Shown here piece after piece: positions 1 through 64,000 of a DNA stretch of 64,000 bases. The position numbers were made by a program, and so were the translations under genes. Source of the stretch: Eubacteriales bacterium (GTDB taxonomy: Bacteria; Bacillota; Clostridia; Oscillospirales; CAG-272); contig JAZSMP010000347.1 of NCBI GenBank assembly GCA_045535915.1, forward strand, positions 24,368-88,367, read 5' to 3'. Position 1 is the stretch's first letter. Every line of letters begins with the position of its first letter. The notes below the pieces were generated by a model. It worked only from the letters and a program-made list of their open reading frames with translations, was not told the origin of the DNA and did not search any database.

Positions 1-470
1 ATTTTACATTTTGCGATCAAACCGGTGATCCTATTGCGGTCGGCGCTACTGTGTCAACTTTGCTTGATAATGTTACTCGAAAACTTTGTCTTGACAGAAA
101 AAAGCTTTCTGTGGTTGATTTGCAAGCGGGCGATATCGCATTGGAGTCGCTTGATAGAAAAATGGAACGCAATGGTAATCCGATTTTTGTAGAATCACGC
201 GAGGTCCGCCCCAGTATGACGGATGGTGTAGGCCATGTTAATAATACCAAATATGCGGATTATGTATATGATGCCATGACTATGGATGAAAGAAATCGGT
301 TGGGTAATCTATGTGGTATGGATATTTGGTTCAATTATGAACTTTGTGAAGGCGATGTGTTTTCAGTTTATAAACTTGTTCCGGATGATTCTACATTATG
401 CTTTTTCGGCATTAAAGACGGAGAAACAAGAAGTTCGTTTGATTTAAGATTAAAATTTAATTTGGAGTGA
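1..470 (+). CDS. acyl-ACP thioesterase family protein, C-terminal part (5' end lies left of the window)
   Basis: Frame 3 is open from the window edge; the tracked ORF 51..470 only begins at an internal GTG. Hotdog-fold signature RPSMTDGVGHVNNTKYADYVYD is typical of acyl-ACP thioesterases. The stop overlaps the dxs start region. Confidence 0.7.
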   Translation, partial: FTFCDQTGDPIAVGATVSTLLDNVTRKLCLDRKKLSVVDLQAGDIALESLDRKMERNGNPIFVESREVRPSMTDGVGHVNNTKYADYVYDAMTMDERNRLGNLCGMDIWFNYELCEGDVFSVYKLVPDDSTLCFFGIKDGETRSSFDLRLKFNLE

Positions 471-472
471 AA

Positions 473-2359
473 ATGATTAATAACGAATATACAATTTTAT
501 CGCAGATCAAGTCACCTGTAGATCTCAGATCACTTGATCGTGAAGATGTATGCAAATTAGCTGAAGAAATTCGTGATTGCCTTGTCAACAATGTAAGCGA
601 ATCGGGAGGTCATCTGGCATCAAATCTCGGGGTCGTGGAACTGACTCTTGCCTTGCACCGTGTCTTTGATACTCCGAATGACAAGATCGTTTGGGATGTT
701 GGGCATCAAAGTTACGTGCATAAAATGATAACCGGTAGGCTTGATGATTTTGATACCTTAAGAACGCCGGGCGGTCTTTCGGGATTCACTAAAATGTCGG
801 AGAGCGAATACGACGCTTTCGGTGCCGGTCACAGTTCGACTTCGATTTCAGCGGCATTGGGATTGGCTGAGGCATCTCATCTTGCCGGAGATGATTCGTA
901 TTCAATTGCAGTAGTCGGTGACGGTGCTTTTACAGGCGGAATGATTTATGAGGCACTGAACAATTGTGACAGAACAAAAGGAATCAAACTCATTATAGTT
1001 TTGAATGAAAACGAGATGTCGATCTCGAAAAATATCGGGTCTGTCGCAAAAACTCTCTCGAAGATCAGAAACCGCCCCGGTTATTTTAAGACAAAAGCTG
1101 TAACCCGCGGAGTTCTTAACAAGATACCGCTTATAGGCAAGCCATTGGTGTCTTTTGTTATTAAGGTTAAAAAGGCAGTTAAGAATATACTTTACGGGTC
1201 AAACTATTTTGAGAACCTTGGCTTATATTATATTGGGCCGGTTGACGGTCATGATATTTCTGCACTTGAGGACATGCTTTCCGAGGCGAGAAAATGCGAA
1301 CAGAGCGTTATTGTTCATGTCAAGACTCAAAAGGGAAGAGGTTTTGCTCCTGCAGAAGAACGTCCGGATAAGTACCATTCCGTTGCTGCCAAGGACGCGG
1401 AGCAAGCGGGCGGTTTTTCTAAAGTTTTTGGCGATATACTTTCCGAATGCGCGCAAAATGACAAAACTGTTTGCGCGATTACTGCTGCAATGGGCAGAGG
1501 TACCGGATTGGGTCAATTTGAAAAAGAATATCCCGACAGATTTTTCGATGTTGGTATAGCCGAGGAGCATGCTGTGACTTTTGCAGCAGGCCTGGCAGCA
1601 GGAAAAATCAAACCTGTTTGTGCAATATATTCCACGTTTTTGCAGAGAGCGTATGATAATATAATTCATGACGTTGCATTGCAGAATCTGCATGTTGTCT
1701 TTGCTATTGACAGAGCGGGACTGAACCAAAGCGACGGCGCAACTCATCACGGAATATTTGATGTTGCTTTCCTATCGTCTATTCCCAATATGACCATCTT
1801 CACTCCCGCAACTTACGAGTGTCTTGAAAGGTCAATACGAAGCGCGATGACGATGGATTCTCCGGTTGCTATAAGGTATCCTAATGCTGTAGAAGATGAA
1901 TTGGTTAAAGTTGCATTTTATTCTGATGAAGTTGATAGCTTTACGGTTCGTTCATTTGGTGTCAGCGACAGCACTGATAATGTAATAATCACTCACGGAA
2001 GAATGGCGAGCGTTGCTCTTGATGCAATTGCAATGCTTGAGGATGAAGGCGTAAGTGCAGGTATTTTGCTTTGTGAATTTATTAAGCCGTATGATTCTCT
2101 TGCACGTATTATCGCGGAGAAGTTGCCGGAGTATGCAAAGAATATTGTTTTCCTTGAAGAGGAAATAATGTCGGGCGGATTCGGAATGAACCTTTCGGCT
2201 GAAATGAAACGTCAGGGTATTGGTTACCGTGCAAGACATAGGTTTGTGGCTGTCGATGATAATTTTGCAATACCTGAAAAGGGTGAAAGCGTATGGCAAG
2301 CAGCAGGCGTTGATGCGCAATCAGTTTGCAATACGATCCTTTCCATGAATAATAGATAA
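473..2359 (+). CDS. dxs: 1-deoxy-D-xylulose-5-phosphate synthase
   Basis: Motifs GGHLASNLGVVELTLALH, DVGHQSYVHKMITGR and GDGAFTGGMIYEALN, plus transketolase-like C-terminal domains. ATG 473 lies 5 nt after GGAG (464-467); the GTG at 467 has no RBS. Confidence 0.95.
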   Translation: MINNEYTILSQIKSPVDLRSLDREDVCKLAEEIRDCLVNNVSESGGHLASNLGVVELTLALHRVFDTPNDKIVWDVGHQSYVHKMITGRLDDFDTLRTPGGLSGFTKMSESEYDAFGAGHSSTSISAALGLAEASHLAGDDSYSIAVVGDGAFTGGMIYEALNNCDRTKGIKLIIVLNENEMSISKNIGSVAKTLSKIRNRPGYFKTKAVTRGVLNKIPLIGKPLVSFVIKVKKAVKNILYGSNYFENLGLYYIGPVDGHDISALEDMLSEARKCEQSVIVHVKTQKGRGFAPAEERPDKYHSVAAKDAEQAGGFSKVFGDILSECAQNDKTVCAITAAMGRGTGLGQFEKEYPDRFFDVGIAEEHAVTFAAGLAAGKIKPVCAIYSTFLQRAYDNIIHDVALQNLHVVFAIDRAGLNQSDGATHHGIFDVAFLSSIPNMTIFTPATYECLERSIRSAMTMDSPVAIRYPNAVEDELVKVAFYSDEVDSFTVRSFGVSDSTDNVIITHGRMASVALDAIAMLEDEGVSAGILLCEFIKPYDSLARIIAEKLPEYAKNIVFLEEEIMSGGFGMNLSAEMKRQGIGYRARHRFVAVDDNFAIPEKGESVWQAAGVDAQSVCNTILSMNNR

Positions 2360-2360
2360 A

Positions 2361-2390
2361 AATAACGTCACCGATCTCGGTGACGTTATT
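2361..2390. terminator. bidirectional rho-independent terminator (dxs / ldh)
   Basis: AATAACGTCACCG-atct-CGGTGACGTTATT, a 13-bp perfect stem flanked by A-run and T-run. Confidence 0.85.
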
Positions 2391-2391
2391 T

Positions 2392-3348
2392 TTATACAGG
2401 GATATTAATCTTTAAATTATCCAATGTGGAATGCATAATAGATGCAGAATATAAGAGTTTTTTCGTTTCTGATTCGTCTAAAGGAATTTCAAGAATTTGT
2501 TCTATTCCGTTTGCTCCGACTACGCAAGGAACGCCGAGACAGATCCCGCTAATTCCGTATTGACCGTCAAGATAAGCAGAGACGGGAAGGATCGCGTGTT
2601 CGTCTCGTACAATAGCTGAAACGATCCGTTTTACAGCTTCTGCAATTGCGTAGTAAGTCGCACCTTTGGCATCAATGATTTTATATGCGGCATCTCGTAC
2701 CTTACAGAAAATTGAGTCGAATGTTTTGTTACTGCAATCGGCAGCACAATCGGTGCAATACGAGGAAATATCAATTCCCGAAACATTTGCGCTACTCCAG
2801 ACGGGAAGTTCACTGTCTCCGTGTTCACCAATAATAAACGTGTGAATATTACGTGCATCAACGCCGAGCTTGTTCCCCATAAGTTGTTTCAATCTGGCTG
2901 TATCCAATACGGTTCCTGAGCCTATTACTTTCCTGTGATCGAATTTGGATAGAGCTATAGTTACATAGGTGAGTATATCAACAGGATTGGTTACTACCAG
3001 AATGATGCCGCTAAAGCGTGTCGCGGATATATTATCAATGATGTTAGAAAAGACTTTTGTGTTGCGTTGAACAAGATCGATCCTTGTTTCGCCTTGCTTT
3101 TGAGATACTCCCGCGGTAATTATCACTATTCCTGCATCGTTCAGATCCTTATAGTCACCGGCATAGATATCTACGGGTGAATTGAACGGTATTCCGTGGG
3201 CTATATCTTCTGCTTCACCTTCCGCGCGTTTTTTGTCAAGATCTATAAGAATAAGTTCATTGAATAAGCCCGAAATCATCAATGTGTATGCCGTTGTGGC
3301 ACCTACGTTTCCGCAACCGATGATCGCGCATTTTTTATTATTTTGCAT
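2392..3348 (-). CDS. ldh: L-lactate dehydrogenase
   Basis: NAD-binding IIGCGNVGATTAY, substrate loop GVSQKQGETRIDL and catalytic IGEHGDSE. GGAGG RBS upstream of the ATG. Confidence 0.9.
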   Translation of the reverse strand: MQNNKKCAIIGCGNVGATTAYTLMISGLFNELILIDLDKKRAEGEAEDIAHGIPFNSPVDIYAGDYKDLNDAGIVIITAGVSQKQGETRIDLVQRNTKVFSNIIDNISATRFSGIILVVTNPVDILTYVTIALSKFDHRKVIGSGTVLDTARLKQLMGNKLGVDARNIHTFIIGEHGDSELPVWSSANVSGIDISSYCTDCAADCSNKTFDSIFCKVRDAAYKIIDAKGATYYAIAEAVKRIVSAIVRDEHAILPVSAYLDGQYGISGICLGVPCVVGANGIEQILEIPLDESETKKLLYSASIMHSTLDNLKINIPV

Positions 3349-3424
3349 TTATATACCTCCATTAGAATTACGGTATTATTATTTGCAAAATAATCAATGT
3401 AATACGCAGAAGAGCGCGGTAAAC

Positions 3425-4918
3425 TTAATTGTCGATCCAAGAGCGGGAACGGTCTACTGCCTTATGCCAATTGTAGATGTTTTCGGCACGAGTTATCTCA
3501 TCCATGTCGGGAGAAACGATAGTATCTACCGCGCGGTTAGAAATAATTTGGGATGTATCTTTGATTGCTCCGACAGCGAGCCCGGCAAGATATGCCGCAC
3601 CGAGAGCGGTAGTTTCAATACAAGTAGGTCTTAAAACGTTCTTTCCGAGAATATCTGCTTGAATTTTGAGAAGAAGATTGTTGGCAGATGCACCTCCGTC
3701 AACATTAAGGGTATTGAAATTAATACCTGCTTCTTTCTGCATCAAAGACAGTACGTCATAAGTTTGATATGCCATTGAATCGAGAACTGATCTTACGAAA
3801 TGAGCTCTTGTGGTTCCGCGTGTTAATCCCGATATTGAACCTCTTGCGTAAGGATCCCAATAAGGTGCACCGAGTCCGACAAATGCGGGAACAAAATATA
3901 CGCCGCCGCTATTAGGAACACTTGAAGCGATTTCTTCGGTTTGTGCAGCAAAGCTGACGAGCCCTAAGCCGTCTCTGAGCCACTGAACCGCAGCTCCGCA
4001 TATAAACACCGAACCTTCAAGAGCGTAATATACTTTACCGTCGATACCCCATGCAATAGTTGTAACGAGACCGTTATCTGAATATACGGGACGTTCACCT
4101 GTGTTCATAAGTAAAAATCCGCCGGTACCGTATGTATTTTTAGCTTCTCCGGGATTAAAACAACATTGACCGAAAAGTGCCGCCTGCTGGTCTCCAGCAA
4201 CACCCGCTACAGGTATTGCTCCGCCAAAAAGTTCGGGAGTTGTATATCCGAATATACCGGAGGAGGGAAGAACATCGGGCAGTATCTCTTTGGGAATATC
4301 GAATGTTCTTAAAAGAGCGTCGTCCCACTGTAGAGTATTGATATTAAATATCATTGTTCTTGATGCGTTGGAATAGTCGGTAGCATGAACTTTTTTGCCG
4401 GTTAAGTTGTATATTAACCAGGAATCTACAGTTCCAAAGCAAAGTTCTCCGCGTTTTGCACGGTCGCGCGCTCCGTCAACATGATCGAGTATCCATTTGA
4501 TCTTGGTGGCTGAAAAATAGGGGTCTATTACAAGTCCGGTTTTTTCGCGGATCATATCAGTCAAACCAAATTTTGCCAGCTGTTCGCAGTAATCGGAGGT
4601 TCTTCTGCATTGCCATACGATTGCGTTGTAAATGGGTCTTCCTGTGGCTCTGTCCCAAATAACTGTCGTTTCGCGCTGATTTGTGATTCCGATTGCCGCG
4701 ATGTCCTTGTGTGTTAATCCTGCATCTGAAACTGCTTTTTTGGCAACAGCTATCTGACTTTCCCAAATGTCGTCGGGATTATGTTCGACGTATCCTTCTT
4801 TGGGAAATATTTGTGGGAATTCCGATTGTGACATAGAAATAATTTTTCCTGCAGGAGAGAAAACTATGGCGCGTGAGCTTGTAGTGCCGGCGTCGAGAGC
4901 AAGTAAATATTTTGACAT
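3425..4918 (-). CDS. glpK: glycerol kinase
   Basis: FGGY kinase motifs ALDAGTTSSRAIVF, NQRETTVIWD and GDQQAALFGQ over a full-length 497 aa. Confidence 0.95.
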   Translation of the reverse strand: MSKYLLALDAGTTSSRAIVFSPAGKIISMSQSEFPQIFPKEGYVEHNPDDIWESQIAVAKKAVSDAGLTHKDIAAIGITNQRETTVIWDRATGRPIYNAIVWQCRRTSDYCEQLAKFGLTDMIREKTGLVIDPYFSATKIKWILDHVDGARDRAKRGELCFGTVDSWLIYNLTGKKVHATDYSNASRTMIFNINTLQWDDALLRTFDIPKEILPDVLPSSGIFGYTTPELFGGAIPVAGVAGDQQAALFGQCCFNPGEAKNTYGTGGFLLMNTGERPVYSDNGLVTTIAWGIDGKVYYALEGSVFICGAAVQWLRDGLGLVSFAAQTEEIASSVPNSGGVYFVPAFVGLGAPYWDPYARGSISGLTRGTTRAHFVRSVLDSMAYQTYDVLSLMQKEAGINFNTLNVDGGASANNLLLKIQADILGKNVLRPTCIETTALGAAYLAGLAVGAIKDTSQIISNRAVDTIVSPDMDEITRAENIYNWHKAVDRSRSWIDN

Positions 4919-4975
4919 TATAACTCCGTTCCGTTGTAAAAGTATACAACAAAATAAATCTTATATATATTTTAA

Positions 4976-5009
4976 CAAAAAATCTCCCCGGCGTCAAGCA
5001 CCGGAGAGA
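4976..5009 (-). terminator. terminator of the 5022..5801 gene
   Basis: The minus strand reads TCTCTCCGG-tgcttgacg-CCGGGGAGA followed by TTTTTTG. Confidence 0.75.
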
Positions 5010-5021
5010 AAATATATTAAA

Positions 5022-5801
5022 TTAATAGTTGTATTTTTCGATATTAATGTTTTCAAGAACGGTAATTGCAGAACAGATTGAATAGTTTGCTTTCATTGGA
5101 GACATCTTGAGGTTGATTTCGTATTCATAATTATCAATATTGAGGGATTGATTTACGTCAATAATCATGTTATTGATACAATTAATAATTTTTGTGCAAT
5201 TTCTCGCATTTCCCATCAGTTTTGAGGAAAGCTTTTCACATTCTTTTGTTGACGCGTGTGCTTGCAGTGAGGTTGAGCGACAGTCCAGAATCGCTTCGAT
5301 ATCCCGGTTTAACATTGAGGCGTAAATAGCCAGTTTGGATTCTTTGTATATTTCTCCAAAGGAAGCAGAACACGCTCGTATCTGCGCAGCGGTTTCGCTT
5401 ATAATCAATAGCGCATCACTGAATATTTTCAATTGGTTACGTATGAAATCAAGAGCTTTTAAGTATATTGAGTGTATGTCACTACTGTGGATTTCAGCCG
5501 AATAGAAAAAATAATTCTGTAAGTAACCTTTCTGTTGCCATTGATCGGTAACCTTTCTGCAAACTTCGATGACAGCGTTTTGAGCTTCAATTACAGAGAG
5601 ACACGCTTCGTCTGCGTCTGATGAAATTTGGACATAATTTAATTCAACATCAGCAAATCTACGGCAGAGATCGTTGTATGATGAATAATGGTTCATATAA
5701 TCTGAAATTGTCTCCAGCGATCTTTCGTCAAGTGGAGTTAAGCATATATTTTCTTTGTATAGTCTGGAAGCAATATTTCTCAGTGATTCGTTAGTTGACA
5801 T
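5022..5801 (-). CDS. hypothetical protein (helical-looking, 10 Cys, no family recognised)
   Basis: 259-aa ORF with GGAG 8 nt upstream of the ATG and its own hairpin plus T-run terminator (4976..5009). No motif I can place. Confidence 0.6.
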   Translation of the reverse strand: MSTNESLRNIASRLYKENICLTPLDERSLETISDYMNHYSSYNDLCRRFADVELNYVQISSDADEACLSVIEAQNAVIEVCRKVTDQWQQKGYLQNYFFYSAEIHSSDIHSIYLKALDFIRNQLKIFSDALLIISETAAQIRACSASFGEIYKESKLAIYASMLNRDIEAILDCRSTSLQAHASTKECEKLSSKLMGNARNCTKIINCINNMIIDVNQSLNIDNYEYEINLKMSPMKANYSICSAITVLENINIEKYNY

Positions 5802-5824
5802 ACAATATACTCCATGTTGTGAGA

Positions 5825-5858
5825 ATAGGGGCTGATACCTATCGGCGACAGCCCCTAT
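5825..5858 (-). terminator. GC-rich hairpin after the KH gene (weak terminator or processing site)
   Basis: ATAGGGGCTG...CAGCCCCTAT, a 10-bp stem with a 14-nt loop. No clear T-run on the minus strand. Confidence 0.4.
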
Positions 5859-5874
5859 CTGCGGACATTTCCGC

Positions 5875-6108
5875 TTATCTGATATCTACGGTTACTTTTT
5901 TGCCGGTGGAGGCAGAGGCAGCCTTAACAACGGTTCTGATCGCTTTAGCAATCTTGCCGCCTCGGCCGATAACCATACCCATTTCGTCCGGTGCAACGCT
6001 GAGCGTGAATTCAATGTTGTTACCGTTTTCGTTGCAAACTACCTTGACCTCTTCGGGAGTGTCAACGATAGCGCTGACGATGTCTACAAGAAGCTTTTCG
6101 AGATCCAT
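5875..6108 (-). CDS. khpA: KH-domain RNA-binding protein (YlqC/KhpA family)
   Basis: KH GXXG motif in MGMVIGRGGKIAKAIRTV. Sits in the conserved position directly after rpsP. Confidence 0.85.
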   Translation of the reverse strand: MDLEKLLVDIVSAIVDTPEEVKVVCNENGNNIEFTLSVAPDEMGMVIGRGGKIAKAIRTVVKAASASTGKKVTVDIR

Positions 6109-6123
6109 CTTGCACCACTTAAA

Positions 6124-6363
6124 TTAGTCGGTGATGCCGGCCTTCTTCAAAAGAGCCTTAACGGTATCGGTAGGCTGAACACCCTTGGCGAGCCAGTCCT
6201 TAGCTTTGTCAGCGTCGATTTTGATCTCGGAATTTCCAAGGGGATTGTAGTAACCGATCTCGTCGATGAAGCGGCCGCCTCTGGGGCTGCGCTCGTCAGC
6301 TACGATTACACGATAGAAGGGCTGCTTCTTTGCGCCCGCTCTGCGAAGTCTCATTTTTACCAT
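6124..6363 (-). CDS. rpsP: 30S ribosomal protein S16
   Basis: [41 protein letters not shown] is a canonical S16 N-terminus. Confidence 0.95.
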
Positions 6364-6413
6364 TTTGTTTTTCTCCTTTTTATGTGAAAAAATAATTTTT
6401 TATATGAATCCCG

Positions 6414-7745
6414 TCAGAAAGGGAATTTCATCTTTTTACCGCGACGTTTGCCGCCCATTGAAGCAAATTGCTTCATTAATTTTTTGACTTGTTCGAATTG
6501 CTTGAGAAGTCTGTTGACTTCCTCAACGGAAGTTCCGCTTCCGGCGGCTATTCTGCGTTTTCTGGAAGAGTTTAGGATATCCGGTTTGGCTCTCTCTTTG
6601 GGAGTCATGGATTTGATTATAGCTTCAACACGCCCCATTGCTTTTTCGTCAATTTGTGCATCCTTAAGCGCGGAGGTATTAACACCCGGCATCATACCGA
6701 GAAGCTGTTCCATGCTGCCCATATTTCGGATTTGCTCAAACTGTTCAAGGTAATCGTCGAGGGTAAAAGTCTGCTCGCGCATCTTTTTTTCGAGTTCCGC
6801 AGCCTTTTTATCATCGTAAGCGGCCTCGGCTTTTTCTATGAGTGATAGAACGTCTCCCATTCCGAGAATTCGGCTTGCCATTCTGTCAGGATGGAAAGGT
6901 TCGATGGCATCCATTTTTTCTCCGACACCTATGAATTTGATAGGTTTCCCGGTTACATATCTGACCGAAAGAGCAGCACCGCCTCGGGTATCGCCATCGA
7001 GCTTTGTGAGGATTACACCGGTTATGTCAAGAAGACCGTTGAAGTGCTCTGCAACATTAACTGAATCCTGACCGATCATTGCGTCGATTGCAAGAAGAAT
7101 TTCAATGGGATTGATCTTTTCCTTAATAGCGCGAAGTTCTTCCATCAGCACTTCGTCGATATGAAGTCTGCCGGCTGTGTCGATAAAGACCATATCGCAG
7201 AAGTTGTCCTTAGCATATTTCATACCTTCTTCTGCAATCTTAACAGGTGAAACGTTGGTGCCCATTGTAAAAACGGGAACCCCGATCTGTTCACCGAGGA
7301 TCTGAAGCTGTTTGATTGCCGCAGGACGGTAAATGTCACATGCTACAAGCAGAGGCCGTTTGCCCTGCTTTTTATACATTGCCGCAAGTTTCGCGGCATG
7401 AGTTGTTTTACCTGCACCTTGAAGACCGCACATCATAATGACGGTTGGCGGTGCAGAGGAGATTGTCAGCTTGGCCTGAGAGCCGCCCATAATAGCGGTC
7501 AACTCTTCGTTAACGATCTTGACTATCTGCTGAGCGGGAACGAGGGATTCGAGAACCTCGGAACCCACAGCGCGTTCAGTTACTTGTTTAACAAATTCAC
7601 GTACAACTTTAAAGTTGACATCGGCTTCAAGAAGGGCAAGCTTGATTTCTCGCATTCCGACTTTAACGTCCGCCTCGGTAAGTTTACCTTTGTTGCGGAA
7701 ATGTTTAAAGGCGGCTGACAGCTTATCGCTTAAGCTTTGAAACAT
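6414..7745 (-). CDS. ffh: signal recognition particle protein
   Basis: SRP54 N/G domains (GLQGAGKTTHAAKLA, DTAGRL, TKLDGDTRGGAALS) and a Met-rich M domain (MGSMEQLLGMMPG). Confidence 0.97.
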   Translation of the reverse strand: MFQSLSDKLSAAFKHFRNKGKLTEADVKVGMREIKLALLEADVNFKVVREFVKQVTERAVGSEVLESLVPAQQIVKIVNEELTAIMGGSQAKLTISSAPPTVIMMCGLQGAGKTTHAAKLAAMYKKQGKRPLLVACDIYRPAAIKQLQILGEQIGVPVFTMGTNVSPVKIAEEGMKYAKDNFCDMVFIDTAGRLHIDEVLMEELRAIKEKINPIEILLAIDAMIGQDSVNVAEHFNGLLDITGVILTKLDGDTRGGAALSVRYVTGKPIKFIGVGEKMDAIEPFHPDRMASRILGMGDVLSLIEKAEAAYDDKKAAELEKKMREQTFTLDDYLEQFEQIRNMGSMEQLLGMMPGVNTSALKDAQIDEKAMGRVEAIIKSMTPKERAKPDILNSSRKRRIAAGSGTSVEEVNRLLKQFEQVKKLMKQFASMGGKRRGKKMKFPF

Positions 7746-7766
7746 AAAATAGCCTCCTGTCGATGT

Positions 7767-8108
7767 TTAATTTTCTATGATCTGCCTGATTGCGGACAGG
7801 ATATGGAGTAGTCTGTCGGAATTCTCGTCAGAGCTTTTACGAATGATCTTTTCCGCCGAGTCTGCGCATTCGCACAGATCGCGGAACTTTCTCGCAACTC
7901 CGAGTTTCTCTTCGAAATGAAGCAGTTCATCTCCCGCTTTTTTAATAAGGTCTCGGGCACCTTGCCGCGTAATACTCAGCGCTTCGGCAATTTCGGATAA
8001 AGACATATCTTCGTTGTAATACATGTCGAGAACTGTTCTGCGGCGTTCATTGAGTAATTCGCCGTAAAAATCCAAAAGATAGCCTATTTCAAGTGACTTT
8101 TGAAACAT
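7767..8108 (-). CDS. ylxM: YlxM/UPF0122 putative DNA-binding protein
   Basis: Sigma-70 region-4-like HTH MSLSEIAEALSITRQGARDLIKKA. Immediately upstream of ffh, as in other Firmicutes. Confidence 0.85.
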   Translation of the reverse strand: MFQKSLEIGYLLDFYGELLNERRRTVLDMYYNEDMSLSEIAEALSITRQGARDLIKKAGDELLHFEEKLGVARKFRDLCECADSAEKIIRKSSDENSDRLLHILSAIRQIIEN

Positions 8109-8149
8109 ACCGATCCTCCGAATTTGCTGTAAAGTAAATTGCTTTACAG

Positions 8150-8178
8150 ATTATATCATAAAGGACTTGATTTGTCAA
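8150..8178 (-). promoter_or_regulatory. sigma-A-type promoter of ylxM-ffh-rpsP-KH
   Basis: On the minus strand, TTGACA (8178..8173), a 17-nt spacer, then TATAAT (8155..8150). A hairpin at 8127..8149 sits at the predicted 5' end of the transcript. Confidence 0.6.
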
Positions 8179-8259
8179 GAACTTTTTGTGAATTTTTGAA
8201 ATTATTTTTTGACCAAAATTATTAATTTGTATTTATTTAAATTATTATATAACATTTAC

Positions 8260-8288
8260 TTGACAAATGTTGATTTAATGGGTATAAT
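8260..8288 (+). promoter_or_regulatory. sigma-A-type promoter heading the 8321.. gene array
   Basis: TTGACA (8260-8265), a 17-nt spacer, then TATAAT (8283-8288). Confidence 0.65.
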
Positions 8289-8320
8289 TATAATGTATAA
8301 CTATATGGAGGTGTAAAACA

Positions 8321-8527
8321 ATGACAGTAACCAAGGATTCTATCATCGGCGATATTCTCGACTACGATGTAGAAACTGCACAGTTCTTCCTTGCTATCGG
8401 AATGCATTGTCTCGGCTGTCCTTGCTCTCGTGGCGAAAGCATCGAGCAGGCATGTGCGGTTCATGGAACCAATGCTGACGAACTTGTTAAGTCTATCAAC
8501 GATTTTCTTGCAAGCAAGAATAACTGA
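8321..8527 (+). CDS. DUF1858 / hybrid-cluster-protein-associated redox disulfide domain protein
   Basis: 68 aa with the family-typical MHCLGCPC...ESIEQAC. GGAGGTG RBS and a consensus promoter upstream. Confidence 0.8.
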   Translation: MTVTKDSIIGDILDYDVETAQFFLAIGMHCLGCPCSRGESIEQACAVHGTNADELVKSINDFLASKNN

Positions 8528-8584
8528 TTATCAAAGCAGCTGCCGCCAATGCGGTAGCTGCAGAAACGAAAATGGATTGTAATA

Positions 8585-9286
8585 ATGACTAAATATAAAA
8601 TTGCCGATTTGAGGCTTGCCGTATCTGCTTCATTCGGAAGAAACGGAAAAAGAGTTGCAGATATCGGTACCGATCATGCTTCGCTCCCGATCTATCTCGT
8701 CGGAAACGGTTTTTCGCCTTACGCTGTTGCATGCGATATCAATATCGGACCTCTTAATGCCGCGAAACGTAATATATCCGCTGCATCTCTTTCTGATAAA
8801 ATAGATGTGTTGCTGACAGATGGATTAAAAGGTGTGGAAACTTATACCCCTGAAGATATTTATATTCTTGGTATGGGTGGAGAATTGATCTGGCGTATTA
8901 TTGATGATTCGGAATACGCAAGATCTGCCGGCCTTCGCTTGATTTTACAGCCTATGACACATGCTCATGATTTAAGATTGGGATTATATTCAAACGGTTT
9001 TAATATTGTTGATGAAACACTTGTACGGGATCGTGACAGAGTATATCAGATCATCGCAGCCGAGTTTGATGGCATTAATCGCACGGCTTCCGATGCAGAG
9101 CTTTGGCTCGGAAAAAAGAATATAGAAAAAGGCGGGGCAGATTTATCTGAGATTGCCGCTACATATGCCAGAGCATTGAAAAAGAAAATCGACGGACGCT
9201 CGAACTTGGGAGCTGTCGATCATGACACCGAAAATTTGTATGAGCAATTCCGAGTCATAGCTGAAGCGGGGAGGGCTGAGAGATGA
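8585..9286 (+). CDS. trmK: tRNA (adenine22-N1)-methyltransferase
   Basis: SAM-binding start VADIGTDHASLPIYLV, family-typical length, and pairing with a downstream nif3 gene. Confidence 0.85.
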   Translation: MTKYKIADLRLAVSASFGRNGKRVADIGTDHASLPIYLVGNGFSPYAVACDINIGPLNAAKRNISAASLSDKIDVLLTDGLKGVETYTPEDIYILGMGGELIWRIIDDSEYARSAGLRLILQPMTHAHDLRLGLYSNGFNIVDETLVRDRDRVYQIIAAEFDGINRTASDAELWLGKKNIEKGGADLSEIAATYARALKKKIDGRSNLGAVDHDTENLYEQFRVIAEAGRAER

Positions 9287-10062
9287 CAGTTCGTAATTTT
9301 TATGATCTTTTAGAGACACTGTTGCCGCCCTTGGATATCGAAGGTATAGACAGTGACGGAATTCATACATTGCCGAATCCCGACAAGCAGGTAAAAAGAG
9401 TTCTGATTGCACTTGACCCGTACGAAAAAGCAGTTACTGAAGCTATAGACGGAAGTTACGATGTGCTGATAACTCACCATCCTTTGTTTTGGGGCGAACC
9501 TTTGCCGAATACACCTCCCGAAAATTGGTATAATAGACTAATGGGAGCCGGTATTGCTTGCTTCTCATTCCATATCAGACTTGATAGAATAGCCGGAGGC
9601 GTGAACGATATTCTCGCCGAAAAGTTAAATCTTAAAAACGTTGTGCCGTTTGACGAACCCGAGATCGACGGACTGGGACGTATCGGGAATCTCGAGTCTC
9701 CTATGGTCGTTAAAGATTTTGCGGAATATGTAAAGTCAGCACTTAATGCACCGACTGTGACTTATACTTGTTTACCCGATAATAGAAAGATATCGCGTGT
9801 TGCAGTGTTGGGCGGTTCTGCTTCGGACGCGATAACCTGTGCGGCATTGGCGGGAGCTGACGCTATAGTTGGCGGTGAATTTAAGCATCACAGTTACGGT
9901 TATGCCGCTCTTGAAGGCGGCGGGCGAGGTATAGCCATCATTGAGGCGGGACATTATCATACCGAATATCCAGTTTGTCAAAAGCTTTTTGATATTGTAA
10001 AAGTATTGCTTCCCGAGGCGGAAACCAATATCTTACCCTGCAACAATACTTATACTATTTAA
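9283..10062 (+). CDS. Nif3-like dinuclear metal centre protein
   Basis: LITHHPLFW and EAGHYHTE metal-ligand motifs. 4-nt overlap with trmK. Confidence 0.85.
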   Translation: MTVRNFYDLLETLLPPLDIEGIDSDGIHTLPNPDKQVKRVLIALDPYEKAVTEAIDGSYDVLITHHPLFWGEPLPNTPPENWYNRLMGAGIACFSFHIRLDRIAGGVNDILAEKLNLKNVVPFDEPEIDGLGRIGNLESPMVVKDFAEYVKSALNAPTVTYTCLPDNRKISRVAVLGGSASDAITCAALAGADAIVGGEFKHHSYGYAALEGGGRGIAIIEAGHYHTEYPVCQKLFDIVKVLLPEAETNILPCNNTYTI

Positions 10063-10078
10063 TTTTGGAGGAATTATC

Positions 10079-10756
10079 ATGACTTATGTAATTGCAAATC
10101 CGCACGGTTCTTATACTCAGTTTGTTAGGCTTCTTGAAGTAATAAATTTCAAAAAGGATGATGTTATGTTCGTTCTTGGAGATATCGTCGACTACGGAAG
10201 CGAACCGATAGACCTTCTTTGCGATCTTTCGTTCAGAGAGAATATTTGGGCTATTTCAGGCGAGCATGACAGATTGGCTTACAGAATGCTCAAGGGATTT
10301 GACGATATGCTGAAAAGCGGCAGTACTCCCGATGCGGAATATATTTCCGAAATGACCGATTGGATGACAAAGGGCGGCAAGTCGACTCTCGACACATTTC
10401 GTACTCTCGATAATGATATGAGAGAAGGAGTCCTTGAGTATCTTGAGGAGCTTCCTGCTTATGAAATGATGGCTGCCGGCGGAAAAGAATGGCTACTTGT
10501 TCATTCGGGAATTGAAGGATATGACGCCGATACCGATTTTGAGGATTATGAGCCCGATGCATTTTCAGCCGACGATGGTGTCCGTAAGATTGACGGTTAT
10601 ACCGTTGTTTGCGGTCATTTGCCGACAACTGAAAATCATTCTTGCGATGGTAAGATTTTCAAGGGTGATGGTTTTGTCGCTATAGACTGCGGCGCGGGAC
10701 GAGGCGGCAAGCTCGCATGCTTCTGCCTTGATAACGGCGAGGAATATTATGTCTGA
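10079..10756 (+). CDS. PPP-family metallophosphoesterase (PrpE/ApaH-like) with altered metal-ligand motifs
   Basis: Aligns by eye to PrpE: VIANPHGSY (for DIHG), LGDIVDYG (GDxxDRG), SGEHDRLAYRMLKG (GNHxxxLYxxLKG) and VVCGHLP. Confidence 0.75.
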   Translation: MTYVIANPHGSYTQFVRLLEVINFKKDDVMFVLGDIVDYGSEPIDLLCDLSFRENIWAISGEHDRLAYRMLKGFDDMLKSGSTPDAEYISEMTDWMTKGGKSTLDTFRTLDNDMREGVLEYLEELPAYEMMAAGGKEWLLVHSGIEGYDADTDFEDYEPDAFSADDGVRKIDGYTVVCGHLPTTENHSCDGKIFKGDGFVAIDCGAGRGGKLACFCLDNGEEYYV

Positions 10757-12482
10757 TATCAGGAAGAACGATATTCTTGAGCTTGACATCACAGCCGTCA
10801 GCAATCTCGGTTACGGTGTCGGAAGAACGGACGACGGAAAGGTCGTCTTTACTCCGGGTACCGTTACAGGCGAGAGAGCAGAAGTCAAGATAATCAAGAT
10901 CACAAAGGGTTATCTTGTCGGAAAGCTTATCAAGGTTTTAACACCGTCCGAATTGCGCGACTGCGGCAATAAGTGCACCGCCCCCGCTACATGCGGTGGA
11001 TGCGCATACAGATTTATCAAATACGAGCATGAGCTTGAGCTTAAACGCCAAAATGTAAGAGCGGAATTTGACAAGGCTGGACTTTCGGATGTGACTGTGC
11101 TTGATACTGCTTTCGTCTGCGATGAGCGTGGAGAAGCTGCTGTATGGCATTACAGAAACAAGGCTCAGTATCGCTTTGCTAAGGTCGGCGACCGCGTTAC
11201 AGCGGGTTTTTACGCCTTCGGGACGCATCGAGTGATCGGCAATGAGGCTTGTCCTCTTCAACCCGAAATATTCGGCAAGATCGCTCGATCTGTCTGCGAT
11301 TTTGCTGAGAAAAATAACATCTCAGTATACGATGAGGAAAGCGGAAAAGGTCTTCTGCGGCATCTCTATATCAGAAGCGGCGCGGGCGATAACGGAGAGA
11401 TCTGTGTTTGCCTCGTTATCAACGGAAACAAACTCCCGAATTCGGATGAATTAGCCAAAGAGCTTACGGAAAACTTTGTCCGAGTCGTGGGGGTCGTACT
11501 TAATGTAAACCGCAAAAATTCGAATCTCATTCTCGGAGACGAGTTTATAACGGTAAGCGGAAAATGCGGAATAACCGACAAATTCTGCGGAGTTGAACTC
11601 GATGTTTCTCCCGCGGCATTCTATCAGGTAAATCACGATGCCGCCGAGCTTCTTTGCCAAAAGGCTGCCGAGTTGGCTGCTCTTAAAGGCATCGAACATC
11701 TTCTTGACCTTTACTGCGGCATAGGAAGCGTAGGACTTTCGATGGCGCATAAGGTGCGTAGACTTACGGGCGTTGAGATCGTCCCGCAAGCAGTAGAATG
11801 TGCTGTCAGAAATGCAGAGCGCGCTGGAATAAAGAACGCAAGATTCGTTTGCGCAGACTCCGCAGACGGAGCGGCGGATATTCTGGCCAAGACTGACGAG
11901 CTCCCGGATGTCGTAGTTCTCGACCCGCCTCGTAAGGGCTGTGCGTCCGAACTTCTCGATTCGCTTACAAACGCAGGCATAGCCAAGATCGTATATATCT
12001 CCTGCAATCCCTCAACACTTGCACGCGACTGCGCACATCTTGCAAAGCAAGGTTGGGTGATCGGAGAGGTGCGTCCTGTAGATCTTTTCCCGAGAACAGG
12101 GCACGTTGAATCTGTTGTCTGTTTAAGTCGGCAAAGCAGTGTGCACAATATGAAGCTCCAACCTTCACCGTTTGAGATGATAAAATGCGGGCAAAAAACA
12201 ATAGAATTACGCTTGTTCGATGAAAAACGTCAGCAAATCAAAGCAGGCGATAAAATTGTTTTCACTAATACCGCTACCGGCGAAGCACTCAGCACAACAG
12301 TTGTGAAATTGCACCGTTTTGATAACTTCGAAGAATTATACAAATCGTTGTCTCTTTTAGAATGTGGTTACACAACCGAAGATGTTCACAAGGCCCATCC
12401 CTCTGATATGGAACAGTATTATTCTGTAGAAGAGCAGAAGAAATTCGGTGTAGTTGGTATTGAACTTTGCTGTTCAAATTAA
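10749..12482 (+). CDS. 23S rRNA (uracil-5-)-methyltransferase RlmD/RumA family fused to a C-terminal ASCH domain
   Basis: TRAM domain and Fe-S cysteines (CGNKC...CGGCAYRF). MTase motifs LDLYCGIGSVG and DPPRKGC, ending at the usual GHVESVVCLSR. About 110 further aa then carry ASCH-like FEMIKCGQKTIELRL. ATG 10749 follows GAGGA; the ORF track starts at 10728. Confidence 0.85.
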   Translation: MSDIRKNDILELDITAVSNLGYGVGRTDDGKVVFTPGTVTGERAEVKIIKITKGYLVGKLIKVLTPSELRDCGNKCTAPATCGGCAYRFIKYEHELELKRQNVRAEFDKAGLSDVTVLDTAFVCDERGEAAVWHYRNKAQYRFAKVGDRVTAGFYAFGTHRVIGNEACPLQPEIFGKIARSVCDFAEKNNISVYDEESGKGLLRHLYIRSGAGDNGEICVCLVINGNKLPNSDELAKELTENFVRVVGVVLNVNRKNSNLILGDEFITVSGKCGITDKFCGVELDVSPAAFYQVNHDAAELLCQKAAELAALKGIEHLLDLYCGIGSVGLSMAHKVRRLTGVEIVPQAVECAVRNAERAGIKNARFVCADSADGAADILAKTDELPDVVVLDPPRKGCASELLDSLTNAGIAKIVYISCNPSTLARDCAHLAKQGWVIGEVRPVDLFPRTGHVESVVCLSRQSSVHNMKLQPSPFEMIKCGQKTIELRLFDEKRQQIKAGDKIVFTNTATGEALSTTVVKLHRFDNFEELYKSLSLLECGYTTEDVHKAHPSDMEQYYSVEEQKKFGVVGIELCCSN

Positions 12483-12521
12483 TTTACGGATGAAAATGTC
12501 GTATTTTCTTAAAGGAAGATA

Positions 12522-13700
12522 ATGAATAAATTAGTAAACCACAATTACGACATCGCCGTTTGTGGCGGTGGCTTTGCAGGAATTTCTGCTGCGCTTGCTG
12601 CGACGAGAGAAGGCAAAAAGGTAATTCTTTTTGAAAAAGAATACATGCTCGGCGGTCTCGGTACAGCGGGACTTGTTACGATATATCTGCCGCTCTGTGA
12701 CGGTATGGGGCATCAGGTCTCCTTCGGTATTGCCGAAGAACTTTTCAGGCTTTCGATCAAGTATGGTGCCGAGGCTAAATATCCCGAAAACTGGCTTGAC
12801 GGTATCGGTACAAGAACCGATAAGGACAAGCGCTTTCAGGTACGTTACAATGCTCAGATCTTTGCAATTCTCGCTGAACAGATTCTCGCGGAATCGGGCG
12901 TTGACATAATGTACGGAAGCTACGTTATAGGTGCTAATGTTTCTGATGAGAAGATCAACAGCCTTTCTGTTGCCAACAAATCGGGCATTACCGATTATTA
13001 TGTGAAATCCGTCGTTGATGCAACCGGTGACGCCGATATCGCGAAATTTGCAGGTGCTCCGACAGATACATATAAAGCCGGAAATCTTCTTGCCGCATGG
13101 TATTACTTTACCGACGACAGCGGCTACGATCTGAAGATCCTCGGCAACTCGCGTGTTCCGAAGGATCTTCCCGAAGACAGCAAACTTCGCGAGTTTTATA
13201 AGAAACGCTATACAGGAATCGATGCCGAAGAGCTTTCGGAAATGGTTAGTGATTCGCACAGCATGCTCCTCTGCGATTGGCTTGAAAGACGAACCGCAAA
13301 TCCAAGTGCGGTTATATCAACAATTGCAACGATTCCTCAGGTCAGAATGACGCGCCGGATTGTCGGTGAATATACAATGTCTTACGACGAGATGCATAAG
13401 CGTTTTGACGATTCAATCGGTATGGTTTCAGACTGGCGTAAGCGAGGACCGATTTTTGAAATTCCGTTCAGAACCCTTTACAGCACTAAAGTTAAGAATC
13501 TGATAGCCGCAGGCAGATGCACTTCTGTCACTGATGAGCTTTGGGATGTCATGCGAGTAATTCCTTGCTGTGCCGTGACAGGACAGGCTGCGGGGACCGC
13601 CGCCGCCATGACTAATGATTTCACCGTATTGGACATTGCTGAACTTCAGACTAAGCTTGAGAAAAATTGCGTTGTTCTGCATGAAGAATCCATATTGTAA
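12522..13700 (+). CDS. FAD-dependent oxidoreductase (PF12831-like)
   Basis: Dinucleotide fold DIAVCGGGFAGISAALAATREGKKVILFEK...GGLGTAG. Paralogue of the 20172..21479 gene. Confidence 0.8.
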   Translation: MNKLVNHNYDIAVCGGGFAGISAALAATREGKKVILFEKEYMLGGLGTAGLVTIYLPLCDGMGHQVSFGIAEELFRLSIKYGAEAKYPENWLDGIGTRTDKDKRFQVRYNAQIFAILAEQILAESGVDIMYGSYVIGANVSDEKINSLSVANKSGITDYYVKSVVDATGDADIAKFAGAPTDTYKAGNLLAAWYYFTDDSGYDLKILGNSRVPKDLPEDSKLREFYKKRYTGIDAEELSEMVSDSHSMLLCDWLERRTANPSAVISTIATIPQVRMTRRIVGEYTMSYDEMHKRFDDSIGMVSDWRKRGPIFEIPFRTLYSTKVKNLIAAGRCTSVTDELWDVMRVIPCCAVTGQAAGTAAAMTNDFTVLDIAELQTKLEKNCVVLHEESIL

Positions 13701-13714
13701 GAAAGAGAATTATT

Positions 13715-14665
13715 ATGAAGAAAACCATTATGATTATTTTAAAGGTACTTTTGATCGTTCTGATTTCAGTAATTTCACTTGTTTTGATTGCGCTGATCGG
13801 CTTGAATATCGCTAAATTCTTCATTTACGATGATTATTATTCGATCAAGACGAATGTTTGCAAGAATCCGGGACTTGATGACGGCTTTATTTGCCAGGGG
13901 ATTGCCGTGTCAGAGGATAATGGAGTAGTTCTTGTTTGCGGTTATATGAAGGATAAATCAAATTCGAGAATTTACGTTACTGACTTCGATAGTAATTCAT
14001 ATTATGTTGAGCTCACAAGAGAAGGCGGGAAGTATACGGGGCATGCAGGTGGTCTCGCGATCACAGGCGATACCGTGTATATAGCAAATGCAAAGAAGAT
14101 ATATTCCTTCTCTCTGAGTGATGTACTTGCTGCAAAGAATGGTGACGTTATTGATATCGGAGGCGGTACAAAGGTAAATACAAACGCATCGTTCGTTTAC
14201 ACCGATGAAGAATATCTTTATGTCGGCGAATTCCACGACGGCGGAAGCTACGTTATCAAAGGACATGAGAATGAGACGGCAGAAGGAACTCATTACGCAA
14301 TCTGCACAAAGTATGCTCTTACTGATCTCTCTGCTCCCGTTGCAATATATACGCTACGAAATAATGTCCAGGGCATCTGCTTTACCCCTGACGGCAAGGT
14401 CATCCTCTCAACTTCATACGGCTTGACTGATACGATCTACTATGTTTATAACCTCTATGAGGCTACCGATTCGGGTGAAATCTTCGATGGCGCACCCGTT
14501 TATTATCTCGATAAACTTGAAAAAGAGATCCACGGCCCCGCTATGGGCGAGGATCTTGATTATTACGACGGTAAGATAATAACACTTACGGAAAGTGCAT
14601 CCAATAAATACATATTTGGCAAATTTTTCGGTGCAACAAAGATTGTAGCGCTTGATATCGATTGA
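13715..14665 (+). CDS. membrane-anchored hypothetical protein, possible beta-propeller
   Basis: N-terminal TM helix (ILKVLLIVLISVISLVLIALIGL). Repeated blade-like motifs follow: CQGIAV, AGGLAI, VQGICF and MGEDLDY. No family name recognised. Confidence 0.7.
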   Translation: MKKTIMIILKVLLIVLISVISLVLIALIGLNIAKFFIYDDYYSIKTNVCKNPGLDDGFICQGIAVSEDNGVVLVCGYMKDKSNSRIYVTDFDSNSYYVELTREGGKYTGHAGGLAITGDTVYIANAKKIYSFSLSDVLAAKNGDVIDIGGGTKVNTNASFVYTDEEYLYVGEFHDGGSYVIKGHENETAEGTHYAICTKYALTDLSAPVAIYTLRNNVQGICFTPDGKVILSTSYGLTDTIYYVYNLYEATDSGEIFDGAPVYYLDKLEKEIHGPAMGEDLDYYDGKIITLTESASNKYIFGKFFGATKIVALDID

Positions 14666-14675
14666 GGTAGTCCGT

Positions 14676-16061
14676 ATGAGAAAAGTTGTTGATTATGTTA
14701 TTGTCGTGTCACGGAATGCTTCGGAAAATGAACTGAGAGCTTCTGCGTTTATACGAGACAACATCCGTCTCGTTTGCGGTAAGATCCTTCCTGTTGTGTA
14801 TGATTCGGAAGAACCCCGCGACAATGAAATTGTCGTTGGAGAAACGACACGCGAGCTTTCTGACGGATTGACTTTTAACCGTTACAGAGACTCTGCTTCG
14901 GGCGGAGTGTGGGAATATATAATTCAATCTGTAGGAAGCAGATTGTATGTTACGGGGCTTGGAAGGCCTCCTGAAAGTGAATCTCCTTACACATCTGCAT
15001 ATAAACACCTTGATGACGGCAAGATCGGCACAGTCATGGCTGCTTATTATTTTGTTGAAGATATTCTCGGATATGATTTCCTTTATTCGTCGTATATTGA
15101 TATTCCGGAAAATCCGGATATTGCTATTCCGGATAATTATCTATATGAATTTACAAGGGATGCTTTAAGATCCAAAGATCCTGTACTGTATGACGGCGCT
15201 GCTTTTTATACACTTCACGGTGCAGAAGAGCTTCACAGTAATATGGGGAGCATGATATTTAAATCAAAATCCGGCAAGATTGCGGTTGTTGACGGCGGCA
15301 GAATACCCGATACCGATAGATTTATTCGTATTTTGCAGAAGATAAGCGGAAGAGAAGTACCGCATGTTGATGCTTGGCTGTTTTCTCATTTTCATACCGA
15401 TCATTTTGGCGTATACTACAGCTTGTGCTCGAATGAAAAGTATCGCGGTAAAATTACCGTTGAAACATTCTATTGTAACCTATTGACGGAAGAGTTTTAT
15501 ACAACTTTGGCCAAAGAAAAGGTGATAAACGCTGCTGCTATCCGAGCTGCAATGATCTCGCCCGATTCGCCTACGGGAGCAAAAGTTTGCACCGTTAAAA
15601 AAGACGATGTTATATCGGTTGACGAGATAGAATTTGAAGTCATTCATGTCCCCGATATTGCTATGGCCGATAAGATGAACATGAACGATTCGAGCGTCGT
15701 TTATAAAATGACCTATGACGGAAAGCAGACTATGATGCTTCTCGGAGACGCAGAATGGGTTTGCAGTAACGATCTTACAGAGAATTGCAGAGATAAGCTT
15801 AAAAGCGATATCGTTCAAGTCGGGCATCATGGATGCGGTAACGTTTCAGCTGAGTGTTACGAATTGATTGATGCTGATGCTTATATCTGGCAGACCGGCG
15901 AGAAGTTCTGGTATAGCGATTGCGGAGAAGGACTTAATACGCATAACACCGGAGTTATCAGAACAAGAGCGTATATGATGAGAAAATCTCCCGATATGAG
16001 AAACGTATATGTAGTAATGGATGATATTTTGTCATCCCCGTTGCCTATGGAAATATATTGA
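14676..16061 (+). CDS. MBL-fold metallo-hydrolase (ComEC-like MBL domain) with an N-terminal alpha/beta module
   Basis: SHFHTDHFG (HxHxDH), LLGD, and IVQVGHHG as in ComEC/Rec2-type MBL domains. GAGG lies 7 nt before ATG 14676; the ORF track starts at 14652. No signal peptide. Confidence 0.75.
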   Translation: MRKVVDYVIVVSRNASENELRASAFIRDNIRLVCGKILPVVYDSEEPRDNEIVVGETTRELSDGLTFNRYRDSASGGVWEYIIQSVGSRLYVTGLGRPPESESPYTSAYKHLDDGKIGTVMAAYYFVEDILGYDFLYSSYIDIPENPDIAIPDNYLYEFTRDALRSKDPVLYDGAAFYTLHGAEELHSNMGSMIFKSKSGKIAVVDGGRIPDTDRFIRILQKISGREVPHVDAWLFSHFHTDHFGVYYSLCSNEKYRGKITVETFYCNLLTEEFYTTLAKEKVINAAAIRAAMISPDSPTGAKVCTVKKDDVISVDEIEFEVIHVPDIAMADKMNMNDSSVVYKMTYDGKQTMMLLGDAEWVCSNDLTENCRDKLKSDIVQVGHHGCGNVSAECYELIDADAYIWQTGEKFWYSDCGEGLNTHNTGVIRTRAYMMRKSPDMRNVYVVMDDILSSPLPMEIY

Positions 16062-16077
16062 CAAGGAGTAAATAACA

Positions 16078-17712
16078 ATGAAGGTTTGTATTATTCAACC
16101 TTTGTATTCTGCAGATTGGAATGATTCCGAAAAACTGTTTCAGTGGGAACTTGATATTTTAGATAAGTGTGATGCGAGTATGGATCTTATCGTGCTGCCC
16201 GAGGCAACGGATGTTCCTGCTTATGCCAAAACAATGGAACAGTTTCATACAAGTTATAAAAAATACAACAAGAAAATTCTTGATAAAGCATCCGAGACTG
16301 CTAAAAGATGTAACAGCGTTCTGTTTATTAATGCGCTATATGATTCTGGTGTCGGACTGAGAAATACTACATATGCTTTTGATAAAAACGGAAATATTGT
16401 TGGGCATTATTTCAAACAGCATCCTACTAACGGAGAAGTCTTCAAACGGGAGCTTGACGGCGAGTATACATACGAGTTTTCAGAACCTGATTGCATTGAA
16501 ATAGACGGTTTAAGATATTGCTTTCTCACATGCTATGATTTCTATTTCTATGAAGGTTTCGCTAACATAGCGCGCAGACACCCGGATATTATTATCGGAT
16601 GTTCTCATCAACGCACAGACAGGCAGGATGCGCTTGATATGATGTGCAGATTCCTGGCTTATAATACCAATGCTTACGTAGTTAGATCTTCTGTCAGCAT
16701 GGGAGAGGACTCCGAGATTGGCGGCGGTAGTATGGTGGTTTCTGCAGACGGCAAAACGGTCGTAGATATGAAGTCGCGTGTTGGAATGGAAGTCTGCGAT
16801 ATTGATCCTACGAAAAAATACTATAAGCCGGCAGGATTTGGAAATCCCGAGATTGCTCATTATGAATATATTGAACATGGCAGAAGACCTTGGAAATACA
16901 GACCGGCGGGTAGTGCTATAGTTCTGCATGATGATTTAGCGCCCTATCCCAGACTTTGCGCACACCGCGGTTTCAATACAGCAGCGCCCGAGAACAGCCT
17001 TCCTGCCTTCGGCGCCGCAGTAGCACTTGGCGCTACCGAAATTGAATTTGATCTTTGGGAGACCAAAGACGGAGAAATTGTTTCGATACATGACAGCAAA
17101 CTTGACCGTGTATCTGACGGCACGGGTTACGTGTGGGATTATACCTTGGAAGAGCTTAACCAATTAAATTTCGGTAAGGGTTATAATGGCGTTTACGATG
17201 GTTTGAAGATTCTTACCTTTGAGGAGATCCTCAAGAAATTTTCAAGTCATGTTATTATGAACATACATGTAAAATCGCATGATAATACCAATCCTTTGAA
17301 TGAAGATTATCTGAAAAAGATAATTCGCCTGATCGATAAATACGATTGCGATAAATATGTGTATTTTATGTCCGGCAATGATGCTGTACTGAAACAATTC
17401 GGAGTGCTTGCGCCTCATCTTAAGAGATGTGTCGGCGCCGGAAATGCGAAAGATCTGATAGTCGAAAGAGCTATCGCGCTCGGCTGCGAGAAGGTTCAGT
17501 TCTTTAAAGAGCATATTACACCTGATAAGGTTGTGCTTGCACATCAGCATGGAATAATTTGCAATTATTTCTATTGTGATGATGTTGATAAAGCTAATTA
17601 CTTTTTTGACATGGGTATCGACACGATACTTACCAATGATTATCAGCGCATGTTTGGTGCTCTTTCACACAAATTGGGTAAGGGTGCTGCAATTCCTTGT
17701 AAAAAACATTAA
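16078..17712 (+). CDS. fusion protein: carbon-nitrogen hydrolase (nitrilase superfamily) + glycerophosphodiester phosphodiesterase
   Basis: N-terminal half has E-K-C triad contexts LIVLPEATD, HYFKQHP and FLTCYDFYF. C-terminal half is GDPD: CAHRGFNTAAPENSLPAF, TEIEFDLWETKDGEIVSIHD. AAGGAG RBS. Confidence 0.8.
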   Translation: MKVCIIQPLYSADWNDSEKLFQWELDILDKCDASMDLIVLPEATDVPAYAKTMEQFHTSYKKYNKKILDKASETAKRCNSVLFINALYDSGVGLRNTTYAFDKNGNIVGHYFKQHPTNGEVFKRELDGEYTYEFSEPDCIEIDGLRYCFLTCYDFYFYEGFANIARRHPDIIIGCSHQRTDRQDALDMMCRFLAYNTNAYVVRSSVSMGEDSEIGGGSMVVSADGKTVVDMKSRVGMEVCDIDPTKKYYKPAGFGNPEIAHYEYIEHGRRPWKYRPAGSAIVLHDDLAPYPRLCAHRGFNTAAPENSLPAFGAAVALGATEIEFDLWETKDGEIVSIHDSKLDRVSDGTGYVWDYTLEELNQLNFGKGYNGVYDGLKILTFEEILKKFSSHVIMNIHVKSHDNTNPLNEDYLKKIIRLIDKYDCDKYVYFMSGNDAVLKQFGVLAPHLKRCVGAGNAKDLIVERAIALGCEKVQFFKEHITPDKVVLAHQHGIICNYFYCDDVDKANYFFDMGIDTILTNDYQRMFGALSHKLGKGAAIPCKKH

Positions 17713-17736
17713 TATTTCGAAAGGTCTTTACAGCGA

Positions 17737-18615
17737 ATGACTGATAAAAAGAAAATTTCTTTTGCATTTATTATTTTTGCCGGAGTTTGTTGGGGTACGT
17801 CTCCAATATTTGTCCATTATCTTGCTCCTTACGGCTTTACCTCTTTACAGATGACGGCAGTACGCGGAAGTGTGTCTTTTGTTTGTATGCTTTTATATAC
17901 ATGTGTTGTAGACAGAAGTCTTTTTAAAACGAAGTTTAAAGATTTGATATTATATGCAATTATAGGAGCATCGTTGTTTGGCACGGCCTTCTGCTATTAT
18001 TCTGCAATGCAGATGACCTCTGCATCTACGGCAGTTGTTTTGATGTATACGGCTCCTATATACGTTATGCTGTATTCTGTATTGTTTATGAGAGAAAAGT
18101 TTTCGAATTCAAAACTGATATCGCTTATATTAATGCTGGTTGGGTGCTGTTTTGTTTCTGGAATTATAACAGGGCTGAAGTTCAACGCTATCGGGATTTT
18201 GATTGGAGTTTTAACCAGCTGGATCTATGCAGCTTATAACATTTTGACAAAAATATCGATGCAAAAGAAATGCGAACCGGTTACGGTTACATTATACAGC
18301 TTTATGTTTATGAGTCTTATTTCCGTATCGGTCTGTGATCCTGTTGGATTGATTGGAAATGTCGGCAAAGCTCCGATACCTACGTTGCCGCTGTGTCTGG
18401 GATTGGGAATCATTACTTTCGTTATGCCGTACTTCTTATTCACTTGGTCAATGAAACATTTGCCTGCAGGTATAGCTTCTGCATTGAGTGTTGTGGAACC
18501 GATGGCGGCTACGGTTTTCAGTGCCGTGCTTTTTATGGAAATCCCCGATATTGTTTCTATCGTAGGAATACTTATGATTTTAGTTTCTGTGTATCTGCTC
18601 AGCAGGACTGAGTAA
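17737..18615 (+). CDS. EamA/DMT-family transporter
   Basis: About 10 predicted TM helices in two EamA-like halves; 292 aa. Confidence 0.85.
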   Translation: MTDKKKISFAFIIFAGVCWGTSPIFVHYLAPYGFTSLQMTAVRGSVSFVCMLLYTCVVDRSLFKTKFKDLILYAIIGASLFGTAFCYYSAMQMTSASTAVVLMYTAPIYVMLYSVLFMREKFSNSKLISLILMLVGCCFVSGIITGLKFNAIGILIGVLTSWIYAAYNILTKISMQKKCEPVTVTLYSFMFMSLISVSVCDPVGLIGNVGKAPIPTLPLCLGLGIITFVMPYFLFTWSMKHLPAGIASALSVVEPMAATVFSAVLFMEIPDIVSIVGILMILVSVYLLSRTE

Positions 18616-18641
18616 ATCTTGTTTTTAGGCGGAATTTTTAA

Positions 18642-19067
18642 ATGATTAAATGCTTTAATAGTTTACCGGAAGACTCAAAGTATATAAGAGTAGAAGTGTT
18701 TGTGAAAGAGCAGGGCTTCAATGAAGAATTTGATACCGTAGATCTGCATGCATATCATTTTGTTGCATATGACCAAAATGAACGTCCGATAGGCACTTGC
18801 AGAATATTTACAGAAGATAATTCCGATATTTATTATCTCGGAAGACTTGCGGTACTGAAAGAAGTAAGAGCCGGCGGAGTTGGCAGAGCTTTGCTCAATT
18901 GCGCTGAAGACAAGGCGCGTGAGCTCGGAGCCGTTGAATTGAAACTGCATTCACAATGCAGGGCTCAGGTGTTTTATGAAAAATGCGGATATACCGCTTA
19001 CGGCGAAATAGAACTCGATGAGGGGTGCCCTCATATCTGGATGAAAAAGGTTTTGACAGATGAGTAA
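18642..19067 (+). CDS. GNAT-family N-acetyltransferase
   Basis: Acetyl-CoA motif RLAVLKEVRAGGVGRALL and C-terminal FYEKCGY; 141 aa. Confidence 0.85.
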   Translation: MIKCFNSLPEDSKYIRVEVFVKEQGFNEEFDTVDLHAYHFVAYDQNERPIGTCRIFTEDNSDIYYLGRLAVLKEVRAGGVGRALLNCAEDKARELGAVELKLHSQCRAQVFYEKCGYTAYGEIELDEGCPHIWMKKVLTDE

Positions 19068-20157
19068 GTTCGCGAGATTTGTTTTAATATGTTTAGTCAT
19101 TTCAATCGCATTGTGTTCCTGTAAGCAGGATATCCCGAATGAAGCTACAACAGATATCATTGATATATCGGATACTTTGAGTGAAACAGTCTCTGGAACT
19201 GAGACAGAAAATGCGGAACCGAGCCCTGAGACCGTGAGTGATCCGTACGAGATTATTGAAGTACCGAAACCCGATACTGATCCATACGCAACGATCTCCA
19301 AAGAAGAATTTTATGCCGATTATTATCCTGCCACCGATTATTGGGATTCGTATTACAGAACTGCACACGGTTTTATGTCAGGATCAATAGACGAGCAAGA
19401 TCAAGAACCTACCATAACAGAAAACAGACCGCAAGAGGACGGATTGCTTTTAAGAAATTCTTTTGCTTTGTATTCTTATGACGGACAGGCATATTCGGTT
19501 TTGAACTCTGAAGGTGAAATATCCTTTACGGTTTATAAAGGCGGTGCGTACGTAACAATTGAGGAAGTAGCTGCTTATGTGTTTGCTTTTGGAGACATTC
19601 CTGCTAACTATATTTCAAACAAGAATGGATCACCTTCTTATAGTATCTGGGGAAAATATTTACGTCTTAATCATTCTGCTTTCAGCGGAAGTACTTCAAA
19701 ATACCCGTATGAACCCGAATTGCCTAATATCAGCGGTTGCGGTGGATCCTTGTACTACTATGAGATTGATATAGGAACCACCGGAACCGATTGTGATCCT
19801 TCATACGTAGCTTATACATATAACGATGGATCGAAGATTACGAGAGGTGCCGCCAGAATAGTATATTCACGCTTTGATGCAAATCAAAATAATATAATCG
19901 ACATCAACGAGAAGTTTTTATTCTACACTAATAATCATTATAATGATTTCCGTGAGTATTTGAATTATGAAGGCGGGTGGGGAGATATTTTTGGCAATAT
20001 TACCGGAGGCGGTATGATATCAAGCAAATATAACTATAATCCTACACCGTATATTCAGTCAAAATTGAAGGATTTCAGAGATATCAATACTCAAAGCAAT
20101 ATAGATCATAGCATCTTAATTATTCTACCTTTCAACGAGAAAAAATATCAGTTTTAA
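19060..20157 (+). CDS. secreted (possibly lipid-anchored) barnase-family guanyl-specific ribonuclease
   Basis: Signal peptide ending LCSC, then an acidic T/E/S/P linker. The C-terminal region aligns by eye to barnase: VAAYVFAFGDIPANYISNK, YYEIDIG (Glu73 equivalent), TRGAARIVY (Arg83/Arg87) and FYTNNHYNDF (His102). Confidence 0.7.
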   Translation: MSKFARFVLICLVISIALCSCKQDIPNEATTDIIDISDTLSETVSGTETENAEPSPETVSDPYEIIEVPKPDTDPYATISKEEFYADYYPATDYWDSYYRTAHGFMSGSIDEQDQEPTITENRPQEDGLLLRNSFALYSYDGQAYSVLNSEGEISFTVYKGGAYVTIEEVAAYVFAFGDIPANYISNKNGSPSYSIWGKYLRLNHSAFSGSTSKYPYEPELPNISGCGGSLYYYEIDIGTTGTDCDPSYVAYTYNDGSKITRGAARIVYSRFDANQNNIIDINEKFLFYTNNHYNDFREYLNYEGGWGDIFGNITGGGMISSKYNYNPTPYIQSKLKDFRDINTQSNIDHSILIILPFNEKKYQF

Positions 20158-20171
20158 GAGAGGCAGTGAAG

Positions 20172-21479
20172 ATGGAAACAGTCAGAATAAATAGAAATAT
20201 CAAAGTTATAGCAAATTATGACACTGTTGTTTGCGGAGGCGGACCTTCGGGATGGATAGCTGCGGTTTCTTCTGCAAGAACAGGTAAAAAAACGGCATTG
20301 GTAGAAAGATACGGTTTCATCGGTGGCACGGCAACTGCCGGCTATGTCGTTCCGATAAGTGGTTTCTTCTTTAAAGAAAAAAGAGTTGTAGGCGGCATAG
20401 CATGGGAGTTCGTTCAGAAGCTTGAGAAGCTGGGCGCGGCTATGGTTGAGTATCCCAAAGGCCATATATCCGTTAATCCCGAATATTATAAATTAATTGC
20501 AAGACGTATGTTGAAAGAAGCGGGAGTCGAGCTTTATATGAACTCTTATCTCGCTGACTGCGTTAAAGATGGTAACAAAATAACTCATATTATTATCTGC
20601 AGTAAAAACGGTTACGAAGCAATTGGGGCTGATTGTTTTATCGATGCTACCGGTGACGGAGACTTATTTGCCATGGCAGGAGCTCAAATGCTTGAAAAAA
20701 CAAACGAACTCCAGCCGATGTCAATGTGCTTCGTATTAGCGAACGTTGATACTTCTACCGAGCTTTTGAAAAATTGCATTCATCATGACGGAAAACACGG
20801 CAATTCTCTTAATAAGGTGATTCATGATTATCTTGTAAAGCGTGGAGAAACCGAAGATGTTCCCCAGTTTGGCGGACCTTGGTTTAATGTTTTGCTGAAG
20901 GGCGACAGTCTTGCAGTTAATATAACGCGCGCCGAAGCAGATGCTACGAACAGAGAAGAGTATAGCAATGCGGAAGAAAAACTGCATGCAGATATGTTCA
21001 AATTAATAGATCTCTTAAAAGATGGTTTTGAAGAATTCAAAGATGCTGAGATCGTAGTTTCCGGTATTAACGCAGGTGTGCGCGAAACTCGCAATATTAA
21101 AGGAGTTTATACTTTAACTAATGAAGATTTCGCAAGCGCCATTGATTATGCTTGTCCCGTGGCGCAGTGTGCCCATCCCATGGATATTCATAAGGCAAAG
21201 GATGATGAGCAGGTATTGATCTATCTCGATAAAAACAGTTATATCCCATATGAAACCATGGTAACTTACGACCTCGATAATGTCATAGCCGCAGGCAGAT
21301 GTATTTCCGCAGAGCACGAACCGTATGCGTCTCTCAGAGTTCAGGGGACGCTTATGAGTATCGGTGAAAGCGCCGGTTTGGCGGCTTCTCTGGCCATCAA
21401 AACAAAAATGCCTGTTCACTCTTTACAGATTGATGAACTCAGAAAAATGATTGATGAACGCGGATGTGTGTGCAAATGA
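20172..21479 (+). CDS. FAD-dependent oxidoreductase (PF12831-like)
   Basis: DTVVCGGGPSGWIAAVSSARTGKKTALVER...GGTATAG. AGAGAGG lies 8 nt before ATG 20172; the ORF track starts at GTG 20166. Confidence 0.8.
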   Translation: METVRINRNIKVIANYDTVVCGGGPSGWIAAVSSARTGKKTALVERYGFIGGTATAGYVVPISGFFFKEKRVVGGIAWEFVQKLEKLGAAMVEYPKGHISVNPEYYKLIARRMLKEAGVELYMNSYLADCVKDGNKITHIIICSKNGYEAIGADCFIDATGDGDLFAMAGAQMLEKTNELQPMSMCFVLANVDTSTELLKNCIHHDGKHGNSLNKVIHDYLVKRGETEDVPQFGGPWFNVLLKGDSLAVNITRAEADATNREEYSNAEEKLHADMFKLIDLLKDGFEEFKDAEIVVSGINAGVRETRNIKGVYTLTNEDFASAIDYACPVAQCAHPMDIHKAKDDEQVLIYLDKNSYIPYETMVTYDLDNVIAAGRCISAEHEPYASLRVQGTLMSIGESAGLAASLAIKTKMPVHSLQIDELRKMIDERGCVCK

Positions 21480-22783
21480 TCAAAAGAATAATTTCCAGAG
21501 CAAATGAATTAAAGAGCGAAACTGTTGCTATCAGAAGAGATCTTCATAAATATCCCGAAGGAGGTTTCTTTGAATTCCGCACGGTTTCGGTTATAATCAA
21601 ATATCTTCAAGATATTGGTTTTGATTTCAAATACGGCACAGATGTTCTTGATACCGACTATGTTCTCGGGATGCCTGCGAAGGAAGATATAGAATGTGCG
21701 AGAGTTCGCGCAATAGCAGAAGGTGCCGATGAATCGATTGTCAGATCTATTGAAGACGGCGCTACGGCTGTCGTAGCTTCTATATGCGGAAAAGGAAACG
21801 GTGCTCAGAAGACGGTTGCTTTCAGATTTGATATTGACTGTAACGAAATTAACGAGTCGACATCTCTTGATCATAAGCCCAATCAATACAATTTTGCATC
21901 GGTTCATCAAGGCTATGCCCATACGTGCGGACACGACGGACACGTTGCGATCGGTCTTACTTTGGCAAAGCTGCTGTCGGAAAATATTGAACGTTTTTCC
22001 GGAACAGTCAAACTGATTTTTCAGCCCGCTGAAGAAGGAGTACGCGGTGCAAGACCAATGGTTGCGGCGGGCGTGGTTGACGGCGTTGATTATTTCTTTT
22101 CCGGCCATATTGGAATTGCCGCCAAACAGTCAAAAACGATTTATTCATCAACAGAAGGATTTTTGTGCGCAAGTAAATTCGATGCAGACTTCTTCGGCAC
22201 GAGTTCTCACGCAGGTTTAAAACCCGAAGAAGGGAAGAATGCTCTTCTTGCTGCGGCGCAGGCTGCTCTTTCTTTGCATGCGATCTCGAGGCATTCAGCA
22301 GGAGCTTCACGCATAAATGTTGGCGTTATTTCAGGTGGAAGCGGCAGAAACGTTATTCCGTCATTTGCTCAGATACAATTTGAAACGCGCGGAGAAACTT
22401 CGGAGATAAATGAGTATATGAAGTCGAGGGCGGAAACGATTGTTGAAGCATCTGCGCTCATGTATGATGTTGAATACAAACTTGAATGCGTCGGTGATGC
22501 TGAATGCTTTTCTGTTCAAGATGATTTTGGAGAAGAAATTGCGGCTGAAGCCCTTAATTGCCGCATATTTGATAACGTTGGCGTCAAAGGTAATATGAAT
22601 GCCAGTGAAGATTGTACTGCATTTATGAACCGTGTTATTTCTCGCGGAGGTAAGGCCACTTATATGATGTTCGGTGCTGACTTGGTGTCGAATCATCATA
22701 CCCCCGAGTTCGATTTTGACGAGCAGACTATGACAGACACGGCGGCATTCTTAACTATCCTTGCATTGAAATACGCAAAATAA
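21476..22783 (+). CDS. M20D-family amidohydrolase (hippurate hydrolase/AbgA-like)
   Basis: AHTCGHDGHVAIGL and LIFQPAEEGVRGA metal-binding motifs. ATGA start/stop overlap with the preceding flavoprotein; the ORF track starts at 21464. Confidence 0.85.
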   Translation: MIKRIISRANELKSETVAIRRDLHKYPEGGFFEFRTVSVIIKYLQDIGFDFKYGTDVLDTDYVLGMPAKEDIECARVRAIAEGADESIVRSIEDGATAVVASICGKGNGAQKTVAFRFDIDCNEINESTSLDHKPNQYNFASVHQGYAHTCGHDGHVAIGLTLAKLLSENIERFSGTVKLIFQPAEEGVRGARPMVAAGVVDGVDYFFSGHIGIAAKQSKTIYSSTEGFLCASKFDADFFGTSSHAGLKPEEGKNALLAAAQAALSLHAISRHSAGASRINVGVISGGSGRNVIPSFAQIQFETRGETSEINEYMKSRAETIVEASALMYDVEYKLECVGDAECFSVQDDFGEEIAAEALNCRIFDNVGVKGNMNASEDCTAFMNRVISRGGKATYMMFGADLVSNHHTPEFDFDEQTMTDTAAFLTILALKYAK

Positions 22784-22795
22784 AAAAGGTGAATC

Positions 22796-23572
22796 ATGTA
22801 TCCGTACGATGTTATTTTTGGAATGAATCTATATGATATTTTTCTTGCTATTGGAGTAATATCCGCTTTGCTTTTTGCAAGAATATTTGCTGACCGGGAC
22901 AACGTCAGTGCAAAATTGTTTAATTTCATACTCATTAACGGAATTTCGGCAATAGTGTTGGGCTATTGTAGTGCGGTTTTAGCACAAGCTGTGTACAATT
23001 GGCTCGATGGCGAAGCCTTTGTCATCAACGCAACAACGGGTGCAACGTTTCTTGGCGGACTGGTTGGCGGGGTTGTTACGTTTTTGATCGGATATTTTAT
23101 TATAGGCCACTTCATATTCACCGAACGTGAGAATATAAAATATTTTCCCCGTCTTCTTGATGTTGCTTCCGCTTCGATAACAAGTGCGCACGGTTTTGGC
23201 AGAGTGGGTTGTCTGATGGTGGGGTGCTGCTATGGATGCAGGACGGATGCGTGGTATGGAATTTACCATGTTGATCTGGGGGCAAAAGTAGTTCCTATTC
23301 AACTATTTGAAGCATTGTTTCTGTTTTTGCTTTGTGGGCTTACCGTTTTACTGCTTGTTAAGAAAATTCCCGGTGCAATGGCTTTGTATATGAGCTCATA
23401 CGGCATATGGAGGTTCGTCATCGAATATTTTCGTGATGATGACAGGGGTAGCACATTTGTTGAATTTCTGACCCCTTCTCAGCTGGTCTCTCTTGTTCTT
23501 TTAGCAGGATCGATTATTGTTTATATTTATTCTGTTCGAATAAGCAAAATGAAGGAGTCGGCTGATGAATAA
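22796..23572 (+). CDS. lgt: prolipoprotein diacylglyceryl transferase
   Basis: GRVGCLMVGCCYG and YGIWRFVIEYFRDD signatures in a polytopic membrane protein. Confidence 0.9.
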   Translation: MYPYDVIFGMNLYDIFLAIGVISALLFARIFADRDNVSAKLFNFILINGISAIVLGYCSAVLAQAVYNWLDGEAFVINATTGATFLGGLVGGVVTFLIGYFIIGHFIFTERENIKYFPRLLDVASASITSAHGFGRVGCLMVGCCYGCRTDAWYGIYHVDLGAKVVPIQLFEALFLFLLCGLTVLLLVKKIPGAMALYMSSYGIWRFVIEYFRDDDRGSTFVEFLTPSQLVSLVLLAGSIIVYIYSVRISKMKESADE

Positions 23573-24359
23573 AAGAAGACTATTTATGCTGTATCTGCTT
23601 ATTCCTTCGCTTGCCCTGGTGTTTCTTGAAACATGTCCGATAGTCTATTCAAGCAATGCGGTACTTGATCCATTGATCAAAGTTATCATCACTCGTTCTG
23701 TGGGTTGTTTGGTATTTGTCCCGCTGTCCGTTTATATGGGATATAATATTTTTGGTTTGACTTCAAATAACAGAACTCGGATTTTGATCTGCACTTTGAT
23801 CCCGTTAGCCGTTGTTGTAAATAATTTACCGATCATAGGCTTACTCACCGGAAACGCATACATAACAGAACCATTGTCCTTTATACCAATATTTGCACTC
23901 GAAACGTTAATGATCGGCATGTTTGAAGAATTTGCTTTCAGAGGCGTCTTATTTCCGTATGTTTTGGAAAACAGAAGGTCGTCAACTGCAAATATTTTTT
24001 TGGCAACAGTCATTTCGTCCGCGGCTTTTGGTGCGGTACATCTTCTGAATATATTTGCAGGAGCAGGTATAGGAGGCGTTCTTTTGCAAGTAGGTTATTC
24101 CTTCTTAATAGGCGGAATGTGCTCAATTGTTTTGTTGTATACACGATGTATTTGGATATGTGTAGCGCTTCATGCAATATATGACTTTTGCGGTTATCTT
24201 GTTCCGACGCTCGGTGACGGAATAATCTGGGATCCGATAACGGTAATAATAACTACGGTCCTGGGAATATTTGCATTGATCTTTATGACCATGTGGCTTT
24301 TGAAAATCAAGCCTGAACGCGTTAATGAACTTTATAACAATAACGCAACATCCGAATAA
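23565..24359 (+). CDS. CPBP-family intramembrane glutamic endopeptidase-like protein
   Basis: CPBP motifs MFEEFAFRGVLF (EExxxR), FGAVHLLN (FxxxH) and LHAIYDF (HxxxD). 8-nt overlap with lgt. Confidence 0.85.
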   Translation: MNKRRLFMLYLLIPSLALVFLETCPIVYSSNAVLDPLIKVIITRSVGCLVFVPLSVYMGYNIFGLTSNNRTRILICTLIPLAVVVNNLPIIGLLTGNAYITEPLSFIPIFALETLMIGMFEEFAFRGVLFPYVLENRRSSTANIFLATVISSAAFGAVHLLNIFAGAGIGGVLLQVGYSFLIGGMCSIVLLYTRCIWICVALHAIYDFCGYLVPTLGDGIIWDPITVIITTVLGIFALIFMTMWLLKIKPERVNELYNNNATSE

Positions 24360-24373
24360 AGGATGTTGCGTTA
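24341..24373. terminator. bidirectional terminator (CPBP gene / rnhA)
   Basis: TAACGCAACATCC-gaataaa-GGATGTTGCGTTA followed by a T-rich tract. Overlaps the CPBP stop codon. Confidence 0.8.
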
Positions 24374-24378
24374 TTATT

Positions 24379-24816
24379 TTATTTGTATTTGTCTGCCGAA
24401 GATGTAGCTAAAGCATCGCATCTTTCATTGTAAGGATGACCGGCATGCCCTTTGACCCATACGAATGTTACGTCATGCTTGTCAAGTAGACCCAAGAGCC
24501 TTTCCCAAAGATCGGAGTTAGCGGCAGGTTCTTTGTTGGAACGCATCCAACCCTTACGTTTCCATGAATATACCCAACCTTGGGTAACTGCATCGCATAA
24601 GTATTTTGAATCTGTTGTAAGAGTGACTTTACATGGATATTTAAGTTGTTCCAATGCCTTGATGGCTCCCAGCAACTCCATACGGTTATTTGTAGTCGAA
24701 CTTTCTCCGTCTGTAAGTTCTTTCTCGTGTTCACCAAACACAAGTATAGCTCCCCAACCTCCGGGACCGGGGTTGCCTTTGCAAGCACCGTCTGTATATA
24801 TTTGAACTTCCTTCAT
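24379..24816 (-). CDS. rnhA: ribonuclease HI
   Basis: [29 protein letters not shown] and [21 protein letters not shown] lies 8 nt before ATG 24816; the ORF track extends to 24855. Confidence 0.9.
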
Positions 24817-24934
24817 TTTTAACCTCTGTAGACTTGTTACATTATAGTATACCATATTTTTTTATAAATTTCAACTTTGCAGGAAAATTATTATCAAAAA
24901 CGATCATGATTTTTAATTATTTACAAAATATCAA

Positions 24935-24963
24935 TTGCTTTTTTCGTGTAAATACTGTATAAT
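24935..24963 (+). promoter_or_regulatory. promoter of the 25002 gene
   Basis: TTGCTT (24935-24940), a 17-nt spacer, then TATAAT (24958-24963) with TG at the extended -10 position. Confidence 0.55.
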
Positions 24964-25001
24964 TGTTAAATAATTTATTATCTTGAAAGCTGGATCACGA
25001 T

Positions 25002-25943
25002 ATGAGAAAAAAGGACAAGATGAATATTGTTCAAGAAGAAAATACTGAAAAGCGTCTTCAGTACAAAAAGAGACGGTTTAAACTCGGTGACCGCAAGGAT
25101 GGCAGAAAACTGCGTACATTGCAGCCGATGAACAGGCTCATGCCCTACATAATGAAAAAGAGAAGCGATGCTCAAAATACGTTCGCTGATAAGATCGAAG
25201 TATCAAAAGCAGATCTTTTATGCCGAAAAAAGGTTCTTGAAGGAAAAACGAACTTTTCTTTTTTACATGTGCTTTTGGCTGCTTATCTCAGAGTTATAAC
25301 TCAGCGTCCTGCGGTTAACCGTTTTGTAAGCGGTCAGAAGATCTATGCCAGAAACGAAATTGTTTTCGTTATGACAATTAAGAAAGAAATGTCACTCAGC
25401 GCACCGGATACTGTTATCAAGGTGAAGTTTTCGCCGGATGATACTCTTGATGAAGTGTATGAGAAATTTAACGTTGTTGCAACCAACGCAATCGAATCTC
25501 TTGATAAACAAACTTCATTTGACAAACTTATGAAACTCTTCAATTTGATCCCCGGTTTCGTACTGAGATTTATTGTATGGCTTGTAGAGAAACTTGATTA
25601 TGTTGGTTGGCTACCCAAAGGATTTATGGATCTCCTTCCTTTTTACGGTTCGATGATCGTAACGAGTATGGGGTCTCTTGGAATCAATCCTATTTATCAC
25701 CATATTTACGATTTCGGAAATCTTCCGGTTTTCCTTTCTTATGGAAGAAAGCGTACTGTTTTTGAGTATGATAAGACAGGAGCACTTAACAAGAAGAGAT
25801 ATATTGATTTGAAAGCCGTAACCGATGAGCGTATTTGCGACGGCTATTATTTTGCATCTGCTTTCAAGTACTTCAAGAAGCTTATAGAGTCTCCCGATAT
25901 TCTTGAAACAAGACCTACAGAAATTATCGAAGATATAGACTAA
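25002..25943 (+). CDS. 2-oxoacid dehydrogenase E2 / CAT-like acyltransferase-fold protein (catalytic domain only, atypical motif)
   Basis: C-terminal LKAVTDERICDGYYFASAFKYFKKLIESP resembles the E2 catalytic motif DHRxxDG...F...L..P, but with Glu in place of His. Basic N-terminus. Confidence 0.6.
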   Translation: MRKKDKMNIVQEENTEKRLQYKKRRFKLGDRKDGRKLRTLQPMNRLMPYIMKKRSDAQNTFADKIEVSKADLLCRKKVLEGKTNFSFLHVLLAAYLRVITQRPAVNRFVSGQKIYARNEIVFVMTIKKEMSLSAPDTVIKVKFSPDDTLDEVYEKFNVVATNAIESLDKQTSFDKLMKLFNLIPGFVLRFIVWLVEKLDYVGWLPKGFMDLLPFYGSMIVTSMGSLGINPIYHHIYDFGNLPVFLSYGRKRTVFEYDKTGALNKKRYIDLKAVTDERICDGYYFASAFKYFKKLIESPDILETRPTEIIEDID

Positions 25944-25968
25944 GAAAAAGCCCCTTGGGGCTTTTTCT
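25944..25968. terminator. bidirectional terminator (25002 gene / nucleoside phosphorylase)
   Basis: GAAAAAGCCCC-tt-GGGGCTTTTTC. Confidence 0.85.
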
Positions 25969-25969
25969 G

Positions 25970-26737
25970 TTACTGTTGTTCTATCATAATCTGAACAGCT
26001 CTGACAGCAGTTCTGATTGCCTTGTCGGTATCATGATCCTCTTCTGCATCTGTATCGAGTCCGAGAGCAGCTCGCTCCTGATTCCAAACAACATGGAAAA
26101 CAGCACCGCATCTGACGCCTAAAGCTGCGCCGACAACAAATAGCGTGGACGCTTCCATCTCGCTTGCCAGAACGCCCAGGCGTTTCCACGCCTCCCATTT
26201 TTCATTGAGAGCAGTCGCAGTGGGCATTTTATTTGGGCTATGTTGTCCGTAGAACGAATCTTTGCTTTGAACGACACCTGCATGATAAGGATAACCGATA
26301 TCTTTGGCTGATTCAATTAAAGCGAACAAGACATCGGGATCGGATACGGCTGGAAACTCGTATGGTGCGTATTCACCGCTCGTTCCATCCTGACGTACGG
26401 CACCGGTTGCTACGACTACATCGCCGGCTCTTACGATAGTCGATATGCCTCCGCTGGTTCCTACTCTGATAAATGTGTGTGCACCGCAAGCGGCAAGCTC
26501 TTCAACAGCAATAGCAGTTGATGGACCCCCGATACCGGTGGAACATACCGATACACGCTCGCCCAGTAAAGTTCCGGTAAAAATTGTATATTCGCGGTTT
26601 TGCGAGACGAGAACCGGATCTTCAAGATATGCGGCTATTTTAGGAACTCTTCCTGGATCGCCGGGAAGGATACAGTAGCCTCCGATATCTCCGGGACAGC
26701 AGTTGATATGATATTGCAGACCTTCGGTTTTTAACAT
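25970..26737 (-). CDS. nucleoside phosphorylase, PNP_UDP_1 family (uridine phosphorylase-like)
   Basis: [25 protein letters not shown] and [10 protein letters not shown] motifs; 255 aa. Confidence 0.85.
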
Positions 26738-26874
26738 AATTAACCTCCGTGAGTTTTGATATATATATTATCGCAGAAAATTAACAAAAAATCAAGTGGT
26801 TTTGTGAAAATTATCATTTTATTATTCTTAAAAATGAACGCCGAATGAAAATTATATACATAATTTGACAATCC

Positions 26875-26887
26875 GTTGCATTGCAAC
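26875..26887. promoter_or_regulatory. perfect palindrome GTTGCA-T-TGCAAC upstream of the citrate synthase operon (candidate operator)
   Basis: Read directly from the sequence. A further GTTGCA half-site lies at 26898-26903, and the -35 hexamer itself is TTGCAA. Confidence 0.35.
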
Positions 26888-26959
26888 AATGCTAAAGTTG
26901 CATAATTGCGTGAAAATTAAATAATATTGCGCTAAAAATGAAAAGTTTTGTCAAAAGAC

Positions 26960-26988
26960 TTGCAATTTGTATGAACTTGTAGTATAAT
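26960..26988 (+). promoter_or_regulatory. promoter of the citrate synthase-aconitase-IDH operon
   Basis: TTGCAA (26960-26965), a 17-nt spacer, then TATAAT (26983-26988). GGAGG RBS before ATG 27021. Confidence 0.6.
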
Positions 26989-27020
26989 ATTAAGAAATTA
27001 TTAAAGATGGAGGAACAGAT

Positions 27021-28388
27021 ATGATAGAAATATCAAAAAAGTCTAATCTGCTTGAGCAGAAATCTTACAGATATCAGCTTCAGGACATTGACGAACCTAA
27101 TCTCTATCGCGAGATTTATACATATACTGAGATCCCTAAGGTACCTTTTAACCATCGAAGAGTTCCTCTGGGAATGCCCCATGATATCTGGATTACGGAT
27201 ACTTCTTTCAGAGACGGTATGCAATCTCAGGCACCGTATTCACCAAAGCAGATTGTTGATTTATATAAACTATTAAATAAGCTTGGTGGGTCTAACGGTA
27301 TAATCAGAGCTACAGAGTTTTTTGTCTATAGTGAAAACGATAGAAAAGCTTTGCACGCTTGTCAGGAACTTGGTTTGGAATTTCCCGAAATCACAACATG
27401 GATCAGAGCAAGTCTCGAAGATTTTAAGCTTGTAAAAGATCTTGGAATCAAAGAGACCGGCATTCTTGTTTCGTGTTCCGATTACCATATTTTCAAAAAG
27501 CTTGGTATGAGCAGGGGACAGGCAATGGAGCATTACCTTAAAACAATATCAGCTGCATTGGAAATGGGAATCAGACCTCGCTGTCATTTTGAAGATATAA
27601 CTCGAGCTGATTTCTATGGTTTCGTTGTGCCTTTTGTAAATGCAATACAGCAACTTTCAAGAGAGGCAGGAATCCCGGTTAAAATTCGTGCCTGCGATAC
27701 TATGGGCTACGGTGTACCTTACAGCGAGGTCGCACTTCCTCGAAGTGTACCCGGAATTATATACGGCTTACAGCATTATTCTGATGTTCCCAGTGAACAG
27801 CTCGAGTGGCACGGACACAATGATTTCTATAAGGGTGTTGCGAACGCAACGTGCGCTTGGCTGTTTGGCGCTTGTGCTGTGAACTGCTCACTTCTTGGCA
27901 TAGGTGAACGCACAGGAAATGTTCCGCTTGAAGCAATGGTGTTTGAGTATGCATCGCTCCGAGGTAGCCTTGACGGAATGGATCCGACGGTAATTACCGA
28001 GATCGCTGACTATTTCACAAAGGAAATGAATTATCACATTCCTCCCATGACGCCGTTTGTCGGCGAGGATTTTAACATGACTCGCGCAGGAATTCATGCC
28101 GACGGAATGCTCAAGGATGAAGAAATATACAACATTTTTGATACGGGAGCGATTCTTAACAGACCCGCGGGTGTTACTGTAAGCTCTACTTCTGGAGCAG
28201 CCGGTATCGCTTACTGGATCAACGCACACTATCGTCTTACAGGTGATGATATGGTATCTAAGAAAGATCCGCTTGTTGTTGAGATTAAGAAATGGGTTGA
28301 TGAACAGTACGCAAACGGACGTCAGACTGTAATTTCGACCGCTGAGCTTGAAAAGTTGATTGTTACATATAAAAAGGATGTTGAATGA
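27021..28388 (+). CDS. citrate (Re)-synthase candidate (isopropylmalate/homocitrate synthase family)
   Basis: HMGL-like TIM barrel with ITDTSFRDGMQSQ and WHGHNDFYKGVANA. No LeuA regulatory domain. First gene of an aconitase-IDH operon, the arrangement I recall for clostridial Re-citrate synthases. Confidence 0.7.
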   Translation: MIEISKKSNLLEQKSYRYQLQDIDEPNLYREIYTYTEIPKVPFNHRRVPLGMPHDIWITDTSFRDGMQSQAPYSPKQIVDLYKLLNKLGGSNGIIRATEFFVYSENDRKALHACQELGLEFPEITTWIRASLEDFKLVKDLGIKETGILVSCSDYHIFKKLGMSRGQAMEHYLKTISAALEMGIRPRCHFEDITRADFYGFVVPFVNAIQQLSREAGIPVKIRACDTMGYGVPYSEVALPRSVPGIIYGLQHYSDVPSEQLEWHGHNDFYKGVANATCAWLFGACAVNCSLLGIGERTGNVPLEAMVFEYASLRGSLDGMDPTVITEIADYFTKEMNYHIPPMTPFVGEDFNMTRAGIHADGMLKDEEIYNIFDTGAILNRPAGVTVSSTSGAAGIAYWINAHYRLTGDDMVSKKDPLVVEIKKWVDEQYANGRQTVISTAELEKLIVTYKKDVE

Positions 28389-28389
28389 T

Positions 28390-30321
28390 ATGAAAACGCC
28401 AAAAACTATAGCAGAAAAAATAATAGCTGCACACTTGGTTTCGGGTGATATGACACCGGGAAGTGAAATTTCCATTAAAATTGACAGAACGCTGACGCAA
28501 GATGCCACAGGTACTATGGCATATATTGAGTTTGAGGCAATGGGAATTGAAAGAGTTAAAACTGAACTATCTGTCGCCTACATCGATCATAATACTCTTC
28601 AGTCCGGATTTATGAATGCAGATGATCACAGATTCATCAGAACTGCTGCCGCTAAATACGGTATTCATTATTCAAGACCCGGCAATGGAATTTGCCATCA
28701 GGTAAATCTTGAAAGATTCGGAGTACCCGGTAAGACTCTGATAGGTTCAGATAGCCACACTCCCACAGCGGGAGGCATTGGAATGTTGGCATTCGGTGCC
28801 GGCGGTCTTGACGTTGCTGTTGCAATGGGTGGCGGAGCGTATTCAATGATCATGCCAAAAATGTTTAAGGTTAATCTTACAGGTAAGCTTTCACCCTGGG
28901 TTACAGCCAAAGACGTAAGCCTTGAGATACTCAGGATTTTGTCAGTAAAGGGTGGAGTTGGCGCTATCATAGAATGGGGAGGGGAAGGTGTTAAAACTCT
29001 TACCGTGCCTCAGAGAGCAACCATAACTAATATGGGTGCTGAGCTCGGAGCAACAACTTCTATATTCCCGTCGGATGAGACAACAAAGCTATTTCTTGCG
29101 GCACAGGGCAGAGAAGAAGATTATACTCCCGTATTTTCAGATGATGATGCCGAGTACGATAAGATTATAGACATTGACCTTTCAACTCTCGAGCCTATGG
29201 CTGCGTGTCCGCATTCACCCGATAACATAAAGAAGATAAGCGAGCTCGCCGGCACTCCCGTCTCGCAGGTATGTGTAGGATCTTGTACAAATTCTTCTTT
29301 GGCAGATATGATGACAGTTGCATCAGTTTTAAAAGGAAATACTGTTGCCCCTCATGTCAGTATGTCTGTATCGCCCGGTTCGAAGCAAGTACTCGCTATG
29401 CTTGCAGACTGTGGTGCATTAACTGACATTATTTCATCCGGTGCTCGTCTTCTTGAATGCGCTTGCGGTCCTTGTATCGGAATGGGATTTTCTCCCGAGT
29501 CCGGCGGACTTTCGCTCAGAACGTTCAACAGAAACTTTGAGGGCAGAAGCGGTACGAGAGATGCAGGAGTTTATCTGGTTTCTCCCGAGGTGGCTGCCGC
29601 GTCGGCTATTACCGGTGTTATAACAGATCCTCGCTCGCTCGGTGAATATCCTTCTTTTGAAATGCCCGATGAATTTCTTATTGATGACAGTGGAGTCATT
29701 CCTCCTCTTTCTCCCGATATAGCAAAAGATGCAGAAGTTCTTCGCGGTCCTAATATTAAGAGTTATCCCGAGACCGAGCCTTTAGCAGACACCATTGATG
29801 TTTCCGTTTCATTGAAGGTTGGAGATAATATTACGACAGACCACATTATGCCTGCGGGTGCGGCTGTACTTCCATACAGATCAAATATACCTAAGATGAG
29901 TGAATTCTGTTTCAACGTATGTGACAGTGACTTCCCCGTACGTGCTAAATCGCTTGGTAAGAGCATTATTGTCGGCGGTGTTAATTACGGACAAGGGTCG
30001 TCAAGAGAGCATGCAGCATTGGTTCCGCTCTATCTTGGTGTAAAAGCTGTTGTGGCTAAGAGTTTTGCCCGAATTCACAAAGATAATCTGATAAACGCCG
30101 GTATTCTTCCGTTGACTTTTACCGACCCTTCTGATTACGATAAGTTAAATGAAGGTGATGAGATTGTATTATCGGACCTTCATACGAGCATCAGAAACGG
30201 CAAATATTCATTAATTAATAAGAATTCCGATGCCGTAATAAAACTTGATTGCGTTCTGTCCGAACGACAAATCGAGATCGTGCTTGCCGGCGGTTTGATT
30301 GCTTTAACCGCAAAAGGCTAA
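28390..30321 (+). CDS. aconitate hydratase
   Basis: GSDSHTPTAGG, Fe-S ligand contexts CVGSCTNSS and CGPCIGMG, and swivel domain NYGQGSSREHAA. AAGGA lies 11 nt before ATG 28390; alternative starts at 28360 and 28378. Confidence 0.9.
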   Translation: MKTPKTIAEKIIAAHLVSGDMTPGSEISIKIDRTLTQDATGTMAYIEFEAMGIERVKTELSVAYIDHNTLQSGFMNADDHRFIRTAAAKYGIHYSRPGNGICHQVNLERFGVPGKTLIGSDSHTPTAGGIGMLAFGAGGLDVAVAMGGGAYSMIMPKMFKVNLTGKLSPWVTAKDVSLEILRILSVKGGVGAIIEWGGEGVKTLTVPQRATITNMGAELGATTSIFPSDETTKLFLAAQGREEDYTPVFSDDDAEYDKIIDIDLSTLEPMAACPHSPDNIKKISELAGTPVSQVCVGSCTNSSLADMMTVASVLKGNTVAPHVSMSVSPGSKQVLAMLADCGALTDIISSGARLLECACGPCIGMGFSPESGGLSLRTFNRNFEGRSGTRDAGVYLVSPEVAAASAITGVITDPRSLGEYPSFEMPDEFLIDDSGVIPPLSPDIAKDAEVLRGPNIKSYPETEPLADTIDVSVSLKVGDNITTDHIMPAGAAVLPYRSNIPKMSEFCFNVCDSDFPVRAKSLGKSIIVGGVNYGQGSSREHAALVPLYLGVKAVVAKSFARIHKDNLINAGILPLTFTDPSDYDKLNEGDEIVLSDLHTSIRNGKYSLINKNSDAVIKLDCVLSERQIEIVLAGGLIALTAKG

Positions 30322-30336
30322 AAATGAGGTGTAAAA

Positions 30337-31506
30337 ATGAATAACGAACTATATATTAAGAATTGTGTTGAGCAGTTTGAAGCCTTGCTCAAAGAACAGT
30401 ATCTGAGAGCAGATAAGATGAAAAACGCTCCTGCTGCTGTTGACTATGCGTCATTGGATAAAATAATCATCGGATGCTGCGGCGGAGACGGTATTGGTCC
30501 TATCATTACCGCTGAGGCGCGCAGAGTGCTTGAGTACTTGCTTAAAGATGCTGTCGCTTCCGGTAAGGTTGAACTCCGTGATATTGACGGTCTTACCATA
30601 GAAAACAGAATTGCTCATGATAAAGCTATCCCGGATGATGTCTTGGCAGAGATTAAAGAATGCCATGTACTTCTTAAAGGTCCGACAACAACTCCAAAGG
30701 GAGGAACGGGTGCTAAGGAACTCGAAAGTGCCAACGTAGCAATGCGTCGCGAACTCGACCTCTTTGCAAATGTTCGTCCGGTTACTATTCCTGAAGAGGG
30801 CGTTGATTGGACGTTCTTCCGTGAGAACACTGAAGGTGAGTACGTGCTCGGCAGCCGAGGTGTTGAAATTCCTGAATATCTTTGCTGTGATTTCAAGGTT
30901 ACTACTGATGCAGGCTGTGAGCGAATAGCTCGTATGGCGTTTGATTTCGCAGTGAAGAACGGTAAGACGAATATTGCTGTTGTAACCAAAGCTAATATTA
31001 TGAAGAAAACCGACGGTAAATTTGCGCGTATCGCACGTGAAATTGCCGCATCCGAATATCCGACTCTTACAGTAGAAGATTGGTATATCGATATTATGAC
31101 AGCCAAGCTTGTTGACACAAGAGGCAGATCTGATTTCCAAGTATTCTTACTTCCTAATCTTTACGGAGATATTATTACCGACGAAGCGGCACAGCTTCAG
31201 GGCGGAGTAGGCACCGCAGGTAGCGCAAATATCGGTAACAGATATGCTATGTTTGAGGCTATTCACGGTTCGGCGCCCAGAATGATTGAAAGAGGCGACG
31301 GGGATTATGCGAATCCTTCGAGCATGTTGAGAGCTGCAGAGTTGCTTCTAAAGCACATAGGTTATACTGCTGAAGCTACAAAGCTCGGAAAAGCGCTTGA
31401 TATTTGCACTGCTCCTGATGCAAAACTAAAGATTACCGGAAGAAAAGATGGGGCTTCCTGTAAAGAATTCGGTGATTACGTTATGAATGTTTGTGAAAAC
31501 TTATAG
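30337..31506 (+). CDS. isocitrate dehydrogenase (isocitrate/isopropylmalate dehydrogenase family)
   Basis: NLYGDIITDEAAQLQGGVGTAGSANIG and EAIHGSAPR. Operon context with citrate synthase and aconitase. Confidence 0.85.
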   Translation: MNNELYIKNCVEQFEALLKEQYLRADKMKNAPAAVDYASLDKIIIGCCGGDGIGPIITAEARRVLEYLLKDAVASGKVELRDIDGLTIENRIAHDKAIPDDVLAEIKECHVLLKGPTTTPKGGTGAKELESANVAMRRELDLFANVRPVTIPEEGVDWTFFRENTEGEYVLGSRGVEIPEYLCCDFKVTTDAGCERIARMAFDFAVKNGKTNIAVVTKANIMKKTDGKFARIAREIAASEYPTLTVEDWYIDIMTAKLVDTRGRSDFQVFLLPNLYGDIITDEAAQLQGGVGTAGSANIGNRYAMFEAIHGSAPRMIERGDGDYANPSSMLRAAELLLKHIGYTAEATKLGKALDICTAPDAKLKITGRKDGASCKEFGDYVMNVCENL

Positions 31507-31548
31507 AAATAAAGCCTTTGGCGCAATAGCGCCAAAGGCTTTATTTCT
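31505..31548. terminator. bidirectional terminator (icd / addA)
   Basis: AGAAATAAAGCCTTTGGCGC-aata-GCGCCAAAGGCTTTATTTCT, a 20-bp perfect stem touching both stop codons. Confidence 0.9.
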
Positions 31549-34500
31549 ATAAATCAATTTCGAAAGTATCACCGTAAGCTAATGAATAAATATAAATTTT
31601 ATCAGGTTTACGTCCGAAAATGGCATTGACCGCATACGAATAATACTTAAGCTGTTGCTTGTGCGAAGATTCCAGCATTTTTTTGATTTCCGTAGGATCA
31701 TCCTTGATTTCTCGGGGAATGCGGTCTGTTTTGTAATCGCATAGGATCAGTTGATCTTCTTGGTTGATATAACATAAATCAATAACACCTTGGACTAGTA
31801 TTTCATGATCACTATATGATTCCTTTAACAGTCTATCTGTAGTAAATTCGGAAGCCGGGAGAAAAACATTGAATCTTAGTTCTCTGTGAATTTGTTTGGC
31901 GTGAATGATGTTGTCAAACAGTCTGCTTTTAGTAAAATTCAATATTTCATTGACACGTATCAATTTTGCTACATCATCTGAGAGATATTTTTCGCAAATT
32001 AGTCTTCCAATCTCTTGCATAATGGAATCGTGCGAGGGGCAAAGATTACTCATATTACAAAACTGCAGGAACAAATGAGTAGCAGTTCCGCGTTCCGCCG
32101 CACCTATCTTTTCTTCTAAAAAGCGGGGCTTCTTGTTTTCAAGATTTTTAACTTTAGCATCTATGCTTTCAATATCAGTATCTTCATTTAAGAGTCCCGG
32201 GTACAATTTTGAAACAGTAACTTTAGCAGGAATTCCCGAAAAATCATCGTAAGGATATTTGAAAGAAAGCGATGGCCTGAGTTTGTCGCAAATTTGATCG
32301 ACTTTTTCATTGTTGATGAATCTTTCTGTATTTTCGGATGGCGAGTCAGTGGGTTGCTCGGAAATTGCAGGTATATCGACTACATATGATGAACTCAGTT
32401 TGTCCGATGAAAGAGCTATTAGGATTCTGTCTATCCAACGCGGCGAAGACTGTATTCCGTATCTGCCGCCGATATCAGATATCTTCATTGCATGGGAAAG
32501 TTTTTTTTCAACATAACCTTCTTTGCCGGAAGCTACGATATATAAATTATCTCTGGCTCGAGTTAAAGCAACATACAGAATTCGTATTTCCTCATCTGAA
32601 GAGGTTTCTGATAATCTATTGGCGATGGTAAGCCTGAAAGGTGTATCGATCTGTGCATTTCCCGAACTGTCGGAAATTTTGCATGCAATTCCAAGGTCAT
32701 CGGTTGTCGAAAATACAATTGGTTTTCTTGAATCTTGTTCACTCTGGGATTTGTTCGTTCCGGTCAAAAAGACTATTGGAAACTCGAGCCCCTTTGATTT
32801 GTGTACGGTCATTATTCTGACTGTATTTTCTGAGTAAGAATCCTCTTCTGTAATTTTGGTACCTTTATCAATGATTCCATTGATAAAATCAATGAATTCG
32901 TGCAATCCTTTGAATGAAGATGATTCGAATTTCCTTGCATACTCGTAAAATTTTCTCAGATTGCGTCTTCTTTCGATTGGTGTGCGCTTTATTGATTGAA
33001 TATCAGAACCTGCATAAGACAATGCGTTTATATCATTCCAAAGGTATCTCATGAAGAGATGAACCGGTTTGGCTTCTGCCACTTTCCTGTATTCATTCAA
33101 TTTATTTATTGCGCTAATGCATTTTGACTTAAGAAGTTTGTCAGCATCGTCTGACATGGAAAAATCCGTTAAAGCATCAAACAGAGACATGTTAATTCTA
33201 CCAATACGTATATTGATAAGATCTGACATGCTGAATCCGAAAACAGGCGATCTTAAGGCCCCCGCAAGAGGTATGTCTCTCTGTGGATTGTCCGAAGCCG
33301 TGAGAAGACACAGCATAAGAAGTACTTCCGGATTTTCAAACAGATCGTTTCCGGTGCTGTTTGCTCTTGGAATCCCAGCTTTTGCCAAGGCGTCCGCCAT
33401 TTTGGTAGATTCCTTGTTAGAACGTGTTAAAATTGCTATATCGCCGTGTACAATCGGTGTTCCGTCTGACTTTTTGCCTTCATTGAGTAATCTTTGAATT
33501 TCAGATATTACATAGCCGGCTTCGATATTATCGTCAGCCGCGTCTACGCTGTTCTCGAGCAAAACCACTTTTACCTTTTCATTGCTGAACGGAGGCTGTC
33601 TTGATGCAATCAAATCATCTTCGGCTATATATCCGATTCCTCCGGTTTTACTTTCCGATTCTCTGAAAAGATACGAACAAACAGTATTTGTAAACGCGAT
33701 TATATTGGGAGAACAACGGAAATTTTCTGACATGAACACTGAAATCGGAGTTGATGAATCATCATTTGCTGAATCGGCAGGAAGGTATTGCCTTCTGTAT
33801 TTTGCAAATACAGAAGGTTCTGCACCTCTGAATGAATAAATGCTTTGTTTTATGTCACCAACAAAGAACAAATTCTTTCCATTTGAAATGGCATTGAATA
33901 TTTGATCCTGCAGAGAATCGGTATCCTGATACTCATCCACAAATATATGATCGTAATTCAGCTGTTCTTCTTTTGCTAAATCGGTAGGATTACCGTTGTT
34001 GTCGATCAAAAGGGTGCGCGCAAATGTTCGTAAATCCGAGAATTCGCAGATCTTTCTGCCTGATTTCTCATTTGCGTATGCTTGAAGATAATCATCTATG
34101 ATTTCTTTTGTTTTTAAACAAAAATTTCTGGTGATCCTGCAAAATTGCGGAATATCATCGGGGTGTGCAGCGAATTCCCGGTTTTTGATTTCGTTTATCC
34201 TATCTTTGATAGCGTTACGTTCCTCTTTAACATGTTCCGTAACTTCATTTTTTGAATCTTGAGAGATTCTTCCTAAAGTTGTTGCTTTGTAATCGCAAAT
34301 CAGATTTCTTGAATTTTCGTAATTTCGATCTTTAAAGGAAGAAAATAGAGCTGAAAGAAAATCTCTGTCTGAGGAAACCGCTTTAGCATAAGGAGCAACC
34401 GAAGCATCTGTATCAATTATTCGCAATAGACGGTCGCATCTTTTAATCATATCCGATATTTCATCTTCGAAAGAAATCAGCATGCAATTGCCAATTTCTG

Positions 34501-35119
34501 TTTTGAAAAAATCCATACCGCATGAATTAGAATATTTGTCCGCGCATTTTCTTAAATACTCAGTTCCTTCCGGGAGGGAACTGAGTTTATATGCAAGATC
34601 TAAAAGCTGTTCGGACAGTTTGTACTCGCCTTTAGCTGTGGTGATCTGATCTGCGTATTTGATGAATTCCATATCTGTCTCATATCGCCTGTTAATTACA
34701 GATTCCATTACTTCATTCCTTAACAGCATCAGTTCGGTTTCATCAGCCAATCTGAAGGAAGCCGGAAGGTTCAGACGTTGGAAGTTTGATTTAACCAGAT
34801 CAAGATAATATGAATCTATCGTGCAAATTTTTGATCCACCCAAATTTGTAAGTTGTTTGGCTATATGTCTGTTGGTTGGATCATTAGCTAAAGCTTGGGA
34901 CAGAGCTTTTGATATACGAGTTCTTAATTCGCCCGCCGCAGCTCTTGTGAACGTTACGATAAGCATCTTACTTATGTCAGACGGATTGTTTTTGTCTGTA
35001 AGTAATTGAATTATTCGCTCAGTTAATGTAGCGGTTTTCCCTGAACCGGCAGCAGCCGACACAAGTATATTTCTTCCACGCAAATCAATAGCAAGTTTTT
35101 GTGACTTGGTAAATTCCAT
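31547..35119 (-). CDS. addA: ATP-dependent helicase/nuclease subunit A
   Basis: UvrD-type helicase (SAAAGSGKTATLTERI, VDEYQDT) plus a C-terminal PD-(D/E)XK nuclease (QGVIDLCY...CDYKTD); 1190 aa. Confidence 0.9.
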   Translation of the reverse strand: MEFTKSQKLAIDLRGRNILVSAAAGSGKTATLTERIIQLLTDKNNPSDISKMLIVTFTRAAAGELRTRISKALSQALANDPTNRHIAKQLTNLGGSKICTIDSYYLDLVKSNFQRLNLPASFRLADETELMLLRNEVMESVINRRYETDMEFIKYADQITTAKGEYKLSEQLLDLAYKLSSLPEGTEYLRKCADKYSNSCGMDFFKTEIGNCMLISFEDEISDMIKRCDRLLRIIDTDASVAPYAKAVSSDRDFLSALFSSFKDRNYENSRNLICDYKATTLGRISQDSKNEVTEHVKEERNAIKDRINEIKNREFAAHPDDIPQFCRITRNFCLKTKEIIDDYLQAYANEKSGRKICEFSDLRTFARTLLIDNNGNPTDLAKEEQLNYDHIFVDEYQDTDSLQDQIFNAISNGKNLFFVGDIKQSIYSFRGAEPSVFAKYRRQYLPADSANDDSSTPISVFMSENFRCSPNIIAFTNTVCSYLFRESESKTGGIGYIAEDDLIASRQPPFSNEKVKVVLLENSVDAADDNIEAGYVISEIQRLLNEGKKSDGTPIVHGDIAILTRSNKESTKMADALAKAGIPRANSTGNDLFENPEVLLMLCLLTASDNPQRDIPLAGALRSPVFGFSMSDLINIRIGRINMSLFDALTDFSMSDDADKLLKSKCISAINKLNEYRKVAEAKPVHLFMRYLWNDINALSYAGSDIQSIKRTPIERRRNLRKFYEYARKFESSSFKGLHEFIDFINGIIDKGTKITEEDSYSENTVRIMTVHKSKGLEFPIVFLTGTNKSQSEQDSRKPIVFSTTDDLGIACKISDSSGNAQIDTPFRLTIANRLSETSSDEEIRILYVALTRARDNLYIVASGKEGYVEKKLSHAMKISDIGGRYGIQSSPRWIDRILIALSSDKLSSSYVVDIPAISEQPTDSPSENTERFINNEKVDQICDKLRPSLSFKYPYDDFSGIPAKVTVSKLYPGLLNEDTDIESIDAKVKNLENKKPRFLEEKIGAAERGTATHLFLQFCNMSNLCPSHDSIMQEIGRLICEKYLSDDVAKLIRVNEILNFTKSRLFDNIIHAKQIHRELRFNVFLPASEFTTDRLLKESYSDHEILVQGVIDLCYINQEDQLILCDYKTDRIPREIKDDPTEIKKMLESSHKQQLKYYSYAVNAIFGRKPDKIYIYSLAYGDTFEIDL

Positions 35120-35125
35120 TATATA

Positions 35126-38100
35126 TCACCCGTTATTATTTTGTGATGTTCTGCAGATCGAGCCGTATCTGCAATATTTGCACGGATCTTCGCCGGTTTT
35201 AGGTTTTGCGTTAATGTTTCCAGAAAGGATTTCTTCTCCGATTTCACGCAGTATATTACAGACTTGATCATAAATAAGCGAAAACGATTGCTGATCTATA
35301 AACGAGTTTTTTCTTGGTGATCTCATAAGATATTTGTCGTTTCCAGATCTGCTTACCGCACTGATTACCTCGTCATCATTCAGTATTAACCCGGTGCGTT
35401 TTATATCTGATTGGTGTGCGTTATCATTGAGACTTGACACCTTGCGCTTGCCTGTATCAAGAGAAAGATAAGTAATACCGGCTGCAACAGGGTCTCCGTC
35501 GAAAATTCTTCTGAGCTCCGATATGTTGCCCTTTGTCAAAGAGAAGATATAGAGAAGCATCTGCAAATTGAGCCCTTCCTGTATATCTGAAATCGAAAAG
35601 GTTTTATTGCCGGTTTTATAATCTATTACCCTGATGTAAGCTTTTCCGTTTGCTCTGTATACATCTACACGGTCAATGATGCCGTTAATTGAGATGTTTG
35701 TTCCGTTTTCTAATGTGATCTTCACAGAAGGTATTTCTTTCGTACCTATGCGCATTTCAAAAAATTCAGGACTGAAACTGCTGTCGGAAAGTTCATTTAA
35801 TAGATCATTGATAATTATTACCGAAGATGACTTCAACCTGCCAATTAAATGCAGCAATCTCGCATTTTTGCTCTTGTCGTCAGGTACAAGATCTGAAATA
35901 TAATTATCAATAATCTCATTAATTATAGCTTCCATCTCTGTTTGATCGGGAACGTTTCCGCCATTAACAATATACACACGATACAAAAACTTTTCAAGCA
36001 CGTGATGTATAAATGTTCCCATATTGCTGAAGGAAAATTCAGCTTTTTTGCCATCGTCAAGTCGCAATTGATACTTGCATGAAAATGCAAATCTGCAATT
36101 CACGAACGCTTCCGCTTTTGATTGAGTAAGTGAGAGCTCAGGACCGGTAATTTTCTGAATAATATTATTGTCTAAACTGTCGTTTTCTGCTGAAATCGGT
36201 ATAAGCTCTTTGTTACTGTACGAATTGTCAAATTCGCTAAGAAGCTTCTTCAGAGCATGTCCTTCTTCGGTATGGGCGAGCAAAGGCGCATACTCGGAGA
36301 CAGCTTTAACAGATTTCAAGCGATGTAGGAGAAGAGAAGCGGTATCTTGGATTATACAATTTGGAAATATGCTTAAAAGCCTTGTGAATGCTATGGAGGG
36401 TTCAGAGTCGCTTCTTGTGAATATGATAAGCTTTTCGGAAGGCGATGCAACTGCACGGCGAAAATAATATAGTTCATCGGAAGCCGATGTTTCTCTGTTG
36501 CCCGAGAGCGGAATGCCATGATTGATAAGGATTTCTCTGTCGTTGCTACTGAATAAACCGCTGTCATCGGCAGCTGCAGGAAACTCCCCGTCACAAGCTC
36601 CTAAAATAATTGTGCACTTTATATTGTCAGTTCTCAAGAGATCAGCCGATCCTAATATAATTTCATCCTGCGAAGTCGGTATTGAACCGAGGTTGCTTTC
36701 TGAGAACGCAACCCGTAAAGCTGTTGCAAAGATATTGATATCGGGTTTCTCTTCTTCTGAAAGAGACTCACAGACACAGTCAAGTGAGTCTAATGCAATT
36801 TCAAACATTCGCGCGCAGTCAGAAGCGTCTCGCAGGTTTCCTTTGGAAAGATATTCTGAAGCAAGTACTTGCATAGTTCTTCTAACTTCCAGATCTTCAA
36901 GATAATCCATTGTTGCGATACACATCTCTCTATAGCTTTGCGCACCTTTTAGCTTTGAGGTGTATACTTTAAGTCCTCCTATCAGTTGTTCGCGGACTTT
37001 GTTAGCTGTTTCTAAAATGACGGCCCCGCGTTCTGTTCGAGTAGTTGTATATCCGTCGGGATTCATATTCCAGGGTTGATCATTCAAAAAAGCCTTTCCG
37101 GAGATATTCCATTTTGCTGTATAACACTCGAAGATATCAGCATCATGTGTTGAAATACCGCAAAGCCCTGTCTTTAAGTGTGCTATTACGTCGTTTCTTC
37201 GCCAACCATGAGTAATTACTTTAATAGCAGATAGGATGAATTTTGCAATCGGTGAAATGCTTAAATCTACTTTTTCGGAGATAAAGTATTTCAAAGTCAT
37301 GTTGTCTAAAGCAGGTTCGATGATTCCTCTGTATTTATCAATATTGCGTGCAATTATTGCAATCTCATTGTATCTGTAACCGTTCTCGATCAGTTCCTTG
37401 GCTTTAGCAGCGGCAAATTCGCATTCGTCATATATATCAGCGGCTTTAAATAATTCAATTGGATCGTAACAAGAAACATCCGTAGCGGATTTATCCGATC
37501 TATCCATAACCCATAATTCAGAAGATAATATATCCAGAATGACGGATTTAGCTCTGTAGTTCGTATGCAATTGAATCGTAGCTGCTTTTCTGCCGATTGA
37601 TGCGCAGTCTCTGCGCAATCTGTCAGAGCATTCTTTTATAGAAATGGTATCGATGCCGTTATAAGAAGGCGAGGGAATTCCCAAAGAAATATACAGATTA
37701 TCTGCTTGACGCATCATCTCGAGGATGATATTATGTTCAAGGCCTGTAAAGTTTGTGAAGCCGTCAATATATATATTGACTCCTTCAAGGCAAGAACGGG
37801 ATTTAAGTAAAGATGATAATCTTGCAAGTTCGCAGTTCGTGTCAGTGAATTTTTCACTTAACAATGAATTATATATTGAGCAAATTGCCGTAATATCTTT
37901 GATCTTAGAAGAAAGAATATGGTTGCTGCAAATATCGGCTGCGTGTTCTATCTGTTCCATAGAAATGCCTGTTGCAGAGAGTTCTTTGTATGTAGCAAGC
38001 ATTGCATCCGTTAGTGTGTAATCTTCTGATGAGATGATTTTATATTCACGTAAAAAAGGAAGTGCCGTTCTGATTGCACGCCACATAATCAGTTTTTCGT

Positions 38101-38359
38101 GCGCCGTCGATGCAAAATTGTAGGATATTCCTCCGTGCACACGAAACATGCTGTTTGCTAATCTGGTGAAATTCAGCACTTCAACGGTTAGTTGCGCAGA
38201 CGGCGGGATCATTTTGACAATATCGCGTTCTGATGCAACAGTAAATTGTTCAGGGACGATCAGCATAGCTTTTCGATTGTTTTGAGCATCTTTGAGAATT
38301 TCGGAATAGATAAACGTAGTTTTTCCCGTGCCCGGATTCCCGTAAATAAAGTGAATCAT
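35126..38359 (-). CDS. addB: ATP-dependent helicase/deoxyribonuclease subunit B
   Basis: N-terminal P-loop GNPGTGKTT, C-terminal RecB-like nuclease (IDRVD...VIDYKTG) and Cys cluster CKYCRYGSIC. Directly upstream of addA. Confidence 0.9.
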   Translation of the reverse strand: MIHFIYGNPGTGKTTFIYSEILKDAQNNRKAMLIVPEQFTVASERDIVKMIPPSAQLTVEVLNFTRLANSMFRVHGGISYNFASTAHEKLIMWRAIRTALPFLREYKIISSEDYTLTDAMLATYKELSATGISMEQIEHAADICSNHILSSKIKDITAICSIYNSLLSEKFTDTNCELARLSSLLKSRSCLEGVNIYIDGFTNFTGLEHNIILEMMRQADNLYISLGIPSPSYNGIDTISIKECSDRLRRDCASIGRKAATIQLHTNYRAKSVILDILSSELWVMDRSDKSATDVSCYDPIELFKAADIYDECEFAAAKAKELIENGYRYNEIAIIARNIDKYRGIIEPALDNMTLKYFISEKVDLSISPIAKFILSAIKVITHGWRRNDVIAHLKTGLCGISTHDADIFECYTAKWNISGKAFLNDQPWNMNPDGYTTTRTERGAVILETANKVREQLIGGLKVYTSKLKGAQSYREMCIATMDYLEDLEVRRTMQVLASEYLSKGNLRDASDCARMFEIALDSLDCVCESLSEEEKPDINIFATALRVAFSESNLGSIPTSQDEIILGSADLLRTDNIKCTIILGACDGEFPAAADDSGLFSSNDREILINHGIPLSGNRETSASDELYYFRRAVASPSEKLIIFTRSDSEPSIAFTRLLSIFPNCIIQDTASLLLHRLKSVKAVSEYAPLLAHTEEGHALKKLLSEFDNSYSNKELIPISAENDSLDNNIIQKITGPELSLTQSKAEAFVNCRFAFSCKYQLRLDDGKKAEFSFSNMGTFIHHVLEKFLYRVYIVNGGNVPDQTEMEAIINEIIDNYISDLVPDDKSKNARLLHLIGRLKSSSVIIINDLLNELSDSSFSPEFFEMRIGTKEIPSVKITLENGTNISINGIIDRVDVYRANGKAYIRVIDYKTGNKTFSISDIQEGLNLQMLLYIFSLTKGNISELRRIFDGDPVAAGITYLSLDTGKRKVSSLNDNAHQSDIKRTGLILNDDEVISAVSRSGNDKYLMRSPRKNSFIDQQSFSLIYDQVCNILREIGEEILSGNINAKPKTGEDPCKYCRYGSICRTSQNNNG

Positions 38360-39168
38360 TTTTTATCACCTTTTATAATTCTTATATTTCTGAGAATGGT
38401 TTCTTTCCCGCGCCAACTATAAGCACGATTCTTAAAATCCGAATCGTCTGCAATGGTTTCTTTATTGGGATTTGAGCATATGTTGTTGTTAAACCAATCT
38501 GACTTGGTATAAATAGTGCCGTTGTTTATTGCGGCTTGTGTATGAGGGCATACCATTTGGCAGATATCACATCCCCAGACACATCGGTATTCTGAAATTA
38601 ATTTAATCTCTTCATCATTCAATTCACCTTTCTTCTGTGTAACAGCCGATAAACACGAACCTTTGCCTTTCAACGCCGTCGGACAAGCTTCTATACATTT
38701 ATTACATTTGCTACAACGCAAGACCTCTTTAGGTGTGATGGTACATTCAAGATCAGTTAAGATCTCAAACAAAAAAACTAACGATGAATACTTTTTTGTA
38801 ATCAGCAGACTGTGTTCCCCTATAACTCCCAAGCCCGCTTTTGCGGCAGCAGTTTTTTCATTAATTGGAGAATGGTCTCCAAAATACTTAAATGATGCGT
38901 TTGGAAAAGCTTTCTTAGCCTTTTCGATAGCCGATTCGGCGATTTTTTGGAGATGAATGTGATAATCAAATGCCAAAGCATATGCTGAAACCGTCCGGTG
39001 CATATCGCAGTATTCTGTATAGTAAGGAACAGTGGCGATTATTACACTTTGAGGTATGAAGTCAAGTCTTTCTGCCAGTTTAGGGTTGATAATGTCACAG
39101 TCACAGTATTTAATACAAGCGGCATCTTCGGCACCGCATTGTTTCAGAATATCAATTAGCTTGTTCAT
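38356..39168 (-). CDS. epoxyqueuosine reductase QueG-like 4Fe-4S protein (short form)
   Basis: FDYH and GLGVIGEHSLLIT, plus two ferredoxin motifs CSKCNKCIEACP and CDICQMVCP. GAGG lies 5 nt before ATG 39168; the ORF track extends to 39234. 4-nt overlap with addB. Confidence 0.7.
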   Translation of the reverse strand: MNKLIDILKQCGAEDAACIKYCDCDIINPKLAERLDFIPQSVIIATVPYYTEYCDMHRTVSAYALAFDYHIHLQKIAESAIEKAKKAFPNASFKYFGDHSPINEKTAAAKAGLGVIGEHSLLITKKYSSLVFLFEILTDLECTITPKEVLRCSKCNKCIEACPTALKGKGSCLSAVTQKKGELNDEEIKLISEYRCVWGCDICQMVCPHTQAAINNGTIYTKSDWFNNNICSNPNKETIADDSDFKNRAYSWRGKETILRNIRIIKGDKK

Positions 39169-39347
39169 GTTTGCCTCGCGAGATTTTATTATATAAAGTA
39201 TAACATATTTTATTAAATAATTCAATATAAACATTATATTTTGTTGGGTAAATTAATGCTATCATTCAAGCTATTTTTATTCCATCATCATATAATCTTC
39301 ACAAATTGTTGCTATAATAAAATAAATAATACCAGGAGGAATGCAAT

Positions 39348-40748
39348 ATGACGTATTTTGATATGAAAAATGAAGATAACGATAAAAAACAGCTTAATGA
39401 AGTAAGCGAAAACGAATTACAAATAAATAAAGCAGAGAATGAATCTGTCTATGGAGTTGTTTATACTCCTGCAATTGACAGCAATGAGTACACTTGTAGA
39501 AATTACAATAACGGAAACACAGAAGCAGAGAATAACATTTATCAGCCCCAAAAATCTCAAAAATCTATAAAGAGAAGACGATTGGGTAAAATTGCTTTGG
39601 TTTTGTGCGCGATTACGGTATTTACTGTTCTAACATCTGCAATTTCGGCGTTTTCAGCTGCTATGCTTACCAAAATGCATTATGATGATATAATTGAAAA
39701 TAACAACCTTGTATCAACCGATCAAGAAAATAAAGTACATGAGGATCATTATGTATTTATAGACAACACTGCTCCGAGCTATACTACTCAGACCCCGGAG
39801 CCGGGAACGCTTTTGACTATGGAGCAAGCGATCGAAAAGGTTAAAGATTCCGTTGTGGAAATTACTACCGAAAGAGTTCAAAGCGGATTTGGATCCTTTT
39901 CTCAATATGTCGTCAGCGGTGCGGGTAGCGGTGTTATTATTTCAACGGGCGGTTATATTATTACCAACAATCATGTAATTGAAGGTGCAAGCAATATAAT
40001 CGTCAGATTAACAAATGGCAAGGAATACAATGCCAAACTTATTGCCACAGACAGCAAAACCGATGTCGCGGTCATTTCAATTTCTCCTGAAGAAGGGGAG
40101 ACGCTTACTGCTGCCGTTATCGGCAGTAGCGAAAATCTTCTTTTGGGACAAACGGTTATAGCTATAGGCAATCCTCTCGGTAAGCTCGGAGGAACCGTAT
40201 CGGACGGTATTATTAGCTGTCTCGCACGTGAGATTGCAATTGAAGGAAGCGGTACAATGTCTTTGCTGCAAACCAATGCCGCGGTAAGTCCCGGTAACTC
40301 AGGAGGCGGCTTATTCGATCTCTATGGACGTTTGATCGGTGTTGTTAACGCAAAGTCAACCGGTCAGGGTGTTGAAGGTATCAGCTTTGCAATTCCGATC
40401 GATACAGCATGGGACGTAGCCAACCAGCTTATTGATAAAGGATATGTTTCCGGCAGACCTTCCCTTGGAGTCACTATCAAGCAAGTTCAATACGGCTATT
40501 CGATTTTCGGAGAATACTATTATCAGCTTGTCGTTGCGGATGCCGGTAACAATTCTGAACTTAAGATTAATGACATTATTTACAGTATAGACAATATTGA
40601 AGTAACGGCATTAACCGATGTTTTGGATATTCTCTCATCGAGGAAGATTGGAGATAAAGTTACAATAACTGTGCGTAGGGACAAGAAATTCCTCGATGTT
40701 GAAGTGACTCTGATCGAATATTCTCCAACAGAATCAAAAGATACTTGA
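39348..40748 (+). CDS. HtrA/DegP-family serine protease with PDZ domain
   Basis: Cytoplasmic N-tail, one TM helix, catalytic contexts TNNHVIEGA / DVAVISI / GNSGGGLF, and a C-terminal PDZ. AGGAGG RBS. Confidence 0.85.
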   Translation: MTYFDMKNEDNDKKQLNEVSENELQINKAENESVYGVVYTPAIDSNEYTCRNYNNGNTEAENNIYQPQKSQKSIKRRRLGKIALVLCAITVFTVLTSAISAFSAAMLTKMHYDDIIENNNLVSTDQENKVHEDHYVFIDNTAPSYTTQTPEPGTLLTMEQAIEKVKDSVVEITTERVQSGFGSFSQYVVSGAGSGVIISTGGYIITNNHVIEGASNIIVRLTNGKEYNAKLIATDSKTDVAVISISPEEGETLTAAVIGSSENLLLGQTVIAIGNPLGKLGGTVSDGIISCLAREIAIEGSGTMSLLQTNAAVSPGNSGGGLFDLYGRLIGVVNAKSTGQGVEGISFAIPIDTAWDVANQLIDKGYVSGRPSLGVTIKQVQYGYSIFGEYYYQLVVADAGNNSELKINDIIYSIDNIEVTALTDVLDILSSRKIGDKVTITVRRDKKFLDVEVTLIEYSPTESKDT

Positions 40749-40777
40749 GACTAATGAATTATATGGAGGATGCAGAT

Positions 40778-41482
40778 TTGTACAAGATCCTTGTTGTCGA
40801 TGATGAACTTGGAATCAGATCCATTGTAAGAAAGTATGCTGAGTTTGAAGGCCATACTGTATTTGAGGCCGCCGATGGTATGGAAGCGGTATTAACTTGC
40901 CGTAATACACCAATTGATATTATTATAATGGACATAATGATGCCCGAACTTGACGGATTTTCTGCTGTCAGAGAGATTAGAAAGAGTAGTTCTGTTCCGA
41001 TTATTATGCTTTCGGCACGCGGGGAAGAGTATGACAAGATCAACGGATTTAATCTCGGTATAGATGATTACGTAGTTAAGCCGTTTTCGCCGCGAGAATT
41101 AATGTTGCGGATTGAGGCAGTCATGAAGCGCGTTAACTCTTCCGCGATTCGCAGACTTGATGATAGCACACACGATGTTATTGAGATTGATAATGGTGCC
41201 TTGAGGGTCGATATTACTGCACGAATTGTGTATATAGATGATAAACAAGTTGTTCTGTCACCTAAGGAATATGAACTTCTGTTTTATATGCTTCTGAACA
41301 GAAACATCGCTCTGTCGAGAGAAAAACTCATTTGCGAGGTTTGGGGATATGATTTTTACGGCGACGCCAGAACGCTTGATACTCATATCAAACTTTTGCG
41401 GAAATCTCTCGGAAGATATTCTGATCTGATCGTTACTTTACGCGGTATTGGCTATAGATTTGATGCCAAGATTGATAAATAA
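40778..41482 (+). CDS. OmpR-family response regulator
   Basis: REC domain (KILVVDDE, MDIMMPELDG, KPF) and winged helix (SPKEYELLFYML, TLRGIGYRF). TTG 40778 lies 7 nt after GGAGGA. The upstream candidates 40745, 40754 and 40763 lack an RBS, so the start is uncertain. Confidence 0.85.
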   Translation: MYKILVVDDELGIRSIVRKYAEFEGHTVFEAADGMEAVLTCRNTPIDIIIMDIMMPELDGFSAVREIRKSSSVPIIMLSARGEEYDKINGFNLGIDDYVVKPFSPRELMLRIEAVMKRVNSSAIRRLDDSTHDVIEIDNGALRVDITARIVYIDDKQVVLSPKEYELLFYMLLNRNIALSREKLICEVWGYDFYGDARTLDTHIKLLRKSLGRYSDLIVTLRGIGYRFDAKIDK

Positions 41483-41503
41483 TAATCTGATTTTGAGGAT
41501 GAC

Positions 41504-43000
41504 ATGAGATCGAATAGTATGAACTCAAAAGCAAAATTTAATAAGCGGTTAGGATTCGGCATCAGAAGCCGTCTTGTTTTGGGATTTACTTTGTTCGTAA
41601 TTATTGTACTTATTATTGTTTGGATTTTTCAAGTTCTGTTGCTTGATTTCTTTTATGAAAGGACCAAGCTCTCCGAATTGCGTGCTGTACAAAACGGAAT
41701 TGATAGAGGAATTGACAAAGGCGACCTGGATGATGTATGCACCGAATTGGCGTCTAAATACAATGTTTGTATCGTCGTATATGATGTTGAGAATAGCGCA
41801 TTGAATGAAGTTGTTATTTCAAAAGAAGTATCGCCGGCATGCATTATTCATTATGCTGATAAATCGTATCTTGAAACTCTTTACGGTCAGGCACTTGACG
41901 CAGGCGGTATCTTTACTCAACCGTTTAATCTGGAACCCAGAGATATTGATAAAAATATTAGTGATAACAATATTCATTATGATAAGGAATTCGTCGTTGC
42001 TGTATCTGTAAAAGCATTTGAAGATAACGTCGGTAATACATATGCAGCTTTTATCAATTTGCAATTTACACCGGTTAATACCATTCAAAACACAAGAAAC
42101 ACGCAGTTCGCATATATCGCTGCTGTTGTAGTTGTAGCCGCAGTGATTTTTGCGTTGATCTTTTCTTCGAGAATTGCGCTTCCGCTTGAGAAAATGACTG
42201 TATCAGCATCAAAAATGGCTTCGGGAGATTATTCAACTGAATTTGCCGTTGAGGGGTACAGAGAAACAAAACGTCTTGCAAGTACGTTGAATTACGCAAT
42301 TGTCGAAATATCTAAAACAGATAAGCTTCAACGTGAGCTGATTGCAAACGTATCGCACGATTTGCGTACACCACTTACCCTTATTTCGGGATATGCCGAA
42401 ATGATGCGTGATATTCCCGGGGAGAACAATCCTGAAAATTCACAATTAATTGTGGATGAAACAAAAAGGCTTACTGCACTTGTAAACGATATACTTGATT
42501 TTTCAAAATATTCATCCGGCATTGAAGAACCTGTTTTGAGAATATTTGATTTAACGGATTCCGTCCGTAAAGCAATCGGTAGATATGGCGAACTGATTAA
42601 GCTTCACGGTTACAATATCGAATTTTCTGCCGAAAACAGTGTTTATGTTTTTGCCGATGAGAGAATGATTTTGCAGGTTTTGTATAATTTGATAAATAAC
42701 GCTATAAATTATACAGGGCAGGATAAAACTGTACGAATTTATCAGAATATTCTATCGGATGGTACAGTTAAAATTTCAATTTCAGATTCGGGTCCCGGGA
42801 TTCCCAAGGAAGACCTTGAGCAGATTTGGGACAGGTATTATAAAGTAGATAACTCTCATTCGCGCGCGGTAGCCGGAAGCGGCTTGGGGCTGTCCATTGT
42901 CAGCAAATTGCTTCAGATTCATTCCGCTGCATACGGCGTTGAAACGTCAATTACTCGAGGTACTACGTTTTGGTTTACACTTAAAGTTGCTGATAAATGA
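41504..43000 (+). CDS. sensor histidine kinase
   Basis: Two TM segments. H-box VSHDLRTPLT, N-box NLINNAINYT, and G-boxes DSGPGIP and GSGLGLSIV. Confidence 0.85.
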   Translation: MRSNSMNSKAKFNKRLGFGIRSRLVLGFTLFVIIVLIIVWIFQVLLLDFFYERTKLSELRAVQNGIDRGIDKGDLDDVCTELASKYNVCIVVYDVENSALNEVVISKEVSPACIIHYADKSYLETLYGQALDAGGIFTQPFNLEPRDIDKNISDNNIHYDKEFVVAVSVKAFEDNVGNTYAAFINLQFTPVNTIQNTRNTQFAYIAAVVVVAAVIFALIFSSRIALPLEKMTVSASKMASGDYSTEFAVEGYRETKRLASTLNYAIVEISKTDKLQRELIANVSHDLRTPLTLISGYAEMMRDIPGENNPENSQLIVDETKRLTALVNDILDFSKYSSGIEEPVLRIFDLTDSVRKAIGRYGELIKLHGYNIEFSAENSVYVFADERMILQVLYNLINNAINYTGQDKTVRIYQNILSDGTVKISISDSGPGIPKEDLEQIWDRYYKVDNSHSRAVAGSGLGLSIVSKLLQIHSAAYGVETSITRGTTFWFTLKVADK

Positions 43001-43005
43001 ATATG

Positions 43006-43046
43006 ATTCTCGCTATGTCGCTTCAAGGCGATTTAGCGAGAATTTT
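43006..43046 (+). terminator. terminator after the histidine kinase
   Basis: ATTCTCGCTA..TCGC-ttcaag-GCGA..TAGCGAGAAT followed by TTTTA. Confidence 0.7.
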
Positions 43047-43089
43047 ATGTACTAAGTGTATAAATTTCTTAAAATATGTTTAGAATGGC

Positions 43090-43118
43090 TTGTATTTTTG
43101 GTCATAATGTAATATAAT
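43090..43118 (+). promoter_or_regulatory. promoter of srtB
   Basis: TTGTAT (43090-43095), a 17-nt spacer, then TATAAT (43113-43118). Confidence 0.5.
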
Positions 43119-43153
43119 ATAGCCATATGTATACTTTAAAAGGAGGTTTCACC

Positions 43154-44167
43154 ATGTCAGAATTATATAATATTCGCAACTCATCCGCAACACCCACCGA
43201 GAACACTATTTTTATTGACTCGCTTGATTCGCTGACAGTAGATGATATTGTTCCTCCTAACAGAAAGAAAAATAAGAAGAAAAACGTTTCTTTTTCGAAG
43301 TTTTCCAGACTTCTTATTGTCTTTCTTTGTTTTGCGGTATTCGTTTATTGTATGTCTGAATTAACTACAATAATGAATGATTATCAGCGCGGTGATGATC
43401 TTTATAATGAGATAGAAAAAGGATATTTCAGCGCGATCGTTGACGTCATTCCGGGAAATGTAATTCAAATGAATATTTCCGGTCTGGATGTGCCGATGGC
43501 GAGTTATTCGGATACAAAACTGAACGGTATTACTATTTATCTTCCCCCGGATAACAGTATAAATAGAGTGACTTCAAGTGCTAAGTTTATGAAATTACTC
43601 ACTTACATCGAGAGTCTTCGTGACACTAATAAAGACACATACGGATATATTAATATTCCTAATTCTGAAATCAGTTATCCTATGGTACAGTGCGAAGATA
43701 ATGAATATTATCTTACTCACGCGTTTGATGGCAGCCCCTTGGCGGTCGGATCGATTTTTATTGACTGCAGAAACGAGAAAAAGGTAGAGAAGAACAGAAA
43801 TATTGTTATTTACGGCCACAATATGTTGAACGGTTCGATGTTTTGTGATGCGACTAAATTTCTTGATAAGGACTTTTTTATGAATACCGCGAACGATATT
43901 GAGATAACTACCTTTGACGGTCTTTATACCTTCCGCGTTTTTTCTGCTTATGCAACCGATAAATACGATAATTATTTCAAAACTTATTTTCCGACCAAGG
44001 ATGAGTTCGTTCAGTTTTGTATCGATCGTGAAGCTAAATCGCTCTATCACAGAGAAGGTATGACGTTTTCTCCCGATGATGTTATAATCACTCTTTCAAC
44101 CTGCATACTCGGAAATGATGACGGCAGATATGCTGTTCACGCAAAATTAATTAAGGTAGAAACTTAA
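43154..44167 (+). CDS. srtB: class B sortase
   Basis: TM anchor, IYGHNM (catalytic His) and TLSTC (catalytic Cys). AAAGGAGG lies 7 nt before ATG 43154; the ORF track starts at 43127. Confidence 0.85.
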   Translation: MSELYNIRNSSATPTENTIFIDSLDSLTVDDIVPPNRKKNKKKNVSFSKFSRLLIVFLCFAVFVYCMSELTTIMNDYQRGDDLYNEIEKGYFSAIVDVIPGNVIQMNISGLDVPMASYSDTKLNGITIYLPPDNSINRVTSSAKFMKLLTYIESLRDTNKDTYGYINIPNSEISYPMVQCEDNEYYLTHAFDGSPLAVGSIFIDCRNEKKVEKNRNIVIYGHNMLNGSMFCDATKFLDKDFFMNTANDIEITTFDGLYTFRVFSAYATDKYDNYFKTYFPTKDEFVQFCIDREAKSLYHREGMTFSPDDVIITLSTCILGNDDGRYAVHAKLIKVET

Positions 44168-44171
44168 CTTT

Positions 44172-45005
44172 ATGTTACTTAGCGATGTTTTAGTTTGCCC
44201 GATTTGCTTACAGGCTCTCGAATTCAACGGAAAGAGTCTTATTTGTGTCGGTAATAACAATGGCAAGCATCATTGTTTTGATCTGTCTGCTTCCAGATAC
44301 TGTGATCTTTCATACAGAAACGGCGGTGGAGGCGATCCTAAAGATGCTGTTACTGATAGAACTGCGTTTTTGGATAAAGGATACTATTCCGATCTTGCAA
44401 GCATGATAAATTCACTGTGCGACAAATATCTTGGCAATCGTTTTTTATTGATTGATGCAGGATGCGGGGAAGGGTACTATTCGGAAAACATTGCGGCAAA
44501 TTTCTCGGAGTGCAAAGTCATTGGAGCGGATTTGTCAAAACATGCAGTTCACAGAGCAAGCGTACGCAGAAACTTAAGATCAGGTAACAACAGTTTTTAT
44601 GCTGTTGCATCTATATTCAATATCCCGATAAGAGATGCTGCTGCTGATTGTATTTTGTCCATGTTTGCACCTGTCGCTGAGGAAGAATTCCTGCGCTTAT
44701 TGAAGCCCGGCGCCTTCCTTATCGTTGGGGCGGCTGCTCCCAGACACTTGTACGGTTTGAAAGAAGCTATATATGATTCAGTAAATCTGAATGATGTGCG
44801 TGCCGATCTCCCTCAAAGACTGACTTTTGTTGAAAAGGTTAATGTGAATTATACAATTTCTATTGACAATGCTGAGGATATTCGGCGACTTTTCGGTATG
44901 ACTCCTTACAGATTCAGAACATCGGAAAAATCGCAGGAATTGCTTAATGCTCTTACTTCACTTGCTGTTGAAGTTGATGTGGATTTTTATGTATATCAAA
45001 AGTAA
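44172..45005 (+). CDS. RlmA/RrmA-like rRNA (guanine-N1)-methyltransferase
   Basis: N-terminal Zn-ribbon CPICLQAL...C, followed by the class I SAM motif LIDAGCGEGYY. Confidence 0.7.
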   Translation: MLLSDVLVCPICLQALEFNGKSLICVGNNNGKHHCFDLSASRYCDLSYRNGGGGDPKDAVTDRTAFLDKGYYSDLASMINSLCDKYLGNRFLLIDAGCGEGYYSENIAANFSECKVIGADLSKHAVHRASVRRNLRSGNNSFYAVASIFNIPIRDAAADCILSMFAPVAEEEFLRLLKPGAFLIVGAAAPRHLYGLKEAIYDSVNLNDVRADLPQRLTFVEKVNVNYTISIDNAEDIRRLFGMTPYRFRTSEKSQELLNALTSLAVEVDVDFYVYQK

Positions 45006-45026
45006 ATTTGAAAGGATATCTTTATT

Positions 45027-45758
45027 TTGAAGATTTCTGTTTGTATCCCAATGTATAATGAGGCTGCAATAATTGCCGAAAACGCAAAGCGTCTTTGGGA
45101 GTATATGGAGAATAATTTTGTTAATGAACGCGGCGAAAGAGAATACGAGATTATTTACTCTAATGATGGAAGCACGGACGGTTGCGACCAAATCGTAAGA
45201 GATCTCGCTTTACCCGGTATTGTTGTTGCCGGCTATGATCGTAATCAAGGCAAAGGCTGTGCCGTTAGAACTGCCATGCTATTGGCTCAGGGCGATATTT
45301 GCATGTTTACTGACGCCGATCTTGCATATGGCACCGATGTAATCAAACAGGTTGTTGAAACATTCGATAATAATCCGGATAGCAAATTAGTCATCGGTTC
45401 TCGTAATTTGTCCGGCGACGGTTACAAGAATTATACTTTTATTCGTAAGCTTGCTTCCAAGATTTATATTAAAGTTCTTTGTATTGTAGGCGGATTCAAA
45501 CTGTCTGATTCTCAATGCGGATGTAAAGGATTCAGAAGTGAAGCAGTCAAAGAAATTTTTCCACGACTCGAGGTAAACGGATTTGCATTTGATTTTGAAG
45601 CACTTTTGTGGGCTATAAAACTTAAATATAAAATCACCGAAATGCCGGTTAGTGTGAAGGTTCACGGCGAATCCAAAGTGAGGATTGTGCGAGATACTTT
45701 CAAAATGTTGCGTGACATTTCAAAGATGAAAAAACGCATAAATAAGACTAAAATTTAA
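45027..45758 (+). CDS. family 2 glycosyltransferase (dolichyl-phosphate glucosyltransferase-like, soluble)
   Basis: ISVCIPMYNEA, NDGSTDG and TDADL (DxD). TTG start preceded by AAAGGA. Confidence 0.8.
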   Translation: MKISVCIPMYNEAAIIAENAKRLWEYMENNFVNERGEREYEIIYSNDGSTDGCDQIVRDLALPGIVVAGYDRNQGKGCAVRTAMLLAQGDICMFTDADLAYGTDVIKQVVETFDNNPDSKLVIGSRNLSGDGYKNYTFIRKLASKIYIKVLCIVGGFKLSDSQCGCKGFRSEAVKEIFPRLEVNGFAFDFEALLWAIKLKYKITEMPVSVKVHGESKVRIVRDTFKMLRDISKMKKRINKTKI

Positions 45759-45775
45759 CGGAGTTCTTTAAAACA

Positions 45776-47296
45776 ATGGTTATGAATCGGAAAAGCAAGA
45801 GAAGTATATCTTTACTTCTTTTGATCGTATTGTTATTGCAATCACTGATATTCAGTGTTTCTTCTCAAGAATTAACAACTTCAGATATACATGATGATGT
45901 TGTGGTTTCTGAGATGGTCTGCCGCATAAAAAACGTCGGTTCAGGACTTTATCTTGATTCATATAAATATACACTGAAGACCACGGGAAAATCTTATGCG
46001 GAAAAATACAGTGAAAGCAGTCTTGGTCAGGTGTTCCACCTTTCGCCCTGCGATGACGGTACATATATGATAATTCCGCAGAATAACGATGCTGAATATG
46101 CGTACGTGTATGCTAAGGATTCGACTAAAGATAATAAGATCAAAAAGGTTAAAGTTTCATCCGCCGGAGATCTTTCAAAGTTTGATATAGTAGAATACAA
46201 AGATAACAAATTTGTTATCGCCCCCGCAAATGCTTCCAACAAAAAAGGGGTTCTTGCTCAATCAGACACAATTTCGGAATATAAGGATCCTTATATTGAA
46301 ATTCAGAATTTTAATCCTGAAAATTCAAAGCATCTTTGGATAATCGAGCCAATAAAAACTGAAAAGCTTTCAGTAATTTATACAACAACCAAAGTTCGCC
46401 TTTATTCTTCCGGCAGATTCTATGCCAGAAAGTATCCATATAATGTATTTACGGATGATATCAAATGGTCTTCGGATAATGAGGCGGTGTTGCTGATAGG
46501 TGATAATGGTGAATGGTGTGCACTTGCCGAAGGCAAGGCAGTGATAACCGCTTCGCTCAGTGGTTTATCCGTTTCATTTACTGTTACTGTAGTTGACAAA
46601 GATGCTTATACCTGGTATAGCCAAAACAATATTTACACCAGCGATTGGGATGGTACGCAGCTGAAATATCTCTATTTCAGAGACCCGGGCACAGGAACAA
46701 AGAAGAAATTCGCAATTGATTCAAAAGAAACCGGCGGCAATAACTGTTGGATTGATGAAGGATGCGGAAATTGCTCAGTTGCTATGGTATTTAATAATAT
46801 GGGCGCTGTCAAAACCAAGGGATACGATTTTCGTTCCGGGCAAGAGGGCAATCTTATAGCCGATCCGTATACGGTTGCACTTGCCAATAGCGGTGCATAT
46901 GGCTCGGAGAATACCACTACATCGCTAAGCGGTAATCCAATATACATGCGCTGGTCTTATGTTGCAGAACAGTTTAATGTAGATGGAAAAAAGGTTGTGC
47001 TCAACAAGGTATATTCACCTTCGACGTCTAAGATCAAGACGATTCTTTCAGAACATCCCGAGGGAGTTATCGTTCAGCTATCAACATCGACTAAAAATCA
47101 CTATATAGTATTTTCCGAATGTTTGAATCCTGAAGAGCGCTCTAACTCTAAATTAAAGTTCTTGGTATATGATTCCGCTGCATATTTGCCTGAAAACGGA
47201 GATAATGTTCCGTTTGAAAAATCTACTTCATACATATATGAAGGCTACAGATATAGTAATATAAAATCCGTTATGTTTTTCACATTAGAGGATTAA
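45776..47296 (+). CDS. secreted multidomain protein: ricin-like lectin region + Big_2 domain + C39/papain-like cysteine peptidase-like domain
   Basis: Signal peptide; RIKNVGSGLYLDS...HLWIIEP (ricin-B-like); IKWSSDNEAVLLIGDNGEWCALAEGKAVITAS (Big_2). The C-terminal GCGNCSVAMVFNN...NHYIVFSE...YDSAA gives a Cys/His/Asp pattern. Domain calls made by eye. Confidence 0.6.
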   Translation: MVMNRKSKRSISLLLLIVLLLQSLIFSVSSQELTTSDIHDDVVVSEMVCRIKNVGSGLYLDSYKYTLKTTGKSYAEKYSESSLGQVFHLSPCDDGTYMIIPQNNDAEYAYVYAKDSTKDNKIKKVKVSSAGDLSKFDIVEYKDNKFVIAPANASNKKGVLAQSDTISEYKDPYIEIQNFNPENSKHLWIIEPIKTEKLSVIYTTTKVRLYSSGRFYARKYPYNVFTDDIKWSSDNEAVLLIGDNGEWCALAEGKAVITASLSGLSVSFTVTVVDKDAYTWYSQNNIYTSDWDGTQLKYLYFRDPGTGTKKKFAIDSKETGGNNCWIDEGCGNCSVAMVFNNMGAVKTKGYDFRSGQEGNLIADPYTVALANSGAYGSENTTTSLSGNPIYMRWSYVAEQFNVDGKKVVLNKVYSPSTSKIKTILSEHPEGVIVQLSTSTKNHYIVFSECLNPEERSNSKLKFLVYDSAAYLPENGDNVPFEKSTSYIYEGYRYSNIKSVMFFTLED

Positions 47297-47312
47297 AAGA
47301 GAGGTTAAATTT

Positions 47313-47606
47313 ATGATCGCTACTTTAGTTTATGTAGATGTCAAGCCCGAGTTTGTTGAGGCTTTTAAAGAGATTACTTGTTATAATCATGATAATACAA
47401 GAAAAGAACCCGGAAATATCAGATTTGACGTTCTTCAGTCGAATTCCGATTCCACGCAGTTTGTTTTATATGAAGTTTTTGCAGATGAAAAAGCAGCTGC
47501 CGCACACAAAGAAACCGCTCATTATCTCAAATGGAGAGAGACTGTAGCGGATTATATGGCATCGTCCAGACATGCAACTGCGACCTCCCCGGTAGCTTTT
47601 GATTGA
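47313..47606 (+). CDS. ABM-domain (antibiotic biosynthesis monooxygenase-like) protein
   Basis: 97-aa ferredoxin-like barrel pattern: VKPEFVEAFKE...NIRFDVLQS...FVLYEVFADEKAAAAHKETAHY. GAGAGG RBS. Confidence 0.75.
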   Translation: MIATLVYVDVKPEFVEAFKEITCYNHDNTRKEPGNIRFDVLQSNSDSTQFVLYEVFADEKAAAAHKETAHYLKWRETVADYMASSRHATATSPVAFD

Positions 47607-47652
47607 TTTTTGAAAAAAATATCGAAAATCCAAAAAAACTTTCAAAAATCTA

Positions 47653-47681
47653 TTGACAAACGCGTTCTCTTGTGGTATAAT
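47653..47681 (+). promoter_or_regulatory. promoter of tRNA-Thr
   Basis: TTGACA (47653-47658), a 17-nt spacer, then TATAAT (47676-47681) with an upstream TG. About 20 nt before the tRNA 5' end. Confidence 0.7.
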
Positions 47682-47702
47682 ATTAAACGTGCTGTGAGAG
47701 AC

Positions 47703-47778
47703 GCTGCTATGGCTCAGTTGGTAGAGCACATGCTTGGTAAGCATGAGGTCATCAGTTCGACTCTGATTAGCAGCTCCA
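47703..47778 (+). tRNA. tRNA-Thr (anticodon GGT), CCA encoded
   Basis: Manual cloverleaf, 76 nt: acceptor GCTGCTA/TAGCAGC, D arm GCTC-AGTTGGTA-GAGC, anticodon arm CATGC-TTGGTAA-GCATG, variable AGGTC, T arm ATCAG-TTCGACT-CTGAT, discriminator T, then CCA. Confidence 0.9.
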
Positions 47779-47787
47779 ACACACAAC

Positions 47788-47820
47788 CCTTGAATCTTAA
47801 GATTCAAGGGTTTATTTTTT
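47788..47820 (+). terminator. terminator of tRNA-Thr
   Basis: CCCTTGAATC-ttaa-GATTCAAGGG followed by TTTATTTTTT. Confidence 0.85.
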
Positions 47821-47829
47821 ATAAAACTA

Positions 47830-47859
47830 TTGACAAATACCATTAGGATTTGTTATACT
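47830..47859 (+). promoter_or_regulatory. promoter of the 47888 lipoprotein gene
   Basis: TTGACA (47830-47835), an 18-nt spacer, then TATACT (47854-47859). Confidence 0.55.
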
Positions 47860-47887
47860 ATATGCAATGCTAATTGGAGGTTCTGTC

Positions 47888-50083
47888 ATGAAAAAACTAA
47901 TCAGATCTTTGGCTTTTGTCTTGATCATTATTCTGTCTGTGCCGCTTTTGTATTCTTGCGGAGCTGATACCGGTCCGGATAATCAGACTGATGAAATCAA
48001 GATAGAGAAAATTCCTTATCCCATAACCGAATACACGGTTATCCGTCCCGAGAATGCTTCTCAAGAAGTTGTACTGGCAGCTGTTGCATTAAGAAAGCAA
48101 ATTAATAGTTTGTTGGTAGATTCCACTATTCCGATCTACGATGACTGGGTAAAAGGCGGCGTGATAACAGATGAAATCGCGAACAGCAAAGAAATCCTGG
48201 TTGGAAGAACAACGAGACAAGAATCTGCTCAGGCTTTGGAGGGTGTAGATTCTACTTCGTTTGTAATTAAAATTATAGGAAATAAAATTGTAATTAATGC
48301 AGAGAAGACAACTATACTGCTTCATGCAATTGACTATTTTATTGAAAACTTTGTTGAGATCACGGCGAATACGTTAATGCTTCCTGAGAATCTTAGCTAT
48401 GTAAGCGATCCGGTGCCGCAGGTAAAATTCATTGAGAATAATGAGCAATCACTTAAGGTTGTCTATCTTGATTCACTTGATAATTCGCAGAAGGCAACCG
48501 ACGAAAACGACCGTCTAGATCTTGATGTTGTATATGCAAAAGATCTCAGGGTTTTTATTCAGAATAAGACAGGAATTAAGGTCGGACTCGCTACAGACTG
48601 GTTTAAATCCGGAACCGATGTATCTGCCGATCACGAAATTCTCGTTGGAAATACCTCACGTCCGGAAACCATGGAATTTCTTAAGAACTTGAATTACAAT
48701 CAATATGGATTCGGAGTTGTTGGAAACAAGATCGTCGTTACAGGTTGGAATGAAACCACGACCGAAATGGCAGTTGCAAACTTTAAAGAGTTTTTTGAAG
48801 AAAACGTTATCAAAAATAACGACGGAACTTACAGCTTCAGCATGCTTGCGAGTGATAAGGTAGTATATGACTATGAGACTTGGTACGTAGACTATCCTTC
48901 GTTTGACGGCGGAGTGTTGATAGGTACTCAGGATTGCGGTTACAGCAATATCCAGGCGTATTACGAGAACTGCACACTTGAAGATTATAGCAAATACTGC
49001 GCAAAGCTCGAGTCGGCTGGATTCAAGCTTTATATGGAGAATACGCTTGCTGAAAATGTACATAAGTGTTATACTTCAAAGGACGGTATGCTTTACGTAT
49101 ATTATGTTCCGGTTGAAAATTCTGTGAGAATCGTCAGCTGTCCTGATGGTATGTATAATTTGCCTCAATATCTTGCACCCGAAGCGGTTCCGACATATGA
49201 CAAGATCGCAACACCGTCGATTACACAGATGTCACTCAGTTATTCCGCAGGAAACTTTGGCCTTTGCCACATAATCACACTCGATGACGGCTCGTTTATC
49301 GTATATGACGGCGGTGGAAATTCAAATAATGACTATGTTGCGTTGTATAATACCCTCTCGTCCTTAAATAAGCGTCAGGACGGCAAAATTGTTATCGCTG
49401 CATGGATTCTAACCCATGAACATTGGGACCACTACACGAATTTCTCGGCGTTCTGCAAGAACTATTCCAATAAAGTCGTTCTTGAAGGAATGTATTGCAA
49501 TACTCCTTCAGGAAGCTTTGCTTACAATGGCTATAATCCAAACTACTATATGAATAGCGATTTTGCCAACCTCTCGTCAACTCTCGGAGGCGTTCCGAAG
49601 TATATTGTTCACACCGGTATGAAATTCTATATAAGAAACGCATGCGTTGAGATACTTTACACTCAGGAAGATCTTTATCCGACTAAGCTGTATTACTTCA
49701 ATGACAGCACAATGGTATCCAGAGTAACTGTTGCTGGTCAGACAATAGCTTATCTCGGAGACATCAGATACGAAGGCTCGGACAGAATGAGTGACAGATA
49801 TAAAGAGGCTCTGGAATGCGACATAGTTCAAGTTTCACATCACGGATTTGACGGTGGTACTATCGAGCTTTACCGTTATCTCAATCCCAAGACCTGCCTG
49901 TGGCCTACAGAGAAGGCTAATTTTATAAAGATGTCTTCTCCTTCGGCGTCCGGCGGATATCTCTCTGTAGACTATTTTATCATCCATACTCTCAAAGTGC
50001 CGATCAACATATACGCTGAACCTACAGCTACTATCATGCTTCCGTATCATAACGGAGATAAAATTACATATTGGGATTATTAA
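47888..50083 (+). CDS. secreted/lipoprotein with two N-terminal alpha/beta modules and a C-terminal ComEC-like MBL-fold domain
   Basis: Signal peptide ending LLYSC. The ENAS...EILVG(R/N)T(T/S)R module occurs twice. C-terminus has THEHWDHY (HxHxDH), YLGD and IVQVSHHG. Paralogue of 14676..16061. GGAGG lies 7 nt before ATG 47888; the ORF track starts at 47867. Confidence 0.75.
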   Translation: MKKLIRSLAFVLIIILSVPLLYSCGADTGPDNQTDEIKIEKIPYPITEYTVIRPENASQEVVLAAVALRKQINSLLVDSTIPIYDDWVKGGVITDEIANSKEILVGRTTRQESAQALEGVDSTSFVIKIIGNKIVINAEKTTILLHAIDYFIENFVEITANTLMLPENLSYVSDPVPQVKFIENNEQSLKVVYLDSLDNSQKATDENDRLDLDVVYAKDLRVFIQNKTGIKVGLATDWFKSGTDVSADHEILVGNTSRPETMEFLKNLNYNQYGFGVVGNKIVVTGWNETTTEMAVANFKEFFEENVIKNNDGTYSFSMLASDKVVYDYETWYVDYPSFDGGVLIGTQDCGYSNIQAYYENCTLEDYSKYCAKLESAGFKLYMENTLAENVHKCYTSKDGMLYVYYVPVENSVRIVSCPDGMYNLPQYLAPEAVPTYDKIATPSITQMSLSYSAGNFGLCHIITLDDGSFIVYDGGGNSNNDYVALYNTLSSLNKRQDGKIVIAAWILTHEHWDHYTNFSAFCKNYSNKVVLEGMYCNTPSGSFAYNGYNPNYYMNSDFANLSSTLGGVPKYIVHTGMKFYIRNACVEILYTQEDLYPTKLYYFNDSTMVSRVTVAGQTIAYLGDIRYEGSDRMSDRYKEALECDIVQVSHHGFDGGTIELYRYLNPKTCLWPTEKANFIKMSSPSASGGYLSVDYFIIHTLKVPINIYAEPTATIMLPYHNGDKITYWDY

Positions 50084-50086
50084 ATA

Positions 50087-50122
50087 AAATCCCTTGCGGT
50101 GCAATACTCCGCAAGGGATTTT
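50087..50122. terminator. bidirectional terminator (MBL lipoprotein / THUMP methyltransferase)
   Basis: AAAATCCCTTGCGG-tgcaatact-CCGCAAGGGATTTT. Confidence 0.85.
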
Positions 50123-50123
50123 G

Positions 50124-51257
50124 TCATTTGTTGGGTTTATAAAATTGGTAGAGAAATGAAGGGATTGTGCCGTTATAGAGCTTACGTACTTTGTCAGCTT
50201 TTCTTCCATACAGACGTTCAAAATATTCGCAGGAAGTGAGAACGTAGATTTGCCAAGGGGACATTTCCGCAAAACATTTCCCGATGTTTCTGTAGAGATT
50301 TTCAGCATCTCGCATGCTCATCATTCGTTCGCCGTATGGCGGGTTGCAAATTAAAGTTCCTCTGCAATCGAATTCAGGCTTGGAGATTCTTTGGGCATCT
50401 GCAACAAAGAATTTGATATGTTTACCGACTCCTGCACGGTCAGCATTGGATATTGCAGTTTCTATACATTCGGGATTGATATCAGATCCGTAACCGCGGT
50501 ATTGAGAATTGCTATCGATCAACGCAATTGCCTCATCTCGGGCTAATGACCATGAAGACTGAGGGATAAACGAAAGACTTTCGCCGGAAAAGCTCCTGTG
50601 GAGTCCGGGGGCGCGTTTTGTGGCTATTAATGCTCCCTCGATGGCAATTGTGCCGGATCCGCAGAAAGGGTCCCAGAGAAAGATATCAGGCCTTATACGG
50701 GCAGTCATTGCCATTGCTGCCGCAAGTGTCTCACGGAGAGGAGCTGCGTTTGCAACAGGGCGATACCCTCTCTTATGTAACGCTACCCCTGATGTATCAA
50801 TCATAAGATAAGCTTGATCTTTGAAAATGAAAAACTCAATCTTACAAAGGTCTCCGTTTTCCGGAAGAATACTGACTCCGTATTTTTGTCCCAAGCGTAC
50901 TGCAATAGCTTTTTTGATAATTTTTTGGCAATTGGGAATAGAAATTAATTTGCTCCTGATCGAATGTCCTGCAACGGGAAACGAATCGGCTCTTGATATA
51001 TAGTTTTCCCATTTGATTGATTTGCATCCTTCGAACAGAGCATCAAAACTGTCTGCCTGAAAAGGCTTTCCTGCAAGAACATAGACTCTTTCGGCTACTC
51101 TGAGATTGATATTTGCTTTAGCACAAGCATTTTCATCTCCTGAAAAGAAAACTCTGCCGTCCATTGTTTGGGTGCGAGTGAATCCCAAAGAATCGATCTC
51201 TTCGCCAAGCAGCTTTTCGAGACCGAACATACAAGTTGCTACGTAATTTAATATCAT
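50124..51257 (-). CDS. THUMP-domain class I SAM-dependent RNA methyltransferase (RlmL N-terminal-half/YpsC-like)
   Basis: THUMP N-terminus, DPFCGSGTI SAM motif and NPPYGERM catalytic motif. Confidence 0.85.
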   Translation of the reverse strand: MILNYVATCMFGLEKLLGEEIDSLGFTRTQTMDGRVFFSGDENACAKANINLRVAERVYVLAGKPFQADSFDALFEGCKSIKWENYISRADSFPVAGHSIRSKLISIPNCQKIIKKAIAVRLGQKYGVSILPENGDLCKIEFFIFKDQAYLMIDTSGVALHKRGYRPVANAAPLRETLAAAMAMTARIRPDIFLWDPFCGSGTIAIEGALIATKRAPGLHRSFSGESLSFIPQSSWSLARDEAIALIDSNSQYRGYGSDINPECIETAISNADRAGVGKHIKFFVADAQRISKPEFDCRGTLICNPPYGERMMSMRDAENLYRNIGKCFAEMSPWQIYVLTSCEYFERLYGRKADKVRKLYNGTIPSFLYQFYKPNK

Positions 51258-51262
51258 GATTA

Positions 51263-52126
51263 TTATAAGGTGGTGAGTGATTTCAGAGTTTCGAGAGAAT
51301 ATTTGGCACCAGCGTCTTTAAGATTGTCGGGAGCTTCGTTATTAAGTCCGATTTCAAGATTAAGAACGCCGGGATAGTTAATTTCGCGTAGTGCTTTCAT
51401 GACTGTTTCCCATTTTACCGTACCGGAGAAGGGAGGGAGATGAAGGTCGTCTTTACCGAGATTATCGTTGATGTGCGTGCACTGCAGTCTGTGACCGAGG
51501 TTGAGAATCGCTTCGTACTGATCTGCATAGACCATGTTAGCATGACCGGTATCAAGACAAGCCCCTATTCTGTTATCTGCATAAGTGTCAATGAGATGAA
51601 CGAGCTGATCAACATATGTGCAATATCCGGGACACTTCCCGTAGGTCATGTTTTCGTATGCAATATTCAGATTCTTCTTGAGGGCATATTCAATATATCT
51701 GTCGTTTTCTTCATGATTTTTCTTAGCACATGTGTCATCGGTAAATCCACTCTCTCTGAATGTATTGGGATGAATAACTCCCCACGGCACTCCGAGGAAA
51801 GATGCAACATCTATCGCACGATAAAACATCTCGTAGTAGAATTCCAGATCCTCAGGCGAATGGCATTTTACCTTTTTGCCCTTGAAGGGGAGATGGCATT
51901 GAGCAAATTTTATACCTGTCTCTTCCGATGCGAGGGCAATTTTCTCTGCCTCCTTTTGCCAGTTATTGTCATGTAGACGGAGAGTCTGATTGCAAATCAT
52001 TACAAGATTGAGATCAGCGTATTCGAAGCCTGCACGTGCCAGTCTTCTTACAGCTTCATCAATTGGCATTTTTTCGGCGGAGTTTCGTATATCTCTGTAT
52101 AAAAGCGTCATGCCGCAAAGTTTCAT
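51263..52126 (-). CDS. sugar phosphate isomerase/epimerase (xylose isomerase-like TIM barrel)
   Basis: AP_endonuc_2-like pattern (GVIHPN, LDTGHANM, LNLEI). GGAGG lies 9 nt before ATG 52126; the ORF track extends to 52150. Confidence 0.8.
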   Translation of the reverse strand: MKLCGMTLLYRDIRNSAEKMPIDEAVRRLARAGFEYADLNLVMICNQTLRLHDNNWQKEAEKIALASEETGIKFAQCHLPFKGKKVKCHSPEDLEFYYEMFYRAIDVASFLGVPWGVIHPNTFRESGFTDDTCAKKNHEENDRYIEYALKKNLNIAYENMTYGKCPGYCTYVDQLVHLIDTYADNRIGACLDTGHANMVYADQYEAILNLGHRLQCTHINDNLGKDDLHLPPFSGTVKWETVMKALREINYPGVLNLEIGLNNEAPDNLKDAGAKYSLETLKSLTTL

Positions 52127-52219
52127 AATTAATACCTCCGGATTTTTCATTTATTATACTATAAAACCGGCAAATAATCAAGTTGATTTGAGAAAATATA
52201 AAAATAATTACACAATATA

Positions 52220-52248
52220 TTGAAATTGATTGGGTTTTATGATATAAT
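52220..52248 (+). promoter_or_regulatory. promoter of the M29 aminopeptidase gene
   Basis: TTGAAA (52220-52225), a 17-nt spacer, then TATAAT (52243-52248). Confidence 0.55.
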
Positions 52249-52280
52249 TTCAATAAAAAATACAGTTCATGAGGTATCAA

Positions 52281-53510
52281 ATGAAAAAGACAACAATAAG
52301 ACAGTACGCTAAACTCATCGCAGTAAAAGGCGTTAATATTCAAAAGGGACAGGAAGTTATCATAAACGCATCTGTCGAAAACCCCGAATTCATCAGAATA
52401 TTGGTTGAAGAGTGCTATAAGGCGGGCGCTTCCAAAGTAATGGTTGAGTGGTCTTATCAGCCCTTGACTAAAGTCAATTACCGTTACAGAAGTCTTAAAA
52501 CTCTTTCTAAAATAGAAGACTGGGAAATAGAAAAGCTCAAGCACAGAACAGAAGTTCTGCCTGCAATGATCTATATTGATTCCGAAGATCCTGATGGACT
52601 TGCAGGTATCAATCAGGAAAAGATGGCAAAAGCACAGCAGGCGATCTATCCTATTGTTAAGCCATTCAGAGACAAAATGGAGAACAGATATCAGTGGTGT
52701 ATTGCTGCAATTCCCGGCGAAAAGTGGGCAAAGAAGATGTTCCCCAACGAGAAGAAGAGCAGAGCTATCGAAAAGCTTTGGGAGGCAATTCTGTACACAT
52801 CAAGAGCCGACGGTGACGATCCTGTTCTTGCTTGGTATAAGCACAATGAAGATCTCAGAAACCGTTGTAATTATCTTAATTCTCTCAAGATTAAAGAGCT
52901 TCATCTTGCTTCAGCAAACGGCACTGACTTCAAAGTAGGTATGATGCCCAATGCACTTTTCCTCGGCGGAAGCGAAAAAGCACTCGGCTCGGGTATTGAA
53001 TTCAATCCCAACATTCCCTCCGAAGAATGCTTCACAACTCCTCTTCGCGGAGTGGCGGAAGGAATAGTTTACGCTACAAGACCTCTTTCTTATCGCGGTG
53101 AACTTATTGAGAATTTCAGTGTCAGATTCGAAAAAGGTAAAGCTATTGAAGTTCATGCGGAAAAGAACGAAGATCTTTTAAAACAGATGATTTCTATGGA
53201 TGAGGGCGCAGCATACCTCGGAGAGGTAGCTCTTGTACCCTATGATTCTCCCATCAGAAATTCCGAGCTCACTTTCTTCAACACTTTGTTTGATGAAAAT
53301 GCATGCTGCCATCTGGCTCTTGGCATGGGATTTGCTAACTGCATTGAGGATTACGGAAACTATACTCTCGACCAGTGCAGAGAAATGGGTGTCAATGATT
53401 CAATGATTCACGTCGATTTTATGATCGGTTCCGAGGATCTTTCCATAGACGCTATTTGCGAAGACGAAAAGTCTGTTCCGATTTTCAGAAACGGAAACTG
53501 GGCATTCTGA
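52281..53510 (+). CDS. M29-family aminopeptidase (AmpS/PepS/aminopeptidase T-like)
   Basis: N-terminal YAKLIAVKGVNIQKGQEV...CYKAGA and C-terminal CHLALG...HVDFMIG motifs. GAGG lies 6 nt before ATG 52281. Confidence 0.9.
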   Translation: MKKTTIRQYAKLIAVKGVNIQKGQEVIINASVENPEFIRILVEECYKAGASKVMVEWSYQPLTKVNYRYRSLKTLSKIEDWEIEKLKHRTEVLPAMIYIDSEDPDGLAGINQEKMAKAQQAIYPIVKPFRDKMENRYQWCIAAIPGEKWAKKMFPNEKKSRAIEKLWEAILYTSRADGDDPVLAWYKHNEDLRNRCNYLNSLKIKELHLASANGTDFKVGMMPNALFLGGSEKALGSGIEFNPNIPSEECFTTPLRGVAEGIVYATRPLSYRGELIENFSVRFEKGKAIEVHAEKNEDLLKQMISMDEGAAYLGEVALVPYDSPIRNSELTFFNTLFDENACCHLALGMGFANCIEDYGNYTLDQCREMGVNDSMIHVDFMIGSEDLSIDAICEDEKSVPIFRNGNWAF

Positions 53511-53517
53511 TATGAAT

Positions 53518-53547
53518 AAACGCGCAAGCAATTTCGCTTGCGCGTTT
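53518..53547. terminator. bidirectional terminator (M29 aminopeptidase / alpha-beta hydrolase)
   Basis: AAACGCGCAAGC-aatttc-GCTTGCGCGTTT followed by ATTTT. Confidence 0.85.
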
Positions 53548-53550
53548 ATT

Positions 53551-54519
53551 TTAAGAAAAGTAATTATTAAAGATTCGAGAAAGCTCTTCTTCAACTTTTT
53601 TCTGATCTTTTATGTATGACAAGCCGTGTTCTGCTCCTTCAACAGTTATGAGCCGCTTTTCTCCCGTGCACGATTCAAAAGCATCATATGAGTTTTGCGG
53701 AATGACAAAAGCATCAGATTCGCCGTGAACGAAAGTAACGGGAGCATTAAGGTTTTTAACTGCATCCAAAGTAGTGAATTCATCAAAAGAGAAGCCTGCT
53801 GTGTTTTGGCATATTAAATTTGCAATATTTATGATAGGGAAGGGAGGCAGATGATACCACTGTTTGAAAACATCTGAAAATATTCTACGAGGTGATGTGT
53901 ATCCGCAGTCAGCTGTTATATAGTTCAATTGGATCATATCGGGTTCGGCAGCTGCCATAAGGACTGTGGTTGCTCCCATGGAAACGCCGCTTAAAATAAA
54001 TTCACAATTATTACCGGTGTAATCATCCATGTATTTACACCAATCTACGATATCGTATCGTTCAAACGCGCCAAAAGTAATATACTTTCCTTCGCTTTCG
54101 CCGTGCGTTCGCTGGTCGGGTAAAAACAAAGAAAAGCCGTTATCATAATAGAAACGTGCCGGAGCAGAGAAGTCGAATGACGGTGCTCCTTGGTATCCGT
54201 GAACCAATACGGCTATTCTGCGGGAATGCGTATTGGCATTTTTGATAAGAATACCATGAAGCTTCAGCCCATCACGAGAAAAAATATAATGGTGCTCAAC
54301 ATTTTGAGATAGCATCCACTCTCTGCCTTCGCGTATTGCGGCGCCGTTTCCTCCGCCGTTTTCGATATGTCTGATTTCTCTTTCAATGCTGTCATCAGGA
54401 TTTTTGTTTCGTGTAAAACAAAGATTAAAAACCGTATATGCAAATAACAGTGACAAAGATGCAAGTATTAAAAAGATTCCTATAATTAACAGAATCGCCC
54501 ACAGCAACATAAATTTCAC
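53551..54519 (-). CDS. membrane-anchored alpha/beta hydrolase
   Basis: N-terminal TM helix, oxyanion VLVHGY and nucleophile elbow GVSMGATT. C-terminal HGESD and EGAEHG. GAGGTG RBS. Confidence 0.8.
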   Translation of the reverse strand: MKFMLLWAILLIIGIFLILASLSLLFAYTVFNLCFTRNKNPDDSIEREIRHIENGGGNGAAIREGREWMLSQNVEHHYIFSRDGLKLHGILIKNANTHSRRIAVLVHGYQGAPSFDFSAPARFYYDNGFSLFLPDQRTHGESEGKYITFGAFERYDIVDWCKYMDDYTGNNCEFILSGVSMGATTVLMAAAEPDMIQLNYITADCGYTSPRRIFSDVFKQWYHLPPFPIINIANLICQNTAGFSFDEFTTLDAVKNLNAPVTFVHGESDAFVIPQNSYDAFESCTGEKRLITVEGAEHGLSYIKDQKKVEEELSRIFNNYFS

Positions 54520-54580
54520 CTCATTTGTGTTTTCTATTATTTTATCATGATATTATTCTTTTGTCAATACAAATTTTCTA

Positions 54581-54609
54581 TTGACAATATGAGAATTGAG
54601 TGGTATACT
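54581..54609 (+). promoter_or_regulatory. promoter of the 54637 metallophosphoesterase gene
   Basis: TTGACA (54581-54586), a 17-nt spacer, then TATACT (54604-54609) with an upstream TG. Confidence 0.6.
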
Positions 54610-54636
54610 TATTACATAAATCTATTGGAGGTAGCT

Positions 54637-55740
54637 ATGAGTAATTATCCTGAATTATTTAAAACGTACCCGGCTGTTTATGCGGTCAGAGACCGCTACA
54701 TAATCATCGTTGCTGTTAATGCGCCTTGCACCATGTGGGCGAAAGTCGGTGAACAAGAGTTTTTTGATGATTCCAACGGAATTTTGCGAACTGCGTCCCT
54801 TACTCATAAGGTTGAAATCCCCTTATCTTTGCTTAATGAATGTAAGGAATATACGCTTTGCTTCAGAAAGGTTATTGAGAGAAAACCGTATTATTCGGAA
54901 CTCGAAGATGTTGAAACCTTCTCTTGCACTTTCAGACCGTTACCAAACGATAATATCAGAATATTCCATATTGCCGATGCTCATAACAGAATAGATGGCC
55001 CGGTATCCGCCGCTGACAAAGCAGGCGAACATGATCTTTTGATACTCAACGGCGATATACCTAATCATTCCGGTGATATCAAATATTTTGCTGCAATACA
55101 TTGTATAGCAGGTGAAATTACAAAAGGGCAGTATCCTGTAATCTTCTCTCGCGGAAATCATGACATGAGAGGCATATATGCTGAACAGATCGCAGACCAT
55201 ACGCCTACTGACAACGGAAGATCTTATTTTTCTGTTAATCTCGGACCTTTGTGGGCTCTTGTTTTGGATTGCGGAGAAGATAAACCGGATACTAACGTTG
55301 AATACGGGCATACAATTTGCTGCGCTGATTTCAGAAGGCGTCAAACAGAATATATCAAATCAGTCTGCGAATCAGCTGAAAATGAGTATTCCGCTCCAGG
55401 TGTTCACTACAAGCTCATTATTTCCCATATTCCTTTCAGTCTACATTACAATCCTCCTTTCAACATTGAAGAAGACAGATATGCGGATTGGTGCAAAACC
55501 GTCAAGGAAAATATCTCTCCCGATCTGATGCTTGCGGGACATATTCATTCCTGCAAAGTATTACGCAAAGAAGATGACGAATCCCATCCTTGCGATGTTG
55601 TAACCGCATCCAAACCAATAAAGGGTAGCGAGGATATTGTTTGCGGGTCGATAGTTTTGTCAGAAAATACGGCTTTTATCAAGTTTATCGATTCACAAGG
55701 CGAAATACACGGAGAATATACAATCCCATTGAAGAAGTAA
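54637..55740 (+). CDS. calcineurin-like metallophosphoesterase with an N-terminal beta-sandwich region
   Basis: FHIADAHN, LNGDIPNH, SRGNHDMRG and AGHIHSC. GGAGG RBS and a consensus promoter lie inside the tracked 54547 extension, so ATG 54637 is preferred. Confidence 0.8.
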   Translation: MSNYPELFKTYPAVYAVRDRYIIIVAVNAPCTMWAKVGEQEFFDDSNGILRTASLTHKVEIPLSLLNECKEYTLCFRKVIERKPYYSELEDVETFSCTFRPLPNDNIRIFHIADAHNRIDGPVSAADKAGEHDLLILNGDIPNHSGDIKYFAAIHCIAGEITKGQYPVIFSRGNHDMRGIYAEQIADHTPTDNGRSYFSVNLGPLWALVLDCGEDKPDTNVEYGHTICCADFRRRQTEYIKSVCESAENEYSAPGVHYKLIISHIPFSLHYNPPFNIEEDRYADWCKTVKENISPDLMLAGHIHSCKVLRKEDDESHPCDVVTASKPIKGSEDIVCGSIVLSENTAFIKFIDSQGEIHGEYTIPLKK

Positions 55741-55795
55741 TATAAACCTTGTGAATTGAATATAGTTGAATATCTATTGTTGATGAGGTGGTCTC

Positions 55796-56203
55796 TTGTA
55801 CTTCGATATTCAACACAGCTCTTATTATTCATTTGACGGAAGAATTTTACTTCGAGTAAGCTTTATGTTTCCTTGTTCAGTTGATACGATGCCGCAAAGA
55901 TATCTGTTTGATTTTGTAAAAACATGCCAGTCGTTTGCACAAGATAGGTTGTATCCCGCGCTTTTGCAAAAGCATGCTTCTAATTACATGCATGAAAATC
56001 GTTCTACCTATTCATATGACGTTACGGTCGATGAAATACATCAGACCGAGAATAAGGCTTCATATGTTATATTATCAATTCTTAAGAGGCGGGGAGATAT
56101 GATTGCATCAGGGTCAAAAACGATATCATTCTGTGAAGACAAAATTATTCCAACATCTTATATAGCACGTAAGCGCAAGTACAATGAACTCCGGAATATT
56201 TGA
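55796..56203 (+). CDS. hypothetical protein
   Basis: 135-aa ORF with a TTG start preceded by GAGGTGG and followed by a strong terminator. No family recognised. Confidence 0.45.
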   Translation: MYFDIQHSSYYSFDGRILLRVSFMFPCSVDTMPQRYLFDFVKTCQSFAQDRLYPALLQKHASNYMHENRSTYSYDVTVDEIHQTENKASYVILSILKRRGDMIASGSKTISFCEDKIIPTSYIARKRKYNELRNI

Positions 56204-56260
56204 TATCAAAGAAAAACCAAGTGATTTTTCCATGTTAACGGTATTTACAAATAACCCCTA

Positions 56261-56299
56261 TATAACATAACCCCGTGCATCGCACGGGGTTATGTTATA
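56261..56299. terminator. bidirectional terminator (55796 ORF / CNNM operon)
   Basis: TATAACATAACCCCGTG-catcg-CACGGGGTTATGTTATA, a 17-bp perfect stem. Confidence 0.85.
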
Positions 56300-56301
56300 T
56301 T

Positions 56302-57597
56302 TTACTCATCTTCTTCATCTTTGTTGGGAAGCTCACCGACAACAACCAAAAGCTTGGTTACGCGTATATCATCTTCCATTTCGGTGACGGTAATGGTAAG
56401 ATGTTCATAGGTGAAACTGTCTCCTACGTGGGGCTCAGATTCAAGGCTCTCGATTGCCCAGCCTCCGACTGTGGAATATTCACATTCAAAGTCCTTTGGA
56501 TTGAAGTCAAGCTCGTAGAAAAGATCTCCGATACTCATTTCACCGAGAATTTCGTATTCGTTAGCAGCCTTCTCAGTCATTTCGGAAACAATTTCATCGG
56601 ATTCGTCCCAAATATCGCCAACGATCTCTTCAAGTATATCCTCGATCGTAACTACTCCGAGTGTACCACCGAATTCGTCAATAACGATGGCCATGTGAAC
56701 CTGCTTTTCTTTAAGCATTTTTAATGCGGCGGGGAGCTTGAGAGTCTTGTGCATATAGCAGGTATCAAGAAGTATGGATTCAATATCGACCTGTTTGCCA
56801 TCAACAGCTTCTTTATAATAGAGATTAAGATGAAGGATACCGATGATATCATCTATGCTGTCACGGTATACGGGAATTCTTGAGTATGTTGATTGTCCAA
56901 TAGTATCCGCTATGTCTTCGGCATCATCATCGAGGTCTATGGTTACAAGATCAATTCTTGGGGTCATGATCTCTTCTACTGTTGTATCTGAAAATTCAAG
57001 CGATGACTGAAGCAAATCTCCCTGATCTTCATCGATTACGCCTTCTTTCTCGACGGTATCGATGATGGAAGAAAGCTCTTCTTCGGTTACATCGGGTTCC
57101 TCATCCGTTTTTGTTCCCCAAATCTTACGAAGGAGATTCATAAGAAGCATAACGATAAATACAATAGGATAGAGAAAATAAGTAAGAATCTGCAGAGGCC
57201 ATGCGGCAATCTTACAGATAAGGGTCGCGTGCTGTTTTGCAAGTATTTTGGGGATAATTTCACCGAAAATTAGTACTATAATTGTAAGTACAGCGGTAGA
57301 AACTACAGAAGCAATCGCATCACCTCCGTTGATTTCCAGGAACAGCTGCATGAAAATTGCAGTTGCGCAAGAAGATGCTGCAATATTAACAAGGTTATTA
57401 CCGATAAGTATTGTGCAAAGCGTAGTTGCAAAGTTTTCGCTTATCTGATAAGCTAATTTTGCAGCTGAAGATTTGCCTTCTTCGGCTTCTCTGCGAAGAC
57501 GCATGTTATTGACAGAGTTATACGCCGCCTCGGTACCGGAGAAGCAAGCTGATAACATCAGCATAACTACAATAATAATTGAATAAGCTAAAATCAT
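56302..57597 (-). CDS. CNNM/HlyC-CorC-family protein (DUF21 + CBS pair + CorC_HlyC domain)
   Basis: 4-TM DUF21 (GEIIPK), a CBS pair (MTPRIDLV..., SRIPVYRDSIDDIIG) and a C-terminal transporter-associated domain (GGWAIESLESEPHVGDSF...VTEMEDDIRVTKL). Confidence 0.85.
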   Translation of the reverse strand: MILAYSIIIVVMLMLSACFSGTEAAYNSVNNMRLRREAEEGKSSAAKLAYQISENFATTLCTILIGNNLVNIAASSCATAIFMQLFLEINGGDAIASVVSTAVLTIIVLIFGEIIPKILAKQHATLICKIAAWPLQILTYFLYPIVFIVMLLMNLLRKIWGTKTDEEPDVTEEELSSIIDTVEKEGVIDEDQGDLLQSSLEFSDTTVEEIMTPRIDLVTIDLDDDAEDIADTIGQSTYSRIPVYRDSIDDIIGILHLNLYYKEAVDGKQVDIESILLDTCYMHKTLKLPAALKMLKEKQVHMAIVIDEFGGTLGVVTIEDILEEIVGDIWDESDEIVSEMTEKAANEYEILGEMSIGDLFYELDFNPKDFECEYSTVGGWAIESLESEPHVGDSFTYEHLTITVTEMEDDIRVTKLLVVVGELPNKDEEDE

Positions 57598-58628
57598 TTT
57601 TCTACCTCCGAAGTCAGTTCAGAGGTAACGATATCACCTTCGTCATAAATTTCACCGACCAATTCTTCAAGAAAATCCTCAATGGTAACAAGTCCCATAA
57701 CGCGATTTTCTTCATTACGGACTATTGCCATATATTTTTTGTGATTTCTCATATTGTCGAGAAGATCATGAATCCCATCGGTTGTTTTTACATAATGAGG
57801 TTTGCTTAAAATAGAACGCAAGTCAAAATTCTTATTGACCATGTAAGCTTTGAGAAATGCGCGTGTGGATAAAATTCCGATGACCTGGTCCATGGTACCG
57901 TTAATAACAGGTATGCGCGAATAAGAATTGTTTTTAAGAAAATCAATTATTTCTTTATTTGATAGTTTTAAATCAATAGACTCGATTTTTTCACAAGGTG
58001 TCATAACTTCCGCTGCAGTTGTGTCTTCAAAATCAAGTACGGAAAGGAGAAGATCTGACTGCTCTTCGTCAACTACGCCCTGTTCCTCGGCTTTTTCTAT
58101 AATCTCAATCAAATCTTCCTCTGAGATCGAGGGGGCATTTTCACCTTTGAACAGTCTTGATACTGCAGAAGAAATGAGATTGAATAAGTATACGAGGGGT
58201 TTGAGAATGGCCATAATCATGCGAAGGATGCTTCCACTGAAACGTGCCATTGCGTCGGGTTTGTCGTTGGCAAAAGTCTTGGGCGTCATTTCCGCAAAAA
58301 TAAATACTATTACGGTTGTGACTATTGTTGTAAGAACAGTAACGGTGTCTGCGTCAATGTCGGTCAGCCATTTGGTCATGAGCAAGGTGCCGATAGAAGC
58401 TGCACCGATATTTACGATATTGTTACCGATCAAAATTGCGGTGAGTGCTTTATCGTGATTGTTTGATATATACATTGCATTCTTAGCTTTTTTATCACCG
58501 TCATCAGCGCGGGTCTTCATACGAATTTTGTTCATTCGTGCAAATGCGCTTTCGGATGCGGAGAAATAAGCACTGAAAATAATGCAAAGTACAAATAAGC
58601 CGATCAACAATAAACTGTCGCCTTCCAT
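57594..58628 (-). CDS. CNNM-family protein, short form (DUF21 + CBS pair, no CorC_HlyC domain)
   Basis: DUF21 (AEMTPKTFA) and a CBS pair (MTPCEKIESI..., SRIPVINGTMDQVIG). Ends right after the CBS pair. 4-nt overlap with the downstream paralogue. Confidence 0.85.
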   Translation of the reverse strand: MEGDSLLLIGLFVLCIIFSAYFSASESAFARMNKIRMKTRADDGDKKAKNAMYISNNHDKALTAILIGNNIVNIGAASIGTLLMTKWLTDIDADTVTVLTTIVTTVIVFIFAEMTPKTFANDKPDAMARFSGSILRMIMAILKPLVYLFNLISSAVSRLFKGENAPSISEEDLIEIIEKAEEQGVVDEEQSDLLLSVLDFEDTTAAEVMTPCEKIESIDLKLSNKEIIDFLKNNSYSRIPVINGTMDQVIGILSTRAFLKAYMVNKNFDLRSILSKPHYVKTTDGIHDLLDNMRNHKKYMAIVRNEENRVMGLVTIEDFLEELVGEIYDEGDIVTSELTSEVEK

Positions 58629-58673
58629 GGAAATAAAATGTGTCTCCTTTTCTTTTTTGAAATTTTATCATTA

Positions 58674-58702
58674 ATTATACACTAATTTTGTCATTTTGTC
58701 AA
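58674..58702 (-). promoter_or_regulatory. promoter of the tandem CNNM operon
   Basis: On the minus strand, TTGACA (58702..58697), a 17-nt spacer, then TATAAT (58679..58674). Confidence 0.6.
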
Positions 58703-58803
58703 GTGTATTGGGAAATTATATTGTAAATAGCTCGCAGTTTTACCAAAAAGGACAATTATGTTGTTCTTTTTAACAAAATACGAGCTTATGGGCGGTTTTA
58801 CAC

Positions 58804-58832
58804 TTGACTTTTTATACTTTTTGTAGTATCAT
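58804..58832 (+). promoter_or_regulatory. promoter of the murT-gatD-hisS-dipeptidase operon
   Basis: TTGACT (58804-58809), a 17-nt spacer, then TATCAT (58827-58832). Confidence 0.5.
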
Positions 58833-58864
58833 ATTATATTATAAAATAAACGGACGGTGTAAAC

Positions 58865-60238
58865 TTGAATAAAATCAGATTTTTAATTGCAATGCTTACC
58901 GCTAAGCTTGCGCTGTTTCTCTTGAAACTGATGAAGCGCACCGCTTCATATACTCCTGGTTATCTTGCCCTTAAAATTTTCCCGGATTTTCTCGGTTCAC
59001 TGCAAATGCCTGACACCGTTATTTGCGTTACCGGCACCAATGGTAAAACCACGACAAGCAACCTTCTGGCAGATACTTTAAGAGATTGCGGCTATACAGT
59101 TACTAATAATAGCGCAGGCTCTAATGTACAAGCCGGTGTAGCCACAGCTTTGCTTGCAGATTCGACCCTTTTTGGTAAACCCAAAAAGCAAATAGCCGTA
59201 CTTGAAGTAGACGAGAGAAGTTCGATTAAAGTTTATTCGTATATCTCTCCGGATTACCTTATTTGTAACAATATTATGAGAGATTCACTCAAGCGAAATG
59301 CTCATACGGATTTCATAGTATATGTTATAAATAAAGCGCTTTCTCCGTCTACTCATGTTATATTGAATGCAGACGATCTTATCTGCTGTTCGGTTGCTGA
59401 AGCCAACTGTAAAAAAACTTATTTCGGAATAGATGCCGATAAACCTGATACATGGGATGAAAATGCTCCGAGAGATATTTATTATTGTCCTGTATGCGGT
59501 AATAAGTTAGAGGCTGAGTATATAAGATATAACCATATCGGAAGATTCAAATGTTCGGGATGCAGTTATGCTTCTCCTGCCTGCGACTATGTTGTTACTG
59601 AAATAGATAAAGAAAACAGCGAATTCATGATAGAACACAGCGGTGTTCAGCACAAATACCGTTTGATCAATGATAATATTGTCAATGTTTATAATTTCTG
59701 CGGCGCGATCTCTTTGTTATCCGAATTTGGACTCTCATTTGAACAAATTTCTTCTGCGTTAATGAAGCAGAAGATCGTAAAATCGAGATTCGATACTCTG
59801 ACGGCAGGCAAACTCAATATAACTATGCAACTTGCAAAAGGTCAGAATCCGATTGCATGTGCAAGAGCATACAGTTATGTAACAAGCTGTCCCGCCGAGA
59901 AAAAATCGTTACTAATTATGGTTGATGACAAATCCGATAATAATGGAAATTCCGAAAGTGTATGCTGGATCTATGACTGCGATTACAGCGCGCTGAAAAA
60001 TGACACAGTCGGAGAAATTATATTTGCCGGTCCAAGATGCAGGGATCAAAAATTACGCGCTCTGATTGTCGGAGTTGATCCCCAAAAAATCAAAACGGTA
60101 GATACCTTCTGTGGCGGCGTTGATTTGGTAGACACTGAAAAATTTGACGATATTTTTGTTCTCTACGACCCTTATCTGTTGGCTGAAGCTAATTACACAA
60201 AAAACGAGCTCATCAGAAAAGGAGTAAAGAAAAAATGA
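58865..60238 (+). CDS. murT: Mur ligase family protein, MurT-like (lipid II isoglutaminyl synthase subunit-like)
   Basis: P-loop CVTGTNGKTTTSNLL, MurT-type Cys4 ribbon CPVCGNKL...CSGC and a DUF1727-like C-terminus (CWIYDCDY). TTG start. Confidence 0.75.
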   Translation: MNKIRFLIAMLTAKLALFLLKLMKRTASYTPGYLALKIFPDFLGSLQMPDTVICVTGTNGKTTTSNLLADTLRDCGYTVTNNSAGSNVQAGVATALLADSTLFGKPKKQIAVLEVDERSSIKVYSYISPDYLICNNIMRDSLKRNAHTDFIVYVINKALSPSTHVILNADDLICCSVAEANCKKTYFGIDADKPDTWDENAPRDIYYCPVCGNKLEAEYIRYNHIGRFKCSGCSYASPACDYVVTEIDKENSEFMIEHSGVQHKYRLINDNIVNVYNFCGAISLLSEFGLSFEQISSALMKQKIVKSRFDTLTAGKLNITMQLAKGQNPIACARAYSYVTSCPAEKKSLLIMVDDKSDNNGNSESVCWIYDCDYSALKNDTVGEIIFAGPRCRDQKLRALIVGVDPQKIKTVDTFCGGVDLVDTEKFDDIFVLYDPYLLAEANYTKNELIRKGVKKK

Positions 60239-60945
60239 TAATAGAAGTACTGTTTAGCGAGATTTGTAATCTCTATGGCGACCCTCAGAATGTTGAATAT
60301 CTGGCTCAAACTCTGCCTGATGCTACTATAATTCACACATCATTGGATTCAGAACCGTATTTTGTCAACAACCGCCCCGATATGATTATCATGGGTTCAA
60401 TGAGCGATAACATGCTTCCTAACGTTATTGACAAGCTCAGACAATATCTTTGCAGGATAGACGACTTGGTCTATGATAAAGTGGTTTTTTTAGCCACAGG
60501 AAGTGCTTTTGAAGTGTTTTGCGGCACCATTGAGAATGTTACTCTTGAGACAAAAATCAGCGGACTGCATAAATGTCCTTTTGATGTTAAAATAAACTGG
60601 TTTGACAGATATAACGGTAAGATTATCGGTAAATTCAATGATTTGACGATCACAGGTTTCAGATCTCAATTCTCTATGCTATACGGGGATAATTCAAAAG
60701 ATGGGTTTGTGCAGGTTGAACGAGGAATAGGTATCAATCGCGAAAGTAAAATCGAAGGTTACAGAAGTAATAATTTCTTTGGAACTCATATACTTGGACC
60801 GATACTTCCGCTCAATCCCGAATTCTGCGAATACTTGATCTCGCTTACCGGAGAAAACGCGATCGCCGCTTTCAAGGAAGAGGCAATGGATGCATATCAT
60901 CAGAGAGTTAAAGAATTCTCGGATCCTAAAATTAAATTTGACTAA
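60235..60945 (+). CDS. GatD-like CobB/CobQ-type amidotransferase-fold protein with non-canonical active-site residues
   Basis: ATGA overlap with murT. Family landmarks MIIMGS, ITGFRSQ and FFGTHILGPILPLNPEF are present. The expected CGG(Y/F)Q elbow reads ATGSAF, and GTY(L/I)HG reads GTHILG. Confidence 0.65.
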   Translation: MIIEVLFSEICNLYGDPQNVEYLAQTLPDATIIHTSLDSEPYFVNNRPDMIIMGSMSDNMLPNVIDKLRQYLCRIDDLVYDKVVFLATGSAFEVFCGTIENVTLETKISGLHKCPFDVKINWFDRYNGKIIGKFNDLTITGFRSQFSMLYGDNSKDGFVQVERGIGINRESKIEGYRSNNFFGTHILGPILPLNPEFCEYLISLTGENAIAAFKEEAMDAYHQRVKEFSDPKIKFD

Positions 60946-60966
60946 TTACTGAAAAGAGGTATAAAC

Positions 60967-62193
60967 ATGAAACTCATTAAAACGCCGACCAAAGGAATGA
61001 ACGACTATCTTCCTTCCGAGGTAGCACTTCGTGAATATGTAAAAAATGTTATAATAAGCTCTTACGCTTCAGACGGTTTCTGCATGATCGAAACCCCCGC
61101 TGTTGAGCATATTGAAAATCTCACAGGTAAAAACGGCGGCGAAAACGAGAAACTAATCTTCAAGATCATGAAAAGAGGAGAGAAGCTTGCGAACGCTTCT
61201 TCTGAAGATGATCTTTGCGACAGCGGTCTCAGATACGACCTGACTGTTCCGCTTTCAAGATATTATGCAAATAATTCCGCTAAACTTCCTTCTCCTTTCC
61301 TTGCTATGCAGATCGGCAACGTATGGCGTGCAGACCGTCCTCAGAAGGGAAGATACAGACAGTTTACACAGTGCGATATCGACATCCTCGGCGATTCCAC
61401 ACAGACTGCAGAGATCACTCTTATCTCGTCCACCGCAGGCGTTCTCCGCAAGCTTGGATTTGATAATTTCACTATCAGGATCAATGACAGAAGAATGCTA
61501 AAGCTTTGTGCAGAAGCATGCGGATTTGCTCCGGAAGAACACGATAAAGTTTTTATCATTCTCGATAAAATGGATAAGATAGGTCTTGACGGTGTTAAGA
61601 ACGAACTCTTGTCAGAAGGCTATGATGAAAGCAACGTCAACAAATACATTGAGCTTTATAGGGATTGTGACACTGTTGCTGTGGAAGATTTCGCTTCAAC
61701 TCTTGGTGATGCCGGTGCAAAGATAGCTTCCGATCTTTCTACTATTATGAGATGCGCTTCTGCAGCTACAGTAGGAGGATGTAAACTTGCATTCGATCCC
61801 ACGCTTGTACGCGGAATGTCGTACTATACCGGAACAATTTTTGAAATAAGAATGGACGGCTACGGTTATTCTGTCGGCGGCGGCGGAAGATATGACGAAA
61901 TGCTCGGTAAGTTTATGGGTCAGAAGGTTCCTGCTTGCGGATTTTCACTTGGATTTGAGCGAATCGTTTCTGCTCTTGCAGATTCCGGTTTTGTCCCGCC
62001 CGCGGCAAAGAGATCCGTTGCTTTCCTTGCGTCTAAAAACATGAGCGAAGAGAACATGCTGAAGATGTATTCAGATGCAGCAGCATTGCGAGCTGATGGT
62101 GTAAGGGTTCTTGTTACCGCGAAGATGAAAAATGTGTATTTCCAAAAAACAAAGCTCACAGAAGAAGGATATACCGAATTCGTTGAGTATTGA
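60967..62193 (+). CDS. hisS: histidine--tRNA ligase (archaeal/eukaryote-like type)
   Basis: GMNDYLP, LRYDLTVPLSRY, motif 2 RPQKGRYRQFTQCDIDILG, His-specific RGMSYYTG and GGGRYD, and a short anticodon-binding domain. Confidence 0.8.
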   Translation: MKLIKTPTKGMNDYLPSEVALREYVKNVIISSYASDGFCMIETPAVEHIENLTGKNGGENEKLIFKIMKRGEKLANASSEDDLCDSGLRYDLTVPLSRYYANNSAKLPSPFLAMQIGNVWRADRPQKGRYRQFTQCDIDILGDSTQTAEITLISSTAGVLRKLGFDNFTIRINDRRMLKLCAEACGFAPEEHDKVFIILDKMDKIGLDGVKNELLSEGYDESNVNKYIELYRDCDTVAVEDFASTLGDAGAKIASDLSTIMRCASAATVGGCKLAFDPTLVRGMSYYTGTIFEIRMDGYGYSVGGGGRYDEMLGKFMGQKVPACGFSLGFERIVSALADSGFVPPAAKRSVAFLASKNMSEENMLKMYSDAAALRADGVRVLVTAKMKNVYFQKTKLTEEGYTEFVEY

Positions 62194-62207
62194 TTTTGAG
62201 GTGACTC

Positions 62208-63140
62208 ATGTTTGTTGTTGATTCACATTGTGACAGTATAGCTTATGTTGACAGCGGAAAATATCCGCTCGTAAATCCGCATAATTTCAGCACTAAATAT
62301 CAACAGCTTCAGTTTGTTGCAATGTTTTGCATCGCCAAAGATGGTGATATAAACGAAGCATATAAACGAACTGTCAGATATATCGGTCAATTTGCTATTT
62401 CAATGCAGAAAGAATCCGATAAGATCATGCAAGTTAAGAGCTTCAATGACATTGAAAATGCCTTCAAGAGCGGCAAACACGCTGCGTTGCTTGCTATCGA
62501 GGGAGGATCGGGCATAAAAGCTTCACCCGAAATACTTGAAGATTTTTATACTTTTGGAGTTCGCATAATGGGACTTTCATGGCTTTCAAATGAACTTGCC
62601 AAAAGCAATAGAATAGCATTTGATGAAGAAGATACCGGCCTGACAGATATCGGTCGCTCTATTGTACATAAGGGCAACGAGCTTGGAATGATTTTTGATG
62701 TATCACATCTTTCTGATAAGAGTTTCTGGGACCTTGCTGAAATATCAAAAAAGCCTATTATAGCATCTCATTCAAATTTCAGATCATTATGTTCGCACAG
62801 CAGAAATCTGACAGACGATATGGCTCGCTTCATTGTTGAGCACGACGGCATGATCGGATTGAATATGTATCCCGAATTTATTGACGAATATGAAGCAAAG
62901 CAAACTGTAGACAGATACTTCGATCATCTTGATTACTGTATTGACAAATTCGGCTCGGACAATATAGGCTTTGGTGGAGATATAGATGGAACAAGCGGAA
63001 TGTATCCCTCTCCGATTACAGAAGAAACCTCCATTCACGATCAGTTTATTGATGCGATGATGAAGAGAGGATATTCCGACACGATTATCGAAAAGTTTGC
63101 CGGCGGAAACTACTTAAACTTCTTACGTAAATATTTATGA
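62208..63140 (+). CDS. M19-family membrane dipeptidase
   Basis: N-terminal VVDSHCDS metal site, plus IEGG, DVSHLS, ASHSN and GGDIDG motifs. GAGGTG RBS. Confidence 0.9.
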   Translation: MFVVDSHCDSIAYVDSGKYPLVNPHNFSTKYQQLQFVAMFCIAKDGDINEAYKRTVRYIGQFAISMQKESDKIMQVKSFNDIENAFKSGKHAALLAIEGGSGIKASPEILEDFYTFGVRIMGLSWLSNELAKSNRIAFDEEDTGLTDIGRSIVHKGNELGMIFDVSHLSDKSFWDLAEISKKPIIASHSNFRSLCSHSRNLTDDMARFIVEHDGMIGLNMYPEFIDEYEAKQTVDRYFDHLDYCIDKFGSDNIGFGGDIDGTSGMYPSPITEETSIHDQFIDAMMKRGYSDTIIEKFAGGNYLNFLRKYL

Positions 63141-63142
63141 CA

Positions 63143-63174
63143 AATAAAGCTGCCCAACTCAGGGCAGCTTTATT
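63143..63174. terminator. bidirectional terminator (dipeptidase / LbH gene)
   Basis: AATAAAGCTGCCC-aactca-GGGCAGCTTTATT. The right arm overlaps the 3' end of the LbH CDS. Confidence 0.8.
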
Positions 63175-63857
63175 GCTTCTATATTATCTGAAGATTTCAT
63201 TATCGAATTCGGAGGAATTACGCCGCGCACTGAGTTGAGCGGATAAATTCTTGTTCCCGCCATAATAACGGTACCGGGATTTAAAACACATCCGCATCCC
63301 ACTTCAACTTTATCGGCTAATATCGCTCCCATCTTTGAAAGACCTGTGTTGATACTTTCTCCGAACTTGACGGTTATAATACCTTTATCTTGTTTTTGAT
63401 TTGAGCATACAGCACCGGCACCCAGATGAGCATAATTACCCAAAACAGAGTCTCCCACATAATTGTAATGAGGTGTTTGGACAAAGTCAAACAAAACGGA
63501 ATTTTTAACTTCTGTTGAATTTCCGATAACGCAATTTTTGCCCGTGATTACATTCCCTCTGATATAAGCGCCGGGTCTTATTTCGCAATCCGATCCAATA
63601 ATTGTTGGGCCAATAATCTCAGCTTTTTCTGAAACATAAGTGCCTTTACCAATCCAAACTCCATCAGAGTATTCGGTAAAACCCATATCAAACAAACGAG
63701 GTATAAGATCAATAATATATTTATTTATTCTCGGTAAAGACTCCCAGGGAAAAGTTGTGTTAACAAACAGATCATCCAAAACAGAAGGAATGCTTTTAAA
63801 TATATTTTCTGTATATAAGCTTATAGTATTAATTGTTGTACTCATCTCACAGACCAC
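63159..63857 (-). CDS. left-handed beta-helix protein resembling the GlmU C-terminal acetyltransferase domain
   Basis: Hexapeptide repeats, with HYNYVGDSVLGNYAHLGAGAVCSN...VEVGCGCVLNPGTVIMAGTRI similar to GlmU HLSYIGDA.IG...NIGAGTITCNYDG. Start is uncertain: GTG 63857 or ATG 63845. Confidence 0.6.
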   Translation of the reverse strand: MVCEMSTTINTISLYTENIFKSIPSVLDDLFVNTTFPWESLPRINKYIIDLIPRLFDMGFTEYSDGVWIGKGTYVSEKAEIIGPTIIGSDCEIRPGAYIRGNVITGKNCVIGNSTEVKNSVLFDFVQTPHYNYVGDSVLGNYAHLGAGAVCSNQKQDKGIITVKFGESINTGLSKMGAILADKVEVGCGCVLNPGTVIMAGTRIYPLNSVRGVIPPNSIMKSSDNIEAIKLP

Positions 63858-64000
63858 TTTCTCTAATTTGATTTTTCAGATATTCCATATATTTATGGCA
63901 GGTATCGGCAGAAGAAGATTCGATCATAATTCTGATCACGGGTTCAGTTCCGCTGGGGCGAAGAATTACTCTTCCGTTTGCCGCAAGTTCATTTTCAACA
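63847..64000 (-). CDS. glmM: phosphoglucosamine mutase, C-terminal end (rest lies right of the window)
   Basis: My translation of the minus strand gives VENELAANGRVILRPSGTEPVIRIMIESSSADTCHKYMEYLKNQIRESGL-stop. GRV.LRPSGTEP.IR.M.E is the conserved GlmM C-terminus. Too short to appear in the ORF track. Confidence 0.75.
   Translation of the reverse strand, partial: VENELAANGRVILRPSGTEPVIRIMIESSSADTCHKYMEYLKNQIRESGL

Follow-up and report, generated by a model that had tools for sequence, protein, structure and literature searches.

The window analysed here, a stretch of 64,000 nucleotides from an Eubacteriales bacterium (GenBank assembly GCA_045535915.1), carries a murT-like gene at 58865-60238 on the forward strand, whose TGA stop codon is overlapped by the ATG of a gatD-like open reading frame in an ATGA arrangement (Table 1). 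The two genes that follow, hisS and an M19 dipeptidase gene, share the operon yet do not appear to belong to the MurT/GatD system. Synteny comparison finds hisS 3' of the pair in no genus but the window's own, and this hisS encodes the sole full HisRS found in the genome; a functional link between the pair and hisS or the dipeptidase was rejected on these grounds. No second, canonical MurT/GatD was found in the window genome, where the only other GATase_3 matches are HisH and a DJ-1-like protein, a weak piece of evidence given an assembly that is 87.5% complete and uneven in GC.

The upstream product contains the Pfam domains PF08245 and PF08353 and matches S. aureus MurT (7q8e/6gs2) with a phmmer E-value of 1e-46. 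Its AlphaFold2 model (pLDDT 88.7) retrieves MurT chains as the top PDB folds, with MurF, MurE and pMurC also matched. For the downstream product, no Pfam family, GATase_3 included, is recovered at E<0.1; precomputed PF07685 matches exist for some of its orthologues. Its model (pLDDT 97.7) includes a C-terminal helix at residues 214-229, corresponding to the extra helix of the GatD fold, and the best folds in a Foldseek search of the PDB are the GatD chains 6h5e_A and 6gs2_A (TM 0.83-0.86; 0.85 to S. aureus GatD). Both proteins score below the NCBIfam thresholds for their families, at 179-184 bits against a MurT cut-off of 800 and at 38-40 bits against GatD equivalog cut-offs of 400-450.

As the system for comparison we used the glutamine-hydrolysing MurT/GatD lipid II isoglutaminyl synthase of S. 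aureus, S. pneumoniae and S. pyogenes (6GS2, 6H5E, 5N9M, 6FQB, 9SQ9). The pair resembles it in the overlap of murT with gatD, in an identical gene order and in the folds of both chains (TM 0.85 for GatD and 0.7-0.8 for MurT to the streptococcal chains). It differs in sequence, with identities of ~22-26% and scores far under the equivalog cut-offs.

Table 1. Features of the murT-gatD-like locus (positions in the window).
Feature	Position	Strand	Basis or remark
Sigma-70-like promoter match, TTGACT-17-TATCAT	58804..58832	+	Upstream of murT; consensus scan 10/12; consensus match only
MurT-like Mur ligase, 457 aa, triad-less type (Mur_ligase_M + MurT_C)	58865..60238	+	Pfam, phmmer, AF2
P-loop G57-T-N-G-K-T-T63	59033..59053	+	G57, G60, K61 invariant in both MurT types
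Mg-binding E114-V-D116-E117, then type-specific Arg118	59204..59218	+	E114, D116, E117 common to canonical MurT
Active-site/ammonia-channel loop R139-D-S-L-K-R-N145-A-H147	59279..59305	+	R139, D140, R144 common to both types
Cys4 zinc ribbon C208, C211, C230, C233	59486..59563	+	Four Cys invariant in both MurT types
Loop N362-S-E-S365-V-C-W368 for canonical D-G-x-D-(V/I)-S-W	59948..59968	+	Alignments
GatD-like class I glutaminase-fold subunit, 236 aa, predicted to be catalytically dead	60235..60945	+	AF2, Foldseek
Lid loop N12-L-Y14-G15-D16-P-Q-N19, retained (Tyr plug and Asp of canonical GatD)	60268..60291	+	Alignment
Degenerate oxyanion strand G54-S-M-S-D58 (canonical G-G-G-S/Q-D)	60394..60408	+	Alignment
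Former nucleophile elbow L86-A-T88-G89-S90-A-F-E93; Gly89 at Cys position, Glu93 at Gln position	60490..60513	+	Alignments, AF2
Arg125, equivalent of glutamine-capturing S. aureus GatD Arg128, retained	60607..60609	+	phmmer alignment
G183-T-H-I-L187-G-P-I-L-P-L-N-P195; MurT-contacting hydrophobic/Pro stretch kept	60781..60819	+	Alignments
hisS, M19 dipeptidase gene and terminator (63143-63174), likely co-transcribed	60967..63174	+	Pfam, terminator scan

Loss of glutaminase residues in the GatD-like subunit

The original prediction held that this GatD apparently lacks the glutaminase Cys and His and could not, if so, hydrolyse glutamine by the canonical Cys-His-Asp mechanism. The motifs it drew upon are present, namely LATGSAF at residues 86-92 (ACA encoding Thr88 at 60496-60498), GTHILGP at residues 183-189 (CTT encoding Leu187 at 60793-60795) and GPILPLNPEF. 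Registers based on profile, sequence and fold, including MAFFT alignments with 23 canonical Clostridia GatDs as the comparison set, place neither a Cys nor a His at the catalytic positions and so support the predicted loss of canonical activity. The position assigned to the nucleophile required correction. S. aureus C94 (T-I-C-G-G) aligns not with Thr88 but with Gly89 (A-T-G-S-A) in three independent alignments and in the AlphaFold model, where a strand spans residues 84-88 and a helix starts at 89. Leu187 was placed correctly, aligning with S. aureus His189 (motif GTYxHGP) both by phmmer against the PDB GatD and by MAFFT with canonical GatDs.

The losses that set this pair apart from the canonical enzyme are wider than first noticed. 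The oxyanion Gly-Gly (G55 G56), conserved in canonical GatDs only, is replaced by Ser55 and Met56, of the two S. aureus oxyanion-hole glycines (G60 and G95) the G95 equivalent is Ser90 here and Asn in the clade, and Gln98 of CGGYQ has become Glu93. The third member of the triad, contributed by MurT (S. aureus D349, motif DGxDxSW), is also gone, with Ser365 in its place within NSESVCW. Position 364 is acidic in 18 of 26 triad-less MurTs, and judging from the alignment Glu364 may represent a shifted triad acid.

The 120 orthologues compared (54-88% identity) all have T88 and G89, with either Leu or Ile at position 187. In a diverse set of 26 triad-less GatDs, Gly occupies the Cys position in 25, the elbow reads T-G-N in 24-25, and position 93 is acidic in every one. 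Some 20 residues conserved in canonical GatDs only vary in the triad-less type, as expected after loss of glutaminase function. The residue loss originally reported for this GatD is real and no product of chance, and it is a trait of a large, old clade rather than a peculiarity of this gene.

Other features of canonical GatD are retained, namely the NLYGD lid, the Arg128-equivalent and the GP(I/L)LPxNP contact stretch. Lid residues G15 and N19, as well as Arg125, are at least 90% conserved in both the triad-less and the canonical GatDs. Roles in the canonical protein have been described for lid Tyr30 and Asp32 (PMC6085368), for R128 of S. aureus in glutamine capture (PMC5871853) and for the hydrophobic/Pro stretch at the subunit interface (PMC6113224). 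Conservation of the former glutamine pocket (T-G-N-x-x-E, NLYGD, Arg125) is a hint that it may still bind a ligand and be more than a scaffold.

Retention of pocket Arg125 and of lid Tyr14 and Asp16, together with a Thr88 that adjoins the elbow and is kept in 24 of 26 members of the wider clade, could be taken to mean that the protein still acts as a glutaminase or other hydrolase through a non-canonical nucleophile (Thr88, Ser90 or Cys96). We consider this highly improbable. Thr88 is the last residue of the strand in the model and not part of the elbow, and its position is held by Val, Ile, Ala, Ser or Pro in some members. Position 90 is mostly Asn, and Cys96, suggested earlier as an alternative nucleophile, is implausible in that role, with Gly at this position across the wider clade. 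No conserved His or other general base lies nearby; His185, the fallback His two residues before Leu187, is mostly Gln or Tyr elsewhere. The lost oxyanion Gly-Gly and the relaxation of the ~20 canonical-only residues speak against such activity as well.

The MurT-like subunit and its catalytic centre

Canonical MurT and the MurT-like protein have in common a P-loop, a Mg-binding E-x-D-E motif, the G-x-N loop for the acceptor, a Cys4 zinc ribbon and a MurT_C domain. Nine residues, G57, G60, K61, E114, D116, E117, N136, N168 and N277, are invariant across triad-less and canonical MurTs. The P-loop, Mg-binding acidic residues and adenine-binding Asn by which the Mur ligase superfamily is recognised are all in place, and the residues for ATP, Mg and the Zn ribbon, like the acceptor Asn, are intact. 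From sequence and model, this subunit is apparently a working ligase.

Its catalytic centre nevertheless differs from that of canonical MurT. Position 118 is Arg in 24 of 26 triad-less MurTs versus Ala or Gly in all 21 canonical ones, and position 147 is His in 24 of 26 versus Glu in 21 of 21 (E143 of S. pneumoniae). Asn145 stands in place of the canonical Tyr or Phe, and Ser86 and Asp248 complete a set of residues conserved in the catalytic centre of the triad-less type only. The role of the active-site/ammonia-channel loop that holds Asn145 and His147 has been described for the canonical enzyme (PMC6085368).

Given this remodelling, a second reading has to be weighed, in which the nucleophile that the triad-less MurT joins to the alpha-carboxyl of D-Glu is not ammonia but an amino acid (for instance glycine), a D-diamino acid or a diamine, and the dead GatD serves as a scaffold or substrate-recognition subunit; the clade would then comprise the enzymes responsible for alpha-carboxyl-substituted and group B (2-4 cross-linked) peptidoglycans. 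We regard this as possible yet rather unlikely. The five type-specific residues are consistent with it, as is the active-site-loop His, which occurs in all amino-acid-adding Mur ligases and is absent from canonical MurT (PMC6085368). Moreover, MurE binds its amino acid through a DNPR loop, whose homologue in MurT has been remodelled from DGxD to a longer S-E-S/N loop. In both NCBIfam and the PDB, the archaeal pseudomurein ligase pMurC (6VR7) ranks second to MurT among the matches. Like MurC/D/E/F it falls within the ligase superfamily of MurT, and these enzymes share the ATP-dependent acyl-phosphate chemistry in addition to the active-site-loop His. They differ in possessing an N-terminal UDP-binding domain, in lacking a glutaminase-fold partner and in acting on soluble UDP precursors, and the His of the MurT-like protein lies off the classical D-H position of the amino-acid-adding enzymes. 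Two further observations weigh against such a nucleophile: the C-terminal domain, the part of Mur ligases that binds the incoming amino acid, shows no newly conserved residues in this MurT, and the conserved neighbours include no racemase or amine-biosynthesis gene.

Distribution of triad-less pairs

The triad is likewise lost in all of the best 150 cluster representatives and in 46 Clostridia loci. Each triad-less GatD directly follows a MurT that lacks the triad Asp; in all 46 loci the two genes are adjacent, often overlapping, and four representative clusters contain natural MurT-GatD fusions. In a MurT tree the triad-less pairs occupy one side of a single branch (SH-aLRT 99), and they constitute one old, deep clade.

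In a sample of 399 Clostridia genomes, ~36 carry a triad-less pair (~9% of species) and ~170 a canonical one. No triad-less carrier in this sample yields a GatD match of canonical strength, and this lack of co-occurrence indicates replacement rather than addition. A separate search of Eubacteriaceae found both pair types in one genome only, that of G480, which argues against simple redundancy, at least in the Acetobacterium-type branch. Frisingicoccus carries two triad-less pairs in tandem.

Within the window's genus the pair is accessory, occurring in 14 of 24 genomes; three of the ten that lack it are 95-98% complete. The canonical enzyme, in contrast, is essential in the pathogens studied. 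This patchiness would suit a decaying or non-functional remnant, and a pocket conserved without catalytic residues is compatible with a GatD-like ligand sensor that solely regulates MurT. Taken together we judge these two possibilities improbable. Conservation throughout a deep clade, purifying selection (dN far below a saturated dS; omega ~0.17 for the GatD-like gene and 0.15 for MurT where dS is measurable) and near-universal presence in Eubacteriaceae exclude a remnant, and a pure sensor role would refine the explanation favoured below rather than replace it.

Findings in the Eubacteriaceae also favour the second reading. In this family 52 of 53 genomes carry a diverged branch of the clade, including 27/27 of Acetobacterium and 7/7 of a 4.4-Mb Eubacterium-like genus. 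The triad-less pair co-occurs there with a non-DAP MurE (DNPA), whereas genera with the canonical pair have DNSR. A. woodii and E. limosum possess a B2-alpha murein, with D-Orn or D-Lys on the alpha-carboxyl of D-Glu, which counts in favour of the same reading, as do the co-existence of both pair types in G480 and the tandem pairs of Frisingicoccus. One review gives B2-alpha for Eubacterium. On the other side, the window's branch lies in DAP-type backgrounds, the MurE motif being DNSR or DNPR in the window genome, its close relatives, Ruminococcaceae YAD3003 and Frisingicoccus, and the absence of the pair from ten genomes of the window's genus argues against an essential cross-bridge ligase there. 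MurE paralogue content shows no clean correlation with the presence of the pair in that genus. With a DAP-like MurE in the genus and an accessory pair, the window's own pair is unlikely to be a group B bridge ligase.

A fuller version of this reading, to which we give no more than tentative weight, would make the triad-less clade a set of ligases acting at the level of lipid II, which add other amines (an amino acid, D-ornithine or D-lysine, or a diamine) to the D-glutamate alpha-carboxyl, with the dead GatD providing a platform where the nucleophile sits. In the Acetobacterium/Eubacterium branch such a ligase would start the group B 2-4 cross-bridge, and in the window's branch it would add an undescribed substituent to the DAP-type peptidoglycan of gut Clostridia.

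The nitrogen donor and consequences for peptidoglycan

The explanation we favour combines a dead glutaminase with an active ligase that uses free ammonia, and for this statement as a whole the chances seem to us about even. One part of it is much firmer: the GatD-like protein is very probably a dead but functional partner of MurT. It has lost its catalytic residues, is under purifying selection and has kept both partner and interface, the features by which a pseudoenzyme is recognised from sequence. In this proposal the MurT-like subunit would be an intact ATP-dependent Mur-type ligase, and the GatD-like subunit a pseudo-glutaminase that keeps the fold, lid loop, Arg128-equivalent and MurT-binding surface. 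With Cys, His, the oxyanion glycines and the MurT Asp lost, the latter would generate no ammonia from glutamine. GatD would have been retained as an obligate partner, structural or allosteric, on which MurT depends. The nucleophile would most likely be free cytoplasmic ammonia or ammonium in these gut and anaerobic bacteria, and the product would be D-iso-glutamine formed without the use of glutamine. We infer complex formation, the identity of the acceptor and ammonia as the donor.

The closest relatives are animal-gut metagenome-assembled genomes, for example from horse faeces, and ammonium is plentiful in the animal gut. In ureotelic animals, carbamoyl-phosphate synthetase I carries a class I glutaminase module that lacks the Cys and has a structural or allosteric role, the synthetase using free ammonia. 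It may be regarded as a parallel to the dead GatD, by analogy only: the synthetase is unrelated and its architecture is fused.

A closer parallel is an engineered one, and it lends published support to the ammonia reading. In the S. aureus MurT/GatD-C94G mutant (Munch et al. 2012, PMC3266927), where Gly likewise replaces Cys in the elbow, glutamine-dependent activity is gone, the complex is still needed, and NH3-dependent amidation of lipid II is kept at pH 8.5; without GatD, MurT shows no activity whatever the donor. The mutant differs in being a single laboratory change in a canonical enzyme, inactive with ammonia at pH 7.5, whereas the clade described here is natural and has accumulated many further changes, in MurT as well. 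As NH3/NH4+ does not serve the canonical complex as a donor at pH 7.5 (PMC3266927), some adaptation would be required if ammonia is used here, and this counts against the favoured explanation. Nor are Arg118, His147, Asn145, Ser86 and Asp248 of MurT obviously explained by a change in the source of ammonia, an Arg being an odd addition to an ammonium site. Of the two readings in the original prediction, one had MurT use free ammonium or some other amine, GatD being a structural subunit, and the other had the pair carry out different chemistry on the precursor; these two are the ones that survive.

In staphylococci, pneumococci and mycobacteria, MurT/GatD is essential and is a drug target of characterised structure; it has been taken throughout to be a glutamine amidotransferase. 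A limited literature search returned no paper on a triad-less GatD, on the gene that attaches the group B bridge, or on the ligase that joins polyamines to D-Glu in Selenomonas/Veillonella. The deep, conserved clade reported here has dispensed with the glutaminase chemistry and kept the subunit, which indicates that the structural role of GatD is separable from catalysis, as the C94G mutant hinted. Annotations of the clade's genes as 'type 1 glutamine amidotransferase', 'CobQ' or 'hypothetical protein' are accordingly misleading. Cultured carriers include A. woodii, E. limosum-like strains, Frisingicoccus caecimuris, Fastidiosipila sanguinis and Ruminococcaceae YAD3003, which makes the question of the donor directly testable.

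The loss of glutaminase residues and the absence of the canonical enzyme from Clostridia carriers suggest that nitrogen for their peptidoglycan would not come from glutamine, and that the peptidoglycan of many gut, rumen and acetogenic anaerobes may be modified by a glutamine-independent route. If the nucleophile is not ammonia, these would be candidate genes for substitutions at the D-Glu alpha-carboxyl that have long been known yet are genetically unassigned, group B cross-bridges included, and the host immune system would meet altered muropeptides.

Catalytic residues and locus of the GatD-like protein

The upstream protein hits S. aureus MurT with an E-value of 1e-46. The GatD-like protein has no Pfam match at E<0.1 and, against thresholds of 400-450 bits, receives only 38-40 bits from the two NCBIfam GatD equivalogs; its sole PDB relatives by phmmer are the S. 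aureus and streptococcal GatDs. An AlphaFold model with 46 relatives as input is very confident (pLDDT 97.7), and a structural search with this model places GatD chains at the top (TM 0.83-0.86), followed distantly by the HisH and PdxT glutaminases. A promoter-like site and a terminator enclose murT, gatD, hisS and the M19 dipeptidase gene. Apart from the product of this hisS, no HisRS in the assembly passes the family threshold; contig C253 has a weaker hit, possibly HisZ, that immediately precedes genes of histidine biosynthesis. The order murT-gatD then hisS is limited to the window's genus.

Features of the murT-gatD locus, in window coordinates
Feature	Position	Strand	Remarks
Promoter-like site	58804-58832		Upstream of murT
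MurT-like ORF, 457 aa	58865-60238	+	Pfam Mur_ligase_M and MurT_C
GatD-like ORF, 236 aa	60235-60945	+	Real ORF; ATG overlaps TGA of upstream ORF
hisS	60967-62193		Directly downstream of gatD-like gene
Terminator	63143-63174		Downstream of M19 dipeptidase gene

HMMER, MAFFT and the model confirm the original prediction that this ORF lacks the glutaminase Cys and His. The elbow is indeed devoid of Cys, but the nucleophile site is not Thr88, as had been proposed; it lies one residue later. S. aureus T92-I-C94-G-G aligns on A87-T88-G89-S90-A91, which puts Gly89 at the Cys position, a register on which HMMER, MAFFT with 23 canonical Clostridia GatDs and the secondary structure of the model (strand 84-88, helix from 89) all agree. 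S. aureus His189 aligns with Leu187, as predicted. In the GGGSD strand the oxyanion Gly-Gly is replaced by Ser55-Met56, Gln98 of CGGYQ has become Glu93, and MurT Asp349 of DGxDxSW, which is the third triad residue in the S. aureus structure (PMC6113224), corresponds to Ser365 within NSESVCW of the window's MurT. Retained are the lid loop NLYGD, which includes the Tyr plug and Asp32 of the pneumococcal proposal, the MurT-contacting stretch GP(I/L)LPxNP, and Arg125, the equivalent of the S. aureus Arg128 that captures glutamine (PMC5871853). Cys96 and His185 are ruled out as substitute catalytic residues, neither being conserved.

Distribution and ancestry of triad-less pairs

Among 120 orthologues (54-88% identity), Leu86, Thr88 and Gly89 never vary, and position 187 holds either Leu or Ile. 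When 1.84 billion cluster representatives are scanned exhaustively with HMMER, 827 clusters score E<=0.001; in the best 150 of these, identity falls to about 31%, the motif reads TG(N/S)AxE ... GTx(L/I)(L/I)GP, and no alignable member combines a Cys at the elbow with the His. Comparison of a profile of the triad-less type (pairs without the Cys-His-Asp triad) with the canonical GatD model across 399 sampled Clostridia genomes finds the triad-less type in about 36 and the canonical type in about 170, counts that sample related species and are not independent. Motifs were checked in fetched loci for 32 of the roughly 36 carriers. No triad-less carrier in this sample has a canonical-strength GatD match, the best E of the canonical model being 1e-35 in these genomes versus 1e-45 to 1e-92 in canonical carriers. 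In the fetched loci, a MurT without the DGxD Asp directly precedes every triad-less GatD, whereas a MurT with this Asp precedes every canonical GatD. Four cluster representatives (P0121, P0126, P0155 and P0231) are single-chain fusions of a full MurT and a triad-less GatD (698-758 aa); three keep E-x-D-E-R and R-D-S-x-x-R-N-A-H, and P0231 reads ELDEL and ...RNAN.

In a maximum-likelihood tree of 55 MurTs (LG+G4, quick search), triad-less pairs occupy one side of one branch (SH-aLRT 99). Because GatD descends from Cys-His glutaminases, one ancient loss of the triad is the simplest history. Two GatDs within the canonical MurT clade carry single losses, which may be independent partial inactivations: one (locus L044, genome G199) has Asp for Cys, with the His and the MurT Asp intact, and the other (L047, G204) keeps Cys and has Asp for His.

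Remodelling of MurT and the nitrogen donor

Between the window and its orthologues synonymous sites are saturated and dN is 0.18-0.44; in pairs with measurable dS, the GatD-like gene has an omega of about 0.17 and murT one of 0.15. In the triad-less type, about twenty positions that canonical GatDs conserve vary freely, and few are newly fixed (Glu58, Thr88, Gly89, Asn90, Glu93 and Ile99). This conservation pattern fits loss of glutaminase function, not an elaborate new active site.

The catalytic landmarks of MurT are all kept in both types: P-loop G57/G60/K61, acceptor loop N82/G85/N87, E114/D116/E117, N136, R139, D140, R144, N168, the four zinc-ribbon Cys, Y276/N277, K325/N328, W368/D371 and R398. 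MurT chains are the best structural matches of the MurT model (pLDDT 88.7). Triad-less MurTs also carry coordinated changes, namely Arg118 in place of Ala/Gly immediately following the Mg-binding EVDE, Ser86 in place of Ala within the acceptor loop G-A-N, His147 for Glu and Asn145 for Tyr/Phe in one loop, and a conserved Asp248. The His147/Asn145 loop is the ammonia-channel or active-site loop 135-143 of the pneumococcal study, which describes an active-site-loop His in all Mur ligases that is absent from canonical MurT. A Frisingicoccus genome (G388; locus L090, 853-4825, minus strand) holds a tandem array of two triad-less pairs whose GatD-like copies are 50% identical to each other; the second MurT, of 383 aa, retains the P-loop and EVDER but has neither the N-x-x-R-D loop nor any part of the zinc-ribbon insertion.

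This MurT/GatD is a variant of the known system, a pseudo-glutaminase with a remodelled ligase centre, and we are highly confident that the GatD-like subunit is a glutaminase-dead but functional partner. On the best-supported reading, an active MurT ligase would require the catalytically dead GatD as obligate partner and would draw nitrogen from something other than glutamine. The original interpretation is supported: this GatD cannot split glutamine by the canonical mechanism, and either MurT may use free ammonium or another amine beside a structural GatD or the pair may perform different chemistry. Free ammonia would be the most economical donor because, in S. aureus, a GatD-C94G mutant, whose Cys-to-Gly change matches the window's protein, deprives MurT of glutamine-dependent activity but still lets it amidate lipid II with NH3 at pH 8.5, and MurT without GatD is inactive whatever the donor (PMC3266927). 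Triad-less carriers are anaerobes of gut, rumen and sediment. Against ammonia, ammonium at pH 7.5 is no substrate for the canonical enzyme (PMC3266927), Arg118 and His147 are left unexplained, the former glutamine pocket is still conserved, and both types coexist in one genome (G480). We are evenly divided on ammonia as the donor.

Eubacteriaceae, MurE paralogues and group B murein

Exact-sequence look-up identifies as cultured triad-less carriers Acetobacterium carbinolicum, A. woodii, A. wieringae, Eubacterium spp., Aminicella, Anaerofustis, Frisingicoccus, Saccharofermentans/Mageeibacillus, Mahellales, Fastidiosipila sanguinis and Ruminococcaceae bacterium YAD3003; the annotation is in every case hypothetical, CobQ-like or 'type 1 glutamine amidotransferase'. 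Sequences of the Acetobacterium branch are highly diverged (GatD VTGTS and FTNTLGP; MurT ETDER and YTNTFYxFDCDF), and the branch occurs in 52 of 53 family genomes, with 27/27 in Acetobacterium and 7/7 in a 4.4-Mb Eubacterium-like genus. Canonical pairs occur in two other Eubacteriaceae genera, and G480, of the same family, combines the two, with a triad-less pair of the Acetobacterium type on one contig and a canonical Cys/His/Asp pair on another (L099, L100). In A. carbinolicum (L050, 3252-5098) mnmA and a gene resembling phosphoglucosamine mutase (PGM_PMM_I) come after the pair; the original prediction noted glmM near the window's pair, on the opposite strand.

The murein of A. woodii and E. 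limosum is of group B (B2-alpha), with D-Orn/D-Lys on the D-Glu alpha-carboxyl. A review assigns B2-alpha murein to Eubacterium, and none of the papers searched names the gene for this attachment. An obvious candidate is a MurT-type ligase whose nucleophile site has been remodelled. In this family, a non-DAP MurE motif (DNPA or EDPS) accompanies the triad-less type and DNSR the canonical type, a correlation among relatives and not proof.

In the window's genus, most genomes have two MurE-family ligases, each above the TIGR01085 cut-off, as read on contigs C299 and C259 of the window's assembly (G000) and on loci L112-L129 of relatives G002-G024. At the DAP-binding motif the first reads DNSR or DNPR and the second KDPA(D/T)E (G000, G005, G007, G010, G018), DNPDFE (G002, G016, G020) or DDPEYE (G024). 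This suggests that stem-peptide chemistry is unusual in the genus. The assembly is 87.5% complete in 390 contigs, and its GC is uneven: the window's contig (104 kb) has 41% and most contigs 48-54%, with about 0.5 Mb, this contig included, at 40-46% and about 2 Mb at 48-54%. This contrast could come from extensive low-GC regions within the genus or from co-binned populations, and statements on the window's 'own genome' are weak. It looks like a genus feature rather than contamination because G005 (97% complete) has the same contrast, with GC of 0.42-0.44 at murT-gatD versus 0.50-0.54 at its murE loci.

Attachment of a group B residue is unlikely in the window's own branch because MurE of the window genome, close relatives, YAD3003 and Frisingicoccus reads DNSR or DNPR, and because 10 of the genus's 24 genomes lack the pair, including three that are 95-98% complete. 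Possibly this branch adds a non-cross-linking substituent, not an amide. The finding would rank much higher if the nucleophile proves to be other than ammonia.
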